A stretch of 64,000 nt of DNA. Source: an uncultured virus (IMG/VR IMGVR_UViG_3300025610_000020). Its lineage: Duplodnaviria > Heunggongvirae > Uroviricota > Caudoviricetes. Below are positions 1-64,000 of the stretch, in pieces. Positions within the stretch are counted from its first letter, which is position 1. Each line of letters begins with the position of its first letter. The stretch lies in IMG/VR virus record IMGVR_UViG_3300025610_000020; one strand, written 5' to 3'. The position numbers were made by a program, and so were the translations under genes. The notes beneath the pieces are model-generated. The model did no database searches, was not told the DNA's origin, and saw only the letters and a list, made by a program, of their open reading frames with translations.

Positions 1-68
1 CCATAAAGCAAAGACATGAATGCAATGCAACCTAGGGATAAGATCCCAGTAATTTGTAGTGCTTCCAT
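1..68 (-). CDS. small membrane protein, runs off window edge (MEALQITGILSLGCIAFMSLLY...)
   Basis: ATG at 66-68 just after the stop of the upstream gene; hydrophobic; truncated by window. Confidence 0.55.
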   Translation of the reverse strand, partial: MEALQITGILSLGCIAFMSLLY

Positions 69-71
69 GGC

Positions 72-236
72 TTACTTAACGTAAGTACGACCACGATAGC
101 AGAAAGTGCCGTGAGTTTCCTCATTTGCATGACATACATCATACTCAACACCACGATAAGAAGTGTGGAGAATTTGTGCGTCATGTAGAGCAGCAGCTTT
201 ATCAATCTGCTTTTTGATCATTTGAAGTGTGTTCAT
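72..236 (-). CDS. DUF4278-like small protein (54 aa, two YRG motifs)
   Basis: Manual translation MNTLQMIKKQIDKAAALHDAQILHTSYRGVEYDVCHANEETHGTFCYRGRTYVK; AGGAG SD at 243-247; YRG motifs typical of DUF4278. Confidence 0.75.
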   Translation of the reverse strand: MNTLQMIKKQIDKAAALHDAQILHTSYRGVEYDVCHANEETHGTFCYRGRTYVK

Positions 237-295
237 GATTGACTCCTGAAAAAATGGAAAGTTAACCTTCTCTGCCGTAGCAGGATCCGTTTTCC

Positions 296-541
296 CGTTC
301 CTTCAGTCGTTTGCGTCCTATTTCTTGAGACACTTAAGCGCCATATGACGACCAAACAAATTAGACAAGACTCTTTTCTTGTTTTTTTCAGGAATATCAG
401 ATTCCATTACGGTCTCTGCTATTTCCCTAACTTGAACACAAGTTAGGTTTGGTTGTCGTAAATTCGCCATAAGAAAAAGTTCAATCATAGGATGAACGCT
501 CCGTTCCGCGACTTACTTGCGTCTGGTTTCCCAGATGAACG
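296..541 (-). promoter_or_regulatory. tandem glutamine-riboswitch-like aptamers (glnA/Downstream-peptide class); second aptamer interrupted by an ORF
   Basis: Aptamer 1 (541-502): CGUUC-A-UCUGG-GAAA-CCAGA-CGCAAGUAAGUCGCG-GAACG. Aptamer 2 (498-296): CGUUC-A-UCCUAU...AUAGGA-CGCAAACGACUGAAG-GAACG. Lies upstream of a DUF4278-like gene. Confidence 0.7.
318..488 (-). CDS. 56-aa hypothetical protein nested in aptamer P2 loop
   Basis: Open frame ATG 486-488 to TAG 318-320: MIELFLMANLRQPNLTCVQVREIAETVMESDIPEKNKKRVLSNLFGRHMALKCLKK. Confidence 0.6.
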   Translation of the reverse strand: MIELFLMANLRQPNLTCVQVREIAETVMESDIPEKNKKRVLSNLFGRHMALKCLKK

Positions 542-549
542 ACAGGCCT

Positions 550-579
550 ATTATAGACCCTCATACCTTATTTAGTCAA
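550..579 (-). promoter_or_regulatory. sigma70-type promoter driving the riboswitch leader
   Basis: TTGACT (579-574), 18-bp spacer, TATAAT (555-550), a few nt before aptamer 1. Confidence 0.6.
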
Positions 580-767
580 CCCATGTCGAAATTCTCTGAT
601 TCTTCGATCAAACGGTCGATTATGGTGTTTTTACCACTCAACTTTTCAATGGCATGGAGATTAGATTTTTGGTATTTCTTCAATTTCTTGTATTTCTTCA
701 CCAAACGGGTAAGATCCTGTTTTGGAATCTCAATGTCAATGTTGTCAATATCAAATCCTTTAGTCAT
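576..767 (-). CDS. hypothetical protein
   Basis: ORF track, 63 aa, co-oriented. Confidence 0.6.
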   Translation of the reverse strand: MTKGFDIDNIDIEIPKQDLTRLVKKYKKLKKYQKSNLHAIEKLSGKNTIIDRLIEESENFDMG

Positions 768-834
768 TTTTTAAAAAACCCTACAGAACAAAAAAAGCCA
801 GAGATTTTTTTTCCCGACTTTTTGGAATAAAAAG

Positions 835-1485
835 CTAAATTTGGTTTTGGACCTCTTTCCAATCCTTGTCAAAGATCTCTAAACCCTTATCGGTTAGAAT
901 GTGATCATACATCTGATCAAATACCTTAGGTGGCATCGTGCAGATCTGAGCACCATTATACCAAGAACGAATCGCACGTTGAACACTACGAATTGATGCA
1001 GAAAGAACCTGAGTCTTTACTCCATGAATACGATAGAGTTCAGAGATGGAACGTACAACCTCAAGACCAGCAACAGACTGATCATCAAGACGGCCAACGA
1101 ATGGCGAAACATAAGTCGCACCAGCCTTAGCGGCAAGAACTGCCTGAGCAGCACTAAAGATGAGAGTTACATTGACCTTGATGTTTTGATCAGAAAGTGA
1201 TTTACAAACAGCAAGTCCTTCACGGGTACAAGGTACTTTAATTGTGGCAACATTACCAAACTTTTCATAAAGGCGTTTACCCTCACAATACATTTGGCCT
1301 TCATCGCCAACAACTTCCATACTGATATCTTTGATGCCAATATCTTTGATTTCTTGATAGACATCTTCTGGATTTTTACCACTTTTCATAATCAGAGTTG
1401 GATTAGTGGTGACACCATCAATCAAACCAGTTCGATAATAATGATTGATTAATTCTGTATCTGCTGTATCAAGAAAAATTTTCAT
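835..1485 (-). CDS. talC: transaldolase TalC
   Basis: MKIFLDTAD, GVTTNPTL, IKVP, YVSPFVGRLDD, SASIRS motifs; start taken at MKIFLD. Confidence 0.97.
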   Translation of the reverse strand: MKIFLDTADTELINHYYRTGLIDGVTTNPTLIMKSGKNPEDVYQEIKDIGIKDISMEVVGDEGQMYCEGKRLYEKFGNVATIKVPCTREGLAVCKSLSDQNIKVNVTLIFSAAQAVLAAKAGATYVSPFVGRLDDQSVAGLEVVRSISELYRIHGVKTQVLSASIRSVQRAIRSWYNGAQICTMPPKVFDQMYDHILTDKGLEIFDKDWKEVQNQI

Positions 1486-1524
1486 ATAATTGTGCGTGTA
1501 CTTCATGGGGGAAAAATTATAACA

Positions 1525-1689
1525 TTAGGAACTGAATTCGTCAAGCATATCTAGAATATCATTTAAAGCTTCATGATATCCATCGTGCCATTCACCACCT
1601 TTATCGTGGTGTTTTCCATCATATAATGCGGTTTTTAGTTTGTATATTCTTGGAAGAATATCAATTTTTGAGAGTCTTGATCTGGGCAT
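1525..1689 (-). CDS. small hypothetical protein (54 aa)
   Basis: Manual ORF MPRSRLSKIDILPRIYKLKTALYDGKHHDKGGEWHDGYHEALNDILDMLDEFSS. Confidence 0.6.
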   Translation of the reverse strand: MPRSRLSKIDILPRIYKLKTALYDGKHHDKGGEWHDGYHEALNDILDMLDEFSS

Positions 1690-1694
1690 TGGTA

Positions 1695-1823
1695 TTATCC
1701 TTCATCATAGTTTAGAACTTGTACTACCACGTAACCAACTCCAATAAGGAGAATGATTATAGAGATAATTACACTCCATGTTGGATCGTTTATATCATTC
1801 AGTGGGCGGAGTATGAGATTCAC
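1695..1823 (-). CDS. small membrane protein
   Basis: GTG start NLILRPLNDINDPTWSVIISIIILLIGVGYVVVQV; one TM helix; start uncertain. Confidence 0.5.
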   Translation of the reverse strand: MNLILRPLNDINDPTWSVIISIIILLIGVGYVVVQVLNYDEG

Positions 1824-2289
1824 GGAATGGTTCCCAATGTTGCCACCCATATTTATGGACAGCCCACATACCCATAATGGGTACAAATACAAGAAAAAAT
1901 GACATGAATCCTAGAGACCATGAATTCTGCATAACATGGCGAACGAATAGCATCATTAGTCAAAAAGGGTAGCAATAAAAAATATGAGAAGTCCAAAGAT
2001 AATAGGAAACATTAATATCACTAGTTGTGAAATTTCCATTTTACTGTGTAGTTTGCAAGATTTGTTTTATGTGCAAAGAATGATTCGGTAATAAACCATT
2101 CGCTAGCTCTAGAATAAATGACGTGTTGTTTTCCTTCGACGATAATGATGTATTTTTTCATTTGTTAAAAGTGCTCATCATCCTCGTCTGGTTCATAAAG
2201 TGGACATGGTTCTTCAAAAAGGTATGCTATCCGAAGATCGTATACCTTTTCTCTCAACGACTTGTAAAACTCTTTCCTTTCTTCTTCGG

Positions 2290-2613
2290 TCATTCCACAT
2301 GTACTACTGCAACCATACCTGCTCCCTTGTGAGGGCCGCACCAATAAGTATAGTCACCTGCTTCAGGAAATGCAACTTCAAAGTCTTCACCTGGTAACAT
2401 AGCGAGACCTTCATGTCCCAACTCTGGATGATCCTCCACGATTACATTATGAGGAGGAAGCATATTATTAATAAAATGAACTGACTCACCAGCACTAATA
2501 GTGACTTCAGCAGGCTCAAAAACAAGATTACCATCGTAACCCATTTGAACGTCAACAGCCCATGCAGGAAGTGCAAGAAATAGTGTTGTGAGTAGTGCGA
2601 TAAAAACCTTCAT
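2290..2613 (-). CDS. petE: plastocyanin
   Basis: Signal peptide, PHNVI, YWCGPHKGAGM copper ligands. Confidence 0.95.
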   Translation of the reverse strand: MKVFIALLTTLFLALPAWAVDVQMGYDGNLVFEPAEVTISAGESVHFINNMLPPHNVIVEDHPELGHEGLAMLPGEDFEVAFPEAGDYTYWCGPHKGAGMVAVVHVE

Positions 2614-2619
2614 AAAAGA

Positions 2620-2823
2620 TTATTCGGCTATATTATCTAGGTATTCTTTCTCATTTTTATATAAAAAATCAAGATTTCTATCAAGATATATTTCGATTCC
2701 CTGACGTAAATCTGGTATCAACCATTCATCAATACGATAACAATATTGCCAATTAACTGGTTGAATACAATTCATTACCACAACGGACCAGAATGAGGTT
2801 GCGTAATTAATAAACGTGATCAT
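2620..2823 (-). CDS. hypothetical protein
   Basis: ORF track, tightly packed. Confidence 0.6.
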   Translation of the reverse strand: MITFINYATSFWSVVVMNCIQPVNWQYCYRIDEWLIPDLRQGIEIYLDRNLDFLYKNEKEYLDNIAE

Positions 2824-3143
2824 TCTTTCTGACTCTCCAATGCTTCTTTGAGTGCTTCTGTTACATTCTCTTTGAATGAACGATAAGGAATAAAGAGTTC
2901 ATCATCCTCAGTCTTGTAGTCCTGGTGTGTCTCTTTGAATTGACGCTCTACCTCATACACAAGATTGGATACAATGTCATTGATGATTTCAATGGACTTT
3001 GGTTTGATTGAGTGCCACTTAAAGCCAGGGAAGATGTCATCCTTGACACGATCTAGCATTGCTTTTTTACATTGCCATTGATCATCAAAGATGTTGAGAA
3101 ACTCTTGCCAGTCGTCTTTGGTTTTGAAATTGGGAATACTCAT
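2820..3143 (-). CDS. hypothetical protein
   Basis: ORF track; directly downstream of consensus promoter. Confidence 0.7.
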   Translation of the reverse strand: MSIPNFKTKDDWQEFLNIFDDQWQCKKAMLDRVKDDIFPGFKWHSIKPKSIEIINDIVSNLVYEVERQFKETHQDYKTEDDELFIPYRSFKENVTEALKEALESQKE

Positions 3144-3166
3144 AGTGACTGATTGACTATAAGAGT

Positions 3167-3206
3167 ATTATACAATAAAAAACCACCCCTGTCAAAAGAG
3201 GTGGTC
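3167..3206 (-). promoter_or_regulatory. consensus sigma70 promoter overlapping the psbD terminator hairpin
   Basis: TTGACA (3195-3190), 17 bp, TATAAT (3172-3167); ACCACC/GGTGGT hairpin plus U-run. Confidence 0.75.
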
Positions 3207-3257
3207 TTATTAAAGGTTTAACCGTTTTCTTTTAATAAGAGAAATCCTTATTAAAGG

Positions 3258-4316
3258 TTAGAGTGCGTTGCCCCTCGGAAGAACTTCCTCTGGAAATACA
3301 AACTGCTCATGGGGCTGGTCTACTGGTGCCATCCAGGCACGAAGACCTTCATTCAAAAGAATGTTTTTCGTATAGAAAGTTTCAAACTCTGGATCCTCTG
3401 CTGCTCTCAATTCTTGAGAAACAAAATCGTATGCACGAAGGTTGAGTGCGAGTCCGATAATTCCGATGGAAGAAGTCCAAAGACCCATAACAGGAACAAA
3501 CAGCATGAAAAAATGCAACCAACGCTTATTGCTAAACGCAATACCGAAAATTTGTGACCAAAAACGATTAGCCGTAACCATGGAATAAGTTTCTTCTTCC
3601 TGAGTCGGTTCAAATGCTTTGAAAGTGTTTGCTTGTTCACCATCTTCAAATAGAGTGTTTTCTACAGTAGCACCATGAATAGCACAGAGCAGTGCTCCTC
3701 CCAATATACCAGCAACACCCATCATATGGAAGGGATTGAGCGTCCAGTTGTGGAAACCTTGGAGGAACAAGAGGAACCTGAAGATGGCCGCAACCCCGAA
3801 CGAGGGGGCAAAGAACCAACTAGATTGCCCGAGAGGGTACATAAGGAAAACGCTGACAAAGACAGCAATCGGGCCAGAGAAAGCAATCGCATTGTATGGT
3901 CTAATCCCTACGAGTCTGGCAATCTCAAATTGCCTGAGCATAAAACCTATGAGAGCGAAGGCACCGTGGAGCGCCACAAAAGCCCAGAGTCCCCCAAGTT
4001 GGAACCAGCGGACGAGATCTCCCTGAGCTTCTGGACCCCATAGAAGAAGTAGGGAATGTCCGAGAGCGTCAGCAGGAGTTGATACAGCAGCAGTAAGGAA
4101 ATTACATCCCTCAAGATACGAAGAAGCAATCCCGTGAGTGTACCAGCTTGTGACGAACGTTGTGCCAGTGAGCCAACCGCCCAGTGCCAGGTAAGCAGTA
4201 GGGAACAGAAGAAGACCTGACCAACCAACAAAAACGAACCTATCACGCTTAAGCCAGTCATCGAGTACATCAAACCACCCCCTTGTTTGTTGTTGTGTTA
4301 GTGTGCTTGCGACCAT
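3258..4316 (-). CDS. psbD: photosystem II D2 protein
   Basis: [16 protein letters not shown]...[10 protein letters not shown]. Confidence 0.99.
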
Positions 4317-4410
4317 TAGTTTTTTCCTTTTCTTTTTTTAACCAGAATAGTTGAGGGTAAGTATCCATGATAATCTCCCTCAGTTTGTAAGGTGTATTGT
4401 CGTCTATCAT
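4270..4410 (-). CDS. small hypothetical ORF between psbA and psbD
   Basis: [30 protein letters not shown]..., overlaps psbD start. Confidence 0.4.
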
Positions 4411-4418
4411 AGTAGATG

Positions 4419-4442
4419 AAAAAGGGACCCGAAGGTCCCTTA
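4419..4442 (-). terminator. rho-independent terminator after psbA
   Basis: AAGGGACC-TTCG-GGTCCCTT followed by U-run. Confidence 0.8.
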
Positions 4443-4483
4443 GTTGTTTTCCTAATAAATGACTCTTATTAAGATTACGAGTA

Positions 4484-5563
4484 TCAACCAACAGCAGGTG
4501 CGGTGAGTGCAACAGGAGTTGACTCAGCAGCAGCGAGGTCAAGAGGGAAGTTGTGAGCATTACGCTCATGCATTACCTCCATGCCGAGGTTGGCACGGTT
4601 GAGGACATCAGCCCAGGTGTTCAGGACTTTGCCCTGACTATCCATGATGGACTGGTTGAAGTTGAAACCGTTGAGGTTGAATGCCATGGTGCTAACACCA
4701 AGAGCAGTGAACCAGATTCCTACAACAGGCCAAGCAGCGAGGAAGAAGTGAAGTGAACGGGAGTTGTTGAAGGATGCATATTGGAAGATTAGACGACCAA
4801 AGTATCCATGAGCAGCAACAATGTTGTAAGTCTCTTCTTCTTGACCGAACTTGTAACCATAGTTCTGGGACTCGTTCTCAGTGGTTTCACGAACTAGTGA
4901 AGATGTAACTAGTGAACCGTGCATTGCACTGAATAGTGAACCACCGAAGACACCAGCCACACCAAGCATATGGAAGGGGTGCATCAGGATGTTATGTTCT
5001 GCCTGGAAAACAAGCATGAAGTTAAAAGTACCACTAATGCCGAGAGGCATACCGTCAGAGAAAGATCCCTGACCAAAGGGGTAGACGAGGAAGACAGCAG
5101 AAGCAGCAGCAACAGGAGCGGAGTAAGCAACACAGATCCAAGGGCGCATACCCAGACGATAGGACAATTCCCACTCACGGCCCATGTAGCAGAAGATGCC
5201 GATTAGGAAGTGGAATACTACAAGTTGGTAAGGACCACCATTGTACAGCCACTCGTCAAGAGATGCAGCTTCCCAGATGGGATAGAAGTGTAGACCAATT
5301 GCATTAGAGGAAGGAACAACAGCACCAGAGATGATGTTGTTGCCATAGAGAAGGGAACCTGCAACGGGTTCGCGAATTCCATCGATGTCAACTGGTGGGG
5401 CAGCGATGAATGCGATAATGAAACAAAGTGTAGCAGCTAGTAGGGTTGGAATCATAAGAGTTCCGAACCAGCCAACATAAAGACGATTGTTGGTGGAAGT
5501 TACCCAGTCAGTGAACTGTTCCCAAGTATTCGATTGTTTTTGTGAAAGAGTTGAAGCGGACAT
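4484..5563 (-). CDS. psbA: photosystem II D1 protein (no intron)
   Basis: NRLYVGWFG...[13 protein letters not shown]; continuous ORF. Confidence 0.99.
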
Positions 5564-5599
5564 TTGAAAAAGGGTTAAGTAAAAGTTCGGGGGAACGAA

Positions 5600-5690
5600 C
5601 CAGTTATTAGTATTTCCGTGCCACCCTCCGGCTCGGATATTAGAGACGTGATTTAGACTCCCTAGAGGTCTCGGTTTACGGAGAGTTTAC
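5600..5690 (-). ncRNA. PhotoRC-II-like structured psbA leader RNA
   Basis: GAGAC...GUCUC stem followed by UCCG...GAGGGU...CGGA hairpin in the psbA 5' UTR; resembles the cyanophage psbA leader motif as recalled; boundaries approximate. Confidence 0.6.
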
Positions 5691-5734
5691 AATAGATTAA
5701 AAAACGTTACGTTTCTTAACCCATTGACTTATTT

Positions 5735-5763
5735 AGTATAACAGAATCCAGAGGACCTGTCAA
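5735..5763 (-). promoter_or_regulatory. psbA promoter (sigma70) with overlapping late-promoter-like CTAAATA
   Basis: TTGACA, 17 bp, TATACT, then AAATA. Confidence 0.7.
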
Positions 5764-5807
5764 GGGGTCTAATGGGGATAAATAGCCCAGCGTCTCAAAA
5801 CGAGCGA

Positions 5808-6293
5808 ATGAAAAAAGCACTTGTGCTTCTTAGTATGTTAGCGATGGCGGCTCCTGCACATGCCGATATTACTCATAAAATTTCTTCCTCAGTTCAACTA
5901 ACAGTTGATGCATCTGCCTCACAGGCAACTCGTCTTGGTTCTACTTATTCGGTAAGTGGTAGCAATCTTACTGTCACAACACCAGGTGGACTTGGAACAC
6001 TTAGTTCAGGAAGTGCCGTTGACTATACAGCAACATCTTATACAGCACCCAGCACAGGGACATACTCTTTTAGCGAATCATTCATTGAAGGAGATGCAAT
6101 CCCAACAGGAACGACCGTTTCTAGCGGTGTGGTTGGAACCTTACCCGCATTTGGAAGCGTCACCACAACTGCTGGTGGCGTGGCTGGTGCTCTCGCTGGT
6201 ACTATCGATAGTACTCACACTATTGGACTAACTGCTGGTGGCTCTGGTACTTCTGCTACTGGCCAATTTGTATCTGAAATTACTGTTAAATAA
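5808..6293 (+). CDS. secreted Ser/Thr/Gly-rich protein
   Basis: Signal peptide MKKALVLLSMLAMAAPAHA; late-type ATAAATA promoter at ~5778. Confidence 0.8.
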   Translation: MKKALVLLSMLAMAAPAHADITHKISSSVQLTVDASASQATRLGSTYSVSGSNLTVTTPGGLGTLSSGSAVDYTATSYTAPSTGTYSFSESFIEGDAIPTGTTVSSGVVGTLPAFGSVTTTAGGVAGALAGTIDSTHTIGLTAGGSGTSATGQFVSEITVK

Positions 6294-6303
6294 CGTATGG
6301 TAA

Positions 6304-6741
6304 ATGGTAATGAAACAAATTACAGTTGTGGGTGCCGTTGCTCTAATTGTATCGGCACCCCTTTCTGCGACTGCTGTTCCCGTTGTACCAAATTTCACTC
6401 AGGGTTCAATGACGAGCCACACAGAGACGACGCAGAAGATAACAGAGACAATCAACTCGATGGACTATAACACAGGGTATCAATACTCTATAACTGGTAG
6501 TGGTATCTCTGCATCTGGATCATTATCTCCTTCAACATCATCTTCTTCATCAAATATCAATGGGGTGACTTCAACATGGACTGGATTAAACACACGACCA
6601 AACTTTGTTCAGACGACACCAGGGGCTGCATTTCAGTATACAGAAACTTATATGGGTCCTGGTTTAAGCAATCAAACAATAATTCAAAGAACGACGGAAA
6701 TAAAAAGCGTAACAGACACAACAAGTATATTCTCGCAATAA
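6304..6741 (+). CDS. secreted Thr/Ser-rich protein
   Basis: Signal-peptide-like N-terminus; ORF track. Confidence 0.8.
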   Translation: MVMKQITVVGAVALIVSAPLSATAVPVVPNFTQGSMTSHTETTQKITETINSMDYNTGYQYSITGSGISASGSLSPSTSSSSSNINGVTSTWTGLNTRPNFVQTTPGAAFQYTETYMGPGLSNQTIIQRTTEIKSVTDTTSIFSQ

Positions 6742-7463
6742 TTACACTGTTCTTTGCAACACCTTCCCATGCTGAAACCGTTGGTGGTGTCTCTGCTACT
6801 GCTGCTCCTGTTGCTAATTCCTCAGGCAGTGTTACAAACCAGGCTATACAAGTTCTTCAGGGACCATACATTACAAACACCTATGGTGGTGGTATTCAAT
6901 GCCAAGGGCCCACTCTTAACATTACCCCATTCATAACTGGATCTGCATCTGCTCAAAAACCATACGATCCATACTATATGGATCCTGTTTATGATATGAG
7001 AGATATGGATGAAGATGGTGCTCCAGACAATCCTGGAGATATTCTTTATCGTATTCCAGTAAGAACTGGCCAAAAGGATAATTATAATCTTTCTCTTGGA
7101 GTTTCTGCTACTTGGTCAATACCACAAGATAAAAAACTACAAGACCAATGTAAAGAAGCAGCTGCTGCTAACATCGATCTGATGAAACAAACAACTGCTA
7201 ATAAGAGATTAGATTTTGAAATTGCTAGACTAAAGAATTGTGGTGAGCTTATGAAGCAAGGTATCTACTTCCACCCCAAGTCACCGTATTATAAAGTGTG
7301 TGCGGATGTGGTTGTAACAAATCCTGGTGGTGTTATTCCTCCACACAGACATACTATCCCTTCGGTTTCAAAGTCTGCCGCAACACCCGAATCGCGTGTG
7401 AGCGTTCGCGCTGAAGATCTCGGCGGTCCCTTACGGACAGGACCTCAGGTGTCTTCCCCCTGA
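6576..7463 (+). CDS. secreted hypothetical protein (true start uncertain)
   Basis: Signal-peptide-like YILAIITLFFATPSHA at ~6730-6773; four Cys in the predicted mature region. Confidence 0.7.
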   Translation: MDWIKHTTKLCSDDTRGCISVYRNLYGSWFKQSNNNSKNDGNKKRNRHNKYILAIITLFFATPSHAETVGGVSATAAPVANSSGSVTNQAIQVLQGPYITNTYGGGIQCQGPTLNITPFITGSASAQKPYDPYYMDPVYDMRDMDEDGAPDNPGDILYRIPVRTGQKDNYNLSLGVSATWSIPQDKKLQDQCKEAAAANIDLMKQTTANKRLDFEIARLKNCGELMKQGIYFHPKSPYYKVCADVVVTNPGGVIPPHRHTIPSVSKSAATPESRVSVRAEDLGGPLRTGPQVSSP

Positions 7464-8124
7464 TAGCAGCAATCTTTTTCATAACTTTCTTGACCGTTGG
7501 TTTGACAACCTTGAGTAGGATGTCTGCCAGCGGTTTTGCCATAAGTGCTGATGCTGTTGCCACTACAGCAATACCACCAGTGGTCATGACAGCACCAGGA
7601 CTAGGAAGACCAGCAACAATCTGCTCTGGTAGAGGCACTGGTTCTGTAATCTGAATACACTGATTGCCAACTAACTGGTAGTCAGTTACCTTCTTTCTGA
7701 ACCCCTCAATGTATGTTCCTACAGGTTCCTTGGCCTGCTGTGCTGGTGTGGGGCAGTCCACCTTAGCAGTAGCAGGTGGTGCTGCCTGAGGTAGTTCTAC
7801 TTGTCCTGGTGGTTCTGGTTTTTCTTTTCGTCTCGTATCTACCCCAGAAGGTCTTGTAGGAACTATCTGTTCAGGTTCAAAATTAATAGGATTATAACTG
7901 GGAATGCCAGAGTCACAATACGTAACCAAACCTCTCTCGTCATCACTTCCAAGAGTTTTGGATTTGTTGTTTGCTTCATGAGCCTCAACACACCCAGGGA
8001 TGTCCACGATAGGTACACCTATATTTACCGTAACTGGTGGTGCATATGGTAATGAGTATGAAGGATCATTAAAAGACCACTGAGGAATATCCAGTTCCCT
8101 AATTTTAATCTCTGGTATTTCCAT
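7354..8124 (-). CDS. Pro-rich membrane-anchored hypothetical protein
   Basis: ORF track; Cys pairs, C-terminal TM plus basic tail. Confidence 0.75.
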   Translation of the reverse strand: MEIPEIKIRELDIPQWSFNDPSYSLPYAPPVTVNIGVPIVDIPGCVEAHEANNKSKTLGSDDERGLVTYCDSGIPSYNPINFEPEQIVPTRPSGVDTRRKEKPEPPGQVELPQAAPPATAKVDCPTPAQQAKEPVGTYIEGFRKKVTDYQLVGNQCIQITEPVPLPEQIVAGLPSPGAVMTTGGIAVVATASALMAKPLADILLKVVKPTVKKVMKKIAAIRGKTPEVLSVRDRRDLQRERSHAIRVLRQTLKPKG

Positions 8125-8252
8125 TAATCATGAAAAAAGTTTAGAATAGCCGTCCAAGCAGAATGAAAAGCAACGAAGAGAAAAAATTGCTCCGTTGCTT
8201 CTTTTCTGATTTGTTTTTTATATGTGCGAGAAGTGTATGCAGTCCGAGTCAT
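8124..8252 (-). CDS. small hypothetical protein (42 aa)
   Basis: Manual ORF MTRTAYTSRTYKKQIRKEATEQFFLFVAFHSAWTAILNFFHD; TAATG coupling to next gene. Confidence 0.5.
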   Translation of the reverse strand: MTRTAYTSRTYKKQIRKEATEQFFLFVAFHSAWTAILNFFHD

Positions 8253-8298
8253 GACTATCAATTAATATTTTCATTATTTAACACTTCTCATGTAATTT

Positions 8299-8571
8299 TC
8301 AGAAAGGAATCGCACCGCCAGTTACATTTGGCAAAGGTGATTGTGTTGATTCTGAAACAACACCACCAGTCATTGATGGCATCTCGGGGATGGCTGAATT
8401 CACCATACCAGGAAGTGCTTCTGTAATTGTCTTGGTAATTTCCTCGGTAACTTTGGTGCGAGCATTCTCAATCATTACATCTTTGTTCATGTAAAGATAA
8501 GTTCCACCACCAATAACTCCAAGTGATACAAGACCAGATAGTAGAGCAATAGTATTAATCAACTTTTGCAT
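8299..8571 (-). CDS. membrane protein
   Basis: N-terminal TM; ORF track. Confidence 0.7.
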   Translation of the reverse strand: MQKLINTIALLSGLVSLGVIGGGTYLYMNKDVMIENARTKVTEEITKTITEALPGMVNSAIPEMPSMTGGVVSESTQSPLPNVTGGAIPF

Positions 8572-8842
8572 CTTTCTTCTCCTCTTTTACAGTAGGTTCT
8601 TCTTTCTTTTTAGCAGGAACAACCCCAAATGTGGCTAGAGTCCCAGTAAAAACGCTGGCAATAAAAGTTGGATCGATATTCTTTTGAGGGACACCAGGAA
8701 TAGTGACATAATTTAAAGTCAAAATTGCTGCAGACCAGCCCAAAATAAGAACGCGGACAAAGGTAGAAACACCTTCATCCGCCCAATCAAACTTGTTATC
8801 CTTTTTGGTATCCTCTTTTTTCTTCAGATTTGATTCTGTCAT
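8555..8842 (-). CDS. two-TM membrane protein
   Basis: IDPTFIASVFTGTLATFGV; ORF track. Confidence 0.7.
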   Translation of the reverse strand: MTESNLKKKEDTKKDNKFDWADEGVSTFVRVLILGWSAAILTLNYVTIPGVPQKNIDPTFIASVFTGTLATFGVVPAKKKEEPTVKEEKKDAKVD

Positions 8843-8867
8843 TTAAAAAGAGGTGAGGCCATGATAT

Positions 8868-9557
8868 TTATTTAATATAACCATTCTCCTCAAGCCATTC
8901 TCTAGTCATCGGTGTTGGTTCATAGAAATCCCACATCCTACCTGTGGCACAAGCTTCTAATGCATGTGCTGTCATGCCCTCTGTGTGCCCTGCCCACATC
9001 GCTTCACGTTCCCATGGAAGTGATGATGTTGGATACGTGTCTTTTGCAATTTCAGCCCAGTATGAAGGAACATCTTCTTCGGGCATAATAATAGCAATCA
9101 AACTATTATTAATGCTGCCTGCCATACAATCTTGAGCAGCGTGCCATCCTTCATGTCTCATAACGGCCATCAGTGTAGATGGTCTGTGCATGAATGCTTT
9201 ATTCAGATAGAAGTTATTAGAAACCGTATGGTAAACACCACGGTGGCCTGGTGGAAAATATTTAGAATCCGCAAGATATACTTTAATACCAACTTGATTG
9301 GATAGAATCAACATGTAGTTGAATTCTTCAGCAATAGTAGTAAACTTTTCTGGATCTTCATATTCAGAAGAAATATCCAATAAAGAAAATACTTCTTTTA
9401 CACCATCAGTACATTCCTGGAGAATCATACAACCCATGGCATCCATGGTGTAATAACCCCTGGTTGGTTCAGCTAGTACTGGATTAATCCCTAATAGGCA
9501 AGTACCAATTAGGGTTGAGCTCAAGGCATTTTTCCAATTTGTAAACAGATTCTTCAT
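8868..9557 (-). CDS. putative zinc metallopeptidase (HExxH)
   Basis: RHEGWHAAQDC motif, downstream EREA, signal-like N-terminus. Confidence 0.7.
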   Translation of the reverse strand: MKNLFTNWKNALSSTLIGTCLLGINPVLAEPTRGYYTMDAMGCMILQECTDGVKEVFSLLDISSEYEDPEKFTTIAEEFNYMLILSNQVGIKVYLADSKYFPPGHRGVYHTVSNNFYLNKAFMHRPSTLMAVMRHEGWHAAQDCMAGSINNSLIAIIMPEEDVPSYWAEIAKDTYPTSSLPWEREAMWAGHTEGMTAHALEACATGRMWDFYEPTPMTREWLEENGYIK

Positions 9558-9753
9558 GAACTTCTCTTAAATATTTTTCGAAGTGTGATTCGATATTGTC
9601 TACGTTGGTGTTGCCTTGACTTACCCAGTCATGACAGAACTCGTAAACTGCTCGACAGTGATCATTTAAATGATGACTTAAGGCACGAAATACTGCAGCC
9701 CTAAGTTGCATTCTTTCTGGAGCATATCGCCAATCCTTTGGAAATTCAGACAT
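9484..9753 (-). CDS. hypothetical protein
   Basis: ORF track. Confidence 0.65.
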   Translation of the reverse strand: MSEFPKDWRYAPERMQLRAAVFRALSHHLNDHCRAVYEFCHDWVSQGNTNVDNIESHFEKYLREVHEESVYKLEKCLELNPNWYLPIRD

Positions 9754-9793
9754 GGAAATAATAAAAAAGGACTATACTATGTATGATACTAAA

Positions 9794-9979
9794 TCAGTAG
9801 TTATTGTCAACATATGATTTACATACTTTTAGATTGTTTCTACAATATTGTCGAACATATCCATGAACATCAATTTCCATCCTTTGATGTGCATGATTAT
9901 GCACTGCTCCTATTAAAATGAAGATTCCTACAATCAAAAGATTAAATTGAGTGACTGGATGAAAAATAATTTTAAGCAT
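9794..9979 (-). CDS. small membrane protein
   Basis: ORF track, TM segment. Confidence 0.55.
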   Translation of the reverse strand: MLKIIFHPVTQFNLLIVGIFILIGAVHNHAHQRMEIDVHGYVRQYCRNNLKVCKSYVDNNY

Positions 9980-9980
9980 T

Positions 9981-10004
9981 AAAAAGGGGGACCGAAGTCC
10001 CCCT
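9981..10004 (-). terminator. rho-independent terminator
   Basis: AGGGGGAC-TTCG-GTCCCCCT plus U-run. Confidence 0.8.
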
Positions 10005-10027
10005 CATTATAGCACAGATTCAGTGAA

Positions 10028-10399
10028 TCAGAAGCTGTACTTGACGCCAAGCTTACCGCCGACGTTTAGATCATCGAACTCTTGCTGAGTGGTGATAGCA
10101 GAGAGTTCACCATAGATACCAAGTTGCTCAGTTACGGCAACACTAGCACCAACCTTACCAGAGAACTCGGTCTCAGACTCAGCACCATCAGGAGAAACGA
10201 TGGTTGGGCCACCCTGAATATACCAGGCAGCAGACTCGCCTACGGGACCTTCGTAACCTACGTGCAGATCAGTTGCAGCGCCAGTGTAGTCTTCGCCAAC
10301 CCAACCAGCGTTGGTCTCAACGTTGACATAGGGACCTGCAAAAGCAGCACCAGCGGACATGGAGAGAGCAGCAGTTGCTGCGAATACAGATTTGATCAT
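10028..10399 (-). CDS. small outer-membrane beta-barrel-like protein
   Basis: Signal peptide, amphipathic beta-strands, C-terminal GVKYSF (terminal Phe typical of OMPs). Confidence 0.7.
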   Translation of the reverse strand: MIKSVFAATAALSMSAGAAFAGPYVNVETNAGWVGEDYTGAATDLHVGYEGPVGESAAWYIQGGPTIVSPDGAESETEFSGKVGASVAVTEQLGIYGELSAITTQQEFDDLNVGGKLGVKYSF

Positions 10400-10609
10400 T
10401 TGAAATACCTCGTTTTTTGCTTGCGGAATGATTACCCGCAGATGATGGATCGGTTCGACTCCCGATCGCTTTGTGAATTATAACACCCCTCGGGGGTGAT
10501 GTCAACAGATTTGATCCGAGTAGTTGAGGGATCTCCCATCTGTTGTAATTCGTAACATTGGGTTACGACTCATTATTTAGTATAGTTTAACTTGAACATT
10601 TTGTCAAGT

Positions 10610-10729
10610 TCACCACACTCCAGGAATAATTTGGCCAGTGGTGGCATAGGTTCCGACAGCGATGACGAAACCAAGCATGGCGAGACGAGAATTTAGAATC
10701 TCAGCCTCAGGGGTCCATCCGAATTTCAT
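10610..10729 (-). CDS. hli: high-light-inducible protein
   Basis: Manual ORF MKFGWTPEAEILNSRLAMLGFVIAVGTYATTGQIIPGVW; ExxNxRxAM motif. Confidence 0.92.
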   Translation of the reverse strand: MKFGWTPEAEILNSRLAMLGFVIAVGTYATTGQIIPGVW

Positions 10730-10875
10730 TGTTTTTCCTCCAGTGTTTTGTTGTAAATTACTACTTTACCATTTTCGTGAGTGAAGACTAATTCATCATC
10801 ATGCCCCCAACAAAGTTCTTCGTAGAGAGCATTTAATTTTTCCATGTCTTCATAAAGTTGGTTTGGATTAGGCAT
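10726..10875 (-). CDS. small hypothetical protein (49 aa)
   Basis: Manual ORF MPNPNQLYEDMEKLNALYEELCWGHDDELVFTHENGKVVIYNKTLEEKQ; overlaps both neighbours. Confidence 0.6.
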   Translation of the reverse strand: MPNPNQLYEDMEKLNALYEELCWGHDDELVFTHENGKVVIYNKTLEEKQ

Positions 10876-11158
10876 ACTTTTCGACTAAACTTTTAATGTT
10901 CTGAGTAATTCCCATACCACCAACTTTTTCTTCTAGTTTGATACCATCAGCATCGGTGACGATAAGAACAGGAGTGGCTGTCACTCCATATTTTTTTGCC
11001 AGATCAAGATTTTCCTGTGGAATAGGAACATCACTAAAGTCTTCTAAGTCAATCTTTTCGATCATACTTGTATCAACCTTAATGGAACTGAAGTATTTGT
11101 CCACTAAGGCACATGGACCACAGGATTTTTTAGAAAAAAGATAAAACTTATTTGACAT
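10868..11158 (-). CDS. thioredoxin/glutaredoxin-like protein
   Basis: CGPC active site, YGVTATP cis-Pro motif. Confidence 0.85.
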   Translation of the reverse strand: MSNKFYLFSKKSCGPCALVDKYFSSIKVDTSMIEKIDLEDFSDVPIPQENLDLAKKYGVTATPVLIVTDADGIKLEEKVGGMGITQNIKSLVEKYA

Positions 11159-11468
11159 GATGGCCTTTGAGTTCGGGATTTGGTTGCGACTTAGTTAAAT
11201 CGCGGCGAGATTGGTTTTTGATGATAATGAATGCATCTTTGTTAATTTTACGAGTACCAATTGGTGATTGCCACTTCTTATTATACTCTTCACCAACATC
11301 AATACCAGAGATCGAAGTTCCTCCAATCTCTACAACAATTTCATCATCACTATTCCAGTTTAAAGCTTCAATTAAATCTTGGATACGATCCATGATTCCA
11401 TTATCTTCCCAGGCAAAAAACTCATCTTTGTTTTTTGTCCAATCACTTTTAGGAATATCATTAATCAT
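11148..11468 (-). CDS. hypothetical protein
   Basis: ORF track, overlaps both neighbours. Confidence 0.65.
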
Positions 11469-11758
11469 AAGTTTTCTTCTTGCTCAGTGAGAATCACACA
11501 GTCGCTGGTGGGATATGCCACACAGGTCAGGACCCAACCCTCTTCAACTTGATCATCATCAAGGAAAGATTGCTCCTCATTGTCTACGGTGCCAGAGATA
11601 AGTTTCCCTGCACAAGCACTACAAGCGCCTGCTTTGCATGAAGAAGGAAGATCAACACCAGCCTCCTCAGCTGCCTCAAGAATGTACTGATCATCAGGAC
11701 ACTCGATTTTAGTTTCGGTGCCATCGGGAGATTGGAGAGTAATACTGTAGATAGTCAT
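11465..11758 (-). CDS. petF: 2Fe-2S ferredoxin
   Basis: [13 protein letters not shown]...[11 protein letters not shown]. Confidence 0.97.
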
Positions 11759-11844
11759 CAGTAAGTTTCGCAAAGTTTTTCAACAGAAATTGCCAGTAGA
11801 ACAAAGAATGAAATACTGGTAATGGTGAAGATGGACTCGGCCAT
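11758..11844 (-). CDS. 28-aa hydrophobic peptide
   Basis: [28 protein letters not shown]; stop/start coupled on both sides. Confidence 0.5.
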
Positions 11845-12053
11845 TATACAATACCAAAGAACAAATTTCCAGTCAGAGCATAAGAAATAGAACCAGCAAT
11901 AATCCCAAGCATAGCCCAGCGACCATTTGCCTTCTCTGCTTTCTCGGCATATGGTTCAATACCATAGCGATCAAGATCTTCTTTAGTCATATACATGGAA
12001 GGTTCTTTGGCAAACATATTGATTTGCCCGAACTCGTTTTTTGTTACAGTCAT
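11844..12053 (-). CDS. hli: high-light-inducible protein
   Basis: AEKANGRWAMLG; start at MTVTKNEFG. Confidence 0.92.
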   Translation of the reverse strand: MTVTKNEFGQINMFAKEPSMYMTKEDLDRYGIEPYAEKAEKANGRWAMLGIIAGSISYALTGNLFFGIV

Positions 12054-12105
12054 AATGATTTGTAAAGAACTGTTACAAAGAGTATATAGCAAATCTAAAG
12101 TTTTG

Positions 12106-12894
12106 TCAAGAATTTTGTTCTGGTGGAAGTGTGCCATAGAACGGATCATATTCAAAGAATGGGTTCCAGTCTTCTATTTGGGACGATGAAGTTTTCCAAA
12201 AATCCCAGAGTCCATTATAACTCCCTTTATGGAATACATCAATATGAATGTCATGGATATCTGACCCAAGATCAATCTTGTATAGAAACAAAGGAATAGC
12301 AAATGTATTTCCAGAGTTATAAATCAAATCATCAGCTACTGCTCTTGGTTTAACACCTTGATCCAATTTAAACTTGTCATCTCTACAATGAAGTTTTACG
12401 AGTTTCTGAGCATGGTGTCTGGTAATTAAATAGCAGGCAGTCGAAAAATCATTTACAAACCTCTTATGGAGTCGCACAGTGACTTGCTGTGGATTGATGA
12501 TTGCTAATTGAATAACATCAAAGTCATATGGGAGTTTTGATTCAAATTGTTTCCATGTGAATCCCCAATGTCTAACACACTCAAGATCACAATCATCTTC
12601 CATCATGATTAGATAATCATCATCACTGGTCTCAAGCCATTGCTTTAAGGCCTTAAGATGGGAAGTTGTGCATCCAATTTCACCAGAACTCATATTCTCT
12701 GGGTAACGACCTGTGAGAATGCTACTTAGATCATCATCACGACCATCGCAAGCTGAAATTCTGGTATAGTTTTCAATACCCCAATATTCAAACTGACCCT
12801 CCATATACCTACGACGATCTTCCTTATCATCAAGGTTGATATAATAAATCTGAGGAATTCCCTTCAGTTTAAAAGTTGATTTATTCTTATCCAT
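12106..12894 (-). CDS. GT25-family glycosyltransferase
   Basis: YYINLD..RR, GEIGCTTSH, MEDD. Confidence 0.85.
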   Translation of the reverse strand: MDKNKSTFKLKGIPQIYYINLDDKEDRRRYMEGQFEYWGIENYTRISACDGRDDDLSSILTGRYPENMSSGEIGCTTSHLKALKQWLETSDDDYLIMMEDDCDLECVRHWGFTWKQFESKLPYDFDVIQLAIINPQQVTVRLHKRFVNDFSTACYLITRHHAQKLVKLHCRDDKFKLDQGVKPRAVADDLIYNSGNTFAIPLFLYKIDLGSDIHDIHIDVFHKGSYNGLWDFWKTSSSQIEDWNPFFEYDPFYGTLPPEQNS

Positions 12895-12895
12895 A

Positions 12896-13696
12896 TCAAT
12901 TAGAATCCAATTGCTTCCAGTTTTGAGGGATCAAATCTGTTAGAGATTTATCTTTATTGTTTGGACCAAACCATTTCATTGGTGCAATAACATCATCGGA
13001 TCCAGATAGCCATGCACCCCACCATGAGAATGATGAGTTGGCAATGATATGTGTCTTACACATTGACATTAGGCAAAGATCAAGACGATTGTCATTGGTT
13101 TCAGAGATACAGAACCTATCATCCTCAAACAATTTTTGTTCTACACACCATTGTGGATCATCAGAGAAGACAAGAACCTGACGATCTGGTTCAAATTCAT
13201 TCAGGGCCTTTTCGTAATAATCCATACCCAAATTATAATGATTGCCACTGTTCTGAAGATAATCGGTTCTTCTTACATGAAGTGAGATTGGATTATCCCA
13301 TTGAAAGATTTCTTGGCAGGGAGTACGAATCTCTTCTCGGAAAGTAAAGTCTTCTCTAATACTTGCTTCAATATGTTTGAAATATTTTTCGGACTGATAG
13401 AATCCCCATAAAGAAACATCATTGGGACATTGATTGAAAAGAAGTTCATCAAATTCAAATCCCCTTTCTTTTGCAAAGGGAGCATGGCCCATATCCAACA
13501 TTCCAATATTGGACTTTGGTAGGTGTGGTAGTTCAAAGACTTCAAAGAGTTGATGTTCATACCACTCATTTTCAAAATTAGATTTTGGAATACCAAAATC
13601 ATATCCTCTTCTAGCAGCAATGCCTCTCAATGAGGCATATTGGAACATCTGATTTCCAAGTCTACCGAGTTGTCCTAGATGATTAAACGCTAGCAT
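12896..13696 (-). CDS. GT11 alpha-1,2-fucosyltransferase-like
   Basis: GRLGNQMFQYA, HVRRTDY, IIANSSFSWWGAWL. Confidence 0.92.
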   Translation of the reverse strand: MLAFNHLGQLGRLGNQMFQYASLRGIAARRGYDFGIPKSNFENEWYEHQLFEVFELPHLPKSNIGMLDMGHAPFAKERGFEFDELLFNQCPNDVSLWGFYQSEKYFKHIEASIREDFTFREEIRTPCQEIFQWDNPISLHVRRTDYLQNSGNHYNLGMDYYEKALNEFEPDRQVLVFSDDPQWCVEQKLFEDDRFCISETNDNRLDLCLMSMCKTHIIANSSFSWWGAWLSGSDDVIAPMKWFGPNNKDKSLTDLIPQNWKQLDSN

Positions 13697-14489
13697 TTCG
13701 ATTCTTCAGGTATGGTACATTTTGATAATATGAAACTAGTTGTTCCTTTGGAGTATTTCTAAGTCTCTGCCAGAGTTGGTGATTCTCCATAAACTTTGGA
13801 TTATTATAATGAGAATTATGAGTTCTGCCATGTTCAAAATGCCAGATAGGGCCATCAATTCTACCAACTCTATATCCTAAAGCATTGAATCTATAATAGA
13901 ATTCACAGTCCTCAGCACCCCAGGAAATAAATTCTTCATTCCATAGACCACCTTTGATGACAGATTCTCTATTATAAAATTGAGTCCATCCAATCGTCGA
14001 AGATTCTGTCCTACACTGATCTGAAATGACATCTAAATTGTGGCCAGAGTTAATAAATTTCTCAAACACTTCCATGGGATAGTTGACTTGATATTGCCAT
14101 ACCCCACATCCATAAGGATACACAACATCAATCTGATCATTTACTATCGCTTCATATGCAGATAAATGTGATGAAATTGGATATACAACATCAACATCAT
14201 GACTACAGACAACTTTAGTATCCGTCATAAGAATGAGATCATTTAAGATTCTAGTCTTATGAAATAGATTATCAGAACTCTCCTCAAAGACATGAGTCAG
14301 ATTGTCAGTTGGAACAATCTTTTTAATTTCAGGAAGTGCTCTAAACTTAAAGGTTGAACGAGTATCAACTTCCTTTACAATTACTTTTGCTTTTGGAAAA
14401 GTTCTAAGAAGATAACTTACAGAAGTAATAATATTTTTTAGCCTGTCCTCCGATTCAATTCGACAGGGCATGATATATGTTAAGTCCAT
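13683..14489 (-). CDS. GT2/GT7-like glycosyltransferase
   Basis: DVD motif, GGLWNEEFISWGAED. Confidence 0.8.
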   Translation of the reverse strand: MDLTYIMPCRIESEDRLKNIITSVSYLLRTFPKAKVIVKEVDTRSTFKFRALPEIKKIVPTDNLTHVFEESSDNLFHKTRILNDLILMTDTKVVCSHDVDVVYPISSHLSAYEAIVNDQIDVVYPYGCGVWQYQVNYPMEVFEKFINSGHNLDVISDQCRTESSTIGWTQFYNRESVIKGGLWNEEFISWGAEDCEFYYRFNALGYRVGRIDGPIWHFEHGRTHNSHYNNPKFMENHQLWQRLRNTPKEQLVSYYQNVPYLKNRNASV

Positions 14490-15331
14490 TAAACCTCCAT
14501 TTCAATCCACGATTCGGGAAGAAGATCACTCATATCGTAATCATTGTATCTAGGTCCAAACCAAGGCTTGGGAGCAATGACTTTACCTCTACCATTTTGC
14601 AACCATGCACCCCACCAACTCATGGAACTATTTGCAATGATAGCACCAGAGCAAAGACTCATCATACAAAGATCATAATAAGGAACCCATGATTGAACTC
14701 TACCATCGTTAGTATCTGATGTATGTTCATACAACATATTACCTTCAGACATCAAAAATCGATCATCGGTAAAGTTTGATCTACACCATTCAAGATCATC
14801 AGAGAATACAAAAACAGAAACATCATCTGGAAATTCTTTTAGGGCCTTCTCATAATATGAGATAGGACAGACAGGATGGTTTTCTGGTTGTCTGACATAA
14901 TCACCACGACGAACATGAAGAAAAATAGGATTCTCATACTGAGAAATAATTTCTTCACATGGTTTTAGAATATCTTCTTTGAATGTAAAATCTTTACGGA
15001 TAATTTCTTCAGCATTTTTAAAATACTTTTCCGTCTGGAAGTAATCATGTAGATTTACATTATCTGGGCAACCATTAAAAAAGTTTTCATTGAAATGAAA
15101 ACACCCAGTGGCTACATTTTGCACACCTTGTTTATATCCAAGGTTTTGTTTGGTGACGGTGCTCATTTCAAAACAGTCAAAAAGACCATAATTTGAGTCA
15201 CCATAACTATCGGGTGGTGGAATTACCCAAGAATATCCATTCTGTTTTGCAATACCACGAAGGCCTGCATATTGGAACATCTGGTTGCCTAAACGACCAT
15301 TAGATCCCAATCTATTATAACTAATTGTCAT
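14489..15331 (-). CDS. GT11 alpha-1,2-fucosyltransferase-like (paralog)
   Basis: GRLGNQMFQYA, HVRRGDY, IIANSSMSWWGAWL. Confidence 0.92.
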   Translation of the reverse strand: MTISYNRLGSNGRLGNQMFQYAGLRGIAKQNGYSWVIPPPDSYGDSNYGLFDCFEMSTVTKQNLGYKQGVQNVATGCFHFNENFFNGCPDNVNLHDYFQTEKYFKNAEEIIRKDFTFKEDILKPCEEIISQYENPIFLHVRRGDYVRQPENHPVCPISYYEKALKEFPDDVSVFVFSDDLEWCRSNFTDDRFLMSEGNMLYEHTSDTNDGRVQSWVPYYDLCMMSLCSGAIIANSSMSWWGAWLQNGRGKVIAPKPWFGPRYNDYDMSDLLPESWIEMEV

Positions 15332-15702
15332 CAGTCTCCTGGTTCAATACGAATACTATCTTCATCAAAATGCTCGGTAGAAAACTCAAACATTTCAGTA
15401 TCTTCCATGGCATACATTCTATGCCTCATTCCAGTTGGAACATGAAACTTATCACCTTTTTGTAGGATGGTGACATCGGCTAGATCAATACTATCTTTCC
15501 AACCATAGTATACCATAAGTTTTCCACTATGTACATAAAAAACTTCGTCCTTTACATTGTGATAGTGCCAGGAGCACTGTTTTCCTCTGGCAAACCAAAG
15601 GATTTTTCCACAATATAAAGAACTATTTGCCAACCATTTTTCATAGCCCCATCCCTTTGATACAAATTTAATGGGGTCTTCAGGAGAAGAAGTCATTTGC
15701 AT
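15331..15702 (-). CDS. cupin (mannose-6-phosphate isomerase-like)
   Basis: KGWGYE, SWHYH..KDEVF, HRM. Confidence 0.8.
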   Translation of the reverse strand: MQMTSSPEDPIKFVSKGWGYEKWLANSSLYCGKILWFARGKQCSWHYHNVKDEVFYVHSGKLMVYYGWKDSIDLADVTILQKGDKFHVPTGMRHRMYAMEDTEMFEFSTEHFDEDSIRIEPGD

Positions 15703-16015
15703 TCATTCCTTTATCGTCAATGTAATGATCGCCAGATGGCTTACCTAGATGAAGTTCATGATACTTGCACCCCCAAGATTTTAATTGGGAGTCCGTAAAG
15801 TTGTAGAATTCTTTCTCTGCCAATTCGCGAGAGTTGTCAAATCTACCCATACCTCTAGCAGTCAAATAGACAATATAATGCCCTTCATCATATAGTTTAT
15901 TTATTACCTTGATTCTATCGAATCTAGGAATAGCATGACTATATCGGCCTTCACCAGCACCAGGAAAACAGATTGTACCATCAATGTCAATGACATAACG
16001 CATCACTTGAAACAC
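15680..16015 (-). CDS. HAD-family capsule-biosynthesis phosphatase
   Basis: DIDGTI, TARG, GKP, YIDDK. Confidence 0.85.
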   Translation of the reverse strand: MFQVMRYVIDIDGTICFPGAGEGRYSHAIPRFDRIKVINKLYDEGHYIVYLTARGMGRFDNSRELAEKEFYNFTDSQLKSWGCKYHELHLGKPSGDHYIDDKGMNANDFFS

Positions 16016-16911
16016 CTCCGATATGCCTCATAGAAGTCAACAGTTTCCTGAGGAACATACTGCTTCCATAGATTCAGATTGTATAAAAGATCTTGAGTAT
16101 AACGATAACCGATAATCTCTTTCTCTAAGTTAGTCACAAGATCCTGTACATTACGATCTTGATAGACAGATGCTTTGTTATATACAACACTCTGAGGGAA
16201 CTTAAGTTGTGCGATATAACCACCCCAAATATCATCCATACGACCAACATGAGGAAGAACAGTATAGTATGGAATCACTTCACGGGCCAAGAAAGTATTC
16301 TGACTGTTAAATGGTGAGATACAGTTAGAACCATATGGTTTCTCAACATTGAACTTGACACATGGTTTCATTGACAGACGTGCCATTGCATCAATGTCAG
16401 GATCACCATCCCATAGATCAGCCTGAATTAGAACCTTGCGTTCATCTTTTCCAACATATCTTGTATCGCGACGATGTGGAACCTGTTGAATTGGAAATCC
16501 ACGGTGCCATAGTTCTGGATAGTTTGTAACAGATAGTGGATCGAATACTTCGGTTGGAGATTCATATAGATCCATCTCAATGGTCTTACCAACTAGAAGA
16601 TCCTTTCCCCAATCTTCACAGGGGATATTATCATCATCTACGGTTGCAATAACATCGGCACCCTGTTCATATGCATAAACAAAACCAATATTCCTACGTT
16701 GAATGCTATTCCAACCAATAGTGTCCGATAGCTCTTTCCAACCGTGCTCCTGCATGTCTGGAGACAGGTACACACAGTTTAATTCTTTGTATAGGTGATG
16801 TGGGGTCTTTTTATCTCCAACGACCACCAGGGTCCACCCAGGCATCGCAGAGAAGTTCATGGTTGCCCGTGTGGGCTTATTGATTGTGGTTGTTACGATA
16901 AATTTTTTCAT
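16003..16911 (-). CDS. STELLO/DUF288-like glycosyltransferase
   Basis: VVVGDKKTP, RNIGF, DDDN, PDIDA, PFNSQNT, RMDDIW. Confidence 0.7.
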   Translation of the reverse strand: MKKFIVTTTINKPTRATMNFSAMPGWTLVVVGDKKTPHHLYKELNCVYLSPDMQEHGWKELSDTIGWNSIQRRNIGFVYAYEQGADVIATVDDDNIPCEDWGKDLLVGKTIEMDLYESPTEVFDPLSVTNYPELWHRGFPIQQVPHRRDTRYVGKDERKVLIQADLWDGDPDIDAMARLSMKPCVKFNVEKPYGSNCISPFNSQNTFLAREVIPYYTVLPHVGRMDDIWGGYIAQLKFPQSVVYNKASVYQDRNVQDLVTNLEKEIIGYRYTQDLLYNLNLWKQYVPQETVDFYEAYRRCFK

Positions 16912-17786
16912 TTCAGAAACTTCTCAACAAAATGCTTAGTTGTGTAATTATTCACCGCCTTATTATAAGCGTTTTCTCTCATCTGGTCAAATTCATCATA
17001 GTTATTGACCACATGATTTAATATTTTCTTAAGATCTTCTTCGTCCTCAAAATACAGAAAATCTTTTTCTGGTTCAAAGAATTTTTCAATCGGATTCCAA
17101 GGATCCTTCTGACATAGAATCACACAACGTGCGAATGCTGCTTCAAACATTCTTGATTTAATCTGAGGGGCCCATCCTTTATCCAGTTGACTAAATGCTG
17201 CGTTCAGATCACCATAGGGAAAATTATAATATCGTTCTGCAGTTTGTGGATTAATATTACACAGACCATGAACAACAGCGACTTTGGTTGCCGCATACAT
17301 CATCATCTTATCAGCATAAGAACATCTGGGAACATTTCCCATGCTGTAATGTCCAAACCTAAAATTATATCTTGTGAATACATTCTTGATATAACTTTCC
17401 CAAGGAACAGCCTTAGGCATACTACCAAAGTAAGAAACATCAATTATCTTTTCTGATGCTGGAGGAATCCAATCTTCACTGAATGGGAAGAATACAAACT
17501 CTCTATTATCAAAAAGTTCTGCAGTATATGGACAGATTGTAAGAATCTTATCTGCCACTTCATGGAGTTTTACTTTATCTCCTGGTGCAACACAAAAATT
17601 TGGTTCTTCTAGAGTGAGAACCACTTTCTCCTTATCATCATAGCGACCCGAATAAAGATCTTTATAAAAGTCGGCCATGAAGAGATAACAATCTCTTGCC
17701 ACACCTTCATACTTTTCAAAGTTCAGATAATAAAGAGGATCTTCTGTGAGTCCATTTTCAGGTCTTAAAAAATTTAATACTTTCAT
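16908..17786 (-). CDS. GT-B glycosyltransferase (CgeB-like C-terminus)
   Basis: KSRMFEAA...FEPEKDFLYF...NAYNKAVNNYT. Confidence 0.7.
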   Translation of the reverse strand: MKVLNFLRPENGLTEDPLYYLNFEKYEGVARDCYLFMADFYKDLYSGRYDDKEKVVLTLEEPNFCVAPGDKVKLHEVADKILTICPYTAELFDNREFVFFPFSEDWIPPASEKIIDVSYFGSMPKAVPWESYIKNVFTRYNFRFGHYSMGNVPRCSYADKMMMYAATKVAVVHGLCNINPQTAERYYNFPYGDLNAAFSQLDKGWAPQIKSRMFEAAFARCVILCQKDPWNPIEKFFEPEKDFLYFEDEEDLKKILNHVVNNYDEFDQMRENAYNKAVNNYTTKHFVEKFLK

Positions 17787-18556
17787 AGTATTTCACCAAT
17801 ATCATTTTTATTTAACTGATATGTACCAGAGTGTTGTACAGATTTAGATGCCATCAAGATTGCTTTTTTAATTGATGATTGAACCGTTTCACCAGATGTA
17901 TGAAGAACTGCAAAGGTTGCAAGGAAAACATCTCCAGCTCCAGTGACATCATAGACATCAACTTTAGGTGCAGGAAAATATGAGTTCCCCCACTTTGCAC
18001 CTGCTTTCCCTAGAGTCACAATAACCTCAGAATTTTCTGACCAGGCTAATGCTCCCTCTTCTTCAAATTCATTGATCTTTAGAAATGCATTTTCATAGCA
18101 AGTAAGATCATTTTTTTTAGAATCAACAAATATCTTTCCCGTATAATTGGAGCAAATTAGATTTGCCACATCCCAAGGAATTAATCCCTTTTCATAATCA
18201 GAAAAGATGATTGCATCATAATAATTCAAACCATTTGGGATTCTTCCACACTTTTTGTAGAAGTCCGACTCTGTTAGTGGTTGACTTACTAATTTTCCAG
18301 AATCAACTCTCAAGAGTTGTTGTCCAGATCTATCATCAATATATCTTTTCTTAAGCAACTCTTCTGGATTATTTGAAATGAAATCAACTTTACATCCAAA
18401 GGCTTCAATGTTTGCTTTAACATTTGTTGCCATTCCAGGAAACACTTTGGTACAATTCCAGTCAAAAACAGGAACGGGTGCCTCAGGACTCAGCCTGCGA
18501 CACTCGCCATAGTGATATTCATCTTGACATGATTCACCGATCAATAATACTCTCAA
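17783..18556 (-). CDS. RfaE/HldE kinase-domain protein (PfkB family heptose-7-P kinase)
   Basis: RLSPEAPVPV, SDYEKG, DVTGAGD; start taken at TTG near RVLLIG. Confidence 0.85.
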   Translation of the reverse strand: MRVLLIGESCQDEYHYGECRRLSPEAPVPVFDWNCTKVFPGMATNVKANIEAFGCKVDFISNNPEELLKKRYIDDRSGQQLLRVDSGKLVSQPLTESDFYKKCGRIPNGLNYYDAIIFSDYEKGLIPWDVANLICSNYTGKIFVDSKKNDLTCYENAFLKINEFEEEGALAWSENSEVIVTLGKAGAKWGNSYFPAPKVDVYDVTGAGDVFLATFAVLHTSGETVQSSIKKAILMASKSVQHSGTYQLNKNDIGEIL

Positions 18557-18944
18557 CGATTTTGGTTGTAGAGTAGTCACCAATTCGGTCGAAGAATCTA
18601 ACTTCTTTTGCATAATCAGAACCTACTACTTCCTTACCTTTCCAATCAGATCCAACCATCATTATATCAGGTTTTATCCGTTTTACAATATCTTGTAATT
18701 CTTCTTTGCTATCAAAAACGATAACTTCATCTATGTATCGAATTGATTCGAGGATAATTTTACGATTCAAGACTGGGTTTATTGGTCTGGAAATACCCTT
18801 CATTTCTTTGATTTTTCTGTCAGAGTCAATAGCAACAATTAACTTATCACCAAGACTTCTTGCAGTTTGAAACATTTTGATGTGTCCTGGATGAAGCAGA
18901 TCAAAACATCCATTCACAAAGATAACTTTTGGTTTTAGTTTCAT
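18534..18944 (-). CDS. RfaE/HldE nucleotidyltransferase-domain protein
   Basis: NGCFDLLHPGH, KGISRPIN, YSTTKI. Confidence 0.88.
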   Translation of the reverse strand: MKLKPKVIFVNGCFDLLHPGHIKMFQTARSLGDKLIVAIDSDRKIKEMKGISRPINPVLNRKIILESIRYIDEVIVFDSKEELQDIVKRIKPDIMMVGSDWKGKEVVGSDYAKEVRFFDRIGDYSTTKIVESIIDR

Positions 18945-19435
18945 TTCTCAGCCATTACCATGAATGCATTGTTCAAGTCTACACCAGATACGAAAATATT
19001 TTTATATCCACGATCAAACATATAAGCCTGAATAATTTCAGGAGTGAATACATGCTTATGCTTATAATTATTCCAAGGTCTCCAATATCTTTGACTGAAG
19101 TCTGGAAGATATAAGAACAGAGTTCCACCAGTCTTTAGTCTTTCATACCAATAGTCCATGGTGGCAACCCAATCGGGAACATGTTCCAAACAATGGCTAG
19201 AAAAAATATAATCTGGACGAACACCTTCAGGAAGATTATTAGCATCCCATGGATCATCAAAGTCAATGTCGATAGGTTGGGCATTTGGGAAAGCCCATTC
19301 TTTTTTCATACAACCAATATCATATCCCAGTCCTTTACAAACATGTAGTGCAAATGGAATAGCAAATTGAGATGCATTTCCTTCAGTTTGAAACTTAGGA
19401 TACCATTTTTTTTGAAATTCAATAGTTTCGATCAT
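18941..19435 (-). CDS. SAM-dependent methyltransferase
   Basis: DIGC, DYIFSSHCLEH, LKTGG. Confidence 0.8.
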   Translation of the reverse strand: MIETIEFQKKWYPKFQTEGNASQFAIPFALHVCKGLGYDIGCMKKEWAFPNAQPIDIDFDDPWDANNLPEGVRPDYIFSSHCLEHVPDWVATMDYWYERLKTGGTLFLYLPDFSQRYWRPWNNYKHKHVFTPEIIQAYMFDRGYKNIFVSGVDLNNAFMVMAEK

Positions 19436-20193
19436 TGATATCTCCAGGGTAAATTAAATAGATAACGAACTTGTGACCAATCTCCCCATCTGTGCCAGAG
19501 GAACAAAGGTTTCTTTGACATAGTATCAAAGAGTTGAGGCGATTCAAGAAGATAATTGATTGCTGTTTCAATCATGAATACAGCTGATGCTCTTTCAAAA
19601 ACCATGCACCAGTCAAAGAGAGAATATCCAGGAATGATTTGATTCTCAACCACTTTATATCCACCATAACTCTGAGAGTCTGCAGGAATATGTGGAAAGA
19701 ATTCTAACTTTGGACGTGTACACCACAGACGATTCACGTATACAAACTCATCATCATCCTTTAATCCAAGGACATTATAGTATAGTTCTTTTTCTTTTTC
19801 AATATTTCTATTGAAATCAATATACTCTCTCCAGTCTTTCCAATCAAGGCCTAGATTATCATACTTACCTTTCATGATTGGGTGATAATCACCAAATCCT
19901 TGAAAGAAGAATAAATCGTCCTCCATTTTGGTTGGTGCCCCATGAATATATCGTTCCTTATATGGAAACTGACAGGATTCTGGGATTGGTTGTGTACTTC
20001 CATTTACTGGATTCTCATCATCACCCCAGGAAACAAACTCAAAATGCGGAATATAATCCTTTAACCATTTGAATTCATGAATGACAGGCCAATATACTTT
20101 ATATCCAAGTTCATTTTGAATATAATGTGCCCCTTTTTGTAGGAAAAGAATATCCCCAAGACCACATGGTTGATAAATTAATCCTGTTTTCAT
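19432..20193 (-). CDS. putative glycosyltransferase-like protein
   Basis: GLGDI N-terminus, FDWC motif; paralog of next gene. Confidence 0.6.
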   Translation of the reverse strand: MKTGLIYQPCGLGDILFLQKGAHYIQNELGYKVYWPVIHEFKWLKDYIPHFEFVSWGDDENPVNGSTQPIPESCQFPYKERYIHGAPTKMEDDLFFFQGFGDYHPIMKGKYDNLGLDWKDWREYIDFNRNIEKEKELYYNVLGLKDDDEFVYVNRLWCTRPKLEFFPHIPADSQSYGGYKVVENQIIPGYSLFDWCMVFERASAVFMIETAINYLLESPQLFDTMSKKPLFLWHRWGDWSQVRYLFNLPWRYQ

Positions 20194-20912
20194 TCTAACT
20201 CCTGAGGAACTTTTTCACGCCACAACCATCTCTCATAATCTACCCATTGCCAAGGTGCATTGAATAGTTTTCCAACACATTCCTCTGTATTTTTGTAATG
20301 TCTTGGGTGACAGATAAGTGTATCTGCTTTGATATTAAGAGTGTCTACAATATAATTTAGGCAGGTATCTACAATGTGAATTTGCTCTGCATTTTCAAGA
20401 ATCCAACACCAATCAAATACGCTTGGAGTTAGATCTGTATCCATCCAAATGACTTTCCCATCATAATCTTCTGGAATACTTAACTCAACACCTTCATGTG
20501 GTTTACGAAAACTGTACCACTTGTTTGCAAAAATAAATGGTTCACCATCTTTGATACCCAACCTTTCTTTTAGTTGATTCTCTCTTTCATGATCACGTTT
20601 ATATGTAAAATAATCTCTCCAATCATACCAACCAACACCAGAAGAAGCATACTTTGATGTCATGATGTCAGCAGAACCATTTGGTTTTGGTTGATTGGAA
20701 CAATCATATAACATGACATTTTCTGTGGGAAGATCGATGTTAGGCCCACATACAACTTCATTGGTGATTAATTGATTGACTCCAGAATTCCACATTTCAT
20801 GTGTGACTGGATGATATACATTGTAACTTTTAGAAAGATCTTTACAAAGTTTCTGAATAAAAAAGATGTCCCCCAGCCCACCTTGCTGGAGAACAATTAC
20901 ATTTGCTTTCAT
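20190..20912 (-). CDS. putative glycosyltransferase-like protein
   Basis: GLGDI, WYDWRDY, FDWC shared with previous gene. Confidence 0.6.
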   Translation of the reverse strand: MKANVIVLQQGGLGDIFFIQKLCKDLSKSYNVYHPVTHEMWNSGVNQLITNEVVCGPNIDLPTENVMLYDCSNQPKPNGSADIMTSKYASSGVGWYDWRDYFTYKRDHERENQLKERLGIKDGEPFIFANKWYSFRKPHEGVELSIPEDYDGKVIWMDTDLTPSVFDWCWILENAEQIHIVDTCLNYIVDTLNIKADTLICHPRHYKNTEECVGKLFNAPWQWVDYERWLWREKVPQELE

Positions 20913-21538
20913 AGTTGAGCAATTTCTACAATTTGTTCTTCCGTAGTACCAATTGGGAATGCTAGGAGATATCCTTGATCAGCAAGATGTTCAATGAGAA
21001 CATGAGTATCACCAATAATCTCTTCTACAAAATCATACCCATCGGCACCATACAGTTTCCTTTGGGCCCAGTTACCTGCTGTGAATTCGCGATCAACATA
21101 GATTCTTAGGTCATCCATAAAGATCACATCTTTAGATAGATCTCTGTTTTCCTTCATGATACGGAGTTCTTTCTCCATAGGAAGACGCTTATCAATGTCT
21201 GGTTCTTCACCATATCCTGCAGGGCCATAATCAGCACCAGGAAAATGTGCATCTAACCAAAAGAGGGTGGGAGAATCATCCAGGTCACTCAGAACCTCTG
21301 CAAAACGATCCTCTGTATATCCCTTATACAGATGAACGTAATCGAGTCCATCATATTTTTTTTCTAGATTCTCGTAGAGTTCATCATCTAGCTCTACACC
21401 ATATGAATTATCTACCATTTCGGTGAGTAGAATTTTATCCATACTAGAACCGTCACCAGTTCCACTCTCAACAAAGTTTTTGATATTAAATGCCTCAAGC
21501 ATTTGTTTTAGTTTGACTGGATGATTAATTTGTCCCAT
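20909..21538 (-). CDS. methyltransferase-like protein
   Basis: FVESGTGDG, FWLDAH, MDDLR. Confidence 0.65.
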   Translation of the reverse strand: MGQINHPVKLKQMLEAFNIKNFVESGTGDGSSMDKILLTEMVDNSYGVELDDELYENLEKKYDGLDYVHLYKGYTEDRFAEVLSDLDDSPTLFWLDAHFPGADYGPAGYGEEPDIDKRLPMEKELRIMKENRDLSKDVIFMDDLRIYVDREFTAGNWAQRKLYGADGYDFVEEIIGDTHVLIEHLADQGYLLAFPIGTTEEQIVEIAQL

Positions 21539-21540
21539 GA

Positions 21541-22344
21541 TTAGCAAAAATAAGTAAGGTAGATAAAGTCTTCTAGGACTTCCATTTTTTTAGCAATCTC
21601 TAGATTATCTTTGATTGCTTCCATTTTACTGTGATAGAGTTCGTCTGAAATATAGAACTCATCAGTAAGATCAATTATACCATCTTTATTGAAATATTTT
21701 CCAATATCAGGAGCTCCAAGATAAACTGGAATAGTTCCTGTGGCAAAACAATCTAGAAGTTTTTCAGTGAAATAGGTTTCATATTGTCCATTCTCAATCG
21801 CAACTGAGAACATGTAGTCACATAGTCCTTCTTCTTTGTGAAGGATTTCGTTGAATCCCCGACCATAAAGATCAACCTGATCTTTTAGCCTTTCAACCCA
21901 TTCAAGACGAGTTGCATGTCCTTTGCACATTCTTTTATTAGATGCGATCATAGAAATCATTTTTGATTTCTCATAAATCTTGGGTTCTTTAATCCAGAAA
22001 CCCTGTGCGGGACACCACTTGAACTTTGGATCAATTGCAAGCAACTCTTGATTGTGAGTAAAGATTGCATCAAATGTATCCAGATATTGTTTTGGATTGA
22101 TCTTTACTGCATCCACAATTTGTGGTGTAATATATCGTGACTCTAGGAGCCAAGCGTACTTTGGTCCTGGTTTTGGATCTATCCATGCCCAAGGGAGAGT
22201 GCTATCAATATAAAATGTAGCCTCTCCACCATCCTTTACCCATTCAACATATTTCGATTCTTTACCATGAACGGAATATCCTTTATTACCATTTGTTAAA
22301 TGGGTAAAAGTATCTCCTACAAGATTAAACTTTACGCGCTGCAT
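21541..22344 (-). CDS. GT10-like (alpha-1,3-fucosyltransferase-like) glycosyltransferase
   Basis: YMFSVAIEN...YFTEKLLDCFATGTIPVYLG. Confidence 0.8.
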   Translation of the reverse strand: MQRVKFNLVGDTFTHLTNGNKGYSVHGKESKYVEWVKDGGEATFYIDSTLPWAWIDPKPGPKYAWLLESRYITPQIVDAVKINPKQYLDTFDAIFTHNQELLAIDPKFKWCPAQGFWIKEPKIYEKSKMISMIASNKRMCKGHATRLEWVERLKDQVDLYGRGFNEILHKEEGLCDYMFSVAIENGQYETYFTEKLLDCFATGTIPVYLGAPDIGKYFNKDGIIDLTDEFYISDELYHSKMEAIKDNLEIAKKMEVLEDFIYLTYFC

Positions 22345-23422
22345 TAATTTGCTCCTCAATCCACTCATATGTCTTACGGATGCCATCTTCTAGAGTCTGA
22401 GAGTAATCCCAATCAAGTTTTTCACGAATCAGATCGTTATTGGAATTACGACCACGTACACCCTGAGGAGCATCGAGTTTGTAAATCTTCTGAACGACCT
22501 TACCAGAAACCTTGGCCGCAGTCTCAACCAGTTGATTGATAGTCACCATTTCTTCTGAGCCAATGTTCACTGGTCCCATAAAGTCTGAGTCCATCAATCT
22601 TCGAGTTGCTTCAATGCATTCGTCAATGTACAAGAAGGAACGAGTCTGTAGACCATCTCCCCACACTTCGATAGCTCCACCTGTCTCTGGTAGGTAAGCA
22701 ACCTTACGGCTGATTGCAGCTGGCGCTTTCTCTCTTCCACCGTCCCAGGTCCCTTCAGGGCCAAAGATATTGTGATAGCGAGCAATCCGAACAGGAATGC
22801 CGTGGTTGCGATTGTAGGCAAGATAGAGACGCTCACTGAAAAGTTTCTCCCATCCATACTCAGAGTCGGGGTTTGCTGGATATGCTGAATCTTCACGGCA
22901 ATCGGGATTATCGGGGTCTAGTTGATTGTGTTCTGGATACATGCAAGCAGAACCAGAATAGAAGATCTTGGTAGGTTGATCTAGAGCAGGACGAACACAC
23001 TCATGATTTGCAGGTTCCCCATCGAAAGTTTCATTGAGCTTACGAACTTCCTCAAGAACATTCAAATTGATGCTACATGAGTTGTGCATGATGTCTGCAT
23101 CGTTCTCTCCAGTGAAAACAAAACCTGCACCGCCCATATCAGCAGCAAACTGATAGATCTCATCAAAAGGACGAATAGCACGATAAGGTACTGAATTATA
23201 GAAATTCCCCAACTCACCTTTGAACTGGATTACACGACGCACAAAATTTGCATCACGAAGATCACCCTGCACAAACTCATCAGCAGCTGAATCAGAGAAC
23301 TCAGGATATTTAAGATCTACACCACGAACCCAATATCCTTCGGACTTGAGTCGTTTGACCATGTGACTACCAATAAATCCACCTGCACCAAGAACCAGTG
23401 CAGTTTTTGTATTCTCAAACAT
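22325..23422 (-). CDS. NAD-dependent epimerase, GDP-mannose 3,5-epimerase-like (WcaG family)
   Basis: GAGGFIG, AADMGGAGF, YGWEK, GGREKAPAA. Confidence 0.88.
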   Translation of the reverse strand: MFENTKTALVLGAGGFIGSHMVKRLKSEGYWVRGVDLKYPEFSDSAADEFVQGDLRDANFVRRVIQFKGELGNFYNSVPYRAIRPFDEIYQFAADMGGAGFVFTGENDADIMHNSCSINLNVLEEVRKLNETFDGEPANHECVRPALDQPTKIFYSGSACMYPEHNQLDPDNPDCREDSAYPANPDSEYGWEKLFSERLYLAYNRNHGIPVRIARYHNIFGPEGTWDGGREKAPAAISRKVAYLPETGGAIEVWGDGLQTRSFLYIDECIEATRRLMDSDFMGPVNIGSEEMVTINQLVETAAKVSGKVVQKIYKLDAPQGVRGRNSNNDLIREKLDWDYSQTLEDGIRKTYEWIEEQINAARKV

Positions 23423-23456
23423 TTCTTTCTTTATATTCCTTCCTATGTATAATACT

Positions 23457-23487
23457 AAAAAAGACCCTTGTTGTCAAGGGTCTTTTT
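23457..23487 (-). terminator. terminator hairpin overlapping a -35 TTGACA
   Basis: AAAAAGACCCTTG-ACAA-CAAGGGTCTTTTTT. Confidence 0.7.
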
Positions 23488-23491
23488 GGGT

Positions 23492-23538
23492 TCAGGCTCG
23501 CCAGTTGGCATATTTAATGACCCTTACCAACGGGGTCA
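23492..23538 (-). ncRNA. wcaG-like RNA motif, 3' half (hairpin, pseudoknot, UGGCG)
   Basis: UGACCC-CGUUGGUAA-GGGUCA; loop GUUGGUA complementary to downstream UGCCAAC; CUGGCGAGCCUG; upstream of a wcaG-family epimerase. Confidence 0.55.
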
Positions 23539-24303
23539 GTTTTTCCAAAGAAAACTAAAAGGACATTTAGATTCTTTTTCTTGTTGGCCAAACATAAAGT
23601 CCTTAGACATAATTGGACTCAATCTCTTTAAGTTAATATTTCTATGAATTTTTAATTTGACATCTTTTGGTGGTTCTTTTTTTATCAATCGAAACTTGTC
23701 ATCCATATTATTTGAGTAAAAACAAATTTCATATATTGGATCACCTCTTTTGATGATTACAGATTTGCTAGTGTCATAAACATCATATGCAAATGAAATT
23801 GTTCTTGGCCAAGAAGAAAGGTTGAACCAACCATTAACTATGGTTATGTTATTTTTTGCCGATGCATTTGGATATGCTCTTTGTTCAATCCAAATGTTTT
23901 TTTCTTTAGTCCAAAAAAGAAAATGAGGTGCTGTCAATTGCATCACTAACTTTTCTGGATCTGTTAGATACCATTTAGGACTTTCAAACGTTGGTCCAGT
24001 CAATACATTATAAGTATCTCCACTTATGTGAGGACTATTGACAAAGATTTCTCCAGTTTCTTCAAATTTGCTAAAGTCAAAATCAAATCTGATATCAATA
24101 GGACTGCGAACTATAAAAGTTCTTTTTGCTTTGTGTGACCAAGCGGGACATTCGTAATAGGATACTCTTTTATCGGCACTAAAAATTGCAGATTCAATAG
24201 GAAAAGAAAATCTATCATCAGCCAAAACAGATTTTTCTGGTTCAAGCAGTTCATCATCTGTACCAAATCCAGACTCTGTTGGATAATAATAGATTGTTTT
24301 CAT
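23536..24303 (-). CDS. hypothetical AT-rich protein (dUTPase-like beta fold possible)
   Basis: ORF track; CPAW, IKRGDPI, C-terminal KCPF. Confidence 0.7.
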   Translation of the reverse strand: MKTIYYYPTESGFGTDDELLEPEKSVLADDRFSFPIESAIFSADKRVSYYECPAWSHKAKRTFIVRSPIDIRFDFDFSKFEETGEIFVNSPHISGDTYNVLTGPTFESPKWYLTDPEKLVMQLTAPHFLFWTKEKNIWIEQRAYPNASAKNNITIVNGWFNLSSWPRTISFAYDVYDTSKSVIIKRGDPIYEICFYSNNMDDKFRLIKKEPPKDVKLKIHRNINLKRLSPIMSKDFMFGQQEKESKCPFSFLWKN

Positions 24304-24305
24304 GA

Positions 24306-24869
24306 TCAGAAATTAAACAGTGTAGAGATATTGAAAGAAATTGTACATCTTTCTTTCTTTGAAGGAATTACATAGTGAAGTAGATTTGCTGGAAAAATTA
24401 TTACTGTTCCCTCTTTCATTTCTTTGGTATCAATTTCCTTGTGCAAATAAAACATTTGCGATAGGTCAGTAAACATGGTATTGTTCACTTCGTTAATATC
24501 CAATAGATATGCGGCAGAAAATGTTGTAGAAGTATTTTGATGAGTATGTGCTTCTTGATATCCACCCTCTGGATAATAATTCCACCAAATATCTTCAAGA
24601 TGGCTTTCGTAAGGTGGTATTGCTAATTCAACCTCCGAAAACATTTCATCCAAAGGTTTCCATACAATAGAATCTAGAATCCAATCTTCTCTTATAAAAT
24701 CATTTGAATATTTAATGGAAGTATAAACATAACTCTTCCAATGTATTGTGTAGTCTTCTTTATTTTCATTATAAAGATCTTTGATTTGCGGAAGAAGATA
24801 ATCTTTAATTTCTTTGTGGTTTGGAACCTCAGTCCAAAAAATAAAAGGAGCGTTAAATTTTTTATGCAT
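24306..24869 (-). CDS. putative 2OG-Fe(II) oxygenase
   Basis: WWNYY..GGYQEAHTH, EGTVIIFPANLLHYV, RCTISFN. Confidence 0.8.
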   Translation of the reverse strand: MHKKFNAPFIFWTEVPNHKEIKDYLLPQIKDLYNENKEDYTIHWKSYVYTSIKYSNDFIREDWILDSIVWKPLDEMFSEVELAIPPYESHLEDIWWNYYPEGGYQEAHTHQNTSTTFSAAYLLDINEVNNTMFTDLSQMFYLHKEIDTKEMKEGTVIIFPANLLHYVIPSKKERCTISFNISTLFNF

Positions 24870-24881
24870 AATTGTATTATT

Positions 24882-24905
24882 GGGTCAATGACTCCACCAG
24901 GGCTA
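24882..24905 (-). ncRNA. wcaG-like RNA motif, 5' half (UGGUG plus small hairpin)
   Basis: CCCUGGUGGAGUCAUUGACCC; mirrors CUGGCGAGCC at 23495-23504. Confidence 0.5.
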
Positions 24906-24907
24906 GT

Positions 24908-25141
24908 TTATCGACATACCGAGTCTTTTTGATAACAAGGTACACCTTCTGGATCAAGCCATTTAGTGTATTCAAAATCTTCCATTGCAGTCATGAGTTG
25001 CATTTGATTATCACAGAGATACATATCACTATAACGTTTAGTCCAACTATCTGCTTTTTGAATGCGGTAGTCAGGGAACCCATTTTCTAGGGTTCCACAT
25101 TCAACATAACGATAAGGAAAATGTTCTAGAAGAACCTTCAT
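24908..25141 (-). CDS. hypothetical protein
   Basis: ORF track. Confidence 0.7.
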   Translation of the reverse strand: MKVLLEHFPYRYVECGTLENGFPDYRIQKADSWTKRYSDMYLCDNQMQLMTAMEDFEYTKWLDPEGVPCYQKDSVCR

Positions 25142-25353
25142 GCAACCTCCACAGATTCAAGATCAGCATAAATTTGTTCCATCAGAATTTCATAATCATC
25201 AAGTGGATCACCAGAAAAAACAATTCCTTCATTTTCATAGAAGCGACGAACTTTTTTGAAAAGTTTTGGATTTTTTACGTCCAAGAGAAAATCACCGTTA
25301 GAAGCACCACGAAGAATTTGAATGTCTTTCTTGAACTTAGAAGTCAGTGTCAT
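25138..25353 (-). CDS. hypothetical protein
   Basis: ORF track; TTGACA-18-TATAAT promoter at 25376-25405. Confidence 0.7.
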   Translation of the reverse strand: MTLTSKFKKDIQILRGASNGDFLLDVKNPKLFKKVRRFYENEGIVFSGDPLDDYEILMEQIYADLESVEVA

Positions 25354-25401
25354 GTGTCTGATTGATTACCTAGTCATTATAAGGGGTTCAATGGGGGTTT
25401 G

Positions 25402-25683
25402 TCAATCCTTTTCGTACTCGTCAGTCATTTTTTTATGGAGACTTTCAAAGTCACTGGTCAGATCTTCAAGGCGTTTGGCCCATGTATCTCCACCATCTGA
25501 ACCACGTCGTGGATTGATGCACTGGTGACTTCCCAGTTTATTACACACAAGACCAGCAAGGTCTAACTCATTGCCCTTTTTACCAGTGCCAGACCAGTAG
25601 TGTTGGCCATTAATCCAAATAGCACCACACTTAGGGCATTCCGCTCTGCTCATAGACAGATCGGACATTTCTTTTTTATCCAT
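25402..25683 (-). CDS. hypothetical Cys-rich protein
   Basis: CPKC...C...C; ORF track. Confidence 0.7.
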   Translation of the reverse strand: MDKKEMSDLSMSRAECPKCGAIWINGQHYWSGTGKKGNELDLAGLVCNKLGSHQCINPRRGSDGGDTWAKRLEDLTSDFESLHKKMTDEYEKD

Positions 25684-25695
25684 TTTCGTTTGAAG

Positions 25696-25887
25696 TTAGT
25701 TTTCCCAGTCACGAGGTGGAAGGTTAAGTTGCTTCTCTAATTTCTTTTTGAAAAACCACATCTTAACTTTAATTACTAGATACCTCAATTGAAGATCTAG
25801 ATAAAAGATAAGTTTTGATGTTTCCTCAGTACCAGCAATCGCAACTAGGACCACCAACGTAAGAACAAGTAGGTAAAAAATGTTCAT
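25696..25887 (-). CDS. small membrane protein
   Basis: ORF track. Confidence 0.55.
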   Translation of the reverse strand: MNIFYLLVLTLVVLVAIAGTEETSKLIFYLDLQLRYLVIKVKMWFFKKKLEKQLNLPPRDWEN

Positions 25888-25891
25888 AAGG

Positions 25892-26092
25892 CTATTTAAC
25901 CTCTTCCATTTTTACAAACTTTTCCCTCAAGTCATAATAAAGTTTAAAGTTTTCTGTGGTGACATAATAACCAGTGATAGCAGAGCTATTACAGGTGTAT
26001 CCATAACCCCTTACTTTTTCACATTGACCATCGATATTAAAGCATTTGCTGGTGTGAAGATAGTCGTGATAGCGTTGGTCCAGGTTGATCAT
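25892..26092 (-). CDS. hypothetical protein
   Basis: ORF track. Confidence 0.6.
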   Translation of the reverse strand: MINLDQRYHDYLHTSKCFNIDGQCEKVRGYGYTCNSSAITGYYVTTENFKLYYDLREKFVKMEEVK

Positions 26093-26337
26093 CGGATTTC
26101 AAAATCGAGTTTGCGAACTTTGCGTTTCCGCCTGTTCTCTTGGTATTCTAGGTCCTGATTGCTGAGTGTGCCACCCTTCTTTAGATTGTTGTTAGAGTTT
26201 AATAAAACAACATCACTTAGATCCAAGGCCGAAACCTTGTCCTCCAAGACTGTCATCATGTTCGGGCACCCGCAACACTGACTCTTGCTTGTCGATATCA
26301 ATTCTTTGCTGCAAATTTTGCATCTGACAGATAACAT
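26089..26337 (-). CDS. zinc-ribbon-like hypothetical protein
   Basis: CKIC...CCGCPN. Confidence 0.65.
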   Translation of the reverse strand: MLSVRCKICSKELISTSKSQCCGCPNMMTVLEDKVSALDLSDVVLLNSNNNLKKGGTLSNQDLEYQENRRKRKVRKLDFEIR

Positions 26338-26369
26338 AATCCAACTTCCTTTTTATATCATCCAATTCC

Positions 26370-26603
26370 TCATGAACATCTTGATGATGGAATCGTAATG
26401 GTTTCTGTATTAATTTTTTGAGAGTCTTCTTTTTCATTCCAGTGTCTGACTACTCCTGAAATAATAAAACAATTTGTGATTAAGTAAGAAGCAAATATAA
26501 TCGTGCGGACAATTGCAACAACATCAGCTTCGTAATCGTTTTTACCAGTTTTTTCTCCTAGTGCCTTTGCCCAAAGCCTCCAAATAGATTTTCTTTTCTT
26601 CAT
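26370..26603 (-). CDS. hypothetical membrane protein
   Basis: WRLWAKALGEK, TM segment. Confidence 0.55.
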   Translation of the reverse strand: MKKRKSIWRLWAKALGEKTGKNDYEADVVAIVRTIIFASYLITNCFIISGVVRHWNEKEDSQKINTETITIPSSRCS

Positions 26604-26622
26604 TTATATATGAACTTTTTTA

Positions 26623-26696
26623 AGCCAACTAACGGACTTGAACCGTTGACCTGAGCTTTACAAAAACCCTGCTCTATCCAGCTGAGCTAAGTTGGC
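26623..26696 (-). tRNA. tRNA-Thr(UGU)
   Basis: Cloverleaf GCCAACU...AGUUGGC, anticodon loop UUUGUAA, GUUCAA T-loop. Confidence 0.92.
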
Positions 26697-26699
26697 ATA

Positions 26700-26772
26700 C
26701 TCCTCCACCAAGACTCGAACTTGGAACCCCAGAGTTAACAGCTCCGTGCTCTGCCAATTGAGCTATAGAGGA
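26700..26772 (-). tRNA. tRNA-Asn(GUU)
   Basis: UCCUCUA...UGGAGGA, loop CUGUUAA, GUUCGA. Confidence 0.93.
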
Positions 26773-26791
26773 ATAAAATCCCCGAAGGGAA

Positions 26792-26863
26792 AGCGGAGTA
26801 TCGGAATCGAACCGACGACATCTAACTTGGAAGGATAGCGTTCTACCGCTGAACTAACTCCGC
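26792..26863 (-). tRNA. tRNA-Gly(UCC)
   Basis: GCGGAGU...ACUCCGC, loop CUUCCAA, GUUCGA. Confidence 0.93.
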
Positions 26864-26867
26864 GAGG

Positions 26868-26942
26868 CAGGCAAGGAGGGACTCGAACCCCCGACCAACG
26901 CATTAGAAGTGCGTGGCTCTAATCCAACTGAGCTACTTGCCC
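26868..26942 (-). tRNA. tRNA-Arg(UCU)
   Basis: GGGCAAG...CUUGCCU, loop CUUCUAA, GUUCGA. Confidence 0.93.
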
Positions 26943-27127
26943 TTGCGTTTTTCTTCGAAGTATATAGTATAATACTTCTTCTTCATTTTGTCAATGATTT
27001 CCATGTCTTCTTCGAAACCCATGTACTTGAGAAGTTGGTATGACCCCTCAAGTTCACTTATCAATCTTAACAGATTAGTTGGTTCTCTGTCAAGGCCTCC
27101 AAAATCATATTTACTTAAATCACCCAT
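26933..27127 (-). CDS. hypothetical protein
   Basis: ORF track; stop codon inside tRNA-Arg 5' end. Confidence 0.65.
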   Translation of the reverse strand: MGDLSKYDFGGLDREPTNLLRLISELEGSYQLLKYMGFEEDMEIIDKMKKKYYTIYFEEKRKGK

Positions 27128-27671
27128 CGATTGGAATTAATGAGAACATACCATTTAGATCCTCTTTCTTATTTGGATCATTCAAATGAATATCAAATCC
27201 TAAAGTGATTCTTGGCGTATCAAAATCTTCATCAACAACAACTTCATGTTCCCTATATCCAGGGCCTATGTAAATGTTACCGACTTGATTATCAATTTCA
27301 TAATCAGTAAAAACTGTCCTTGATTTCTTTGGATCTATACTTATATATCCATGATAGTCCCACTCATGATTGTGCCATTGTAAAACTTGTTCTGGATAAT
27401 GATAATTGATCCAACACTGCATCCATTTTGATTGATCACTTGGAATATATTCATTGATTAAATTTTTAAGTTCAATGAATAACTTATGTGATAATTGTGA
27501 TGGTGCAGTTAAAGTGAAAAAATTATACTTATAATAGGACCATGTAGAATCTTCACCATTCATTACTTCCTGATGAAGATTATGAGCTTGATCTATCAAT
27601 TTTATAAATTCATTTTGATTATGAATTATCAATTCAGATTTATGTATCCTATAATCCATAAAATTATTCAA
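27120..27671 (-). CDS. putative 2OG-Fe(II) oxygenase
   Basis: CWINYH..LQWHNH, HEV, RITLGFD. Confidence 0.65.
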   Translation of the reverse strand: MNNFMDYRIHKSELIIHNQNEFIKLIDQAHNLHQEVMNGEDSTWSYYKYNFFTLTAPSQLSHKLFIELKNLINEYIPSDQSKWMQCWINYHYPEQVLQWHNHEWDYHGYISIDPKKSRTVFTDYEIDNQVGNIYIGPGYREHEVVVDEDFDTPRITLGFDIHLNDPNKKEDLNGMFSLIPIDG

Positions 27672-28440
27672 AGGGAATATCGTATTTTATTTCAACAACA
27701 AATTTATCGATATCTGTTTGATCTGAAATATGAATAAATGGATTATGTCTATAAGTGGCATTAGAATCACATCTAATGATTGTATTTGGAATTGGCAATA
27801 CAGATTCTATTTCATTTTCACCAGTAAGAAATTGAACTTCACCTCTTCTTTCAATATCATAATCTAAATTAGTGAAGTAAAGAAATGTTGTTCCTTCTTT
27901 TTGATCACTATGAAATGATTCAAAATCCCAATTTTGAAGACATCTTACCACTGTTTTATATGGAATGGCATCTTTATATGATGGAAAATGTTTTCCAATA
28001 TTTTTGACCATCAAATTATATAAAGTTTTTTCGCGAGGAAGAAAATCATCTGGATTTGGAATATGTACTTCAATCTCTACATTATCATCCTCATTTTCAT
28101 ATAGATAGGTTTGTTCCATTTCCAGATCAATAGATCCATCTTCTGCAGGATATAGAGCTTCTATTAAAGACTCTCTAGATGCAGAGGATCCCTCAAAAAT
28201 AAAGAGGTCAATCAACATTTCAGTGCTGATTTCTATTTCCTCACCATTCAAGTATTTTTTTAAGGCTTCTGGAAAAAATCTAGTTGGGCCAATTTTAAAA
28301 ATTGTAGATGTTGGCACAACTTTATTGGGATCGATATCATCACAATCATTGTCTAGAGGAATCTCTGGATCATAAACTTTTTGATTGATTTCTTTTTGCG
28401 CCTCAGCATCAAGAAAATCTTTTTTTATTTCGTATACCAT
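27664..28440 (-). CDS. acidic protein with 2OG-Fe(II) oxygenase-like C-terminus
   Basis: FHSD, TFLYF, GEVQF, PIPNTII..D..H. Confidence 0.55.
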   Translation of the reverse strand: MVYEIKKDFLDAEAQKEINQKVYDPEIPLDNDCDDIDPNKVVPTSTIFKIGPTRFFPEALKKYLNGEEIEISTEMLIDLFIFEGSSASRESLIEALYPAEDGSIDLEMEQTYLYENEDDNVEIEVHIPNPDDFLPREKTLYNLMVKNIGKHFPSYKDAIPYKTVVRCLQNWDFESFHSDQKEGTTFLYFTNLDYDIERRGEVQFLTGENEIESVLPIPNTIIRCDSNATYRHNPFIHISDQTDIDKFVVEIKYDIPFE

Positions 28441-28445
28441 TTTTG

Positions 28446-29051
28446 TTATGCAAAAGTTAATTTTTTAACATAATCATATGCATATAGTTCACGATGACCT
28501 TTGATTCCCCACCCTAACCAATAATAAGCAGGAACCATATACTGAGAAACTGTACGGCCTGGACCTTCAAACTCTGGAAGGTAACGTTGGAAGACATTCT
28601 CGTTGATCATATATGCAGTCTGACCCTCAAGTGTAGAAGGATCATATCCATACTTGGCAGAAAACTTACCAAGTCCATCATAGCGTCCAATAGAGGTCCA
28701 CTGAATAAGACCATAACCACCAGAATGACACTGGTTATAATTTACCCGAGCACCACCTTCACAAATGTTGGGATGGAAATTGCTTTCAGATTTAATGTTA
28801 CCAAGAATCGTTGCAAGAGCATTACGATCAGTGATTCTTGTTTTCTTTTGAAGTTCTCCAAGAACGTATTTTTCGTTCTCATTACAGGTTGGACAAGTCC
28901 ATACCTTTTCTACAACTTCAAGTTTAACTGCCTTCTCCTCGTTGACAGTCACATCAACCTCTGGAGGATTATTGATCTTATCGATTGAAGGATATGCACA
29001 AGCGGCAGGAATTGAAATTAAAAGTGAAAGAGGTAGTAGTTTTTTGATCAT
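28446..29051 (-). CDS. phage tail-lysozyme-like muralytic enzyme
   Basis: ILGNIKSESNF, GYGLIQWT; signal-like N-terminus MIKKLLPLSLL. Confidence 0.8.
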   Translation of the reverse strand: MIKKLLPLSLLISIPAACAYPSIDKINNPPEVDVTVNEEKAVKLEVVEKVWTCPTCNENEKYVLGELQKKTRITDRNALATILGNIKSESNFHPNICEGGARVNYNQCHSGGYGLIQWTSIGRYDGLGKFSAKYGYDPSTLEGQTAYMINENVFQRYLPEFEGPGRTVSQYMVPAYYWLGWGIKGHRELYAYDYVKKLTFA

Positions 29052-29055
29052 TAAA

Positions 29056-29535
29056 TTAATTGAATTCGGCATCCACCTCTGTGGGTGGCTCAAAGTAGTC
29101 TTTTCGGTAGTACCTTCCGAGGATGTTGCTATTATAGTAGGCAGGGGTGCCATCCGTCAAGGCCTCGGTCAGTACATTATTTAGAAAGAGTTGACGTGTC
29201 TCTTCATAGTTTACACGCCCTGGGGTTTTATGGAGTGAAAGTATTTCTCTTCTAAAATTATCCCGTCCATATCTTTTAATATCGTCTTTAAGCTCTGGAC
29301 AAGAACCATAGTAGTTTCTCCAGTTACTTTCAGACGTAACTCTTCTCCGCTTTTTAGTCTGATCAGAAACTCTAGGCTTTCGTTTTTGCCAGAAATACTT
29401 TCTTCCGATGTAAGAACGGTTGGTGGTGCTACAGGTAATCTTGTAAACAAAGCCATAGTTGTCCCCAATAAGGCTCCCGTCAAAATCGGTGCCCATATAT
29501 TGCCAGGGATTTGAATATTCTTTATTTTTTGCCAC
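29056..29535 (-). CDS. GIY-YIG (Seg-like) endonuclease
   Basis: GFVYKIT...YIGRK, YYGS, F.REIL. Confidence 0.8.
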   Translation of the reverse strand: MAKNKEYSNPWQYMGTDFDGSLIGDNYGFVYKITCSTTNRSYIGRKYFWQKRKPRVSDQTKKRRRVTSESNWRNYYGSCPELKDDIKRYGRDNFRREILSLHKTPGRVNYEETRQLFLNNVLTEALTDGTPAYYNSNILGRYYRKDYFEPPTEVDAEFN

Positions 29536-29564
29536 ATAATCATGACGAAACTAAAAATATTTAG

Positions 29565-29738
29565 TTAGTCTGGATAACCATCATCGTCATCAAAGACTTC
29601 ATCATAGTCTCCCATGACAGCTGAATTAAATCTGTCAGGAGTTGTATATGATTCTGGATCCGAATAAACTTCGGATTCTAACTCCTCTACAATTTCTTTG
29701 AGGGCCATTACTAATACTTTAAGTTTAGCTCTGTTCAT
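29565..29738 (-). CDS. acidic hypothetical protein (57 aa)
   Basis: Manual ORF MNRAKLKVLVMALKEIVEELESEVYSDP...DDDDGYPD. Confidence 0.65.
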   Translation of the reverse strand: MNRAKLKVLVMALKEIVEELESEVYSDPESYTTPDRFNSAVMGDYDEVFDDDDGYPD

Positions 29739-29814
29739 TTCTCTTTACCTCTAACAAGGCAATTGTACATAAAAAAAGGGGACCTGTCAAGGCCCCCTTC
29801 GGATTGATTAAAAA

Positions 29815-30246
29815 TTAGACTCCACCGTGTCTTGCTGGATCAAACTGACTTAAACCATAAGTGGCAGTATCAAGTGAACTAAATCCACCGCCGCCACGAC
29901 CTCCACGACCACTACTACGACCACCACGTCCACCTTTACTCGTATTTCTCAGGAGCTGCTGACGATACCGCATATCTGCACGGGTGCCACTATCCATTCT
30001 ACCCTGAGATCCAGGTTTGGTACTGCCGCCTGGGTCAGGTTGCATACCAGGGTTTGCTGCCTTGACTCTGCTACCGTGAGTGTATTCAGCACCACTCATG
30101 GTTCCAGTGCCAGAAACCATACTACCTCCAGGAGAACGTGAGTTCGCATATTGTGTGGAAGTTTGACCATGCCTACCAGCATAACGCTGTCGCCCTTGCT
30201 CATAAATGTCGTATGCTTGTTCCGAAAACTGTCTAAATGTTTTCAT
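29815..30246 (-). CDS. basic Gly/Arg-rich putative capsid-internal protein
   Basis: MKTFRQFSEQA resembles the T4 capsid-targeting sequence. Confidence 0.65.
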   Translation of the reverse strand: MKTFRQFSEQAYDIYEQGRQRYAGRHGQTSTQYANSRSPGGSMVSGTGTMSGAEYTHGSRVKAANPGMQPDPGGSTKPGSQGRMDSGTRADMRYRQQLLRNTSKGGRGGRSSGRGGRGGGGFSSLDTATYGLSQFDPARHGGV

Positions 30247-30251
30247 TGTAA

Positions 30252-30593
30252 TTAAACCCCACCAAGTCTTGCTGGATCAAACGAGCCAATACCATAAGGT
30301 CCTGGCGTTGCGGTGTCAAGTGAACTAAATCCACCCCCACCACGACCACTACGGCCACCTCTACTTTGATTTCTCAGTGCCTTACGACTCAATTTCTTAA
30401 TCTGTTTAGGGGTAAGAACTTCCCCTTCACCACTTGGGCCAGCATCGGGAACCCAGTTACTAGGAGGAGTATAGTTGCTTCCAAAAGACTTAATGTTGGC
30501 CTTCACACGCTGAGTATGTTGTTTGTTACTAGTACGACGTGAATCTTCTTCGATATCGTATGCTTGTTCGGAAAACTGTCTAAACGTTTTCAT
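30252..30593 (-). CDS. basic putative capsid-internal protein (paralog)
   Basis: Same MKTFRQFSEQAYDI start and GGGGFSSLDTAT...FDPAR.GGV end as neighbour. Confidence 0.65.
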   Translation of the reverse strand: MKTFRQFSEQAYDIEEDSRRTSNKQHTQRVKANIKSFGSNYTPPSNWVPDAGPSGEGEVLTPKQIKKLSRKALRNQSRGGRSGRGGGGFSSLDTATPGPYGIGSFDPARLGGV

Positions 30594-30598
30594 TGTAA

Positions 30599-32200
30599 TC
30601 AGACTCCTTTTAGACCACCATATTTGTACTGTGGGTTTCCTTGCTGATAACGCTTCCAAGCTTCATTGTTTAGTTTCTTGTCAAGATCAGTAACTGTGTA
30701 AACTTTCTTCGCCTCCATAGCGAGAAGTTCAATATTCTCATCATCCATCTCGGAGATGATGTAGTTTGCTTCGTCAATGGACTGAGCTTCACCGTTCCAA
30801 ATAAGGAACTCAACCATTGCAGACTCCAAATAGACCTGCTCAAGGATGCTGTTGATGAATTGATCACTCATACCCTCAATCATGCTTAGAGCGCCGTCTA
30901 GGGTATCTGCATACCCCTCAGTGAAGAGGTGGTTGACCACTAGGTCTAGTTCGTTAGACTCCTTCTTTGTCTTCGGTGCAAGGTAATCTTGGATTTCTTT
31001 ATATCCAGACTGTCCTGGTTTAACTTTCTTAGCAAGTTCTGGGAAATTCTTTGCCCATTTTTGCATTTTAGTTAATCCAGAAGAATCAGATTGCTTCGTA
31101 GGAGTTGATGTAGATCCACCACCAGAGCCAACCACAGGTATTCTAACTGGTCCAGTTGATCCACCACCGCTACGAGGAGCAGGAGCAGTTGATCCACCAC
31201 CGCTACGAGGAGCAGTTGATCCACCACCGCCACCGCCGCTGGAAGGAGCAGGAGCTCTTTCATCACCAGCTCTTGGTCTGATAGGAGCACCACCTGGTGA
31301 TGCTGGGCCTTTTGGAGCAGGAGCTCTTTCATCACCAGCTCTTGGTCTGATAGGAGCTCCGCCTCCTGTTGAGGGTTCTTTTTTCGGCGTTGGAGAAGGT
31401 GTTCCAGGTTGGCCATACTTAGGATTGTTATACTGACCTTCTTGGGGTGGAATGTTTGCCAGTCCAGTTCCAGTCCTACTTGGCCGTGTAGGAGAAGGTG
31501 TTGGTCTACCAGAACCTTGTCCAGGGCCTTGTCTACCAGAACCTCCTTTTTTATCACTGCCGCTACTAGTAGCAGTTGATCCACCACCGCCACTACGATT
31601 CTGAAGATCTCGAACTGCCTGTCTACCTACAATACCCCCTGCGACGGAAGTTACTGGCCCTGCGACAGCACCCAAAGTACTTCCAACAGCACCACCAACA
31701 GCGCGGGGTACTTCTCTTTTTGTAGTTGCTACGACGTTTGATACTATTTCCTTACCTTTTTGTACTCCACGATTAAGAGTTCTTCTACCTTTGTCAATCA
31801 AACCCTTCAAAAATTCCTGTAGGTCCTCTTCATTGAGTCTGCTGGCAAGCCTGTTGACAATCTCTGGAGACTCATTCTTCATTCTGGTTGCCATGGCACC
31901 AGGAATATATCTCAGATGAGTTTCATATAGACCTGTGGACTCATTGACGTTCTTAAGAACTTCTTCGGAATCAAGAGCCTGTTCAAAGACATCAAGAATT
32001 TTTCCGATTGAAGATCTCTCGAAAAATTCTTTAACGTCAGACTCAACATAACCATTCTCAATCATGTGTACACCAACACAGTTGATAATGCTTTCTGCAA
32101 TCTGCTTTAATTCTTCAGTTTGCTGTCTATTGGCGTAGACATTACCATAAGACTCAACAAGTCCTTTTAATTGATTAGAGGGCTGCATTTTTTTAAACAA
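30599..32200 (-). CDS. low-complexity putative virion-internal protein
   Basis: Late promoter TATAAATA at ~32215-32222; G/S/P repeats; duplicated EGYA..A..I..MS helical motif. Confidence 0.7.
   Translation of the reverse strand: MFKKMQPSNQLKGLVESYGNVYANRQQTEELKQIAESIINCVGVHMIENGYVESDVKEFFERSSIGKILDVFEQALDSEEVLKNVNESTGLYETHLRYIPGAMATRMKNESPEIVNRLASRLNEEDLQEFLKGLIDKGRRTLNRGVQKGKEIVSNVVATTKREVPRAVGGAVGSTLGAVAGPVTSVAGGIVGRQAVRDLQNRSGGGGSTATSSGSDKKGGSGRQGPGQGSGRPTPSPTRPSRTGTGLANIPPQEGQYNNPKYGQPGTPSPTPKKEPSTGGGAPIRPRAGDERAPAPKGPASPGGAPIRPRAGDERAPAPSSGGGGGGSTAPRSGGGSTAPAPRSGGGSTGPVRIPVVGSGGGSTSTPTKQSDSSGLTKMQKWAKNFPELAKKVKPGQSGYKEIQDYLAPKTKKESNELDLVVNHLFTEGYADTLDGALSMIEGMSDQFINSILEQVYLESAMVEFLIWNGEAQSIDEANYIISEMDDENIELLAMEAKKVYTVTDLDKKLNNEAWKRYQQGNPQYKYGGLKGV
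31153..31357. repeat. intragenic direct repeats
   Basis: 44-bp repeat at 31245-31288 and 31314-31357; ~28-bp repeat at ~31153-31180 and ~31186-31213. Confidence 0.85.
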
Positions 32201-32221
32201 CTTTTTCCTGTTTTTATTTAT

Positions 32222-32252
32222 AAAAAAAAGAGGGGCACTATCACCCCTCTTT
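32222..32252 (-). terminator. terminator after nrdB
   Basis: AAAGAGGGG...CCCCTCTTTTTTTT. Confidence 0.75.
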
Positions 32253-32307
32253 CTTAGATATAATGGGAGTCAATGGATCAATGCGATCCATCTCCTTCCA
32301 TATTTGT

Positions 32308-33498
32308 TCAAAGTTTGAATCCCGAGAAGGTGTCTTTTTTGACATCTTGCTTAATTCCACCGACGACATAACTTTCTACCTCAGTTTCTTGTGGGGCAAC
32401 TTGTAGTCCTTTAGAAGAAATCCAGTGTTCAGTCCAGGGAAGAGGATTGTTTTTAGCCGATACATCAAAGATTGGTTTGATACCAATAGCTTTCATGCGG
32501 CGATTCGCAATCCATTCCACATATTTTTGTAATAGTTTATCATTTAAACCAATCATAGATCCATCCTTGAACAGATATTCTGCCCAAAGTTTTTCCTGAT
32601 TGACTGCATTTTCAAAAGTTTTAATAACCCAAGATTCTTCTTCCCTTGCAATACGCTTCATTTCAGGGTCGTCACCCTCAGCCCACTTTTTAAGAATGTT
32701 CTGGGTGATTACCAAGTGCTGATTTTCGTCCCTGGCGATAAGGCTAATGATTTTAGCCGATCCTTCCATAAGCTTAAGTTCGCCAAATGCGAATGAGCAC
32801 GCGAAGGAGACATAGAATCTAATTCCTTCCAGGATGTTGACGTTAGCGACTGCTCGGTAAAGTTTTCTTTTGAGTTCATAGAGTGTGTTTGCGGCTGCAG
32901 GTACTCCATCTAAGACATGTTGCCATTCATTTCCTGAAGCATATGTTGCTGCAGAAGAAATAAAATCATCATATGATTCGGTCACTGACGCTGCTCGCTC
33001 AAGAATTCTAGGTTCTTTTACGATAGTGTCAAATACGTCTGATGGATTCGCGTATACATTTTTAATAATGTATGTATAACTACGGGAATGGATCATCTCC
33101 ATAAATTCCCATACTTTCATACAAGCTTCCAGTTCAGGAAGAGAACAATATGGAGCAAATGCCATACCAGGACCCCTTCCTTGAACAGAGTCTAGCATAA
33201 CCTGATACTTTAGATTAGAAGTAAAGATATGTTTCTGCTCAGGGCGAAGAGTCTGATAGTCAGCCCTATCCTTTTGCAAAGAAACTTCTTCGGGACGCCA
33301 GAAATATCCAAGTTGCTGAGTTGTTAGTTTATCAAAAATTGGATACTTGTAAGAGTCATACCTCTGGACACCCAGAGGTTTCCCAAAAAACATTGGTTGT
33401 TTAGTTGTATCGACAGACTCAGAGTTGAAAACTGTAAAGGATTCAACCCGAGATACTTCTGTATTTTCAGAGTTTGTCTTAAATCTTACAAGACTCAC
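32308..33498 (-). CDS. nrdB: ribonucleotide reductase class Ia beta subunit
   Basis: FWRPEEV, EMIHSRSY, EGIRFYVSF, DENQH, APQETE. Confidence 0.97.
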   Translation of the reverse strand: MSLVRFKTNSENTEVSRVESFTVFNSESVDTTKQPMFFGKPLGVQRYDSYKYPIFDKLTTQQLGYFWRPEEVSLQKDRADYQTLRPEQKHIFTSNLKYQVMLDSVQGRGPGMAFAPYCSLPELEACMKVWEFMEMIHSRSYTYIIKNVYANPSDVFDTIVKEPRILERAASVTESYDDFISSAATYASGNEWQHVLDGVPAAANTLYELKRKLYRAVANVNILEGIRFYVSFACSFAFGELKLMEGSAKIISLIARDENQHLVITQNILKKWAEGDDPEMKRIAREEESWVIKTFENAVNQEKLWAEYLFKDGSMIGLNDKLLQKYVEWIANRRMKAIGIKPIFDVSAKNNPLPWTEHWISSKGLQVAPQETEVESYVVGGIKQDVKKDTFSGFKL

Positions 33499-35770
33499 AA
33501 TCGTCCTCCTCTGCTGCTTCTAGTTGAGTTAGTAGTTCTTTTAAATCCGATGAATCATTCACTTCATCAGATTTTAGGTCATTAGTATTCTGATAATAAC
33601 TCGTCTTCCAACCATACTTGTAAGTGGTAAGAAGATCTTGAGCCATGACAGAAACAGGAACCTCATTATCTGGGTAATGCTCTGGATTGTAACTCCAGTT
33701 TCCACTGATCGCCTGATCAAAGAATTTTTGCATCACAGCAACTATTTTAACATATCCATCGTTATTTGGCATGTCCCATAGAAGAGTATAATGACTCTTA
33801 AGTGAATTATATTGTGGAACAATTTGCTTAAGAGGCCCTTTCTTGGACTTTTTAATGGACAGGTATCCGCGAGGTGGTTCAATTCCGTTGGTTGCGTTTG
33901 ACACAACGGAACTGCTCTCCGAAGGCATTTGTGCGGACAGTGTGCTGTGTCGGAGACCATATTCCACGATAGATGCTCTAAGAGTCTCCCAATCATGCTG
34001 ATATCCTACTGAAGTAATTTGGTCAACATCACTCTTGTATGTATCAATGGGAAGAATTCCATCTGCATATTTGGTACGTGAGAAATATTCACATGCACCC
34101 TTCTCTTTTGCAATCTGATTTGATGCTTTTAGAAGATAATATTGAAAGGATTCTGAGAGTGTATGAACGGCGTCCCATGCCTCCTGTGAGTCATATTTAA
34201 ACCCAAGTTTAGCAAGATAGTGTGCAAGACCAATAAAACCGACTCCAAGGGATCTACGTGCCTTTGTGGCTACTTCAGCAGCAATGATTGGATACTTCTG
34301 ATAATCAATCAATTCTTCCAGGCCACGAACAGAAAGATCACAAATCTCTTCAAGTTCTTCATCTGATTTGATCTTACCAACGTTAACTGCAGAGAGAATA
34401 CAGAGTGCAATCTCACCCTCACCATCGATATGCTGAAGAGGATCTGTAGGTAGAGTAATTTCTTGACACAGGTTACTCATATTCACCTTGTCCTTGAAGG
34501 AAGAATGACTGTTGCAATGGTCAATATTCATAATGTAAATACGACCAGTCTCTGCACGCTCCTTCAGTAGATCTAGAATTAGTTCCTGTGCCCCGACAGT
34601 CTTTCTTGGAACAGCATCATTGAGTTCATGCATCCGATATAGAGTGTCAAAGTCATCAGTACCAAAAGCATCATACAAACCTGGTACGTCATGCGGTGAG
34701 AAGAGGCTAATCTCCCCATCTGCAATGAAACGTTCGTAGAAAAGTTTTGAAATTTGGATTGAGTAGTCGAGTTTTCTGACACGATTATCTTCCGTACCTT
34801 TGTTGTTCTTTAAGACTAGAATGTCTTCGATTTCTTGGTGCCAGATTGGGAAGTGTACTGTCGCTGATCCACCTCGGATGCCATTCTGTGTACAACATCT
34901 GACAGTTGACTCAAACTTTTTGAGGAACGGTACAACACCCGTGTGCTGAACTTCTCCACCTCTGATCTTACTGTTGATGCCACGGATTCTGCCTGCGTTG
35001 ATACCGATGCCCGCCCTTTGTGCAACATATCTGCCGATAGCCATATCAGAACTAAAGATGCTATCGAGGGTGTCATCAACATCAACAAGAACACAGCTAG
35101 CAAATTGTCGAAGTGGAGTTCGCACTCCCGCCATGATAGGTGTGGGAATGTTGAGTTTGTGCTTTGAGATTGCTTCGTAGTACCTTTTGACATAGCTTAG
35201 TCTCGTTTCCTTTGGATATTCTGCAAAAATAGTCAGAGCAATCAAGACATACATGAACTGTGGGGATTCATATACCTTTCCACTACTGCGATCTTGTACA
35301 AGATACTTATCTACAACTTGACGTAGACCAGCATATGTAAATAGAAAATCACGGCTGTGATCAACCCAGGATTCAACCCTCTTAATCTCTTCCTCAGTGT
35401 AGTTATCTAGGATAGCCTTATCATAGATACCCTGCTCTACACAATTGGTAATATGAGAATAAAGATCTGGAAGATCTCTCATCTTTCCATAAACTTGTTT
35501 GCGAACCGCAAATAGTAAAAGACGTGCTGCAACGAACTGATAATTCGGATGATCCAAATCAATTAGATCAGAAGCACTACGAATTAGAATCTCCTGAATT
35601 TCTGCTGTGGTAATACCATCATAAAACTGAATACCAGATTGAATTTCTACCTGACTAGCAGATACACCAGCTAGTCCCTTACATGCCTCATCAACCATGA
35701 CATGCATCTTGTCCAAGTTGATTGGTTCAATTGTTCCATTTCTCTTTTTAACCTTGATGCCGTTACTCAT
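33479..35770 (-). CDS. nrdA: ribonucleotide reductase class Ia alpha subunit
   Basis: ATP cone, SNLCQEI, C-terminal CESCKI; no intein or intron seen. Confidence 0.98.
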   Translation of the reverse strand: MSNGIKVKKRNGTIEPINLDKMHVMVDEACKGLAGVSASQVEIQSGIQFYDGITTAEIQEILIRSASDLIDLDHPNYQFVAARLLLFAVRKQVYGKMRDLPDLYSHITNCVEQGIYDKAILDNYTEEEIKRVESWVDHSRDFLFTYAGLRQVVDKYLVQDRSSGKVYESPQFMYVLIALTIFAEYPKETRLSYVKRYYEAISKHKLNIPTPIMAGVRTPLRQFASCVLVDVDDTLDSIFSSDMAIGRYVAQRAGIGINAGRIRGINSKIRGGEVQHTGVVPFLKKFESTVRCCTQNGIRGGSATVHFPIWHQEIEDILVLKNNKGTEDNRVRKLDYSIQISKLFYERFIADGEISLFSPHDVPGLYDAFGTDDFDTLYRMHELNDAVPRKTVGAQELILDLLKERAETGRIYIMNIDHCNSHSSFKDKVNMSNLCQEITLPTDPLQHIDGEGEIALCILSAVNVGKIKSDEELEEICDLSVRGLEELIDYQKYPIIAAEVATKARRSLGVGFIGLAHYLAKLGFKYDSQEAWDAVHTLSESFQYYLLKASNQIAKEKGACEYFSRTKYADGILPIDTYKSDVDQITSVGYQHDWETLRASIVEYGLRHSTLSAQMPSESSSVVSNATNGIEPPRGYLSIKKSKKGPLKQIVPQYNSLKSHYTLLWDMPNNDGYVKIVAVMQKFFDQAISGNWSYNPEHYPDNEVPVSVMAQDLLTTYKYGWKTSYYQNTNDLKSDEVNDSSDLKELLTQLEAAEEDDCESCKI

Positions 35771-36735
35771 ATCTTTTTCCAAGTATTGAATTTAAGTTGT
35801 GCCTCTAATCCAGAGTGGGTATTTGATTCTATCACTTCTTGAACATTATGTCCAGCAAGGACCATATCATTTATATCTTTTTCAATTATTCCTGTTGGCC
35901 AGATGACGACTTTTTCACCTCGCTCAATACAAGACTTAATGCGGCGGATGATTTCTGGATTGCGGGGCTCGTTATCGTAAACAAAAATGAGACTGCTTCC
36001 TTCAAGGCAACGAAAGTTACCGTCAGCGCCACACAAAGCCACACTATTGTTGATGAAAGTGCTGTCAAAGGGTCCTTCGACCACATAGACTGGTAATTTT
36101 TGATTGATTGTGTCAAGTCCATAAATTTTCGGTGCTCCGTCTTCGAGCATGATTGTGATATATTTAATAGATTTAGAATCTAGAGCCCTCCCCTGGAATC
36201 CGATAAGATTCTTTTTGTAATAGATTGGGATAACGATTCTAGGTTCTTTACGTAGATTCTGGTGATCCATGCCTTCGAACGATCGCACAAATTCACCAAA
36301 GTCTTCCGCAAAATGAAACTTGGTGGGATCGATTCCACGATTACGTAGATAGGTTGAAGCAATTTCCACCTCACTGCATAAAGGAAGAATGATCCTCTGT
36401 ATAAATTTAGGTTTGTCAAAAACGAATTCAGGTTCATCGACTACAAAGTTTTTTCCCGTAAAACCACTCTTAAATTTTTCAAGAGAATATTGCTTGTGCA
36501 ACTGGGGATCAACGTCTTTCAAAAAGTTGTTGAAAGACAAACTTGATCCACAATTATGACACTTAAAGTTTGTATTATTTTTGATTGGATAAATGTATGC
36601 CCTGGCCTTATTCTTGTTCTTCTTAGAGTCACCACAAATTGGACAGCGAAAATTATATAGGTTTGACTTTACCTTCTTAAACTTAGATAGTCTTGGGGAG
36701 ATAAGACCGATATATTTGGTGTCGATCAGATCCAT
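35767..36735 (-). CDS. gp61: DNA primase (gp61)
   Basis: CPICGDS..CHNC zinc finger, EGPFDS TOPRIM, KDINDM. Confidence 0.95.
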   Translation of the reverse strand: MDLIDTKYIGLISPRLSKFKKVKSNLYNFRCPICGDSKKNKNKARAYIYPIKNNTNFKCHNCGSSLSFNNFLKDVDPQLHKQYSLEKFKSGFTGKNFVVDEPEFVFDKPKFIQRIILPLCSEVEIASTYLRNRGIDPTKFHFAEDFGEFVRSFEGMDHQNLRKEPRIVIPIYYKKNLIGFQGRALDSKSIKYITIMLEDGAPKIYGLDTINQKLPVYVVEGPFDSTFINNSVALCGADGNFRCLEGSSLIFVYDNEPRNPEIIRRIKSCIERGEKVVIWPTGIIEKDINDMVLAGHNVQEVIESNTHSGLEAQLKFNTWKKI

Positions 36736-37153
36736 TAGATACTAGGGCTTCTCCAGACATCATACTCGCTTTGGGTGCGGGTGTCAAGACTTCAATAAAA
36801 GGTGGGATGATTTGTAGAGCTGTCACAAAGGTCGCGAGGACAGCAGTCGCACCAATTACAAACTTATTATGCTTATCCACTTTCTTCTCAAGTTCTGAAA
36901 ACTTACCAGAAAGATTCTCGAACATACGATCATCATATTTCTGATGATCATCAATCATTTTTATGATAGTGTTATTGGTCCGCTCACCTTCATCCAGTCT
37001 ATTCTCATGACGCTCCAGAACTATGGCAATCTTATTACTATTATCAGAAATAGTAGATACAGCACGTTCTAACTTATCCAACATCTCTTTGGATAAGTCT
37101 TCGTAAATATCTAACTTAGATTCTAGAACGTTAAGCTTTGCTATTCCGAACAT
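36683..37153 (-). CDS. coiled-coil membrane-anchored hypothetical protein
   Basis: ORF track; heptads then TM segment. Confidence 0.65.
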   Translation of the reverse strand: MFGIAKLNVLESKLDIYEDLSKEMLDKLERAVSTISDNSNKIAIVLERHENRLDEGERTNNTIIKMIDDHQKYDDRMFENLSGKFSELEKKVDKHNKFVIGATAVLATFVTALQIIPPFIEVLTPAPKASMMSGEALVSNGSDRHQIYRSYLPKTI

Positions 37154-37376
37154 GGTCTAACCAGCGTTTACGTGACCCATATCTTCCAATGGGCGTGGAC
37201 CTTTTTTTCTTTAGTGGTTTATCATATCCGGCTGTTGGACTTCCAGAATCTTCTCTACCAGATCCTCTATAAAGAGCTCCACCACCCGCACCAAGTGACA
37301 TTTCTTCACGGAAAATATTAATTATCCTGTCTAACTTAGATTTGTCCATCATACCTGATTTAAGACTTTTAAACAC
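37131..37376 (-). CDS. hypothetical protein
   Basis: ORF track; start uncertain. Confidence 0.5.
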   Translation of the reverse strand: MFKSLKSGMMDKSKLDRIINIFREEMSLGAGGGALYRGSGREDSGSPTAGYDKPLKKKRSTPIGRYGSRKRWLDHVRNSKA

Positions 37377-37720
37377 TCATCATCCAATGGTATATCAGTC
37401 AATGATGATTTTGGATATTCTGGAAAACGATTTAGAAATACCAGAAAGGTTTTGGCACAGGGCCACAATTCCATCTCCAATTTATAAAAAAGAAGAGGGA
37501 CAGTTGCCTCACCAAAGATATTGAAAAGAATAATTAAGTGATTCAATATCAAATTGACTTTCAAAGTACCAGTCGATACATATCTCTTAAACAATCTTTT
37601 GACATATTTAAATCTCTTTAGATCATCGTAAAAATCATCTTCAGTTACCGCCTGTGGACTATCATAATATTTAATGGCAAAGAGAAGATAATTTTTATCA
37701 TTCAACTCAGAAAACTTCAT
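37349..37720 (-). CDS. conserved T4-like phage hypothetical protein
   Basis: FYDDLKRFKYVKRL, LILNHLIILFNIFG. Confidence 0.8.
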   Translation of the reverse strand: MKFSELNDKNYLLFAIKYYDSPQAVTEDDFYDDLKRFKYVKRLFKRYVSTGTLKVNLILNHLIILFNIFGEATVPLLFYKLEMELWPCAKTFLVFLNRFPEYPKSSLTDIPLDDECLKVLNQV

Positions 37721-37723
37721 TTA

Positions 37724-38299
37724 TCAGGTGATAGGATATGCTCTATTGCCAGTTGTGATGCCAGACATGGCAACTAGTGTCTCTGTCTTGATACGAAGTT
37801 CTCCATGGTTGTCAGTATAAGTTGTTACACCAACCCAACCACCATGAGCAACGGCATCTAGATAATCACTTCTACCACCAGGCTCACCTAGAATACCATC
37901 AGTGACTGCAAAGATTTTAGTATTATATCCACGCTGATCATCAGCAGAAGAAGGTGCCATTACAGGATCTACATCAGCACTTACAGGCTGAGTAGAGAAT
38001 TTCATATATCTTGTAGTGTAGTCATTACCAGCATTCCAATCTCTATTGTCAACAGCACTAGTGCTGATTGTCATGCTAGTAGAACTGGCAATTGAAGTGA
38101 TAACACCAAAACCAGAAGTTTGACCAGCACCAAGAAGAATTGTATTTCCAACTTCAAGATTCGTAAAGGTGCAAACACCAATACCACCAGTTACTGCACC
38201 AGCAGAGGTTACGGTTACAATACCTAAACCACTACCTACATTTGCAAGTGCATTAATAGAACTTACACCAATGTTGTCGTTATTACTCCAAAGAGCCAT
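37724..38299 (-). CDS. putative structural protein
   Basis: MALW start, HGGWVG..TY, KTETLVAM; late promoter ATAAATA at ~38334-38340. Confidence 0.7.
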   Translation of the reverse strand: MALWSNNDNIGVSSINALANVGSGLGIVTVTSAGAVTGGIGVCTFTNLEVGNTILLGAGQTSGFGVITSIASSTSMTISTSAVDNRDWNAGNDYTTRYMKFSTQPVSADVDPVMAPSSADDQRGYNTKIFAVTDGILGEPGGRSDYLDAVAHGGWVGVTTYTDNHGELRIKTETLVAMSGITTGNRAYPIT

Positions 38300-38340
38300 G
38301 TTTCTTGCCCTGCGTTAAACTTTAGTATAATGATATTTAT

Positions 38341-38375
38341 AAAAAAAGGAGACCTTTAAATTAGGTCTCCTTTTT
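38341..38375. terminator. bidirectional terminator
   Basis: AAAAAAGGAGACCT...AGGTCTCCTTTTT. Confidence 0.8.
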
Positions 38376-38377
38376 AA

Positions 38378-38584
38378 TCATTCGCGGTTTCTAATTGCCG
38401 CCGATACTGTCTCTAACAATTTATCATCCATATCAGTCTTGGTAAGTTTTACTGCCTTACCAAGAATTACTAAGCAGATATCAATTAGTTTTTCACCTAG
38501 TTCCTCATTTTCAGGAATTTTGGCAACAGCATCAGAAATAATTTTTGATGCTAATGGTAGAAGAAAAGCGAGCATGATAGTCAC
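38378..38584 (-). CDS. hypothetical protein
   Basis: ORF track. Confidence 0.65.
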   Translation of the reverse strand: MTIMLAFLLPLASKIISDAVAKIPENEELGEKLIDICLVILGKAVKLTKTDMDDKLLETVSAAIRNRE

Positions 38585-38620
38585 CTTATGGCCATCAATA
38601 TATATTCAATTTGATCTTTA

Positions 38621-40087
38621 TCAGTTGGATGTGGTTCCTTGCTTAGGATTGATCACAACCTTGTTTGTGAAATTTTTTTCAGTGACCTTTTCTTTTGTTT
38701 GGGGATCAATTTCATTACCCATCTGCTCTAGGAACTGAGTTCTCCAATCATAGAATTGTGTAGATTCTTTTTTGGTGTAATCTCCAGCTCGAGGACCTTC
38801 TCCTGTTGCAAATGGAGTCTGTCTTTTTTCACCATCTTTCATTTGGTCTCTGAGTTGTCTCAATCTCTCTTTACTTGCAATAGACTCTACCATCTCACCT
38901 TCTGGTTCATAACCAGCCAATTGTGGGGTTGCTTTTTTCTTAGCAAGTCTAGGGAGAGGGAATGGTTTTTCTCCAGGTAGAAGGGGACGACCTTTTCCTC
39001 CACTTCCTGGTCTTCCAGGTTCTCCAGGTAAAGCGGGACCACCACGGGCTCTACGTACAGGCACTCCACCAGGCACAGGAACAAGTTGTTTCATTTTCGG
39101 ATCATACTTCACATTAGTATGAGGAACTGGAGCTGCCTCTACTACTTCACCTTCTGGTTCAAAAGAATTTTTCAACCCCTTCATTCTTAAATCACCACCG
39201 AAAGCATTACCCTTCAGTGTTGATCTTTTACGGGCATCATCTATTGCACTACTAGCTTTCTTTTCCAAGTGTTTAATGCCTTTGTAAGCAGCATATCCAG
39301 CACCTACAGCTAATGGAACTGCAAGAAGGGGAGCAAGTTCATTGACTTGCTCTACTTCTTCATTACGACTTGCCATGGCCTTACCTACAGCAGCACGACG
39401 CTTTAGAAGATACTTATCAGACTTGTCGTGATCACCATCATTATCAACATCCTTGTCTTCCTTACCAACTGGATCTAAACCTTTACCAGATTTAGTAGCA
39501 GCAGTCTGTTCACCCTTCTTAGCCTCACCCTCATATGCCTGACCATACTCTGTCATTTCGACAGACTTGATATTGGGATTGGCACGAAGTGAATTAATTT
39601 TTTCTCTAGTGGCAAAACGAACATAGGTTCTTCCACTTGTCTTGTCTGTTACACGAATTTTATATTTCTTATCTGGACCTTCACCTTTTGTTTCTTCTTC
39701 TACGGGTTCACCATGCTTATTTTGATCATGATGAGGCCCCTCAAAGGTTTTCTTCATTCTTCTAATAACATTTTCATAATTTGCAATGATTTGCTTCTGA
39801 ATAGGACTATATGCTTCACCAAATAGTCTCTTTTTAACTGCCTCTTTTTCGGGCCCAGTCATCGTTGTGTTGCCCATATACTGACTATATGCAGCCTTCA
39901 GATCAATATTTTCTCTACGGGCACGATATCTAATATCATAAACAGCTTGACGAATTCTTTTTGCGGATTTTTCTTCTGTTGATCCACCTTCACTAGAACC
40001 CCCATCAGAGGATTTTTGAGTATTTGCAGAAACTACAGGACCACCCGCTTTTCTTGCTGGAAGCTCCTCAAAAAATGTTCTATTCAT
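38621..40087 (-). CDS. basic modular putative virion protein
   Basis: DKDVDNDGDHDKSD EF-hand-like loop; repeated EPEGE.VE motifs. Confidence 0.7.
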   Translation of the reverse strand: MNRTFFEELPARKAGGPVVSANTQKSSDGGSSEGGSTEEKSAKRIRQAVYDIRYRARRENIDLKAAYSQYMGNTTMTGPEKEAVKKRLFGEAYSPIQKQIIANYENVIRRMKKTFEGPHHDQNKHGEPVEEETKGEGPDKKYKIRVTDKTSGRTYVRFATREKINSLRANPNIKSVEMTEYGQAYEGEAKKGEQTAATKSGKGLDPVGKEDKDVDNDGDHDKSDKYLLKRRAAVGKAMASRNEEVEQVNELAPLLAVPLAVGAGYAAYKGIKHLEKKASSAIDDARKRSTLKGNAFGGDLRMKGLKNSFEPEGEVVEAAPVPHTNVKYDPKMKQLVPVPGGVPVRRARGGPALPGEPGRPGSGGKGRPLLPGEKPFPLPRLAKKKATPQLAGYEPEGEMVESIASKERLRQLRDQMKDGEKRQTPFATGEGPRAGDYTKKESTQFYDWRTQFLEQMGNEIDPQTKEKVTEKNFTNKVVINPKQGTTSN

Positions 40088-40092
40088 TGTCT

Positions 40093-41202
40093 TTAGCTAA
40101 ATTTACGCTTTTTCCTGCTTTTATTTATGAATGACTGAACCTTCTCCCTTGGAGTCATGCGCTGAACATATTCACGATATGAATTTGTCGCAAATTCATA
40201 TACTTCATTCACATCCTTAATCCAAGACTTGAATAGATATCCCTCTTTTGTTAGACAAATAATGTGATTGGCACCCCTACGAATGACCTTACCAATCATC
40301 CCAGTGTTCAAACTTTCAGCAAGAGAACCCACTGAAAATATTTTCCCACTTATAAAATTTTCGCGAAGACCCTTTGGATCAAACTTGGGAGCAATTTCCC
40401 ATGTAGAATAATTTTCATCAATACCCATACTCTGACGAGTGATCATGAATACATTTTCTTTGTCTTTTTTCTTTAAAGTATTTGGGAGTCCAGATGCAAA
40501 GGTATCAAAATCACCATCCTTTGCAGCCTTCCTCATCTTAGATGCAGACATTCCCTCTACACCTTCAGAATCAGGATCACGCTCACCAGCAGAGACTACA
40601 TTAATTTTATCAAAAGAATAAAGAGATCCATTATACTTATTAGCTAAGTTCTCAAACTCTGCTTTCCTATCGGCACCAACAACGATATTCACTTCATTAT
40701 GACCATCAGCATGTGCGGATGCAAGAACATCAAAGATGGTCCTCATCTTTGTATCATGAATAATGTTATTGGCATGATCTGGGAACATCGCCTTCATTAA
40801 TTCAGTCTTGGTTGCTGAATCCAGGGGATTCTTCTTGGGATCCTGACTGTGTGAGGGATAGATTTTATATTCTCCAGTTCCAGCCGTCTTCTTAATATGA
40901 TTAATTAGTTTTTCGTGTCCAATCGTGGGTGGATTGAAGCGACCAAATCCCACGGTAAGTGGACCCTTTGTTTTTTCCATACCAGGATCCATTTCTGGTT
41001 CCTGCTGCATTTGCTGCTGTGGATCCTGCTCTGGAGTACTGGTCTTCTTTTGGAAGATTTTGAGTTGACCGCGCACAGTTTTAGCGACAAGGTTTCCTTC
41101 ACGGTCATAATAGTCCCCATGACCGTCCCCTGTCAAGCCCATCGCCTTTGCTTGGGCGGCGGCTCCCGAGGCCTCTGTGATGAACGCTAGAAAATTTTTC
41201 AT
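40093..41202 (-). CDS. cytidyltransferase-family protein
   Basis: GRFNPPTIGHEKL (HxGH-like), MSASKMR; MKNFLAFITEA N-terminus. Confidence 0.8.
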   Translation of the reverse strand: MKNFLAFITEASGAAAQAKAMGLTGDGHGDYYDREGNLVAKTVRGQLKIFQKKTSTPEQDPQQQMQQEPEMDPGMEKTKGPLTVGFGRFNPPTIGHEKLINHIKKTAGTGEYKIYPSHSQDPKKNPLDSATKTELMKAMFPDHANNIIHDTKMRTIFDVLASAHADGHNEVNIVVGADRKAEFENLANKYNGSLYSFDKINVVSAGERDPDSEGVEGMSASKMRKAAKDGDFDTFASGLPNTLKKKDKENVFMITRQSMGIDENYSTWEIAPKFDPKGLRENFISGKIFSVGSLAESLNTGMIGKVIRRGANHIICLTKEGYLFKSWIKDVNEVYEFATNSYREYVQRMTPREKVQSFINKSRKKRKFS

Positions 41203-41217
41203 AATGTTATTTATTGA

Positions 41218-42102
41218 TTAGCGGAAGAACTGACGTTGACGTGCAAGTGGTGCTGTAGTGATTTTGGCATTAACTGCATCACTATGTAATAAAGAAGATT
41301 GTTCATTATCATCCAAATCAAATCCAGACGGCCTAGGATTTCTGTCCATCAAAAGAGCTGTTGAAAATCTATACGTTCCAGCAGATGCAGATGTTTTGGT
41401 TCTTATTCTTAGTTTCATTTTTGCACCAGAATTAAGAATGTTTGATACTCCAATTTTAGCAAGTCCAAGTGGATCACGTCCTAGATGATACAACCCCAAT
41501 CCTTGTATTTGGATATAACAAACATTTTTATTTTTATAATAACTCGCAAATGTTCTCAAAAATCCATCACCAAAAAGATATGAACTTGGATAATTTTTTA
41601 TATCAGCATCTTTTTCTTCTTGTGGAACTTGACCACTATTAGAATATTTGAAGAGATTTGGTTTTCCAGGCCATGCTCTATTAACTTCAGCTGCGACATT
41701 CATACTGTTTAACAATCTGATCATCTCTTGGGCAACTGGATCGCTTTTTCCAGTCACATACCAAGAAGATCCATTATGTTTTAAACTTGCTTGACCATAA
41801 TCTGCTGGAGGAGCCTTTACTTCAATTTTTATTTTTGCAACTCTATTTGGAACATATGGTTTTTTACTAAGTCGTGAGTAATCTCCAACCATAAGTTCTA
41901 AATCTGCAGCTCTAGAATCTGCACCTGCAGGAGTAAAACCAATTGGTATCATACCCAAAGACTTATATTCTGAAAAAAGATAGTTTTCATAAACAAATCC
42001 AACATTTAACTTTTTTAATCCAGCAGGACCATTTGCCCAATCTTCATAATCAGGATCGCCACCATATAATCCTGCAGGATCTAACTCTACTCTACTAGCC
42101 AT
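41218..42102 (-). CDS. hypothetical protein, possible PD-(D/E)xK nuclease
   Basis: ADLEL...IEVK pattern; late promoter upstream. Confidence 0.55.
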   Translation of the reverse strand: MASRVELDPAGLYGGDPDYEDWANGPAGLKKLNVGFVYENYLFSEYKSLGMIPIGFTPAGADSRAADLELMVGDYSRLSKKPYVPNRVAKIKIEVKAPPADYGQASLKHNGSSWYVTGKSDPVAQEMIRLLNSMNVAAEVNRAWPGKPNLFKYSNSGQVPQEEKDADIKNYPSSYLFGDGFLRTFASYYKNKNVCYIQIQGLGLYHLGRDPLGLAKIGVSNILNSGAKMKLRIRTKTSASAGTYRFSTALLMDRNPRPSGFDLDDNEQSSLLHSDAVNAKITTAPLARQRQFFR

Positions 42103-42132
42103 GAAAAAAGAGGCGTTTGCCTCTATTTATTT

Positions 42133-42339
42133 TTATTCAGTTGTATCTTTTTTATTGAAACCAAATGGAGAAACTACATCTTCAAGTTTGAGTTTCAATG
42201 CAACACCACCGACAGCTTCCATGACTTTTAGAATGTCTTCTGGTTTTGCACCTTCACCAAGTTCTTTGGCAACGTACCAATACTTAGGCCAAAACTCTTC
42301 ACCTGCTCTCTTATAATCTTCAAGGGTTAGGAGTTTCAT
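42133..42339 (-). CDS. hypothetical protein
   Basis: ORF track. Confidence 0.65.
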   Translation of the reverse strand: MKLLTLEDYKRAGEEFWPKYWYVAKELGEGAKPEDILKVMEAVGGVALKLKLEDVVSPFGFNKKDTTE

Positions 42340-42479
42340 TTACCAACTCCATAATCAGGTGCTTTCTTTTCCAACTCACGAATCGTTTCATGTAATTGTT
42401 TTACAGCCTCAATGGTCTCAGGAGTTTCTTCCCACTCCCAAGTTTCACCACCACTGTTTGTAAAAGTTCTCTTAGTCAT
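42336..42479 (-). CDS. small hypothetical protein (47 aa)
   Basis: Manual ORF MTKRTFTNSGGETWEWEETPETIEAVKQLHETIRELEKKAPDYGVGK; ATGA overlaps both sides. Confidence 0.6.
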   Translation of the reverse strand: MTKRTFTNSGGETWEWEETPETIEAVKQLHETIRELEKKAPDYGVGK

Positions 42480-42886
42480 AGATCTCCTTCTTTACGGTTT
42501 TCAGAATAGTGGACATCAAACTCTCCACCAGGATAACGTGCAACTAGTTTCTCAACATTCATCTCCATAATCTCATCAAGAGAAGTTCCAAGACCCATAC
42601 ATGCCTGAGCAACATACCACATAATATCACCCAGTTCACGCTTTAGGTGAAACATGTTCTCTTCACTGACAGGTTTGCCTTGGAAAATAATCTTCTTAAC
42701 AACTTCAGTAAACTCACCTGCTTCAGCACACATACCTACAGCAGCAGTAAGCAATCGCTCGGAATGAAAACCTTGGCCTTCAAGTTCCTGTAGACGATAA
42801 ATGAATGCTTCGTGATCTTTTGATGGTTGAGACGTGACTGCATCGACAAACTCCACGTATTTTTTAGTGTCAACTTTATTAGTCAT
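42476..42886 (-). CDS. mazG: MazG-like pyrophosphohydrolase
   Basis: AEAGEFTEVVKK, RELGDIMWY, NVEKL..RYP. Confidence 0.92.
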   Translation of the reverse strand: MTNKVDTKKYVEFVDAVTSQPSKDHEAFIYRLQELEGQGFHSERLLTAAVGMCAEAGEFTEVVKKIIFQGKPVSEENMFHLKRELGDIMWYVAQACMGLGTSLDEIMEMNVEKLVARYPGGEFDVHYSENRKEGDL

Positions 42887-43196
42887 GAAAATTGGGGATA
42901 AATGGTTCTTGTTCGGACTGGGGTAGTTTTTGTTGAGTAGGAATTTTTTGACCACCAACTTTAACAAACTCAATGTCAAAGTCTTTTTCATTCATATTTT
43001 CCCATCCAATATATTTTTGATTTGGAGGAAGTTGATTTTGTGGAAATGGTTCCAAATCAATCGTTTGATAATCTGGTTTGTATTGATAATAGTGTCCATC
43101 CCATTTGGCATTTCTCATGCCGACAAGATTAGTGGCATCTCTAGCAGATCCACAGTCGGCAATTTTTTCACCGCGTGGGTTGTATACAGAATACAT
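42879..43196 (-). CDS. hypothetical protein
   Basis: ORF track. Confidence 0.6.
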   Translation of the reverse strand: MYSVYNPRGEKIADCGSARDATNLVGMRNAKWDGHYYQYKPDYQTIDLEPFPQNQLPPNQKYIGWENMNEKDFDIEFVKVGGQKIPTQQKLPQSEQEPFIPNFHD

Positions 43197-43273
43197 CAGA
43201 ACTGTAACCCCTTAAATTTGTTTTCAGATTCTTTAATATTATACTCTGGTTTACTCATGTTGTCAATCACCAT
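43196..43273 (-). pseudogene. displaced remnant of gp41 3' end carrying a consensus promoter
   Basis: VIDN...KFKGLQF* parallels helicase end IVDN...KFGGFQF*; TTGACA-17-TATAAT at 43266-43238. Confidence 0.55.
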
Positions 43274-43910
43274 AGGACTCAAAAAATAGAACTTGATTCA
43301 TTCTGAACTTTTCATCAAAATAAGTATTATTTGATATGTTCATACCATGAAGAAATTTTTTAGCCTCAAAGAAGACAAGTCTATTATATTTTGGTTTTAA
43401 TGTTTTTAGCAATCTATAGTTTTCTTTTGATCTCCATGGTTGATAGTGTTCTGGTATATTATCAGTCACAATTTTTTCTTCTTCAGATAAAAGATCATAT
43501 AGATTTGTTCCACATTCAGAATCATCGTTATCATTCAAATAAATTATTGCTGTATATCCATCATCACGATGAGGCCACCAATAACCATTTTTATAGTCGT
43601 TGAATGAATTATTTTTAAATCTTGTTACATTCGTGACAAAATTATAACTAGTCGGTTTAGATCCAGAGAGAATAGAAAGAAAGAAATAAACCGATTCAAG
43701 TTCTTCTATGTAAATGATATCACGAAAATCCTCAAAATGAATACCATTATGAGTTGGATTTGATTCGATTTTGTGTAATCGTTTCGGAATTTTTCCAATC
43801 AAATCAACAACTTCATCTGGATCATAATAAAAGTTATCTATTGTATAGATTTTAGATCCTTGGAAAGTTTCCATGGAAAGATCCATTTTGGGATTTATAT
43901 CAAATAACAT
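43263..43910 (-). CDS. 2OG-Fe(II) oxygenase-like protein (DUF6445-like)
   Basis: IDNFY.DPD, PHRD, AIIYLN, GTNLY, KYNRLVFF..H, RMNQV. Confidence 0.75.
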   Translation of the reverse strand: MLFDINPKMDLSMETFQGSKIYTIDNFYYDPDEVVDLIGKIPKRLHKIESNPTHNGIHFEDFRDIIYIEELESVYFFLSILSGSKPTSYNFVTNVTRFKNNSFNDYKNGYWWPHRDDGYTAIIYLNDNDDSECGTNLYDLLSEEEKIVTDNIPEHYQPWRSKENYRLLKTLKPKYNRLVFFEAKKFLHGMNISNNTYFDEKFRMNQVLFFESYGD

Positions 43911-45274
43911 TAGAACTGAAATCCCCCAAACTTACTATCAGGAGTAGATTGTTCATCTTCATCTCGTCCATTGTCAACGATATTCTGCTCACTCTGCTCA
44001 CAATCATAGAGACGCATCTTGGCACGGTCAATACCAAGAATAAAACGTTTATGAACCGTTGGATCATTATAACGATTCTTCAATTGCTTCACCATAATTT
44101 GTCCCAACTCCTGAAGCTCATCTGTAGAAATAAGGGCAAACATAAGATCAGCAGTAGCAGGGAGACCAAAGGATTCCGAAGTGTCAGTAAGGTCAATATC
44201 AGAGCTAGCATAACCAGAACGAGTGGTCTGCGTGGCAGAAACGATAGGGACGTTTGCTTCGACAGCCAACCCTCTAAGTTCTTCTGCAATAGACTTAATA
44301 TACGAATATGAATTGACAGAGCTGTTTCCGCGATAACGGGAGGAAGCACATATATTAAGGTAATCAATGAAAATGATATCAGGTCTAAATGACTTCTTAA
44401 GTGCAAGTTCATTAAGAAGTGCCTTAAAGTGTCCACTGTGTGCGCTCGCGGTAGGATACTCTTTAATGATAAGACTTCCCTGAGTCTTCTTGCTAAGGTT
44501 ATTTACCTTAGACTCAAACATGGGACGAGGAAGATCTGTGATCTCCTGAATATTGACATTTAAAAGATTCGCGTCAATTCTCTCAGCAATCTTTTCCTCT
44601 GCCATCTCCATAGTGATATACAATACATTATATCCTGAGAGCAAGGACGATGAAGCCATATGGCACATAAACAAAGACTTTCCGACACCAGTGCCAGCAA
44701 GAGCGATATTAAGAGTCTTGTTAGGTAAACCACCTTTAGTAATTTTGTTAAAGTAATCGAGATCAAACGGAATACGATCTTCTTTACGGTGGTAAGATTC
44801 AAAACGTTCCTGGAAGTCTTGTAGGTAATCATGGCCGATGTGATTATCAAAAGATACAGCTAGTGCATTACTAAGGATGCTTGGGATAGCATCACGATTT
44901 CTCTTCTCATCATTGCCATCTGCAATGTGAATGGACTCCATGAGTGCAAGATAGATTGCCCTATCGCGACACCACTTTTCAGTAGTATCAGTCAGCCATT
45001 GTTGATCAACATCTTTATCTTCTAGTTCTGCAATATATTTTTGTGCCGTCTTGATATCTTCACCAGTCAAATCTGAACGATTTGATACCTCAATTTGAAG
45101 TGCCTCAAGAGAAATCAAGTTATCATACTTGACAATAAACTCAGAAGACTCTAGAAAAAGAACCTTCTGAATTTTGTCTTCAAAATATTCTGGTTGAATA
45201 AAGGGAATTACCTTTCTTGCATAATCATCATTATGAATTAGATTTCTTAGAATTGTGACTTCAATTTGTTCCAT
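43910..45274 (-). CDS. gp41: replicative DNA helicase (gp41)
   Basis: AGTGVGKS Walker A, IDYLNI, SATQTTR, KNRY. Confidence 0.97.
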   Translation of the reverse strand: MEQIEVTILRNLIHNDDYARKVIPFIQPEYFEDKIQKVLFLESSEFIVKYDNLISLEALQIEVSNRSDLTGEDIKTAQKYIAELEDKDVDQQWLTDTTEKWCRDRAIYLALMESIHIADGNDEKRNRDAIPSILSNALAVSFDNHIGHDYLQDFQERFESYHRKEDRIPFDLDYFNKITKGGLPNKTLNIALAGTGVGKSLFMCHMASSSLLSGYNVLYITMEMAEEKIAERIDANLLNVNIQEITDLPRPMFESKVNNLSKKTQGSLIIKEYPTASAHSGHFKALLNELALKKSFRPDIIFIDYLNICASSRYRGNSSVNSYSYIKSIAEELRGLAVEANVPIVSATQTTRSGYASSDIDLTDTSESFGLPATADLMFALISTDELQELGQIMVKQLKNRYNDPTVHKRFILGIDRAKMRLYDCEQSEQNIVDNGRDEDEQSTPDSKFGGFQF

Positions 45275-46278
45275 CAACACCCGTAGCTAAACTCCTCTTT
45301 TGCAATTTGATCAAGTTTCTCCATTACTTCTGGAGTAAAATATGCATCTGGTTCTTTGAGGATTTGTTTGGCGTATACTTTTTTGCCATCCATTTCGTAA
45401 CGTCCTGCGACGTTTTTCCAGAGACCGCCAATCTCACCGAGTTCAAGAAGACCATAATAACGGTCAAGGCCACGCTCATCGTAATACAAACGTACTTCAA
45501 CATTTTTATTCTCCTTACTCAGACGCGACTTAGCAGTCTTTGCCTTGATAATGTTTCCAACGATTTCTGTTCCATCCTTTTCCTTTTTCTTGCTAAGATA
45601 AATGATCGTAGAGGCAGCATACTTAAGGCCGCTACCACCACCCATTTCTTTTGTAGGAACGTAAGAACCGATAACATCGTAGGTGTGATTGGTTACAATC
45701 ATGGGAATGTTTGCTTGACCAAGTTTAAGAGTCAACATACGGAATGCACCTTTGACCAATTGAGATTTGGTCATGTCACGAACCTGTTTGTCGTTCAGTG
45801 CATCAGTGATCTCTTTCTCGGTGGATAGCATACCCAGAGAGTCTAGCACAAACATACAGGGTTTGCGCTCATCTTCGGGTTTCTTTAAATATATATCTAC
45901 TGCTTTGAGCGCTTTACTGCGGAAATCCTCAATTGTAACAACATTAACAACGACAAGACGAGAAGTATCGATGCCACGGGATTCGATTAGTGATTTGGTA
46001 ATAGCGGCTTCAGTATCAAAATAGAGACAATAGCCATCGGGATTGGAATCCAGAAAATTTTTGACAACGGCGAGGCTGAAGAAAGTCTTTCCAGTTGATG
46101 ACTCTCCAGCAATAGCAGTAATCTTATTCCCAGATACACCGCCAAATACACTACCTGATACAAGTGCATTAAAAATGTACGAACCCGTGTCAACATAAGT
46201 TTCTGTTTCATCAATATCAGAAGCGAGTTTGGTGAAGTCATCACCAATCTCCTTCACGATGTCTTTTAAAAAATCCAT
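45274..46278 (-). CDS. uvsX: RecA-like recombinase UvsX
   Basis: GESSTGKT, FDTE, LDSLG, MGGGSG. Confidence 0.96.
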   Translation of the reverse strand: MDFLKDIVKEIGDDFTKLASDIDETETYVDTGSYIFNALVSGSVFGGVSGNKITAIAGESSTGKTFFSLAVVKNFLDSNPDGYCLYFDTEAAITKSLIESRGIDTSRLVVVNVVTIEDFRSKALKAVDIYLKKPEDERKPCMFVLDSLGMLSTEKEITDALNDKQVRDMTKSQLVKGAFRMLTLKLGQANIPMIVTNHTYDVIGSYVPTKEMGGGSGLKYAASTIIYLSKKKEKDGTEIVGNIIKAKTAKSRLSKENKNVEVRLYYDERGLDRYYGLLELGEIGGLWKNVAGRYEMDGKKVYAKQILKEPDAYFTPEVMEKLDQIAKEEFSYGC

Positions 46279-46476
46279 TCAGTTCCACCTTAGAGTATTT
46301 AAGTATTCTAGCACATCTTTACGAACATCCATCAGTTCATGATAACATTTTTGATTATGGGCACACTGCCTAAGAGCAGGATCTGGTTTAAGAACGCTCT
46401 CAATAAAGAGATCTAGTCCACGGTTCCATTTATCCTGCTTAGATTCACCGTCATCGATTGTATACTGATCTTTCAT
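46279..46476 (-). CDS. hypothetical protein
   Basis: MKDQYTIDDG...; ATGA overlap with gp43 stop. Confidence 0.65.
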   Translation of the reverse strand: MKDQYTIDDGESKQDKWNRGLDLFIESVLKPDPALRQCAHNQKCYHELMDVRKDVLEYLNTLRWN

Positions 46477-48968
46477 CCAAAAAAGTCCTCCAGACTTACA
46501 GTTTTTTCTACAGACCAACCAATAGCATCTAGGATAGCCTTTAAAGGATCCACAAATGCTTTACTAAATTGAAGTTCATAGTCCACATACTTATTCAGAT
46601 CCAGTTCTTTTGGAAAATCCTGGATGAAAGAAAATACATTCTCATGAATTGTATTTGGGACCTTCAAATAACAGAACTTGATTTTCTCACCATTCTGAAT
46701 TAAAGAATACTTGTTTGTAAGTTTCTTATCTTTTATGTAGTGATTAAAGAGAAGAGCTCCACGAACATGAATTGGAGTGCCCTTCTTGTAGATAGAAGAA
46801 CGATCACTGAACTTTTCAACATCACTTACGGATCGAGGAAAAGAAATTTCCTCTGGTGCCATCTTTTTGAACTTTGTTCTAGATTTTTCAATGAAGTTAA
46901 TGACATCATCTTCAGTTCCAGTCATCACAAGTTTGAGGGCATCCTTAATCATCTGGCGACAAGGTGCTGGTGTGGATGATTTGACTGCCTCAATACCCAT
47001 GATCTTAAGTTTAGGTTCTGCATATGCAACACCCTCACTATTCCAGACGTTAAGAATATATCGCTTCTTCGCGGTCCAGATACCACGATCAGCGATATTC
47101 TCACGCTTCATTTGCATCTTCTGGTCATAAGCCGATACGTATGATGCCAGTTCCTGATAAGACTTATCGATAAATGGTTCCAGTTTATCTTGACAGATCT
47201 TGTCAAGTATAGAAACAATCTCTGCTTTATTGCCAGACTTAGCACCAAAAAATTTATCAACAAGAGGTCCAAGATTAAGATAGATTGAGTCGGTATCGCT
47301 AGCGATAACATAATCTACTTCCTCAGTTTTTAAAAGGGTATTTAGATACACATTCATTTTGTTTTCAATCCATCGGATTGAAACCTGGCCAGATAATGTG
47401 ATGGCCTCTGCATTCTCTAGTTTGTAATACCTGAAGTATTGATTACCAATAGCACCATAAGCAGAGTTAAGAGAAATCTTCTTCGCCATTTGAATGTTGT
47501 TACATCTGGCGATCTCCTTTTTAAGTGCATCAGTAGGCGTCTTCTCATACTCCTGCTTTGCTTTGAGCATCCGCTTCTTGAAAATGACACGTTCTCCATA
47601 CATTTTGTCCATCAGTTCTGGAAGAAACCCACGCTTATCTTTACGGAACATAGCGCCATTAGCACAAACAGCGTAGTCCTTATACATCTCGAAGGTTATT
47701 TGCTCATTAAGTATTTTTTCAACTGAAGCTGTTGGGTGTCGTTCATCAAGAAGGGTTTCTGGTGAGATATTGTACTGCATAATAAGATGAGGGTAGAGAG
47801 AGTTAAGGTCAAAACTGACAACCCAATCATACCTTCCAGGAATCGGTTCCTTAACATATGCACCCGCATATTTGTCATCTTTTACACTCCCCTTTTTAGG
47901 TGGAATTACGATGTTCTGTTTCTTGAGATAGTTGTAAATAATACTATCCCACATGCGAACCTGATAAAACACGTCATTATAGTTTACCTTGGCATCATAA
48001 GCCATGGTCAATGCAAGTTCAATCAGTTTCATCTTGTCTTCCAAACGGTCAACAAGTTCCACGTCAATTATATTATATTCTACAAACTTTTGCCAGTCGT
48101 TTGTATAAAAATCTTTAAATGTATCAAACTCACTGTGATCTAGTTTCTTCTGACCAAGTTCAACAGAAGCAATGTGATCCAGTCGATAAGATTCTTGACT
48201 CGTATAAGTAAACTTCTTGTATAGATTCAGATAGTCAAGTTGAGTCACACCACCAACATCAATGCTGAGTTGTTTACGGCCAGCAACAAAGATCTCGCGA
48301 GGTGTCACCAGTCCCCATGGAGACAGACGCTTCATAAGTTTCTCACCCAGAACACGGTTTAGACGCTTTGTGATGTACGGCATATCGTACAGTTCACAGT
48401 TCCAACCAGTGATAATGTCTGGAGTATTCTCCATCCACCAACTAATGAAGTTTGAAAGAAGATGATGTTCAGAATCACAGAGACGATACTCAACATTACT
48501 CTGAGAGTTGTTGAAAGGTTTCACTCCCCAGGTAATAATCTTCTTCGTGGTGTAATGTTGAATAGAGATGAGAAGAATCTCTTCTGCAGCCGATTCCACA
48601 TCTGGGAATCCATTCTCGGACGCAACCTCAATGTCAAGAGTATAGAGATTGATCTTTGAAATATCAAAATGAATTTCATCCTCAGAATACTTCTCAGAAA
48701 TGTATTGATAGATAAAACGCTCATTACCATAGATATTAAAGTCTTCTACACCATCATACTTTTTAATAAACTCACGACAATCGCGAACTGATCCAGGTTG
48801 AATTGGTTCAACATAATTACCCTCAAGAGTTTTGTACTTAGTCTTCTTATTGGAAGATACAAAAAGAGTCGGGTTGAACTTCTCGCGAGTCATGAAACTT
48901 TGACCGTTTTCATAACCTCGGACGAGAAATTGGTCCCCGACCATCTGCACATTGGTGTAAAATCTCAT
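46473..48968 (-). CDS. gp43: family B DNA polymerase (gp43)
   Basis: DIE exonuclease, DLNSLYP, KISLNSAYG, SDTDS. Confidence 0.98.
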   Translation of the reverse strand: MRFYTNVQMVGDQFLVRGYENGQSFMTREKFNPTLFVSSNKKTKYKTLEGNYVEPIQPGSVRDCREFIKKYDGVEDFNIYGNERFIYQYISEKYSEDEIHFDISKINLYTLDIEVASENGFPDVESAAEEILLISIQHYTTKKIITWGVKPFNNSQSNVEYRLCDSEHHLLSNFISWWMENTPDIITGWNCELYDMPYITKRLNRVLGEKLMKRLSPWGLVTPREIFVAGRKQLSIDVGGVTQLDYLNLYKKFTYTSQESYRLDHIASVELGQKKLDHSEFDTFKDFYTNDWQKFVEYNIIDVELVDRLEDKMKLIELALTMAYDAKVNYNDVFYQVRMWDSIIYNYLKKQNIVIPPKKGSVKDDKYAGAYVKEPIPGRYDWVVSFDLNSLYPHLIMQYNISPETLLDERHPTASVEKILNEQITFEMYKDYAVCANGAMFRKDKRGFLPELMDKMYGERVIFKKRMLKAKQEYEKTPTDALKKEIARCNNIQMAKKISLNSAYGAIGNQYFRYYKLENAEAITLSGQVSIRWIENKMNVYLNTLLKTEEVDYVIASDTDSIYLNLGPLVDKFFGAKSGNKAEIVSILDKICQDKLEPFIDKSYQELASYVSAYDQKMQMKRENIADRGIWTAKKRYILNVWNSEGVAYAEPKLKIMGIEAVKSSTPAPCRQMIKDALKLVMTGTEDDVINFIEKSRTKFKKMAPEEISFPRSVSDVEKFSDRSSIYKKGTPIHVRGALLFNHYIKDKKLTNKYSLIQNGEKIKFCYLKVPNTIHENVFSFIQDFPKELDLNKYVDYELQFSKAFVDPLKAILDAIGWSVEKTVSLEDFFG

Positions 48969-49279
48969 TCTTTAATAAATTCTTCGTATGCCTTAACCAG
49001 TTTTTCGTGAGGCTCAACAATAGTAAGTATACTATCAGAATGCATCATTAGAATGTTTTGCTGTGACAGTTCTGAATCTGGCCATCGAACCATTCTTTTA
49101 GTAATATCAGGTTCTTCATCTCGGCACAGAATACGAACTGGATTGATTAGTTTGCAGTCTGGATCACCAGACAATTGCTCAACTTGAACCTGTTCAACCT
49201 TGGAGATCAAAACTAGGTCCAGATTCTTTATCAGTAGGCATTGAATCATTGGTTTCAGAGAAAGAATTGTACATTTCAA
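48965..49279 (-). CDS. hypothetical protein
   Basis: ORF track; true start probably MIQCLL. Confidence 0.65.
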   Translation of the reverse strand: MKCTILSLKPMIQCLLIKNLDLVLISKVEQVQVEQLSGDPDCKLINPVRILCRDEEPDITKRMVRWPDSELSQQNILMMHSDSILTIVEPHEKLVKAYEEFIKE

Positions 49280-49571
49280 CTAGGCTATCTAATGGATCAA
49301 CAACTGTAACGACCCAATCTACTGGAATCATTACATCTTTAGTTTTTGATAGTCGAATCCATTTTGTCATTACAACATCAATGTCTTGACTATTTGATGG
49401 TCCATCACCTTCTTCTTGAAGAAGGATTTCATCTTGATTACAATCATCTTCAAAAACATTCATCGGGTTGTTTAGAAGATAACCAATAACTTTTTCATTG
49501 TCAGAGATCATTTCTTTAATATCAGAAATGAGTTGTTCTCCAGATTTTAAAATTGTTAACTTAACAGCCAT
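49194..49571 (-). CDS. conserved hypothetical (Sm-like fold possible)
   Basis: LKSGEQLISDIKE...DWVVTVVDP; promoter TTGACA-17-TATAAT upstream. Confidence 0.7.
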   Translation of the reverse strand: MAVKLTILKSGEQLISDIKEMISDNEKVIGYLLNNPMNVFEDDCNQDEILLQEEGDGPSNSQDIDVVMTKWIRLSKTKDVMIPVDWVVTVVDPLDSLVEMYNSFSETNDSMPTDKESGPSFDLQG

Positions 49572-49659
49572 TTCTTAGTTGTATTTTTATATATTATAAG
49601 ACCCCGCTTGGTCTTTGTCAAGCGGGGTCAGGCGACGATATTTGGGTGCCCAGGATTAT

Positions 49660-50094
49660 TTAGAGGTAATCTTTACGCTTGTGGGCCTCAGGAACAATTT
49701 TTCCAAGGACAATAGTCAGAAGCCCATCCTCAAAAGTAACTGATCGAACTTCCGTTTCGTCGCTGAGTGTCCAGGAACGTGTAAACGACCGTTGAGCCAC
49801 ACCCTTGTGCAGGTAGTTAGTTTCCGTTTCCTTGTCCTCTTTCTGACCTTCCACGAAGAGTTTGCCATCTTGAGTGTAGACATAGACTTCTTTCTTTTTG
49901 AACCCAGCCAGAGCGAGTTCCAAACGTGATTCAACATTATTTACTGATACTACATTGTAAGGTGGATATTTTGATGTAGTTTCATGAAGACTAAAGATCC
50001 TATCAAAATAATCTTCCATCCCAATACTATTTCGATGAATCTTTTCCATCAACTGCGATAAATCGGCAGCATGATACTTCGATAAACTTGTCAT
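49660..50094 (-). CDS. hsp20: small heat shock protein Hsp20
   Basis: YPPYN, ALAGF, YLHKGVAQRSFTR, FEDGLL. Confidence 0.95.
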   Translation of the reverse strand: MTSLSKYHAADLSQLMEKIHRNSIGMEDYFDRIFSLHETTSKYPPYNVVSVNNVESRLELALAGFKKKEVYVYTQDGKLFVEGQKEDKETETNYLHKGVAQRSFTRSWTLSDETEVRSVTFEDGLLTIVLGKIVPEAHKRKDYL

Positions 50095-50167
50095 TTGTAG
50101 CTCTCCTAAAAGCGAGATTGCGTTTTATGGACCCATTCGGCATCCAATACTATTTAACCATAAAATG

Positions 50168-50201
50168 AAAAAAAGAGATACAGTGAAAACCGTATCTCTT
50201 T
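50168..50201 (-). terminator. terminator downstream of regA
   Basis: AAAGAGATACGG...CTGTATCTCTTTTTTT. Confidence 0.75.
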
Positions 50202-50250
50202 ATAGGGTGTTCCGATTGTAGAGTGTGCCGCACGAAAGACACACTGTTAT

Positions 50251-50688
50251 TTATTCGGTTTCCTGGGGTTTTTTGCGCTTACCAATATTATACTTGGTTT
50301 CTAGTTCCCACTCATCCTTTTCTTTATATGCAAGGACTTTGATTTGATTGAGTGGTGCAATATTAGTAATCTTTTCTACGTCAAATACAGTAATCAGACC
50401 CCAATCAGCTAATAATTGGACAATACGGTTACGTCTTTGTACATCATTTACAGTAAGATTTGCCTTCTTACCATCAAGAGCAAAGAGTTCCTTAAAGTGA
50501 ACAATGAAATATTTGCCTTGCTTGTGCAGAATATGGCAAGATTGATACAACTTCTTTTCTTTTCTAGAAGCAACACCAATACGGGTCAAAGTTTCACGAA
50601 CCTTTAGAAAATCATCTGGTTCATTTAGTGAAATTTGCACCATTTGATCTGGTGCCCACTTTACTTCAGGTTCATTAACGACGCTCAT
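50251..50688 (-). CDS. regA: translational repressor RegA
   Basis: DDFLKVRETLTRIG, LYQSCHILHKQG. Confidence 0.96.
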   Translation of the reverse strand: MSVVNEPEVKWAPDQMVQISLNEPDDFLKVRETLTRIGVASRKEKKLYQSCHILHKQGKYFIVHFKELFALDGKKANLTVNDVQRRNRIVQLLADWGLITVFDVEKITNIAPLNQIKVLAYKEKDEWELETKYNIGKRKKPQETE

Positions 50689-51065
50689 CTTTTTCCTCCA
50701 GTCTCAAGTTTGGATCTAATAAAGTCGATTTGTGTTTTGGTCAGAATCTTCAAAGCCTGGAGTGCTTTTTCATTACTATAACCATAGTAAGTTTTGACAC
50801 AATCAAGATCTTTGATATCTTCTTTACGAAGCCAAGGAGAAAATCTCTTACGCTTTCTCAGACTATTTAGCAAAAAGTCATATTGCATCTTTTTGTCTAG
50901 AAAATGAGACTTGTTCATCTCATTTGCATAGATCAGAGAATCAATTTCTCCAGACAAGCATTTGTTCACAATAAATGAAGGATATTTTTTGATGCAGTCT
51001 GGATCCTTCTCAATCAAATTCTCTTTAGTAAAGTTGATGGAGTTCAGCCATTCTTTCAATTCCAT
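50685..51065 (-). CDS. gp62: clamp loader small subunit (gp62)
   Basis: LKEWLNSIN, ANEMN, RKRKRFSPW; position between gp44 and regA. Confidence 0.9.
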   Translation of the reverse strand: MELKEWLNSINFTKENLIEKDPDCIKKYPSFIVNKCLSGEIDSLIYANEMNKSHFLDKKMQYDFLLNSLRKRKRFSPWLRKEDIKDLDCVKTYYGYSNEKALQALKILTKTQIDFIRSKLETGGKR

Positions 51066-51067
51066 AA

Positions 51068-51208
51068 TCAAAATTTAGCGGTAACAGAAACAATCTTTGC
51101 TCCAGGGTTTCTAGCAATAGCAACCCTTTTTGCATCTTCATAATCACGGGCTATCACTTCTTCTTTGAAGACTGTGCCCACTTTGTATAGAGTGACTTCA
51201 CATTTCAT
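51068..51208 (-). CDS. small hypothetical protein (46 aa)
   Basis: Manual ORF MKCEVTLYKVGTVFKEEVIARDYEDAKRVAIARNPGAKIVSVTAKF. Confidence 0.65.
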   Translation of the reverse strand: MKCEVTLYKVGTVFKEEVIARDYEDAKRVAIARNPGAKIVSVTAKF

Positions 51209-51857
51209 TTTTACCTCTCATAGAAAAATAAACATTTCCAGAAACAGAAACTCTAAACTCATCACTTGTATAAAATGGATAAACTTGATGCATCATTTGT
51301 GATGGAAACAACATCATTGTCCATTCGTAAGACTTATCAACTAACACTTTTTGATTATTCAATGTACCAAAAGGTTCAATCGTAGTAAATTGAAATAACG
51401 AAGTTGAATTCTCGCTATCATTTACTCTATCAAAATATACTTTTAATTCATCGTCCAGATCATATGGAATTTTTACCCAAATAACAAAACTAAAAACTCC
51501 AGTATGATTATGAATTGGATTAAAATCATATTTCTTTGAATAATTTACCCAGACTCTGGAGAGATCAAAGTCATAGTCTTGATCACCACCATCAAAAACA
51601 TTGAATAAACTTATTCCAAAAACCTTTCCATATTCTCTAGATAAAGACTCTGCAAGATATTTCAAATTGGGTGTTATTGGAAGTCTATATTCCTTTTCAT
51701 TATGCCCAGCTAAAGACATACAAAAAGGATCTTTATCATTTTGAAGATTATCAAGAGTTTGTGTCAATTCATGTCTTACTATTTCAGGAACTTTACATGT
51801 CAAATATCCAGGACTAGATATCCAAGTTGAATCATAATCAAAGTTAAAACCAGTCAT
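51198..51857 (-). CDS. putative 2OG-Fe(II) oxygenase
   Basis: WVNY..DFNPIHNH.G.FSFV, FPSQMMHQVYPF, RVSVSGN. Confidence 0.8.
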   Translation of the reverse strand: MTGFNFDYDSTWISSPGYLTCKVPEIVRHELTQTLDNLQNDKDPFCMSLAGHNEKEYRLPITPNLKYLAESLSREYGKVFGISLFNVFDGGDQDYDFDLSRVWVNYSKKYDFNPIHNHTGVFSFVIWVKIPYDLDDELKVYFDRVNDSENSTSLFQFTTIEPFGTLNNQKVLVDKSYEWTMMLFPSQMMHQVYPFYTSDEFRVSVSGNVYFSMRGKNEM

Positions 51858-52966
51858 CGGATAATTTGAATGTCATCGGTTTCAGTCCAGAGTTCAATCT
51901 CATTACGGAATCTACCCTCGGACTTAAGTTTTTCGTATCGTTTACCTGCTTTCTTCTTCCACCACTTGATGATGTTATCAAGTTCATGCTTGTCCCAATT
52001 CTGACCACGACGTAGTTGAGATTGCTCACCAGAAAGAACTTCACGAACATTCTCGTAGCCGTAGTCAGATGTATAGAAACGCTTTTTCTCAGTGAGTGAA
52101 AATGCTTTTGCAATTACACTGTTGAACTTGGCAAGTTTCTCTGAATCTTCAAGAGAGTTCTTGATAAGAGAAATCATCTTGGTTTGTCTCTTCATCTTCT
52201 TAGAAGAAGCTTTATTATCTGTAAGAGGTTCACCACCATTCAAATAGGTGAACCGATCATGCAGACGATGAAACTGCTCATCATGAAGCAGTGGAGTAAA
52301 TTTACTCTCAGTCAAACCACGATACCTAATGAAAGGTTTTAGGCCATCATATTGAGATGCCGATGTGGTAGAACCGTACAGAGATGTAGTTTCAAATAGA
52401 GCAATATCTTTCTCAAACTTCTCACTGATAAACTCCCTGGCAAAGTGAGAGCAACACATAAGTGAAAGCAACTTACCACCCAAAAAGTTATATCCAAAGG
52501 GTTGAGTCGGAACAATCACAAAACCCATACAGGCATGGCGATTAAACAGACTGAGATCTGGTGCCTTTCCAAGCCATAGATTCCTAGGTTTGGAATTGAT
52601 TGTTGGAGATCCTAAACGAATGAATCCAACAACAGTATTGGTCGTAGTTTCCTTTACAATCCACTTGTGTTCTCTTCCAGGAATATTTGATTCATTATTG
52701 TGAGAAGAGACGGCAGCAAGTAAATTCTTATAGTACTTCTGGTCAAGTCCACCCTTGCCAACAGGAATCATGGAGAACTCCATGTCTTCTGGATGAATAT
52801 CAAAGTTGAAGATATCCTCAGAAAATGATGACACGGAAGACATACCATCAAGTACTTCCTTCTTCACATAGCGAAGATAGTCCTCAATACCATTGAGGTT
52901 TTCAAAGTAAGAGATGAATTCATCTGCAGCCCAAACTGCATCATCATGGGATACCGTCTTGATCAT
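51854..52966 (-). CDS. DUF4338-like conserved phage protein
   Basis: VPTQPFGYNFLGGKLL, FETTSLYG..SQY. Confidence 0.65.
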   Translation of the reverse strand: MIKTVSHDDAVWAADEFISYFENLNGIEDYLRYVKKEVLDGMSSVSSFSEDIFNFDIHPEDMEFSMIPVGKGGLDQKYYKNLLAAVSSHNNESNIPGREHKWIVKETTTNTVVGFIRLGSPTINSKPRNLWLGKAPDLSLFNRHACMGFVIVPTQPFGYNFLGGKLLSLMCCSHFAREFISEKFEKDIALFETTSLYGSTTSASQYDGLKPFIRYRGLTESKFTPLLHDEQFHRLHDRFTYLNGGEPLTDNKASSKKMKRQTKMISLIKNSLEDSEKLAKFNSVIAKAFSLTEKKRFYTSDYGYENVREVLSGEQSQLRRGQNWDKHELDNIIKWWKKKAGKRYEKLKSEGRFRNEIELWTETDDIQIIR

Positions 52967-53910
52967 TTAAAGTTACACTCCACCATAATTTCTGTCAGTG
53001 CTGCTAGCAGGTTGATCTCCTGATCAGCGACGAAAGCGATTTGATACTGGTATTTAGCTATGATGAGGACTGCTGCTGCCACAGAAGGTCCCTCAAGGCG
53101 CTCGTAGAGCGCGTCATAGACGTTCCGAAGGATTGTACCTGGATCGTTGTCCAAGTTGTTCACGACCCATTTACGGACCTCTTTGAAGTTCTTGGCCTGA
53201 AGGGATCGCATCAGACCATCAATGTTGACATCAGAGAAGGATGCAAGAATACCAGCATCAATTTTACCACCAACAGCATAACGCTGACACTCATTCAGAA
53301 CACGACGCCAATCTGGGAAGTGTTTGTTGATAAGTTCTACCAGGACCTTGTTATCATATTCAATACCTTCTGCACCAAGGATTTCTTGGATGCGCTTAAA
53401 GAACTTGGATGCGATTTGGGGTTTGTCTGATTTGTTTGTTGTGAACTCAACAACGGCACACCGAGAATGAAGCGGTTCGATGATGCGGTTTTTGTAGTTA
53501 CAGGTGAAGATGAATCGGCAGTTGTTATGAAATGCCTCAATATTCGCCCGTAGGAGGAGTTGTACGTCGTGGGTCGTGTTGTCAGCTTCGTCAATAATGA
53601 TGACTTTTGGTTTACCATTTCCTTGAAGTGAGACGGTCGAAGCAAAGTTCTTGGCCTGGTTCCGTACCGTGTCCAAGAACCGTCCCTCATCAGATCCATT
53701 AATGACATAATAATCAACTCCTAGTTCATTGCAAAGTGCTTTTGCTACAGTAGTTTTACCACAACCAGCAGGTCCTGCCAAAAGAAGATTAGGAACCTCT
53801 CCTTTATCTAGGAAATCCTGAAATGTCTTTTTGATATTCTCAGGGAGAATACATTCTTCAATTGTTTGGGGACGATATTTCTCGACCCAAAGAAATTCAT
53901 TACGACTCAT
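52963..53910 (-). CDS. gp44: clamp loader large subunit (gp44)
   Basis: WVEKYRP, GPAGCGKTT, IDEAD, SRC. Confidence 0.96.
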   Translation of the reverse strand: MSRNEFLWVEKYRPQTIEECILPENIKKTFQDFLDKGEVPNLLLAGPAGCGKTTVAKALCNELGVDYYVINGSDEGRFLDTVRNQAKNFASTVSLQGNGKPKVIIIDEADNTTHDVQLLLRANIEAFHNNCRFIFTCNYKNRIIEPLHSRCAVVEFTTNKSDKPQIASKFFKRIQEILGAEGIEYDNKVLVELINKHFPDWRRVLNECQRYAVGGKIDAGILASFSDVNIDGLMRSLQAKNFKEVRKWVVNNLDNDPGTILRNVYDALYERLEGPSVAAAVLIIAKYQYQIAFVADQEINLLAALTEIMVECNFK

Positions 53911-53913
53911 AAT

Positions 53914-54441
53914 TTAGACCCACTCAGGTTTACGATCTGGGATACGTAGATAATTATCGCATACCCAGGGTTTAGATGCAATATAGCGTTTATAAGCAGT
54001 GAAGATGTCAATGCTTGTATCATATTTGAACTCATCAGGCCCAGCAAAAACAAATGATGTTGGACCCTTACCAGAGCGCCCTGTAGCGTCTCCTGTGGGC
54101 AGAATTTCCTTTGCTACCATCAGAGTACGAAAGCAGGTGTGAACCTTCCCATAGCGCATTTTGTACTCATCACAGAGTGCAATGCCATGTGAAAGCAACC
54201 ACTGCCAATTCATCACAAACTCATTGGCCCATATAGTACATGGATGATTGCGAAAAGCACCCTTCTCAGTGGCATAGGGAGTTCCATCTGCCTTGGGAAG
54301 GGTGCCAAATCCATGACCCCATTTGTCAGAACACACAATAGCAAGCATCTGACAGGTCTCTAAGGGCATCTTGACGATGTGCTTGTCAGGTAGAACTTGT
54401 GCGGACTTCCAGGGATCGGGGTCAGTGACAAAAATATTCAT
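53914..54441 (-). CDS. pyrimidine-dimer glycosylase-like protein
   Basis: MNIF..D, DKHIVKMPLE..QML, NHPCTIW. Confidence 0.7.
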   Translation of the reverse strand: MNIFVTDPDPWKSAQVLPDKHIVKMPLETCQMLAIVCSDKWGHGFGTLPKADGTPYATEKGAFRNHPCTIWANEFVMNWQWLLSHGIALCDEYKMRYGKVHTCFRTLMVAKEILPTGDATGRSGKGPTSFVFAGPDEFKYDTSIDIFTAYKRYIASKPWVCDNYLRIPDRKPEWV

Positions 54442-54773
54442 TCTAAAGGTCTGATGAATTCGTTAGAAACGATGTCACTTGCTTTAAGTTCCATCTTCAT
54501 ATATTCTACACCATCCTGTGGCATGGTGTGGTCCCCACAAGTAAAAATGTCACATACTGCCATGCCTTTTTCTGGCCAGGTGTGGATGCTAATGTGACTC
54601 TCAGAAAGCATGGCGACACAAGTCACACCCTGAGGTTCAAACTTATGTGAGTTTAATGCCAAAAGAGTTGATTTACACTTTTTAGATGCAGCATAAACCG
54701 TATCTCTAATCCACCCTTCATCATCAAGAAGATCTGGTTTACACCCTTTAAGGGTGAATAGTATGTGTCTCAT
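54438..54773 (-). CDS. speD: S-adenosylmethionine decarboxylase proenzyme
   Basis: HKFEPQGVT, ESHISIHTWPE, DIFTCG. Confidence 0.94.
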   Translation of the reverse strand: MRHILFTLKGCKPDLLDDEGWIRDTVYAASKKCKSTLLALNSHKFEPQGVTCVAMLSESHISIHTWPEKGMAVCDIFTCGDHTMPQDGVEYMKMELKASDIVSNEFIRPLE

Positions 54774-55447
54774 TACGAATTGAATTCAGAATCTGGCTCA
54801 AGAGCGATGAAGTAAGTAAGTGGTTGAGACTCAAGTACATTCGTGAACTGAGATAGGCACTTACTGGAGATCGATACTTTATAATTTCCAGGAAGAATTT
54901 TGATGTTCTCAACTTTGAAATTGAAAACGAATTCCTTATCAGTCTCTCCGACTACGATGGAGTGATCGTTTGAAGTATCGTTCTTTTTGTCACGAACAGA
55001 AAGACGGATAACACCTGCTTCACCAATAACAGCCAAATCAGGTAGATCTAGAGTATTTGCAGCCTGAAGAAGTTGACTGAGATGACTGGGAGTAATCTCA
55101 AAAGAAACGTCTTCACTAGGGAGAGTAAGTTTCTTCTCTGGTGGAGAAACAATTACATTAGGATCTGCAAAGAAATAACGAGAACGATTCCGACCCTCAC
55201 GAATGGTTACATAGTTACCTTCTGAGAAATCAAGTTCGGGGTCTTGATATAGACGAAGAACTTTTAGGAACTGTGGCAAATCATAAATTGCAAAGTCTTT
55301 TGGAAATTCTTCCTTGATTTCGGCCTCGGCAAGAATATTCTTCATCACTGAAATAGTGCGAAGTTGATTACCTTTCTGAAATAGAATGGATTGATTAATC
55401 TCAGAAAAGTTAGTCAGGATTGAAAGGGTTTGTTTGGTTAGTTTCAT
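54773..55447 (-). CDS. gp45: DNA polymerase sliding clamp (gp45)
   Basis: NFSEINQSI, FAIYDL.QFL, YFIALE. Confidence 0.94.
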   Translation of the reverse strand: MKLTKQTLSILTNFSEINQSILFQKGNQLRTISVMKNILAEAEIKEEFPKDFAIYDLPQFLKVLRLYQDPELDFSEGNYVTIREGRNRSRYFFADPNVIVSPPEKKLTLPSEDVSFEITPSHLSQLLQAANTLDLPDLAVIGEAGVIRLSVRDKKNDTSNDHSIVVGETDKEFVFNFKVENIKILPGNYKVSISSKCLSQFTNVLESQPLTYFIALEPDSEFNS

Positions 55448-55448
55448 A

Positions 55449-55973
55449 TCAATAGGGGAAATCGGAAGAGTTCTTCTTGTGGAGTCCAGAGAAATGGTAG
55501 AGAAGGATACAATAGTGGATTGCCTTCAAAATGTCAAGACGTGACTTGCCATTCTTTTTACCAAAGCGAGAGAGGTACTTAATCGCATTAGAACGACAGA
55601 AGGCCTCTGCATCTCCAATACTTTCAATCAGATCAAGAGTTTGAGTTTTGGACTCTTGAGATGTATAATGTGACTTATATGTTCCAGAAAGATAATCACG
55701 AATCTCTTTCATCGTGAGATCTTCTTCATATTTCCAGAATCCATTTTTCTCAGTGGATTCTAGATTTAAATCAATTTGATTTTCATTCATATCGTTTTGT
55801 TTTAGTTGTGTAGTCCAACCATCATCATATGCAGATGTATATCTTACATATGTGTCTTGAGCTAATTTGTCCAGAGGATCATCATTCATCACATGTTCTT
55901 CTGGATCAAGATTTCCATTCATTTTATCAAATAGCAAACTCCAAGCATTAACCATAGCAGAAAAGAAAATCAT
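55449..55973 (-). CDS. DUF3310-like protein
   Basis: SHY...FCRSNAIKYLSRFGKK...DILKAIHY; start uncertain. Confidence 0.7.
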   Translation of the reverse strand: MIFFSAMVNAWSLLFDKMNGNLDPEEHVMNDDPLDKLAQDTYVRYTSAYDDGWTTQLKQNDMNENQIDLNLESTEKNGFWKYEEDLTMKEIRDYLSGTYKSHYTSQESKTQTLDLIESIGDAEAFCRSNAIKYLSRFGKKNGKSRLDILKAIHYCILLYHFSGLHKKNSSDFPY

Positions 55974-56595
55974 CTACAAGTGAATCTGCTTTTTCTTTTC
56001 CAAACTTGCTGGAAAGATATCCACTTACAGGATCTAGGCGTTTCATATATTTGTCGAAATCTCCGTAAGTAGATTGAACAGAAGACCCACTGGGTTTCTT
56101 TGATTCTAACATATCTTTGTATGCTTGTAAATAGGCAGCAAAGTCATCAAGGTAATTGTTGACTTCACTCATCGTACATTTACGGACAAAGACATTTTCG
56201 GAGAAATGATTACCAGGCTCAAAGAATCTAAATGTTCCTTCTGCCTTTGGTAGATCTGGATGGGAGAACAAATAGTTTTCCACTGGATGTTGGAAGTCAA
56301 ATACAATAATGACTTTCTTATCAAAGAAACCCATCAAGTCCATCCCGAAACAGGGTAGATTCTCACCCGTTTTTGGATAGATGATGTTGTTATAGATGCA
56401 GGACTTGTCATCCCAGATCTCGACTTCCCTGGACTTGAGAATATATTTGTTGTTGTAAATCTTGGCGGAGAGGGAGGTGCCTTTTCCCTCCCAGTCAGCC
56501 CAATCACAAATGTTTTCTAAATCAGGAAATGTTTCCCACAGTACTTTCTTGTACTCCATCCACAGGGAGTTGGAAGTCGGCGTCAACTTTGTCAT
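55948..56595 (-). CDS. pebS: phycoerythrobilin synthase (ferredoxin-dependent bilin reductase)
   Basis: YPKTG.NLPCFGMDLM, VIIVFDFQHP, RFFEPGNHFS, LDPV; start uncertain. Confidence 0.88.
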   Translation of the reverse strand: MTKLTPTSNSLWMEYKKVLWETFPDLENICDWADWEGKGTSLSAKIYNNKYILKSREVEIWDDKSCIYNNIIYPKTGENLPCFGMDLMGFFDKKVIIVFDFQHPVENYLFSHPDLPKAEGTFRFFEPGNHFSENVFVRKCTMSEVNNYLDDFAAYLQAYKDMLESKKPSGSSVQSTYGDFDKYMKRLDPVSGYLSSKFGKEKADSLVDDFLFCYG

Positions 56596-57619
56596 ACAGT
56601 TCAATAAAAGATTGTTTGGTTTCATCATCAAAGCGATTCAGGCAAATTTGAATAGCCTTTGCCTTATCGTTGAAGATGGAATATGCACGAATAATGTGAA
56701 CCAAGCGGCGAGTAGAAATGATCTCATCAACGCCACCATCATAGAATGTCTTGCGGATGATATCACCCCAATCTACAAGACGCTTACAGAAATCACGATC
56801 TTCCAAGCCAAGATCCAGAGCAATGCCCTCCAGAATCTTTTGCTCGGTTGCAGGGGCGGGATAAGACTGCTCAAAGGTCACAGGGAAACGCTCAAGAAAT
56901 GCCTCATTCAAAACATTGGTGCCAATGAAACGACCGTCATCAGAACCCTTACCCTTGGTGTTGGCAGTAGCAATCACATTGAAACCAGAAGCGGGTTTGA
57001 CATACTTACCAATCTTCTTCAAGAAGACACCCTTTCCTTCCAACACAGACTGCAGACAGAGAATCTTGTTAGAGGCAAGGTCAACCTCGTCTAGAAGCAG
57101 CACAGCTCCCCTTTCCAGAGCTTCGATAACGGGTCCATTGTGCCAGACAGTTTCGCCATTAACAAGACGGAAACCACCAATAAGATCATCCTCGTCAGTC
57201 TCAATGGTAATGTTCACACGAATTAACTCCCTATTTAGAGAGGCACACGCTTGCTCAACAGAGAACGTTTTGCCGTTACCAGAAAGACCCGTAATGAACG
57301 TAGGATAGAAAAGACGGGACTGAATAATTTTTTTAATATCTTTGAAATTACCAAACTGGACGAAGGTATCATCTTTTTGAGGAATAAGGTTTTGTTCTAC
57401 AGCAGGTTGCACAGAAGGTGCTTGATAGGTTTGTTCCATCTGTTCCCGAACGGTAAGGTTCCACTTACCACGACCAACTTTGTAGTCGGCCAATTTGTTG
57501 GTAATGGTCTGATAGTTAGAACCATTCATTGCACACCAAGCACGGATGTCACCAGAGCTCACAGAGTTACCATAAAGATTTTGAAGACTAGTAATGATGT
57601 ACTCAGAAGAGATGGTCAT
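56522..57619 (-). CDS. cobS: CobS/MoxR-like AAA+ ATPase
   Basis: GLSGNGKT, LLDEVD, ATANTKG, EAFLERF, STRRL. Confidence 0.88.
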   Translation of the reverse strand: MTISSEYIITSLQNLYGNSVSSGDIRAWCAMNGSNYQTITNKLADYKVGRGKWNLTVREQMEQTYQAPSVQPAVEQNLIPQKDDTFVQFGNFKDIKKIIQSRLFYPTFITGLSGNGKTFSVEQACASLNRELIRVNITIETDEDDLIGGFRLVNGETVWHNGPVIEALERGAVLLLDEVDLASNKILCLQSVLEGKGVFLKKIGKYVKPASGFNVIATANTKGKGSDDGRFIGTNVLNEAFLERFPVTFEQSYPAPATEQKILEGIALDLGLEDRDFCKRLVDWGDIIRKTFYDGGVDEIISTRRLVHIIRAYSIFNDKAKAIQICLNRFDDETKQSFIELYDKVDADFQLPVDGVQESTVGNIS

Positions 57620-57697
57620 GTCGTTTGTTTGAACTGAAGTAATTATACAATGAAAAAGGGGGTTCCAACCCCCCTCAGTGGCCAGTTTGAAAAGTGG

Positions 57698-59860
57698 TCA
57701 GACGACCAGAGAGATGAATTCTGACAGGATCTTTTTATTCATCTTCTTAGAAGAAAGAGACTTCTTGAATGCAGAACGAATCTGGGCTTTAGTTGCATCA
57801 TCTTTTACATCAAACTCAGTTTCCTGAGAAAGTGCATTTGAAGAAATTCCAAAGTATGCATCATATCCAATATTCTTCATGACAAAACTACGGTTTTTCT
57901 TCCAGCTATTTTCAAGTTGAGAAACTTTTTCATGATCATAATTTGTATATAGGCGCATGAAACGAGATGCTTCACGGGGAAGAAGAACACGAATCCCAAT
58001 AAAGTTGACATATGGGAACCTATCCTGAAGATTATTCAAAATGGTTTCTGTAAAATCATGATAATTGTACCCAAACTTATAGGTTTTTCCAAGTTTACGA
58101 TCCCTTAGGAAAGTTACTGATGGATCAATCGAACGAGTTCCCATGTATGGTTCAGTATCCCACTTACGCATCAGTTCATAGTGACGATTCAATGGATGTG
58201 CTTCACCATCAGTCAGTACCACACACTGAACCTTTTGAAGTTTATTATTTTTTTGAAATTTTGGAAGAACCTGATTAAGAGAAATCAATGCTTCATTCAA
58301 AGGAGTTCCTGAAAGTTCAAGTTGCTTTGGAGATGAATAGAAAACATAGTTACGATATGAATAGGCCATCCTCCAGATGTTACGCATACAATTTTCAAAT
58401 TGACTGGTTTTGGTGCGATTGCTGATGAAGTTCATCAGACAAAAATCTGGAGAGACTTGGACTAGTCCATTTTTGTACTCATAATGTTTTTTTGGATAAA
58501 CTGGTTTATCATTCTCATCATAAGTTATACGTTTCCAGTTATTAGTAAATGCATATACCTCAAAAGGAATATTTGTTTTTTTGCAGAACCAGATCAAATT
58601 GAACAACTGTTTTACAGTATCCAACATAATATCAGCCATTGATCCAGACCAATCTAGAACAAAGACGAGACCATGATTCTTACCATCTGCAAGAGTGGTT
58701 ACTTTTTTAAATAAATCTTCATTGTATTTGTAGGTATGAAGTTTGGTACAGTCAAGAACACCAGTTTTGGACACTGTTGCACGGGAATATGATTCAGCAG
58801 ATTTTTTACACTCAAACTCCTTTACAAGATAGTTTACCTCTTTTTGAGCAGACTTTTTATAAGACATATACGCTTTGTCTGCAGATGCAAAAATATTTTT
58901 ATTTACCCGAGAATATGTTTTATCCACATCATCAGAAATTTTCTGCTGTTCAGCATATGACTCATTTGCATATTTGTGAATTTCAGTATAGTCAACAACG
59001 ACTGTTTCGAGATTAACTTGTGGAAGCTCAATATAAACATTCTCGAAAGAATTTTTGTTGATTAGATCTTTGAGGTTTTCCTCAAAAGAACTTTCAGTAT
59101 GAACTTTTGGTTCCTCAGAATCAGATTGTTGACCTTCATAACTGGGAGTATCAAGATCAGCATCATCATTCACTTTTTCATCGGACTCACCAGTATCATC
59201 AGACTCTTCACCATTATCAGAATCATTTTCAACAAAATCTTGAGGTTCAGAACCCGAATTTGATTGACCATCGGTATTATTGATGTTATCAACTTTTTTC
59301 TTAGTATCCTGATGTTCTTTACAGTATTTGTAAAGTACTTCTGCGGCTAAAAGTGCATCCGCAAAGGTTTCTGAGTCGGCAACCATATTGACAATATCCA
59401 TCTCTTCACCACGTTCAATGGGAATATCAACGTAATTACCAATCTTGAACCACAGATTCAACCTATCAGCAAGATTGAATTCGGAGATGTCCTCATCTTC
59501 AAGAGAAAAGAAATCATTATCAGATAGTTCACTATATCCCCTAAAGAAAGTCTTGGACAATCCAGGATATTTACGTTTCATCAGTTTTTCAATACGTGCA
59601 TCCTCAACAACATTGACAAACTGAGGAGGAATTTTATGGTTTTTTGACCAGTCTTCATCTGGAGTGAACAGTGCATGGCCAACTTCATGACCCACAAGAA
59701 GATCATAAACAACATTACTCGCTTTCTCCCACATAGGAAGAGTCAGAACGCGAGTATGAACATTGAAACAAGCGGTTTCAACATTCTTATGCTCCACGAT
59801 CAAGTCTTCCGTGGCAAGCAGTTTTGCAAGTTGGGACTTGATTTCGTGTAGGACTGCCAT
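57698..59860 (-). CDS. metallopeptidase-like / VWA-domain (CobT-like) partner of CobS
   Basis: HEVGH, NVVEDARIE, DWSGS MIDAS, GTPL, LTDGE. Confidence 0.8.
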   Translation of the reverse strand: MAVLHEIKSQLAKLLATEDLIVEHKNVETACFNVHTRVLTLPMWEKASNVVYDLLVGHEVGHALFTPDEDWSKNHKIPPQFVNVVEDARIEKLMKRKYPGLSKTFFRGYSELSDNDFFSLEDEDISEFNLADRLNLWFKIGNYVDIPIERGEEMDIVNMVADSETFADALLAAEVLYKYCKEHQDTKKKVDNINNTDGQSNSGSEPQDFVENDSDNGEESDDTGESDEKVNDDADLDTPSYEGQQSDSEEPKVHTESSFEENLKDLINKNSFENVYIELPQVNLETVVVDYTEIHKYANESYAEQQKISDDVDKTYSRVNKNIFASADKAYMSYKKSAQKEVNYLVKEFECKKSAESYSRATVSKTGVLDCTKLHTYKYNEDLFKKVTTLADGKNHGLVFVLDWSGSMADIMLDTVKQLFNLIWFCKKTNIPFEVYAFTNNWKRITYDENDKPVYPKKHYEYKNGLVQVSPDFCLMNFISNRTKTSQFENCMRNIWRMAYSYRNYVFYSSPKQLELSGTPLNEALISLNQVLPKFQKNNKLQKVQCVVLTDGEAHPLNRHYELMRKWDTEPYMGTRSIDPSVTFLRDRKLGKTYKFGYNYHDFTETILNNLQDRFPYVNFIGIRVLLPREASRFMRLYTNYDHEKVSQLENSWKKNRSFVMKNIGYDAYFGISSNALSQETEFDVKDDATKAQIRSAFKKSLSSKKMNKKILSEFISLVV

Positions 59861-59937
59861 AGGTCTGTTGCGTATGGGCCTATTATACAAAAAAAGAGGG
59901 TCTTGCGACCCCCTAGTGGACAGTTTGAAAATTGGCC

Positions 59938-60270
59938 TCAGTCTCTCTGCCGCCAATCATCTGGTTTGTCTTGTTTGAACCAATCAACGATTTCATCAGC
60001 ACTATCAAATCCCGTTTTATAATTGGATGGGTCGGGATCTCCTAGCCCCATCCTATTCATAAAATCATCAATACTACCTTCTTCAATATCTCCAGCAGAT
60101 TGTCTTCTTGCTTTTTTTAACATCTCTCGGGCAGATGTATTTGCCTTTGACAATTTCTCTGCCCATATCATATCTTCAAGTTTTACTTCTTCCCCATTCA
60201 CAATACACTTGCAAATGAATTCGAGTCTCAATCGATATTGCGTAGACAGCATATATATCCTCACTATCAC
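59938..60270 (-). CDS. hypothetical protein
   Basis: ORF track; probable start MLSTQYRLRL. Confidence 0.7.
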   Translation of the reverse strand: MIVRIYMLSTQYRLRLEFICKCIVNGEEVKLEDMIWAEKLSKANTSAREMLKKARRQSAGDIEEGSIDDFMNRMGLGDPDPSNYKTGFDSADEIVDWFKQDKPDDWRQRD

Positions 60271-60276
60271 TAGTAT

Positions 60277-61986
60277 TTAGACTATTCTACTGAATCCTTT
60301 TACTTTGTCAAATTTGATGACATTTTCAAACTTATCATATAAACCATCTTTATGTGAAATTACAAAAACATTTGCATCTTTAATTACATATCGAATGATT
60401 TTCAAAAACTCTTCCGTACCAAAACCATCCAGAGAACTATCAAATACTTCATCCATAATGAGAAGATTTGTATTTACTGAATTTTTGGCCCTTGCTATTT
60501 CTCTCCAGGTAAACAAAAGAGCCAAATCAATTCTCATTTTCTCACCCTCAGAAAAAGATTCATAAGAAAACTTTTCATGAATTGGTGATTGAACAGATTC
60601 GTTAAATTCTTCATCAAGTTTAAAGTTGATGTAGAAATCCATCATCCTCAAATAGCGGTTTACTTGTTGATTGATGAGAGGCAAATACTTTTTAATAATC
60701 TGCCTCTTTACACCACCATCTTTGAGAAGAGAAAACGCAAAGTCATAGTAACTTAACGACTCTTTGTGATCTGAGAGATCAGCATAAATTTTATCTAACT
60801 GATTTTGAAAGGAGACTAACTTGTCATGCTCAGTATTTCGGTTTTCAAGTTGATTGGCAATTGTTTGAATTTCAGATTCAAGTTGTTGTACCTGTCTCTG
60901 GAATCCAGATATAGTCGAATTGTTTTTAGAAATCTCATGATTGAGATTAACGATCTCCTTACTAATTGTTTTAAATTGCTGCTCTCGTAATTCTTCTTCT
61001 TTAATTGCTTGCTCTAGTTCTTTATAACCAGATTGCAACTCTTTTGCTTTAGATTGAGCAGCTTCAACTCTATTTAACCGAAACTCTTCTTCTATATCCT
61101 GTTCACATGTTGGGCAAACCGTATGCTCAGTAAAAAACTTGTGCTCTTTTGTGATGGTTGTAACTTTTTGAGAAATTTTTCCTTTTAAGTTTCCAAGTTT
61201 ACGAAGTTTTTCTGATGCACTTTCAAGGCCAACAATCGTTGTTTGTAATTCATTCGTTTCTTCTAGAAGGTCCAGATTTTTTTCAGTGTAATTACCAACC
61301 TCATTCATAATATTGGCAATGTTTTCTTTCTTGGCATTTATGTTGGCATTGCCACGATTTTCTAGTTCTTCTATAAACTCTTCTTGCATCTTGATTTTAT
61401 CAATGATGCCTTCCTTCTTAACTTCAAGAATTTTTGTTTTTTCTCTAAAAATTTTAATCTTTTCTTTGATAAGGGAATTCATTGCCGAAAAGATCTTAAT
61501 GTCAAGAAGATCTTCAATAACTTCCCTTCTATTACTACTTGAAAGTTGCATGAAGGGAACAAATGTCGATGATCCCAGAATTACAACCTGAGTGAATGAT
61601 TTGTGATTCAGTTTGAGAATATTATCTTCTAGAATTCTTTGATTCGCTCTATCATCAGCTTCTTTATGGAGTTTATTTCCATTGACTTCAATATCAAAAA
61701 CATTTGGTTTCATTCCCCTACGAACGAAATAGTTTTTGTTACCAACCTTAAATTCAACTTCAACTAAACAGTTCTTTTCATTAACCGTATTGACAAGTTG
61801 TGGTTTATTAATTTTACGAAAAGGTTTATTAAATAATGCAAATGTTAGTGCATCCAGAAGTGTTGACTTTCCAGATCCATTTGATCCAATAATAATTGTA
61901 TTATTAGATTCCGTAAAATTTATTTCGGTCCACTGATCACCAGTCGAAAGAAAGTTGCGCCACCTAATTTTCTTGAAGATTATCAT
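60277..61986 (-). CDS. gp46: recombination endonuclease ATPase subunit (gp46, Rad50/SbcC-like)
   Basis: GSNGSGKST, CPTC hook, FSEGEK, MDEVFD. Confidence 0.96.
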   Translation of the reverse strand: MIIFKKIRWRNFLSTGDQWTEINFTESNNTIIIGSNGSGKSTLLDALTFALFNKPFRKINKPQLVNTVNEKNCLVEVEFKVGNKNYFVRRGMKPNVFDIEVNGNKLHKEADDRANQRILEDNILKLNHKSFTQVVILGSSTFVPFMQLSSSNRREVIEDLLDIKIFSAMNSLIKEKIKIFREKTKILEVKKEGIIDKIKMQEEFIEELENRGNANINAKKENIANIMNEVGNYTEKNLDLLEETNELQTTIVGLESASEKLRKLGNLKGKISQKVTTITKEHKFFTEHTVCPTCEQDIEEEFRLNRVEAAQSKAKELQSGYKELEQAIKEEELREQQFKTISKEIVNLNHEISKNNSTISGFQRQVQQLESEIQTIANQLENRNTEHDKLVSFQNQLDKIYADLSDHKESLSYYDFAFSLLKDGGVKRQIIKKYLPLINQQVNRYLRMMDFYINFKLDEEFNESVQSPIHEKFSYESFSEGEKMRIDLALLFTWREIARAKNSVNTNLLIMDEVFDSSLDGFGTEEFLKIIRYVIKDANVFVISHKDGLYDKFENVIKFDKVKGFSRIV

Positions 61987-62452
61987 GAATGTAAGAAATC
62001 ATATTACGAAGGATTTGTGGATCTTCTCGCAGAAGTCCAAGAGAAGTATTACAAGCGCGACAAAGTAAAGATCTAACTTTGCCTGTTGTGTGATCGTGAT
62101 CTACTTGAGGTGGAGACATCTCATAGCCACAGATTTTACACTTATTGTTCTGTTCCACCACCATAGCAGAAAACTCTTCGGTTGTCAAACCATATTTGGT
62201 TTTTAGTTTCCACGATTTACGATATTCATAATTATTACAAGAGTTTTTTGATGCTCTCGCCCGCTTTTCCTCTGGAGAAAGTTTGTGATACTTCTTCAAA
62301 GATTTTTTGCTGTAGCATTCTTTACAGGAAGTTTTGTAGATGGTAGTGTTTCTCATGTATCCATCTTTTCCCATAGTTCCAGCTTTCTGGGCGATAGAAT
62401 ATTCGCTCACAGATTTTTCAACTTTACAGGTCTTACAGATCTTAGTATCCAT
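61964..62452 (-). CDS. endonuclease VII-like (His-Me finger) free-standing homing endonuclease
   Basis: CKIC...VDHDH.TGKVRSLLCRACN..LG; N-terminal CKTC/CKEC. Confidence 0.85.
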   Translation of the reverse strand: MDTKICKTCKVEKSVSEYSIAQKAGTMGKDGYMRNTTIYKTSCKECYSKKSLKKYHKLSPEEKRARASKNSCNNYEYRKSWKLKTKYGLTTEEFSAMVVEQNNKCKICGYEMSPPQVDHDHTTGKVRSLLCRACNTSLGLLREDPQILRNMISYIHDNLQEN

Positions 62453-62516
62453 TAGCGTTGGAAGAACTATAACTATTTATAATTTTTTCCAACGAATATT
62501 TTTAAAAAGAATCATA

Positions 62517-62777
62517 TCAAATTACTGGGGGGACAACAAAATCATTTTTGGTAATAATAGCATAGTTCACTCCTTTGACAATACATGTTTTGATTGCAAG
62601 GTCTGGATCAATTTCTACAGCCTCAATCTCATCATAGTTGTTTTGAGTTTCTAACATCATAACATATCTTTCGGCATCATCCTCTTCTTCAAAGAGAAAT
62701 AAAACTTTTTCCCGTTTTTTGTTGAAAACGGCATATGCACCTTCTTTAGTTTCTGATTTATGCACCAGCATGTACAT
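62517..62777 (-). CDS. hypothetical protein
   Basis: EGAYAV, FEEEDDAERY. Confidence 0.7.
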   Translation of the reverse strand: MYMLVHKSETKEGAYAVFNKKREKVLFLFEEEDDAERYVMMLETQNNYDEIEAVEIDPDLAIKTCIVKGVNYAIITKNDFVVPPVI

Positions 62778-63827
62778 TTACTCAACCTCGCAAGCAGATG
62801 TGTATACTTTTTCTAGAATTGATTTTAATTTAGAAGTGTTTAAAGAACATTCAGATTCATCAACATATCTATTCAATATCGAAAGTGTGTTTTCAGATTC
62901 TTCGGTTTCAAATTCTTCGGATTGGTAAAATCCATTGAAATCAAAGTTTTCAACAATTTTTAAATCATTCACACCAGCAGAGTATAATTTATCAATAAAT
63001 TGATCAAACTGTTTTACATTTGACTTCTTGTTGACAATAACCTTTACAATTTTGTCTTTGTAAATATCAGTTTTAAATGTTTGGTGGGCTGTGTCTGAAT
63101 ATGGAACAACATAGAACAGTCGATGTGGATTATTAACTGGAGTGTGCTCTAGAGTTTCGGTATCAAAGATATGAAATCCTCTTGTTTCTTCAACATCATG
63201 CCAATAAATTTCATATGGATTTCCAAGATAGTAAACATTATCTTGGAAGTTTCTATGATGATAATGTCCAGAAAAAACTTTTTCAAACTTTTTATAATCT
63301 GATTTATCTTCACCATGCTCACAGATATAGGTTTTATTAGCATAAAACCCTCTCATTTCTAAATGTCCAAAAGCCACTTTTGCTTCGGTCCTGGAAATGA
63401 GATTAATTGTCTCTTGACGATTTTCATCGTTGATCCATGGAATAAAAAATGTTTTTAGATTTTCAAATTTAACTTCGGTAGGACTTCCATAAACAATAAC
63501 GTTATCATACTCTCGCAATAGTAGATCAACAGAGTTAATGTTATTAGTGTCCTTGTAATACGCGGTATGATTTCCGACAATTGTATGCACAGTGACACCC
63601 ATAGACTGGAGACGATCATAGTAGTTCTTTTTAGCCCAATCAAGAGACCAAAAATCAATCCCCTTACGAGTGTCGAAAGTGTCTCCCATATCAACAACAG
63701 TTGTGATACCTTCTCTTTCGAGGGTTGGGAAGAAGATGTCGTCGTAGAATTTTTTGAAGTAGTCATGAAGATTCTTGTTTCCCTTTCTAGCTCCAAAATG
63801 CTGATCGGTAATGATTGCGACTTTCAA
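62778..63827 (-). CDS. gp47: recombination endonuclease nuclease subunit (gp47, Mre11/SbcD-like)
   Basis: TDQHFG, MGDTFD, GNH, SGHYH; TTG start. Confidence 0.96.
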   Translation of the reverse strand: MKVAIITDQHFGARKGNKNLHDYFKKFYDDIFFPTLEREGITTVVDMGDTFDTRKGIDFWSLDWAKKNYYDRLQSMGVTVHTIVGNHTAYYKDTNNINSVDLLLREYDNVIVYGSPTEVKFENLKTFFIPWINDENRQETINLISRTEAKVAFGHLEMRGFYANKTYICEHGEDKSDYKKFEKVFSGHYHHRNFQDNVYYLGNPYEIYWHDVEETRGFHIFDTETLEHTPVNNPHRLFYVVPYSDTAHQTFKTDIYKDKIVKVIVNKKSNVKQFDQFIDKLYSAGVNDLKIVENFDFNGFYQSEEFETEESENTLSILNRYVDESECSLNTSKLKSILEKVYTSACEVE

Positions 63828-64000
63828 AGTTTCCCTCCAACAACTCCACTATTAACAACTCTTGTATACAAATGTAAGGTTCCTTCTTGTTCACACTTGA
63901 GATGCCATCGTGTGATATCAGTGACTTCTTTTTCTGTTAAGGCAAAGAGAAAATCTTTTCCAGTATCTTTACGAACACTCTTCCACATAAAACGAGTTTG
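63824..64000 (-). CDS. hypothetical protein, 5'-truncated by window
   Basis: Open frame ending ...VNSGVVGGKL, TGA overlapping gp47 start. Confidence 0.55.
   Translation of the reverse strand, partial: QTRFMWKSVRKDTGKDFLFALTEKEVTDITRWHLKCEQEGTLHLYTRVVNSGVVGGKL

Follow-up and report, generated by a model that had tools for sequence, protein, structure and literature searches.

The leader at positions 543-296 on the minus strand of the window (the whole 64,000-nucleotide stretch of DNA analyzed here) raises the question of what RNA fold can hold a complete protein gene inside a glutamine-type aptamer, and of what such an arrangement may control. The leader belongs to ocean cyanophage DNA, is promoter-proximal, and contains two glutamine-aptamer-like units. 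A sigma-70-type promoter lies at 579-550 on the same strand (TTGACT 579-574, a spacing of 18 nt, and TATAAT 555-550; 11 of 12 matches), and its -10 hexamer is separated from the first aptamer C by 8 nt. Among 86 unique sequences upstream of the element in relatives, 72 have a promoter with at least 10 of 12 matches, and the -10 hexamer ends 7-8 nt before CGUUCA in 67 of these 72. The phage is read as T4-like, with positions 579-72 as a small transcription unit. In metatranscriptome contigs from four runs, the summed depth over the conserved islands is high, and one run also covers parts of the ORF; transcript ends are not readable from these contigs and DNA carry-over is possible, so they are no proof of transcription.

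The first unit is composed, in order, of CGUUCA (541-536), the P2 hairpin (535-522), CGCAAGUAAGUCGC, and GGAACG (507-502). The second is composed of CGUUCA (498-493), UCCUAU (492-487), 165 nt of other sequence, AUAGGA (321-316), and CGCAAACGACUGAAGGAACG, which extends to 296. A preliminary description of the locus had reported a compact P2 in the first unit, split P2 strands in the second, and a complete 56-codon ORF enclosed by the latter, and all of these sequence statements were borne out on the minus strand. The AUG of the ORF (488-318) is located inside the 5' strand (488-486) and the UAG inside the 3' strand (320-318). As also described there, readthrough past this UAG would add DAND and end at the UGA of the aptamer (305-303). 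The same UGA is the stop used in the nested ORFs of most relatives, whose products end in WDAND, and one relative with 88% identity has Gln at the UAG position and a protein end of KKQDAND. No suppressor tRNA able to read UAG was found within the window.

The substitution pattern indicates that the nested ORF is a real, selected protein gene. Relatives keep the ORF, and pN was lower than pS in 10 of 10 pairs of the window's family, with a median dN/dS of 0.21 (from the 6 of 10 pairs with a finite dS above 0.05), in agreement with the expected conservation. Over four ORF sets, including this one, pN was lower than pS in 1479 of 1485, 10 of 10, 28 of 28, and 105 of 105 pairs, and the median dN/dS values were 0.27, 0.21, 0.19, and 0.19, respectively. 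This coding selection, together with the association of the ORFs with an upstream GGAG (see below), suggests that the nested gene is translated. The predicted product is small and helical, modeled as four helices (pLDDT 75), and has two conserved cysteines (C17 and C53). The protein matched no family in Pfam or PHROG, a Foldseek search of its model against the PDB gave nothing at E ≤ 0.001, and nothing above 0.77 was found in the protein atlas. Six of the seven matching phage records carry no annotated feature for the nested gene of this family.

The aptamer was assessed with the Rfam covariance models Glutamine (RF01739, gathering threshold 35 bits) and Glutamine-II (RF01704, 33 bits). The window gave no match at gathering level with either model. 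Its first unit scored 26.6 bits with Glutamine and 22.6 bits with Glutamine-II, and the second unit, split by the loop, had no Rfam match, as a split fold cannot be scored in this way. Loop deletion was therefore addressed with natural sequences, that is, relatives that lack the loop. The match anticipated in the preliminary description once the loop is absent did appear, in the form of one aptamer spanning both units. Of 11 relatives whose second unit is compact, seven exceeded the RF01739 threshold (43.6, 43.6, 41.4, 41.0, 40.3, 40.2, and 38.4 bits), and each of these matches is a single aptamer whose P3 carries an insert of 38-39 nt. None of the nine ORF-bearing relatives reached 35 bits with this model. 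The two units are thus better read as one interlocked type-1 glutamine aptamer, in which the first CGUUC is paired with the last GAACG, and P3 is formed between AGUCG in unit 1 and CGACU in unit 2. This fold is preferred because it alone matches the full Glutamine-I consensus above threshold in the loop-less relatives. Of the earlier proposal of tandem aptamers, the two units with shared aptamer words stand, and the independence of the units is improbable. With a spanning aptamer and a shared P3, the ORF would form a side branch within P3 and would not belong to the P2 of an independent second aptamer.

In the proposed ligand-bound fold, P1 would be formed by 541-537 and 300-296, P2 by 535-522, and P3 by 513-509 and 309-305, with CGCAAGUA as J2/3 and GAAG as J3/1. 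P3 would enclose two hairpins, P3a (506-494) and P3b (492-487 with 321-316), the latter with the 165-nt gene loop. The 5' strand of P1 (CGUUC, 541-537) and the junction nucleotide A536 form a column block invariant in all 50 aligned sequences. P2 (UCUGG-GAAA-CCAGA) is variable among relatives: 28 distinct 5-bp stems occur among 53 unique compact first units, and pairs 1-5 are formed in 42-53 of 44-53. J2/3 (CGCAAGUA, 521-514) is matched with CGGAAGUA in the alignment to the Rfam Glutamine consensus and is invariant in the 50-sequence alignment. A C replaces the G of the type-1 consensus, which is the single difference across J2/3 and J3/1, and the AGUA of J2/3 is what we take to be half of an E-loop. 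The 5' strand of P3 (AGUCG, 513-509) is followed by the inner hairpin P3a (GGAACG-GAG-CGUUCA, 507-493), whose loop and closing G make up a GGAG (502-499) located 10 nt 5' of the nested AUG. In P3b, which is the P2 of unit 2 in the preliminary description, the 5' strand UCCUAU (492-487) overlaps the AUG and the 3' strand AUAGGA (321-316) contains the UAG. It is followed by CGCAAA (315-310) and the 3' strand of P3 (CGACU, 309-305), with the UGA beginning in this strand and running into the next segment. The latter consists of J3/1 (GAAG, 304-301) and the 3' strand of P1 (GAACG, 300-296). In relatives this segment lines up with GAAGGAACG of the Rfam consensus, and it is also invariant in the 50 sequences.

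The pairing was supported by comparison of the relatives. P3 is fully paired (5 of 5) in all 177 unique elements, as AGUCG/CGACU in 170, AGUCA/UGACU in four, and GGUCG/CGACU in three. The double changes are few, being confined to the four unique AGUCA/UGACU sequences, which represent at least two lineages. The covariation sought in the strands enclosing the ORF was found: all 80 unique second units with an ORF keep at least four closing pairs of P3b, and pair 4 varies in a compensatory manner (C-G 55, U-A 16, U-G 7, A-U 2, and unpaired 0). In the 50-sequence alignment, two tested helices were 92.7% paired, compared with 26-43% when the partner was slid by 1-3 columns, and their covariation was reached by none of 500 shuffles. 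The covariation statistics in this analysis are uncorrected for phylogeny. P1 and P3a are invariant, so covariation cannot separate interlocked from tandem pairing. The strict conservation of the inner copy is not explained by a passive hairpin.

The single units do resemble aptamers, and a plain tandem arrangement, in which unit 1 (541-502) and unit 2 (498-296) are two independent glutamine aptamers, each with a separate P1, and the second holds the ORF in its P2 loop, was weighed against the interlocked fold. Compact second units scored 30.1-34.1 bits with Glutamine and up to 34.0 bits with Glutamine-II, and first units of relatives scored 23.6-29.1 bits with Glutamine, with one at 35.7 bits with Glutamine-II; single compact units of two relatives thus exceed the Glutamine-II threshold that the window does not reach. 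In some relatives the first unit is self-contained, with its own mini-P3, at 35.1 bits, and the pair probability in the window is 0.10 for a local P1a versus 0.00 for the long-range P1. However, AGUA of J2/3 and GAAG of J3/1 are never both present in one unit and are joined only by the interlocked fold. Both are found in the window, as are P1 CGUUC/GAACG, a covarying P2, and the P3 helix of Glutamine-I. The interlocked reading also scores 4-13 bits higher and is the sole one above the RF01739 threshold. The P3 strands of the two units are perfectly complementary in 177 of 177 elements, with double changes among them. In 98 of 99 unique cases the inner linker measures 3-4 nt, a constancy for which independent tandem aptamers would have no need. 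A constrained tandem fold was 0.8-6.4 kcal/mol less stable than the interlocked one in 16 of 16 elements. We consider the plain tandem arrangement improbable on these grounds.

A candidate expression platform occupies 306-243, where CUGAAGGAA (306-298) is predicted to pair with UUUUUUCAG (254-246), and the latter overlaps the Shine-Dalgarno sequence AGGAG (247-243). An optional hairpin module (290-261), with a stem of CUGC (283-280) and GCAG (275-272), is located between the two strands. This anti-Shine-Dalgarno helix is present in the minimum free energy fold, with pair probabilities of 0.93-0.98 in the window. It covaries among relatives (G-C 34, G-U 16, A-U 25, and A-C 0 of 75; Fisher p = 2e-9, uncorrected for phylogeny), and the OFF fold is within 0.2 kcal/mol of the minimum in 14 of 16 elements. 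By nearest-neighbor energies, which contain no ligand or tertiary terms, the aptamer fold of the window lies 9.8 kcal/mol above the OFF fold; the corresponding gap ranges from 0.4 to 11.3 kcal/mol for 10 ORF-bearing elements and from 2.1 to 8.1 kcal/mol for six compact ones. The presumably regulated gene (236-72) has 54 codons and is of the syn9 gp198 type. It is the downstream DUF4278-like gene pointed out earlier, and its match to PF14105 is weak: the 54-aa window protein scored 19.0 bits and syn9 gp198 22.9 bits, both below the curated cut-off of 25.3 bits. Both proteins matched phrog_545 (E values of 1e-32 and 2e-32, respectively). At the start of this gene, AUGAAC pairs with GUUCAU (540-535) in predicted folds with a probability of 0.12-0.34, which is a lead only. 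The second codon of the gene is AAC in 113 and AAT in eight of 161 cases.

Since the 3' strand of the aptamer covaries with the strand adjoining the downstream RBS, a default-OFF, glutamine-ON switch is implied. In the default state, pairing of 306-298 with 254-246 would hide the RBS of the DUF4278-like gene. Glutamine, which the candidate aptamer presumably binds, would stabilize aptamer folding and free the RBS. The ON direction is proposed by analogy with the leader of Synechocystis gifB, which encodes IF17. We propose that the leader is probably one type-1 glutamine riboswitch aptamer made of two interlocked, half-degenerate copies, with a real gene as its P3b loop and with default-OFF control of the DUF4278-like gene.

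The layout is not peculiar to the window, and isolates that carry it include S-T4, S-CAM9, and syn9. In other phages, the P2 of the first unit encloses a gene of 65-66 codons (syn9 gp196). In P2 of this type the stop codon covaries with the 5' strand, UAA with UCUUA (21), UGA with UCUCA (9), and UAG with UCC (26), and pair 3 is formed in 60 of 60; in the 21 UAG-type loci with a UCCAA 5' strand, pair 4 is an A-A mismatch. When gp196-like proteins were searched by protein alone, CGUUCA or CGUUGA was present within 14 nt upstream of the AUG in 68 of 68 unique loci. A search for gp197-like proteins, a 53-56-aa family, with a single protein as the query showed both aptamer halves flanking 43 of 43 complete loci. 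The two protein-searched ORF families comprise 419 and 288 IMG/VR loci. Judging from these sequences, the gene-in-aptamer layout is shared by hundreds of related phages and is common in ocean cyanophages. A 14-base pattern searched in genome contigs was uninformative on hosts: among the matches listed (at least 120), none had the words of the element, and seven had CGTTCA within 300 nt, none of them aptamer-like.

These relatives bear on the meaning of the nested genes. The genes may be passengers, in which case the switch would control the DUF4278-like gene only, the loops would be tolerant sites where genes are inserted or swapped by recombination between invariant islands, and the overlap of codons and helices would reflect genome compaction. 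Both hairpins indeed occur in compact and ORF forms, the 71 unique two-unit elements being distributed as 44 compact+ORF, six compact+compact, 19 ORF+ORF, and two ORF+compact. At least four ORF families occupy one site, and their mutual homology was not shown by hhalign (probabilities of 5.5% and 23.5%). Metatranscriptome contigs link the same islands across 137-150 other letters, and one locus holds a truncated ORF remnant. On the other hand, the unrelated-looking families share a start offset (in all parsed cases the AUG is 9-11 nt past the C of CGUUCA), and the ORFs end at two fixed places, either in the 3' strand or at the aptamer UGA/UAA, which is within the anti-Shine-Dalgarno strand. 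GGAG in the P3a loop is tied to the presence of an ORF: of 80 second units with an ORF, 76 have it 5' of the AUG, compared with 0 of 10 compact ones. The synonymous sites of WDAND are invariant in 50 of 50 sequences, whereas third positions elsewhere have a mean entropy of 1.39 bits. Mere passengers therefore appear rather unlikely, with perhaps a better claim than the plain tandem arrangement.

The geometry of the interlocked aptamer suggests a closer relationship between its folding and the nested genes. The nested GGAG, AUG, and stop codon are located in P3a and P3b, so a ribosome that starts or finishes there would have to unfold the aptamer; conversely, the folded aptamer would bury the nested AUG, and the RNA could be read in only one of the two ways at a time. 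Aptamer folding and nested-ORF translation are thus very likely mutually exclusive, as the preliminary description had surmised, and the phage may use this competition for regulation. We tentatively suggest a fuller scheme, in which one sensor would act as a three-way translational toggle. The bound fold would bury the nested starts in P2 and P3b and at once expose the RBS in front of the IF17-like gene. When glutamine is low, ribosomes translating the nested genes would hold the aptamer apart and, in most relatives, stop in the anti-Shine-Dalgarno strand, setting the basal level of the downstream gene. This scheme is possible, with somewhat less than an even chance in our estimation.

The same geometry could also belong to a vestigial sensor, if the ORF-bearing aptamers no longer bind glutamine and the islands serve as ribosome-binding or translational-coupling elements, or as a protein-binding site, among three small cistrons. 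Long-range helices over 165-430 nt of translated RNA are difficult to form, and the pair probabilities of P1, P3, and P3b in the window are 0.00-0.07 (computed without ligand or tertiary terms). In most relatives, moreover, a ribosome stopping at the UGA/UAA in the anti-Shine-Dalgarno strand would by itself open the downstream RBS. Nevertheless, all nucleotides of the aptamer core are invariant in the ORF-bearing forms, even those with no role as start, stop, or Shine-Dalgarno sequence, and the covariation of P3 and P3b persists in these elements. J2/3, P2, and P1 are unnecessary for coupling. Loss of sensing is accordingly the least probable of the readings considered here.

Tandem aptamers give sharper responses, and in attenuators the position of the ribosome on a leader ORF decides the RNA fold. 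The units of the window differ from both in that they share strands, and the ORFs encode conserved proteins, not sensing peptides. Among the closest known systems is Glutamine-I (glnA RNA, RF01739), whose threshold the natural compact relatives pass and whose cyanophage members are already known in Rfam and in phage genome papers; cyanophage glnA RNAs are tabulated in the supplement of PMC9964418. For the Glutamine-I leader of Synechocystis gifB/IF17, the published account describes a predicted helix that hides the RBS until the aptamer folds, and an ON switch was proposed (Klahn 2018, PMC6212724). The Glutamine-I class, of which this leader is an example, has in common with the window P1 CGUUC/GAACG, a variable P2, a J2/3 ending in AAGUA, P3, J3/1 GAAG, a 5'-leader position before a DUF4278/IF17-like gene, and the predicted RBS-hiding helix. 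In contrast to Glutamine-I, P3 of window-type elements holds an inner aptamer half-copy, and J2/3 has C for G. Window-type elements also hold complete genes of 49-75 codons in one or two loops, with start and stop codons as helix strands, and their aptamer core partly doubles as codons (WDAND and its stop). Glutamine-II (RF01704, the Downstream-peptide motif), of marine Synechococcus and Prochlorococcus hosts, shares CGUUCA, a hairpin, CGCA, and GGAACGG, and is likewise found upstream of short DUF4278-like ORFs. In Glutamine-II, however, GGAACG occupies a hairpin loop and P1 takes the form of a pseudoknot, and the ORF is downstream, not inside. An ORF within aptamer boundaries, as found in the window, has a precedent in the B12 riboswitch of Mycobacterium tuberculosis metE, where a translated uORF of about 16 codons (+123 to +170) lies inside the aptamer (Kipkorir 2024, PMC11260477). 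Translation of this uORF alters downstream expression and should interfere with folding of the aptamer. From what the metE report describes, that uORF represents no conserved protein family, nor do its start and stop codons close a hairpin loop around it, and it belongs to another riboswitch class in another organism.

Our literature search found no paper describing a gene nested in a hairpin of a glutamine aptamer, and searches for reports of glutamine binding by cyanophage members also gave none. Threshold-based Rfam scans do not report the ORF-bearing forms, and riboswitch censuses therefore undercount them. Aptamers are usually treated as compact non-coding leaders, whereas here conserved genes lie inside the hairpins and part of the ligand core is read as codons. 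Ligand sensing and translation would then be in physical competition on one RNA, which suggests a design principle for engineered switches. The element may offer a tractable system for long-range RNA folds against ribosome traffic and for the reading of host nitrogen status by phages. If the toggle is true, the aptamer pieces would be the intergenic regions of a polycistronic mRNA, and the nitrogen status of the host would determine which of two sets of small proteins the phage makes.

The minus-strand sequence of the window matches exactly the two aptamer-like units of the preliminary description. Unit 1 is composed of CGUUCA (541-536), the hairpin UCUGG-GAAA-CCAGA, CGCAAGUAAGUCGC, and GGAACG (507-502), followed by GAG. 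In unit 2, CGUUCA (498-493) and UCCUAU (492-487) are separated by 165 nt from AUAGGA (321-316), after which CGCAAACGACUGAAGGAACG extends to 296. The P2 strands of unit 2 enclose the reported 56-codon ORF (318..488, minus strand), which starts within the UCCUAU strand (AUG, 488-486) and stops within the AUAGGA strand (UAG, 320-318). Readthrough of the UAG would add DAND, as had been read, the frame continuing to UGA 305-303. P0002, a relative with 88% identity to the nested protein, carries Q in place of the UAG and has the C terminus ...KKQDAND, and therefore the longer, read-on form of the ORF exists in nature. No suppressor tRNA was found among the four tRNAs of the window (Thr-tgt, Asn-gtt, Gly-tcc, and Arg-tct; 26623-26942, minus strand).

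The window derives from a T4-like cyanophage and carries, also on the minus strand, the transaldolase gene talC (835..1506) and a PhotoRC-II RNA (5602-5698; 69.7 bits). The 1.3 kb around the element matches 431 phage records, nearly all from Synechococcus, Prochlorococcus, or "Cyanophage" myoviruses, and the closest is S-T4 (89.5% identity). A 9-bp hairpin inside the nested ORF, CCUAACUUG-UGUU-CAAGUUAGG (426-447, minus strand), is partly retained in S-T4, with one double change, and could draw the ends of the long loop together.

Viral contigs scanned for the 3' half-site yielded at least 120 loci; these, six annotated phages, and the window itself were parsed into 187 units (162 unique). Each unit occurs in two forms, a compact hairpin of 11-47 nt or an ORF-bearing form of 140-249 nt. 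Among the unique units, first units are compact in 53 cases and ORF-bearing in 22, and second units in 7 and 80, respectively. The 71 unique two-unit elements comprise 44 compact-ORF (the type of the window), 6 compact-compact, 19 ORF-ORF, exemplified by syn9 gp196 and gp197, and 2 ORF-compact combinations. In every parsed ORF, the AUG follows the C of CGUUCA by 9-11 nt. Some ORFs stop within the 3' strand; in most second units the stop codon is instead the UGA or UAA of the aptamer, 13 nt further on, and the aptamer core is then translated as ...W-D-A-N-D-stop. One locus (L288:669-790) retains, between the two helix strands, only 98 nt of an ORF of the window's family (MIELALLA, then stop), apparently a nested gene decaying toward the compact form.

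The pairing of the distant P2 strands is supported by covariation across the relatives. Pairs 1-4 are formed in all 80 unique ORF-bearing second units, and pair 4 varies with pairing kept (C-G 55, U-A 16, U-G 7, and A-U 2); pairs 5, 6, and 7 are formed in 67, 41, and 36 of the 80. The window has the U-A version of pair 4, which accompanies UAG replacing the usual UGG. In an alignment of 50 sequences (A1), the ORF-closing helix and P3 are 92.7% paired versus 26-43% when slid, and the covariation score was reached by 0/500 shuffles. So that loci were not selected through the RNA pattern itself, searches by protein alone were also made. The gp196-like search gave 419 loci, the best 80 of which represent 68 unique ones; all 68 have CGUU[CG]A no more than 14 nt before the AUG, and 60 have the exact 3' half. 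The other eight include three variant 3' halves, two truncated where the locus ends, and three 79-codon forms (L181, L192, and L194), in which the usual 3' half is absent after the stop and the ORF seems to enter the next small ORF. Among the 60 loci, the stop codon covaries with the 5' strand (UAA/UCUUA 21, UGA/UCUCA 9, and UAG/UCC 26) and pair 3 is always formed; pair 4 is an A-A mismatch in 21 UAG-type loci with a UCCAA 5' strand. The gp197-like search gave 288 loci, and its best 80 (44 unique) had both halves in 43/43 complete loci.

The nested ORFs are genes. Using Nei-Gojobori counts, with medians taken only from pairs with finite dS > 0.05, the four ORF families gave pN < pS in 1479/1485 pairs for the 53-56-aa family (n = 55; median dN/dS 0.27, 995 pairs), 10/10 for the window's family (n = 5; 0.21, 6 pairs), 28/28 for the 64-aa family (n = 8; 0.19, 24 pairs), and 105/105 for the 65-66-aa gp196 family (n = 15; 0.19, 63 pairs). 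Variability is greatest at third codon positions. All families have a hydrophobic N terminus and two Cys residues ~35-37 residues apart; profile comparison did not support homology between them. The family to which the window's ORF belongs is rare, with three phage isolates and three protein clusters, and the nested ORF lacks an annotated feature in 6/7 matching phage records. Its protein is predicted to adopt a small four-helix fold (pLDDT 75) and gave no informative match in family and structure searches.

The assignment to the glutamine aptamers was only partly recovered by Rfam in the window: nothing over the element matched at gathering thresholds, and relaxed thresholds detected unit 1 alone (26.6 bits for Glutamine, gathering 35; 22.6 bits for Glutamine-II, gathering 33), leaving the split unit 2 undetected. 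Twenty relatives were also scored, 11 with a compact and 9 with an ORF-bearing second unit. Rfam Glutamine exceeded gathering in 7/11 of the former (38.4-43.6 bits); single units gave 23.6-34.1 bits, and none of the 9 ORF-bearing relatives reached 35 bits. The two units of the preliminary description are present, but each of these seven matches is one aptamer spanning both rather than a tandem pair. In this interlocked fold, P1 joins the first CGUUC to the last GAACG, the first hairpin serves as P2, CGCAAGUA is J2/3, P3 closes a 38-39-nt insert, and GAAG is J3/1. P3 (AGUCG/CGACU) is fully paired in 177/177 unique elements, including the variants AGUCA/UGACU in four and GGUCG/CGACU in three. 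The linker from the inner GGAACG to CGUUCA is 3-4 nt in 98/99, which fits the requirement of a hairpin loop. AGUA of unit 1 meets GAAG of unit 2 only in the interlocked fold, and these two segments make up the E-loop in the known motif. In 16/16 elements, constrained folding gave the interlocked form an advantage of 0.8-6.4 kcal/mol over the tandem one. Because P1 and the inner hairpin are invariant, covariation cannot separate the two forms, and a passive hairpin would not account for how strictly the inner copy is conserved. Strand exchange between the tandem and interlocked forms may occur. In some relatives (L091 and L146), the first unit is complete in itself and includes a mini-P3 (AGCCGACUCGG; 35.1 bits for Rfam Glutamine); such elements may be intermediate between plain tandem and interlocked elements. 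L091:46-372 contains three consecutive units with a gene in the middle one.

The interlocked fold would bear on translation of the nested gene. A GGAG formed by the closing G and the GAG loop of the inner hairpin (P3a) lies 10 nt before the nested AUG, and is found in 76/80 ORF-bearing versus 0/10 compact second units. With typical footprint sizes, P3a, the 5' strand of the ORF-closing hairpin (P3b), and the edge of P3 would lie under an initiating ribosome, and the 3' strand of P3b under a terminating one. In elements of the common WDAND type, the terminating ribosome would also lie over the P3 3' strand, J3/1, and the anti-SD strand; the window's clade stops 15 nt earlier, so that it would reach only the edge of the anti-SD strand. 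The aptamer would fold only with the ORF free of ribosomes, and once folded would bury the AUG. Such cover of the helix strands would make aptamer folding and ORF translation mutually exclusive, as was previously proposed.

Both RNAalifold on compact relatives and the minimum free energy (MFE) fold of the window pair CU(G/A)AAG in the 3' part of the aptamer with CUU(C/U)AG, which abuts the Shine-Dalgarno sequence of the downstream DUF4278-like gene. The variable pair of this anti-SD helix is G-C in 34, G-U in 16, A-U in 25, and A-C in 0 of 75 unique elements (Fisher p = 2e-9, uncorrected for phylogeny). In the window, 306-298 pairs with 254-246 at a probability of 0.93-0.98. The OFF fold is within 0.2 kcal/mol of the MFE in 14/16 elements, and the aptamer fold lies 0.4-11.3 kcal/mol above it (window, 9.8), energies that contain no ligand or tertiary terms. 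The helix agrees with the ON mechanism proposed for gifB (PMC6212724), in which glutamine binding melts a helix blocking the ribosome-binding site. The downstream start AUGAAC (231-236) is complementary to GUUCAU (535-540) of the first P1 strand, with a pair probability of 0.12-0.34 in the window; its second codon is AAC in 113 versus AAT in 8 of 161 unique elements, and this pairing may lock the start codon a second time. Between the aptamer and the Shine-Dalgarno sequence, the window also has an optional module with the layout ACGGAUCC-stem-tetraloop-stem-GAGAAGGUUAAC (261-290, minus strand). This module occurs in 14/65 unique elements (13/56 ORF-bearing, 0/8 compact, and 1 with an unclassed second unit), its stems covary (CAGC/GCUG, CUGC/GCAG, CUCG/CGAG, and ACCC/GGGU), and its words resemble the J2/3-P3-J3/1 part of glnA RNA; Rfam gave no match to 261-290.

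The element has a near-consensus promoter, which ends 8 nt upstream of the aptamer and is kept in 72/86 unique upstream regions of relatives. Its -35 hexamer is overlapped by the stop codon of a 63-codon ORF (576-767, minus strand; phrog_21512, E 8e-5). An NtcA-like box, GTA-N8-TA[CT], occurs in 51/87 unique upstream regions versus 6% of shuffles; 43 of the sites read GTA-N8-TAC and begin 53-61 nt ahead of CGUUCA, a short way upstream of -35. In the window, 543-612 has no box at that position, only GTA-N8-TAT between -35 and -10.

Cyanophage glnA RNAs are already known as Rfam matches, and "in tandem" arrangements of glnA RNAs have been reported. No gene within an aptamer or interlocked pair was found in the literature covered, which included passages of Weinberg 2010, Klahn 2018 (PMC6212724), the S-CREM1 and Melnitz papers, PMC6806525, PMC7760959, and PMC2408646; a remark in Ames and Breaker 2011 or Ren 2015 is possible. 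The nearest precedent (PMC11260477) is the Mycobacterium tuberculosis metE B12 aptamer, which holds a short translated uORF. The gene-bearing variant is apparently undescribed so far. The element is a real and widely conserved variant of the glutamine riboswitch, with glutamine sensing predicted, and the window is one member of this variant, carrying a rare nested gene family.
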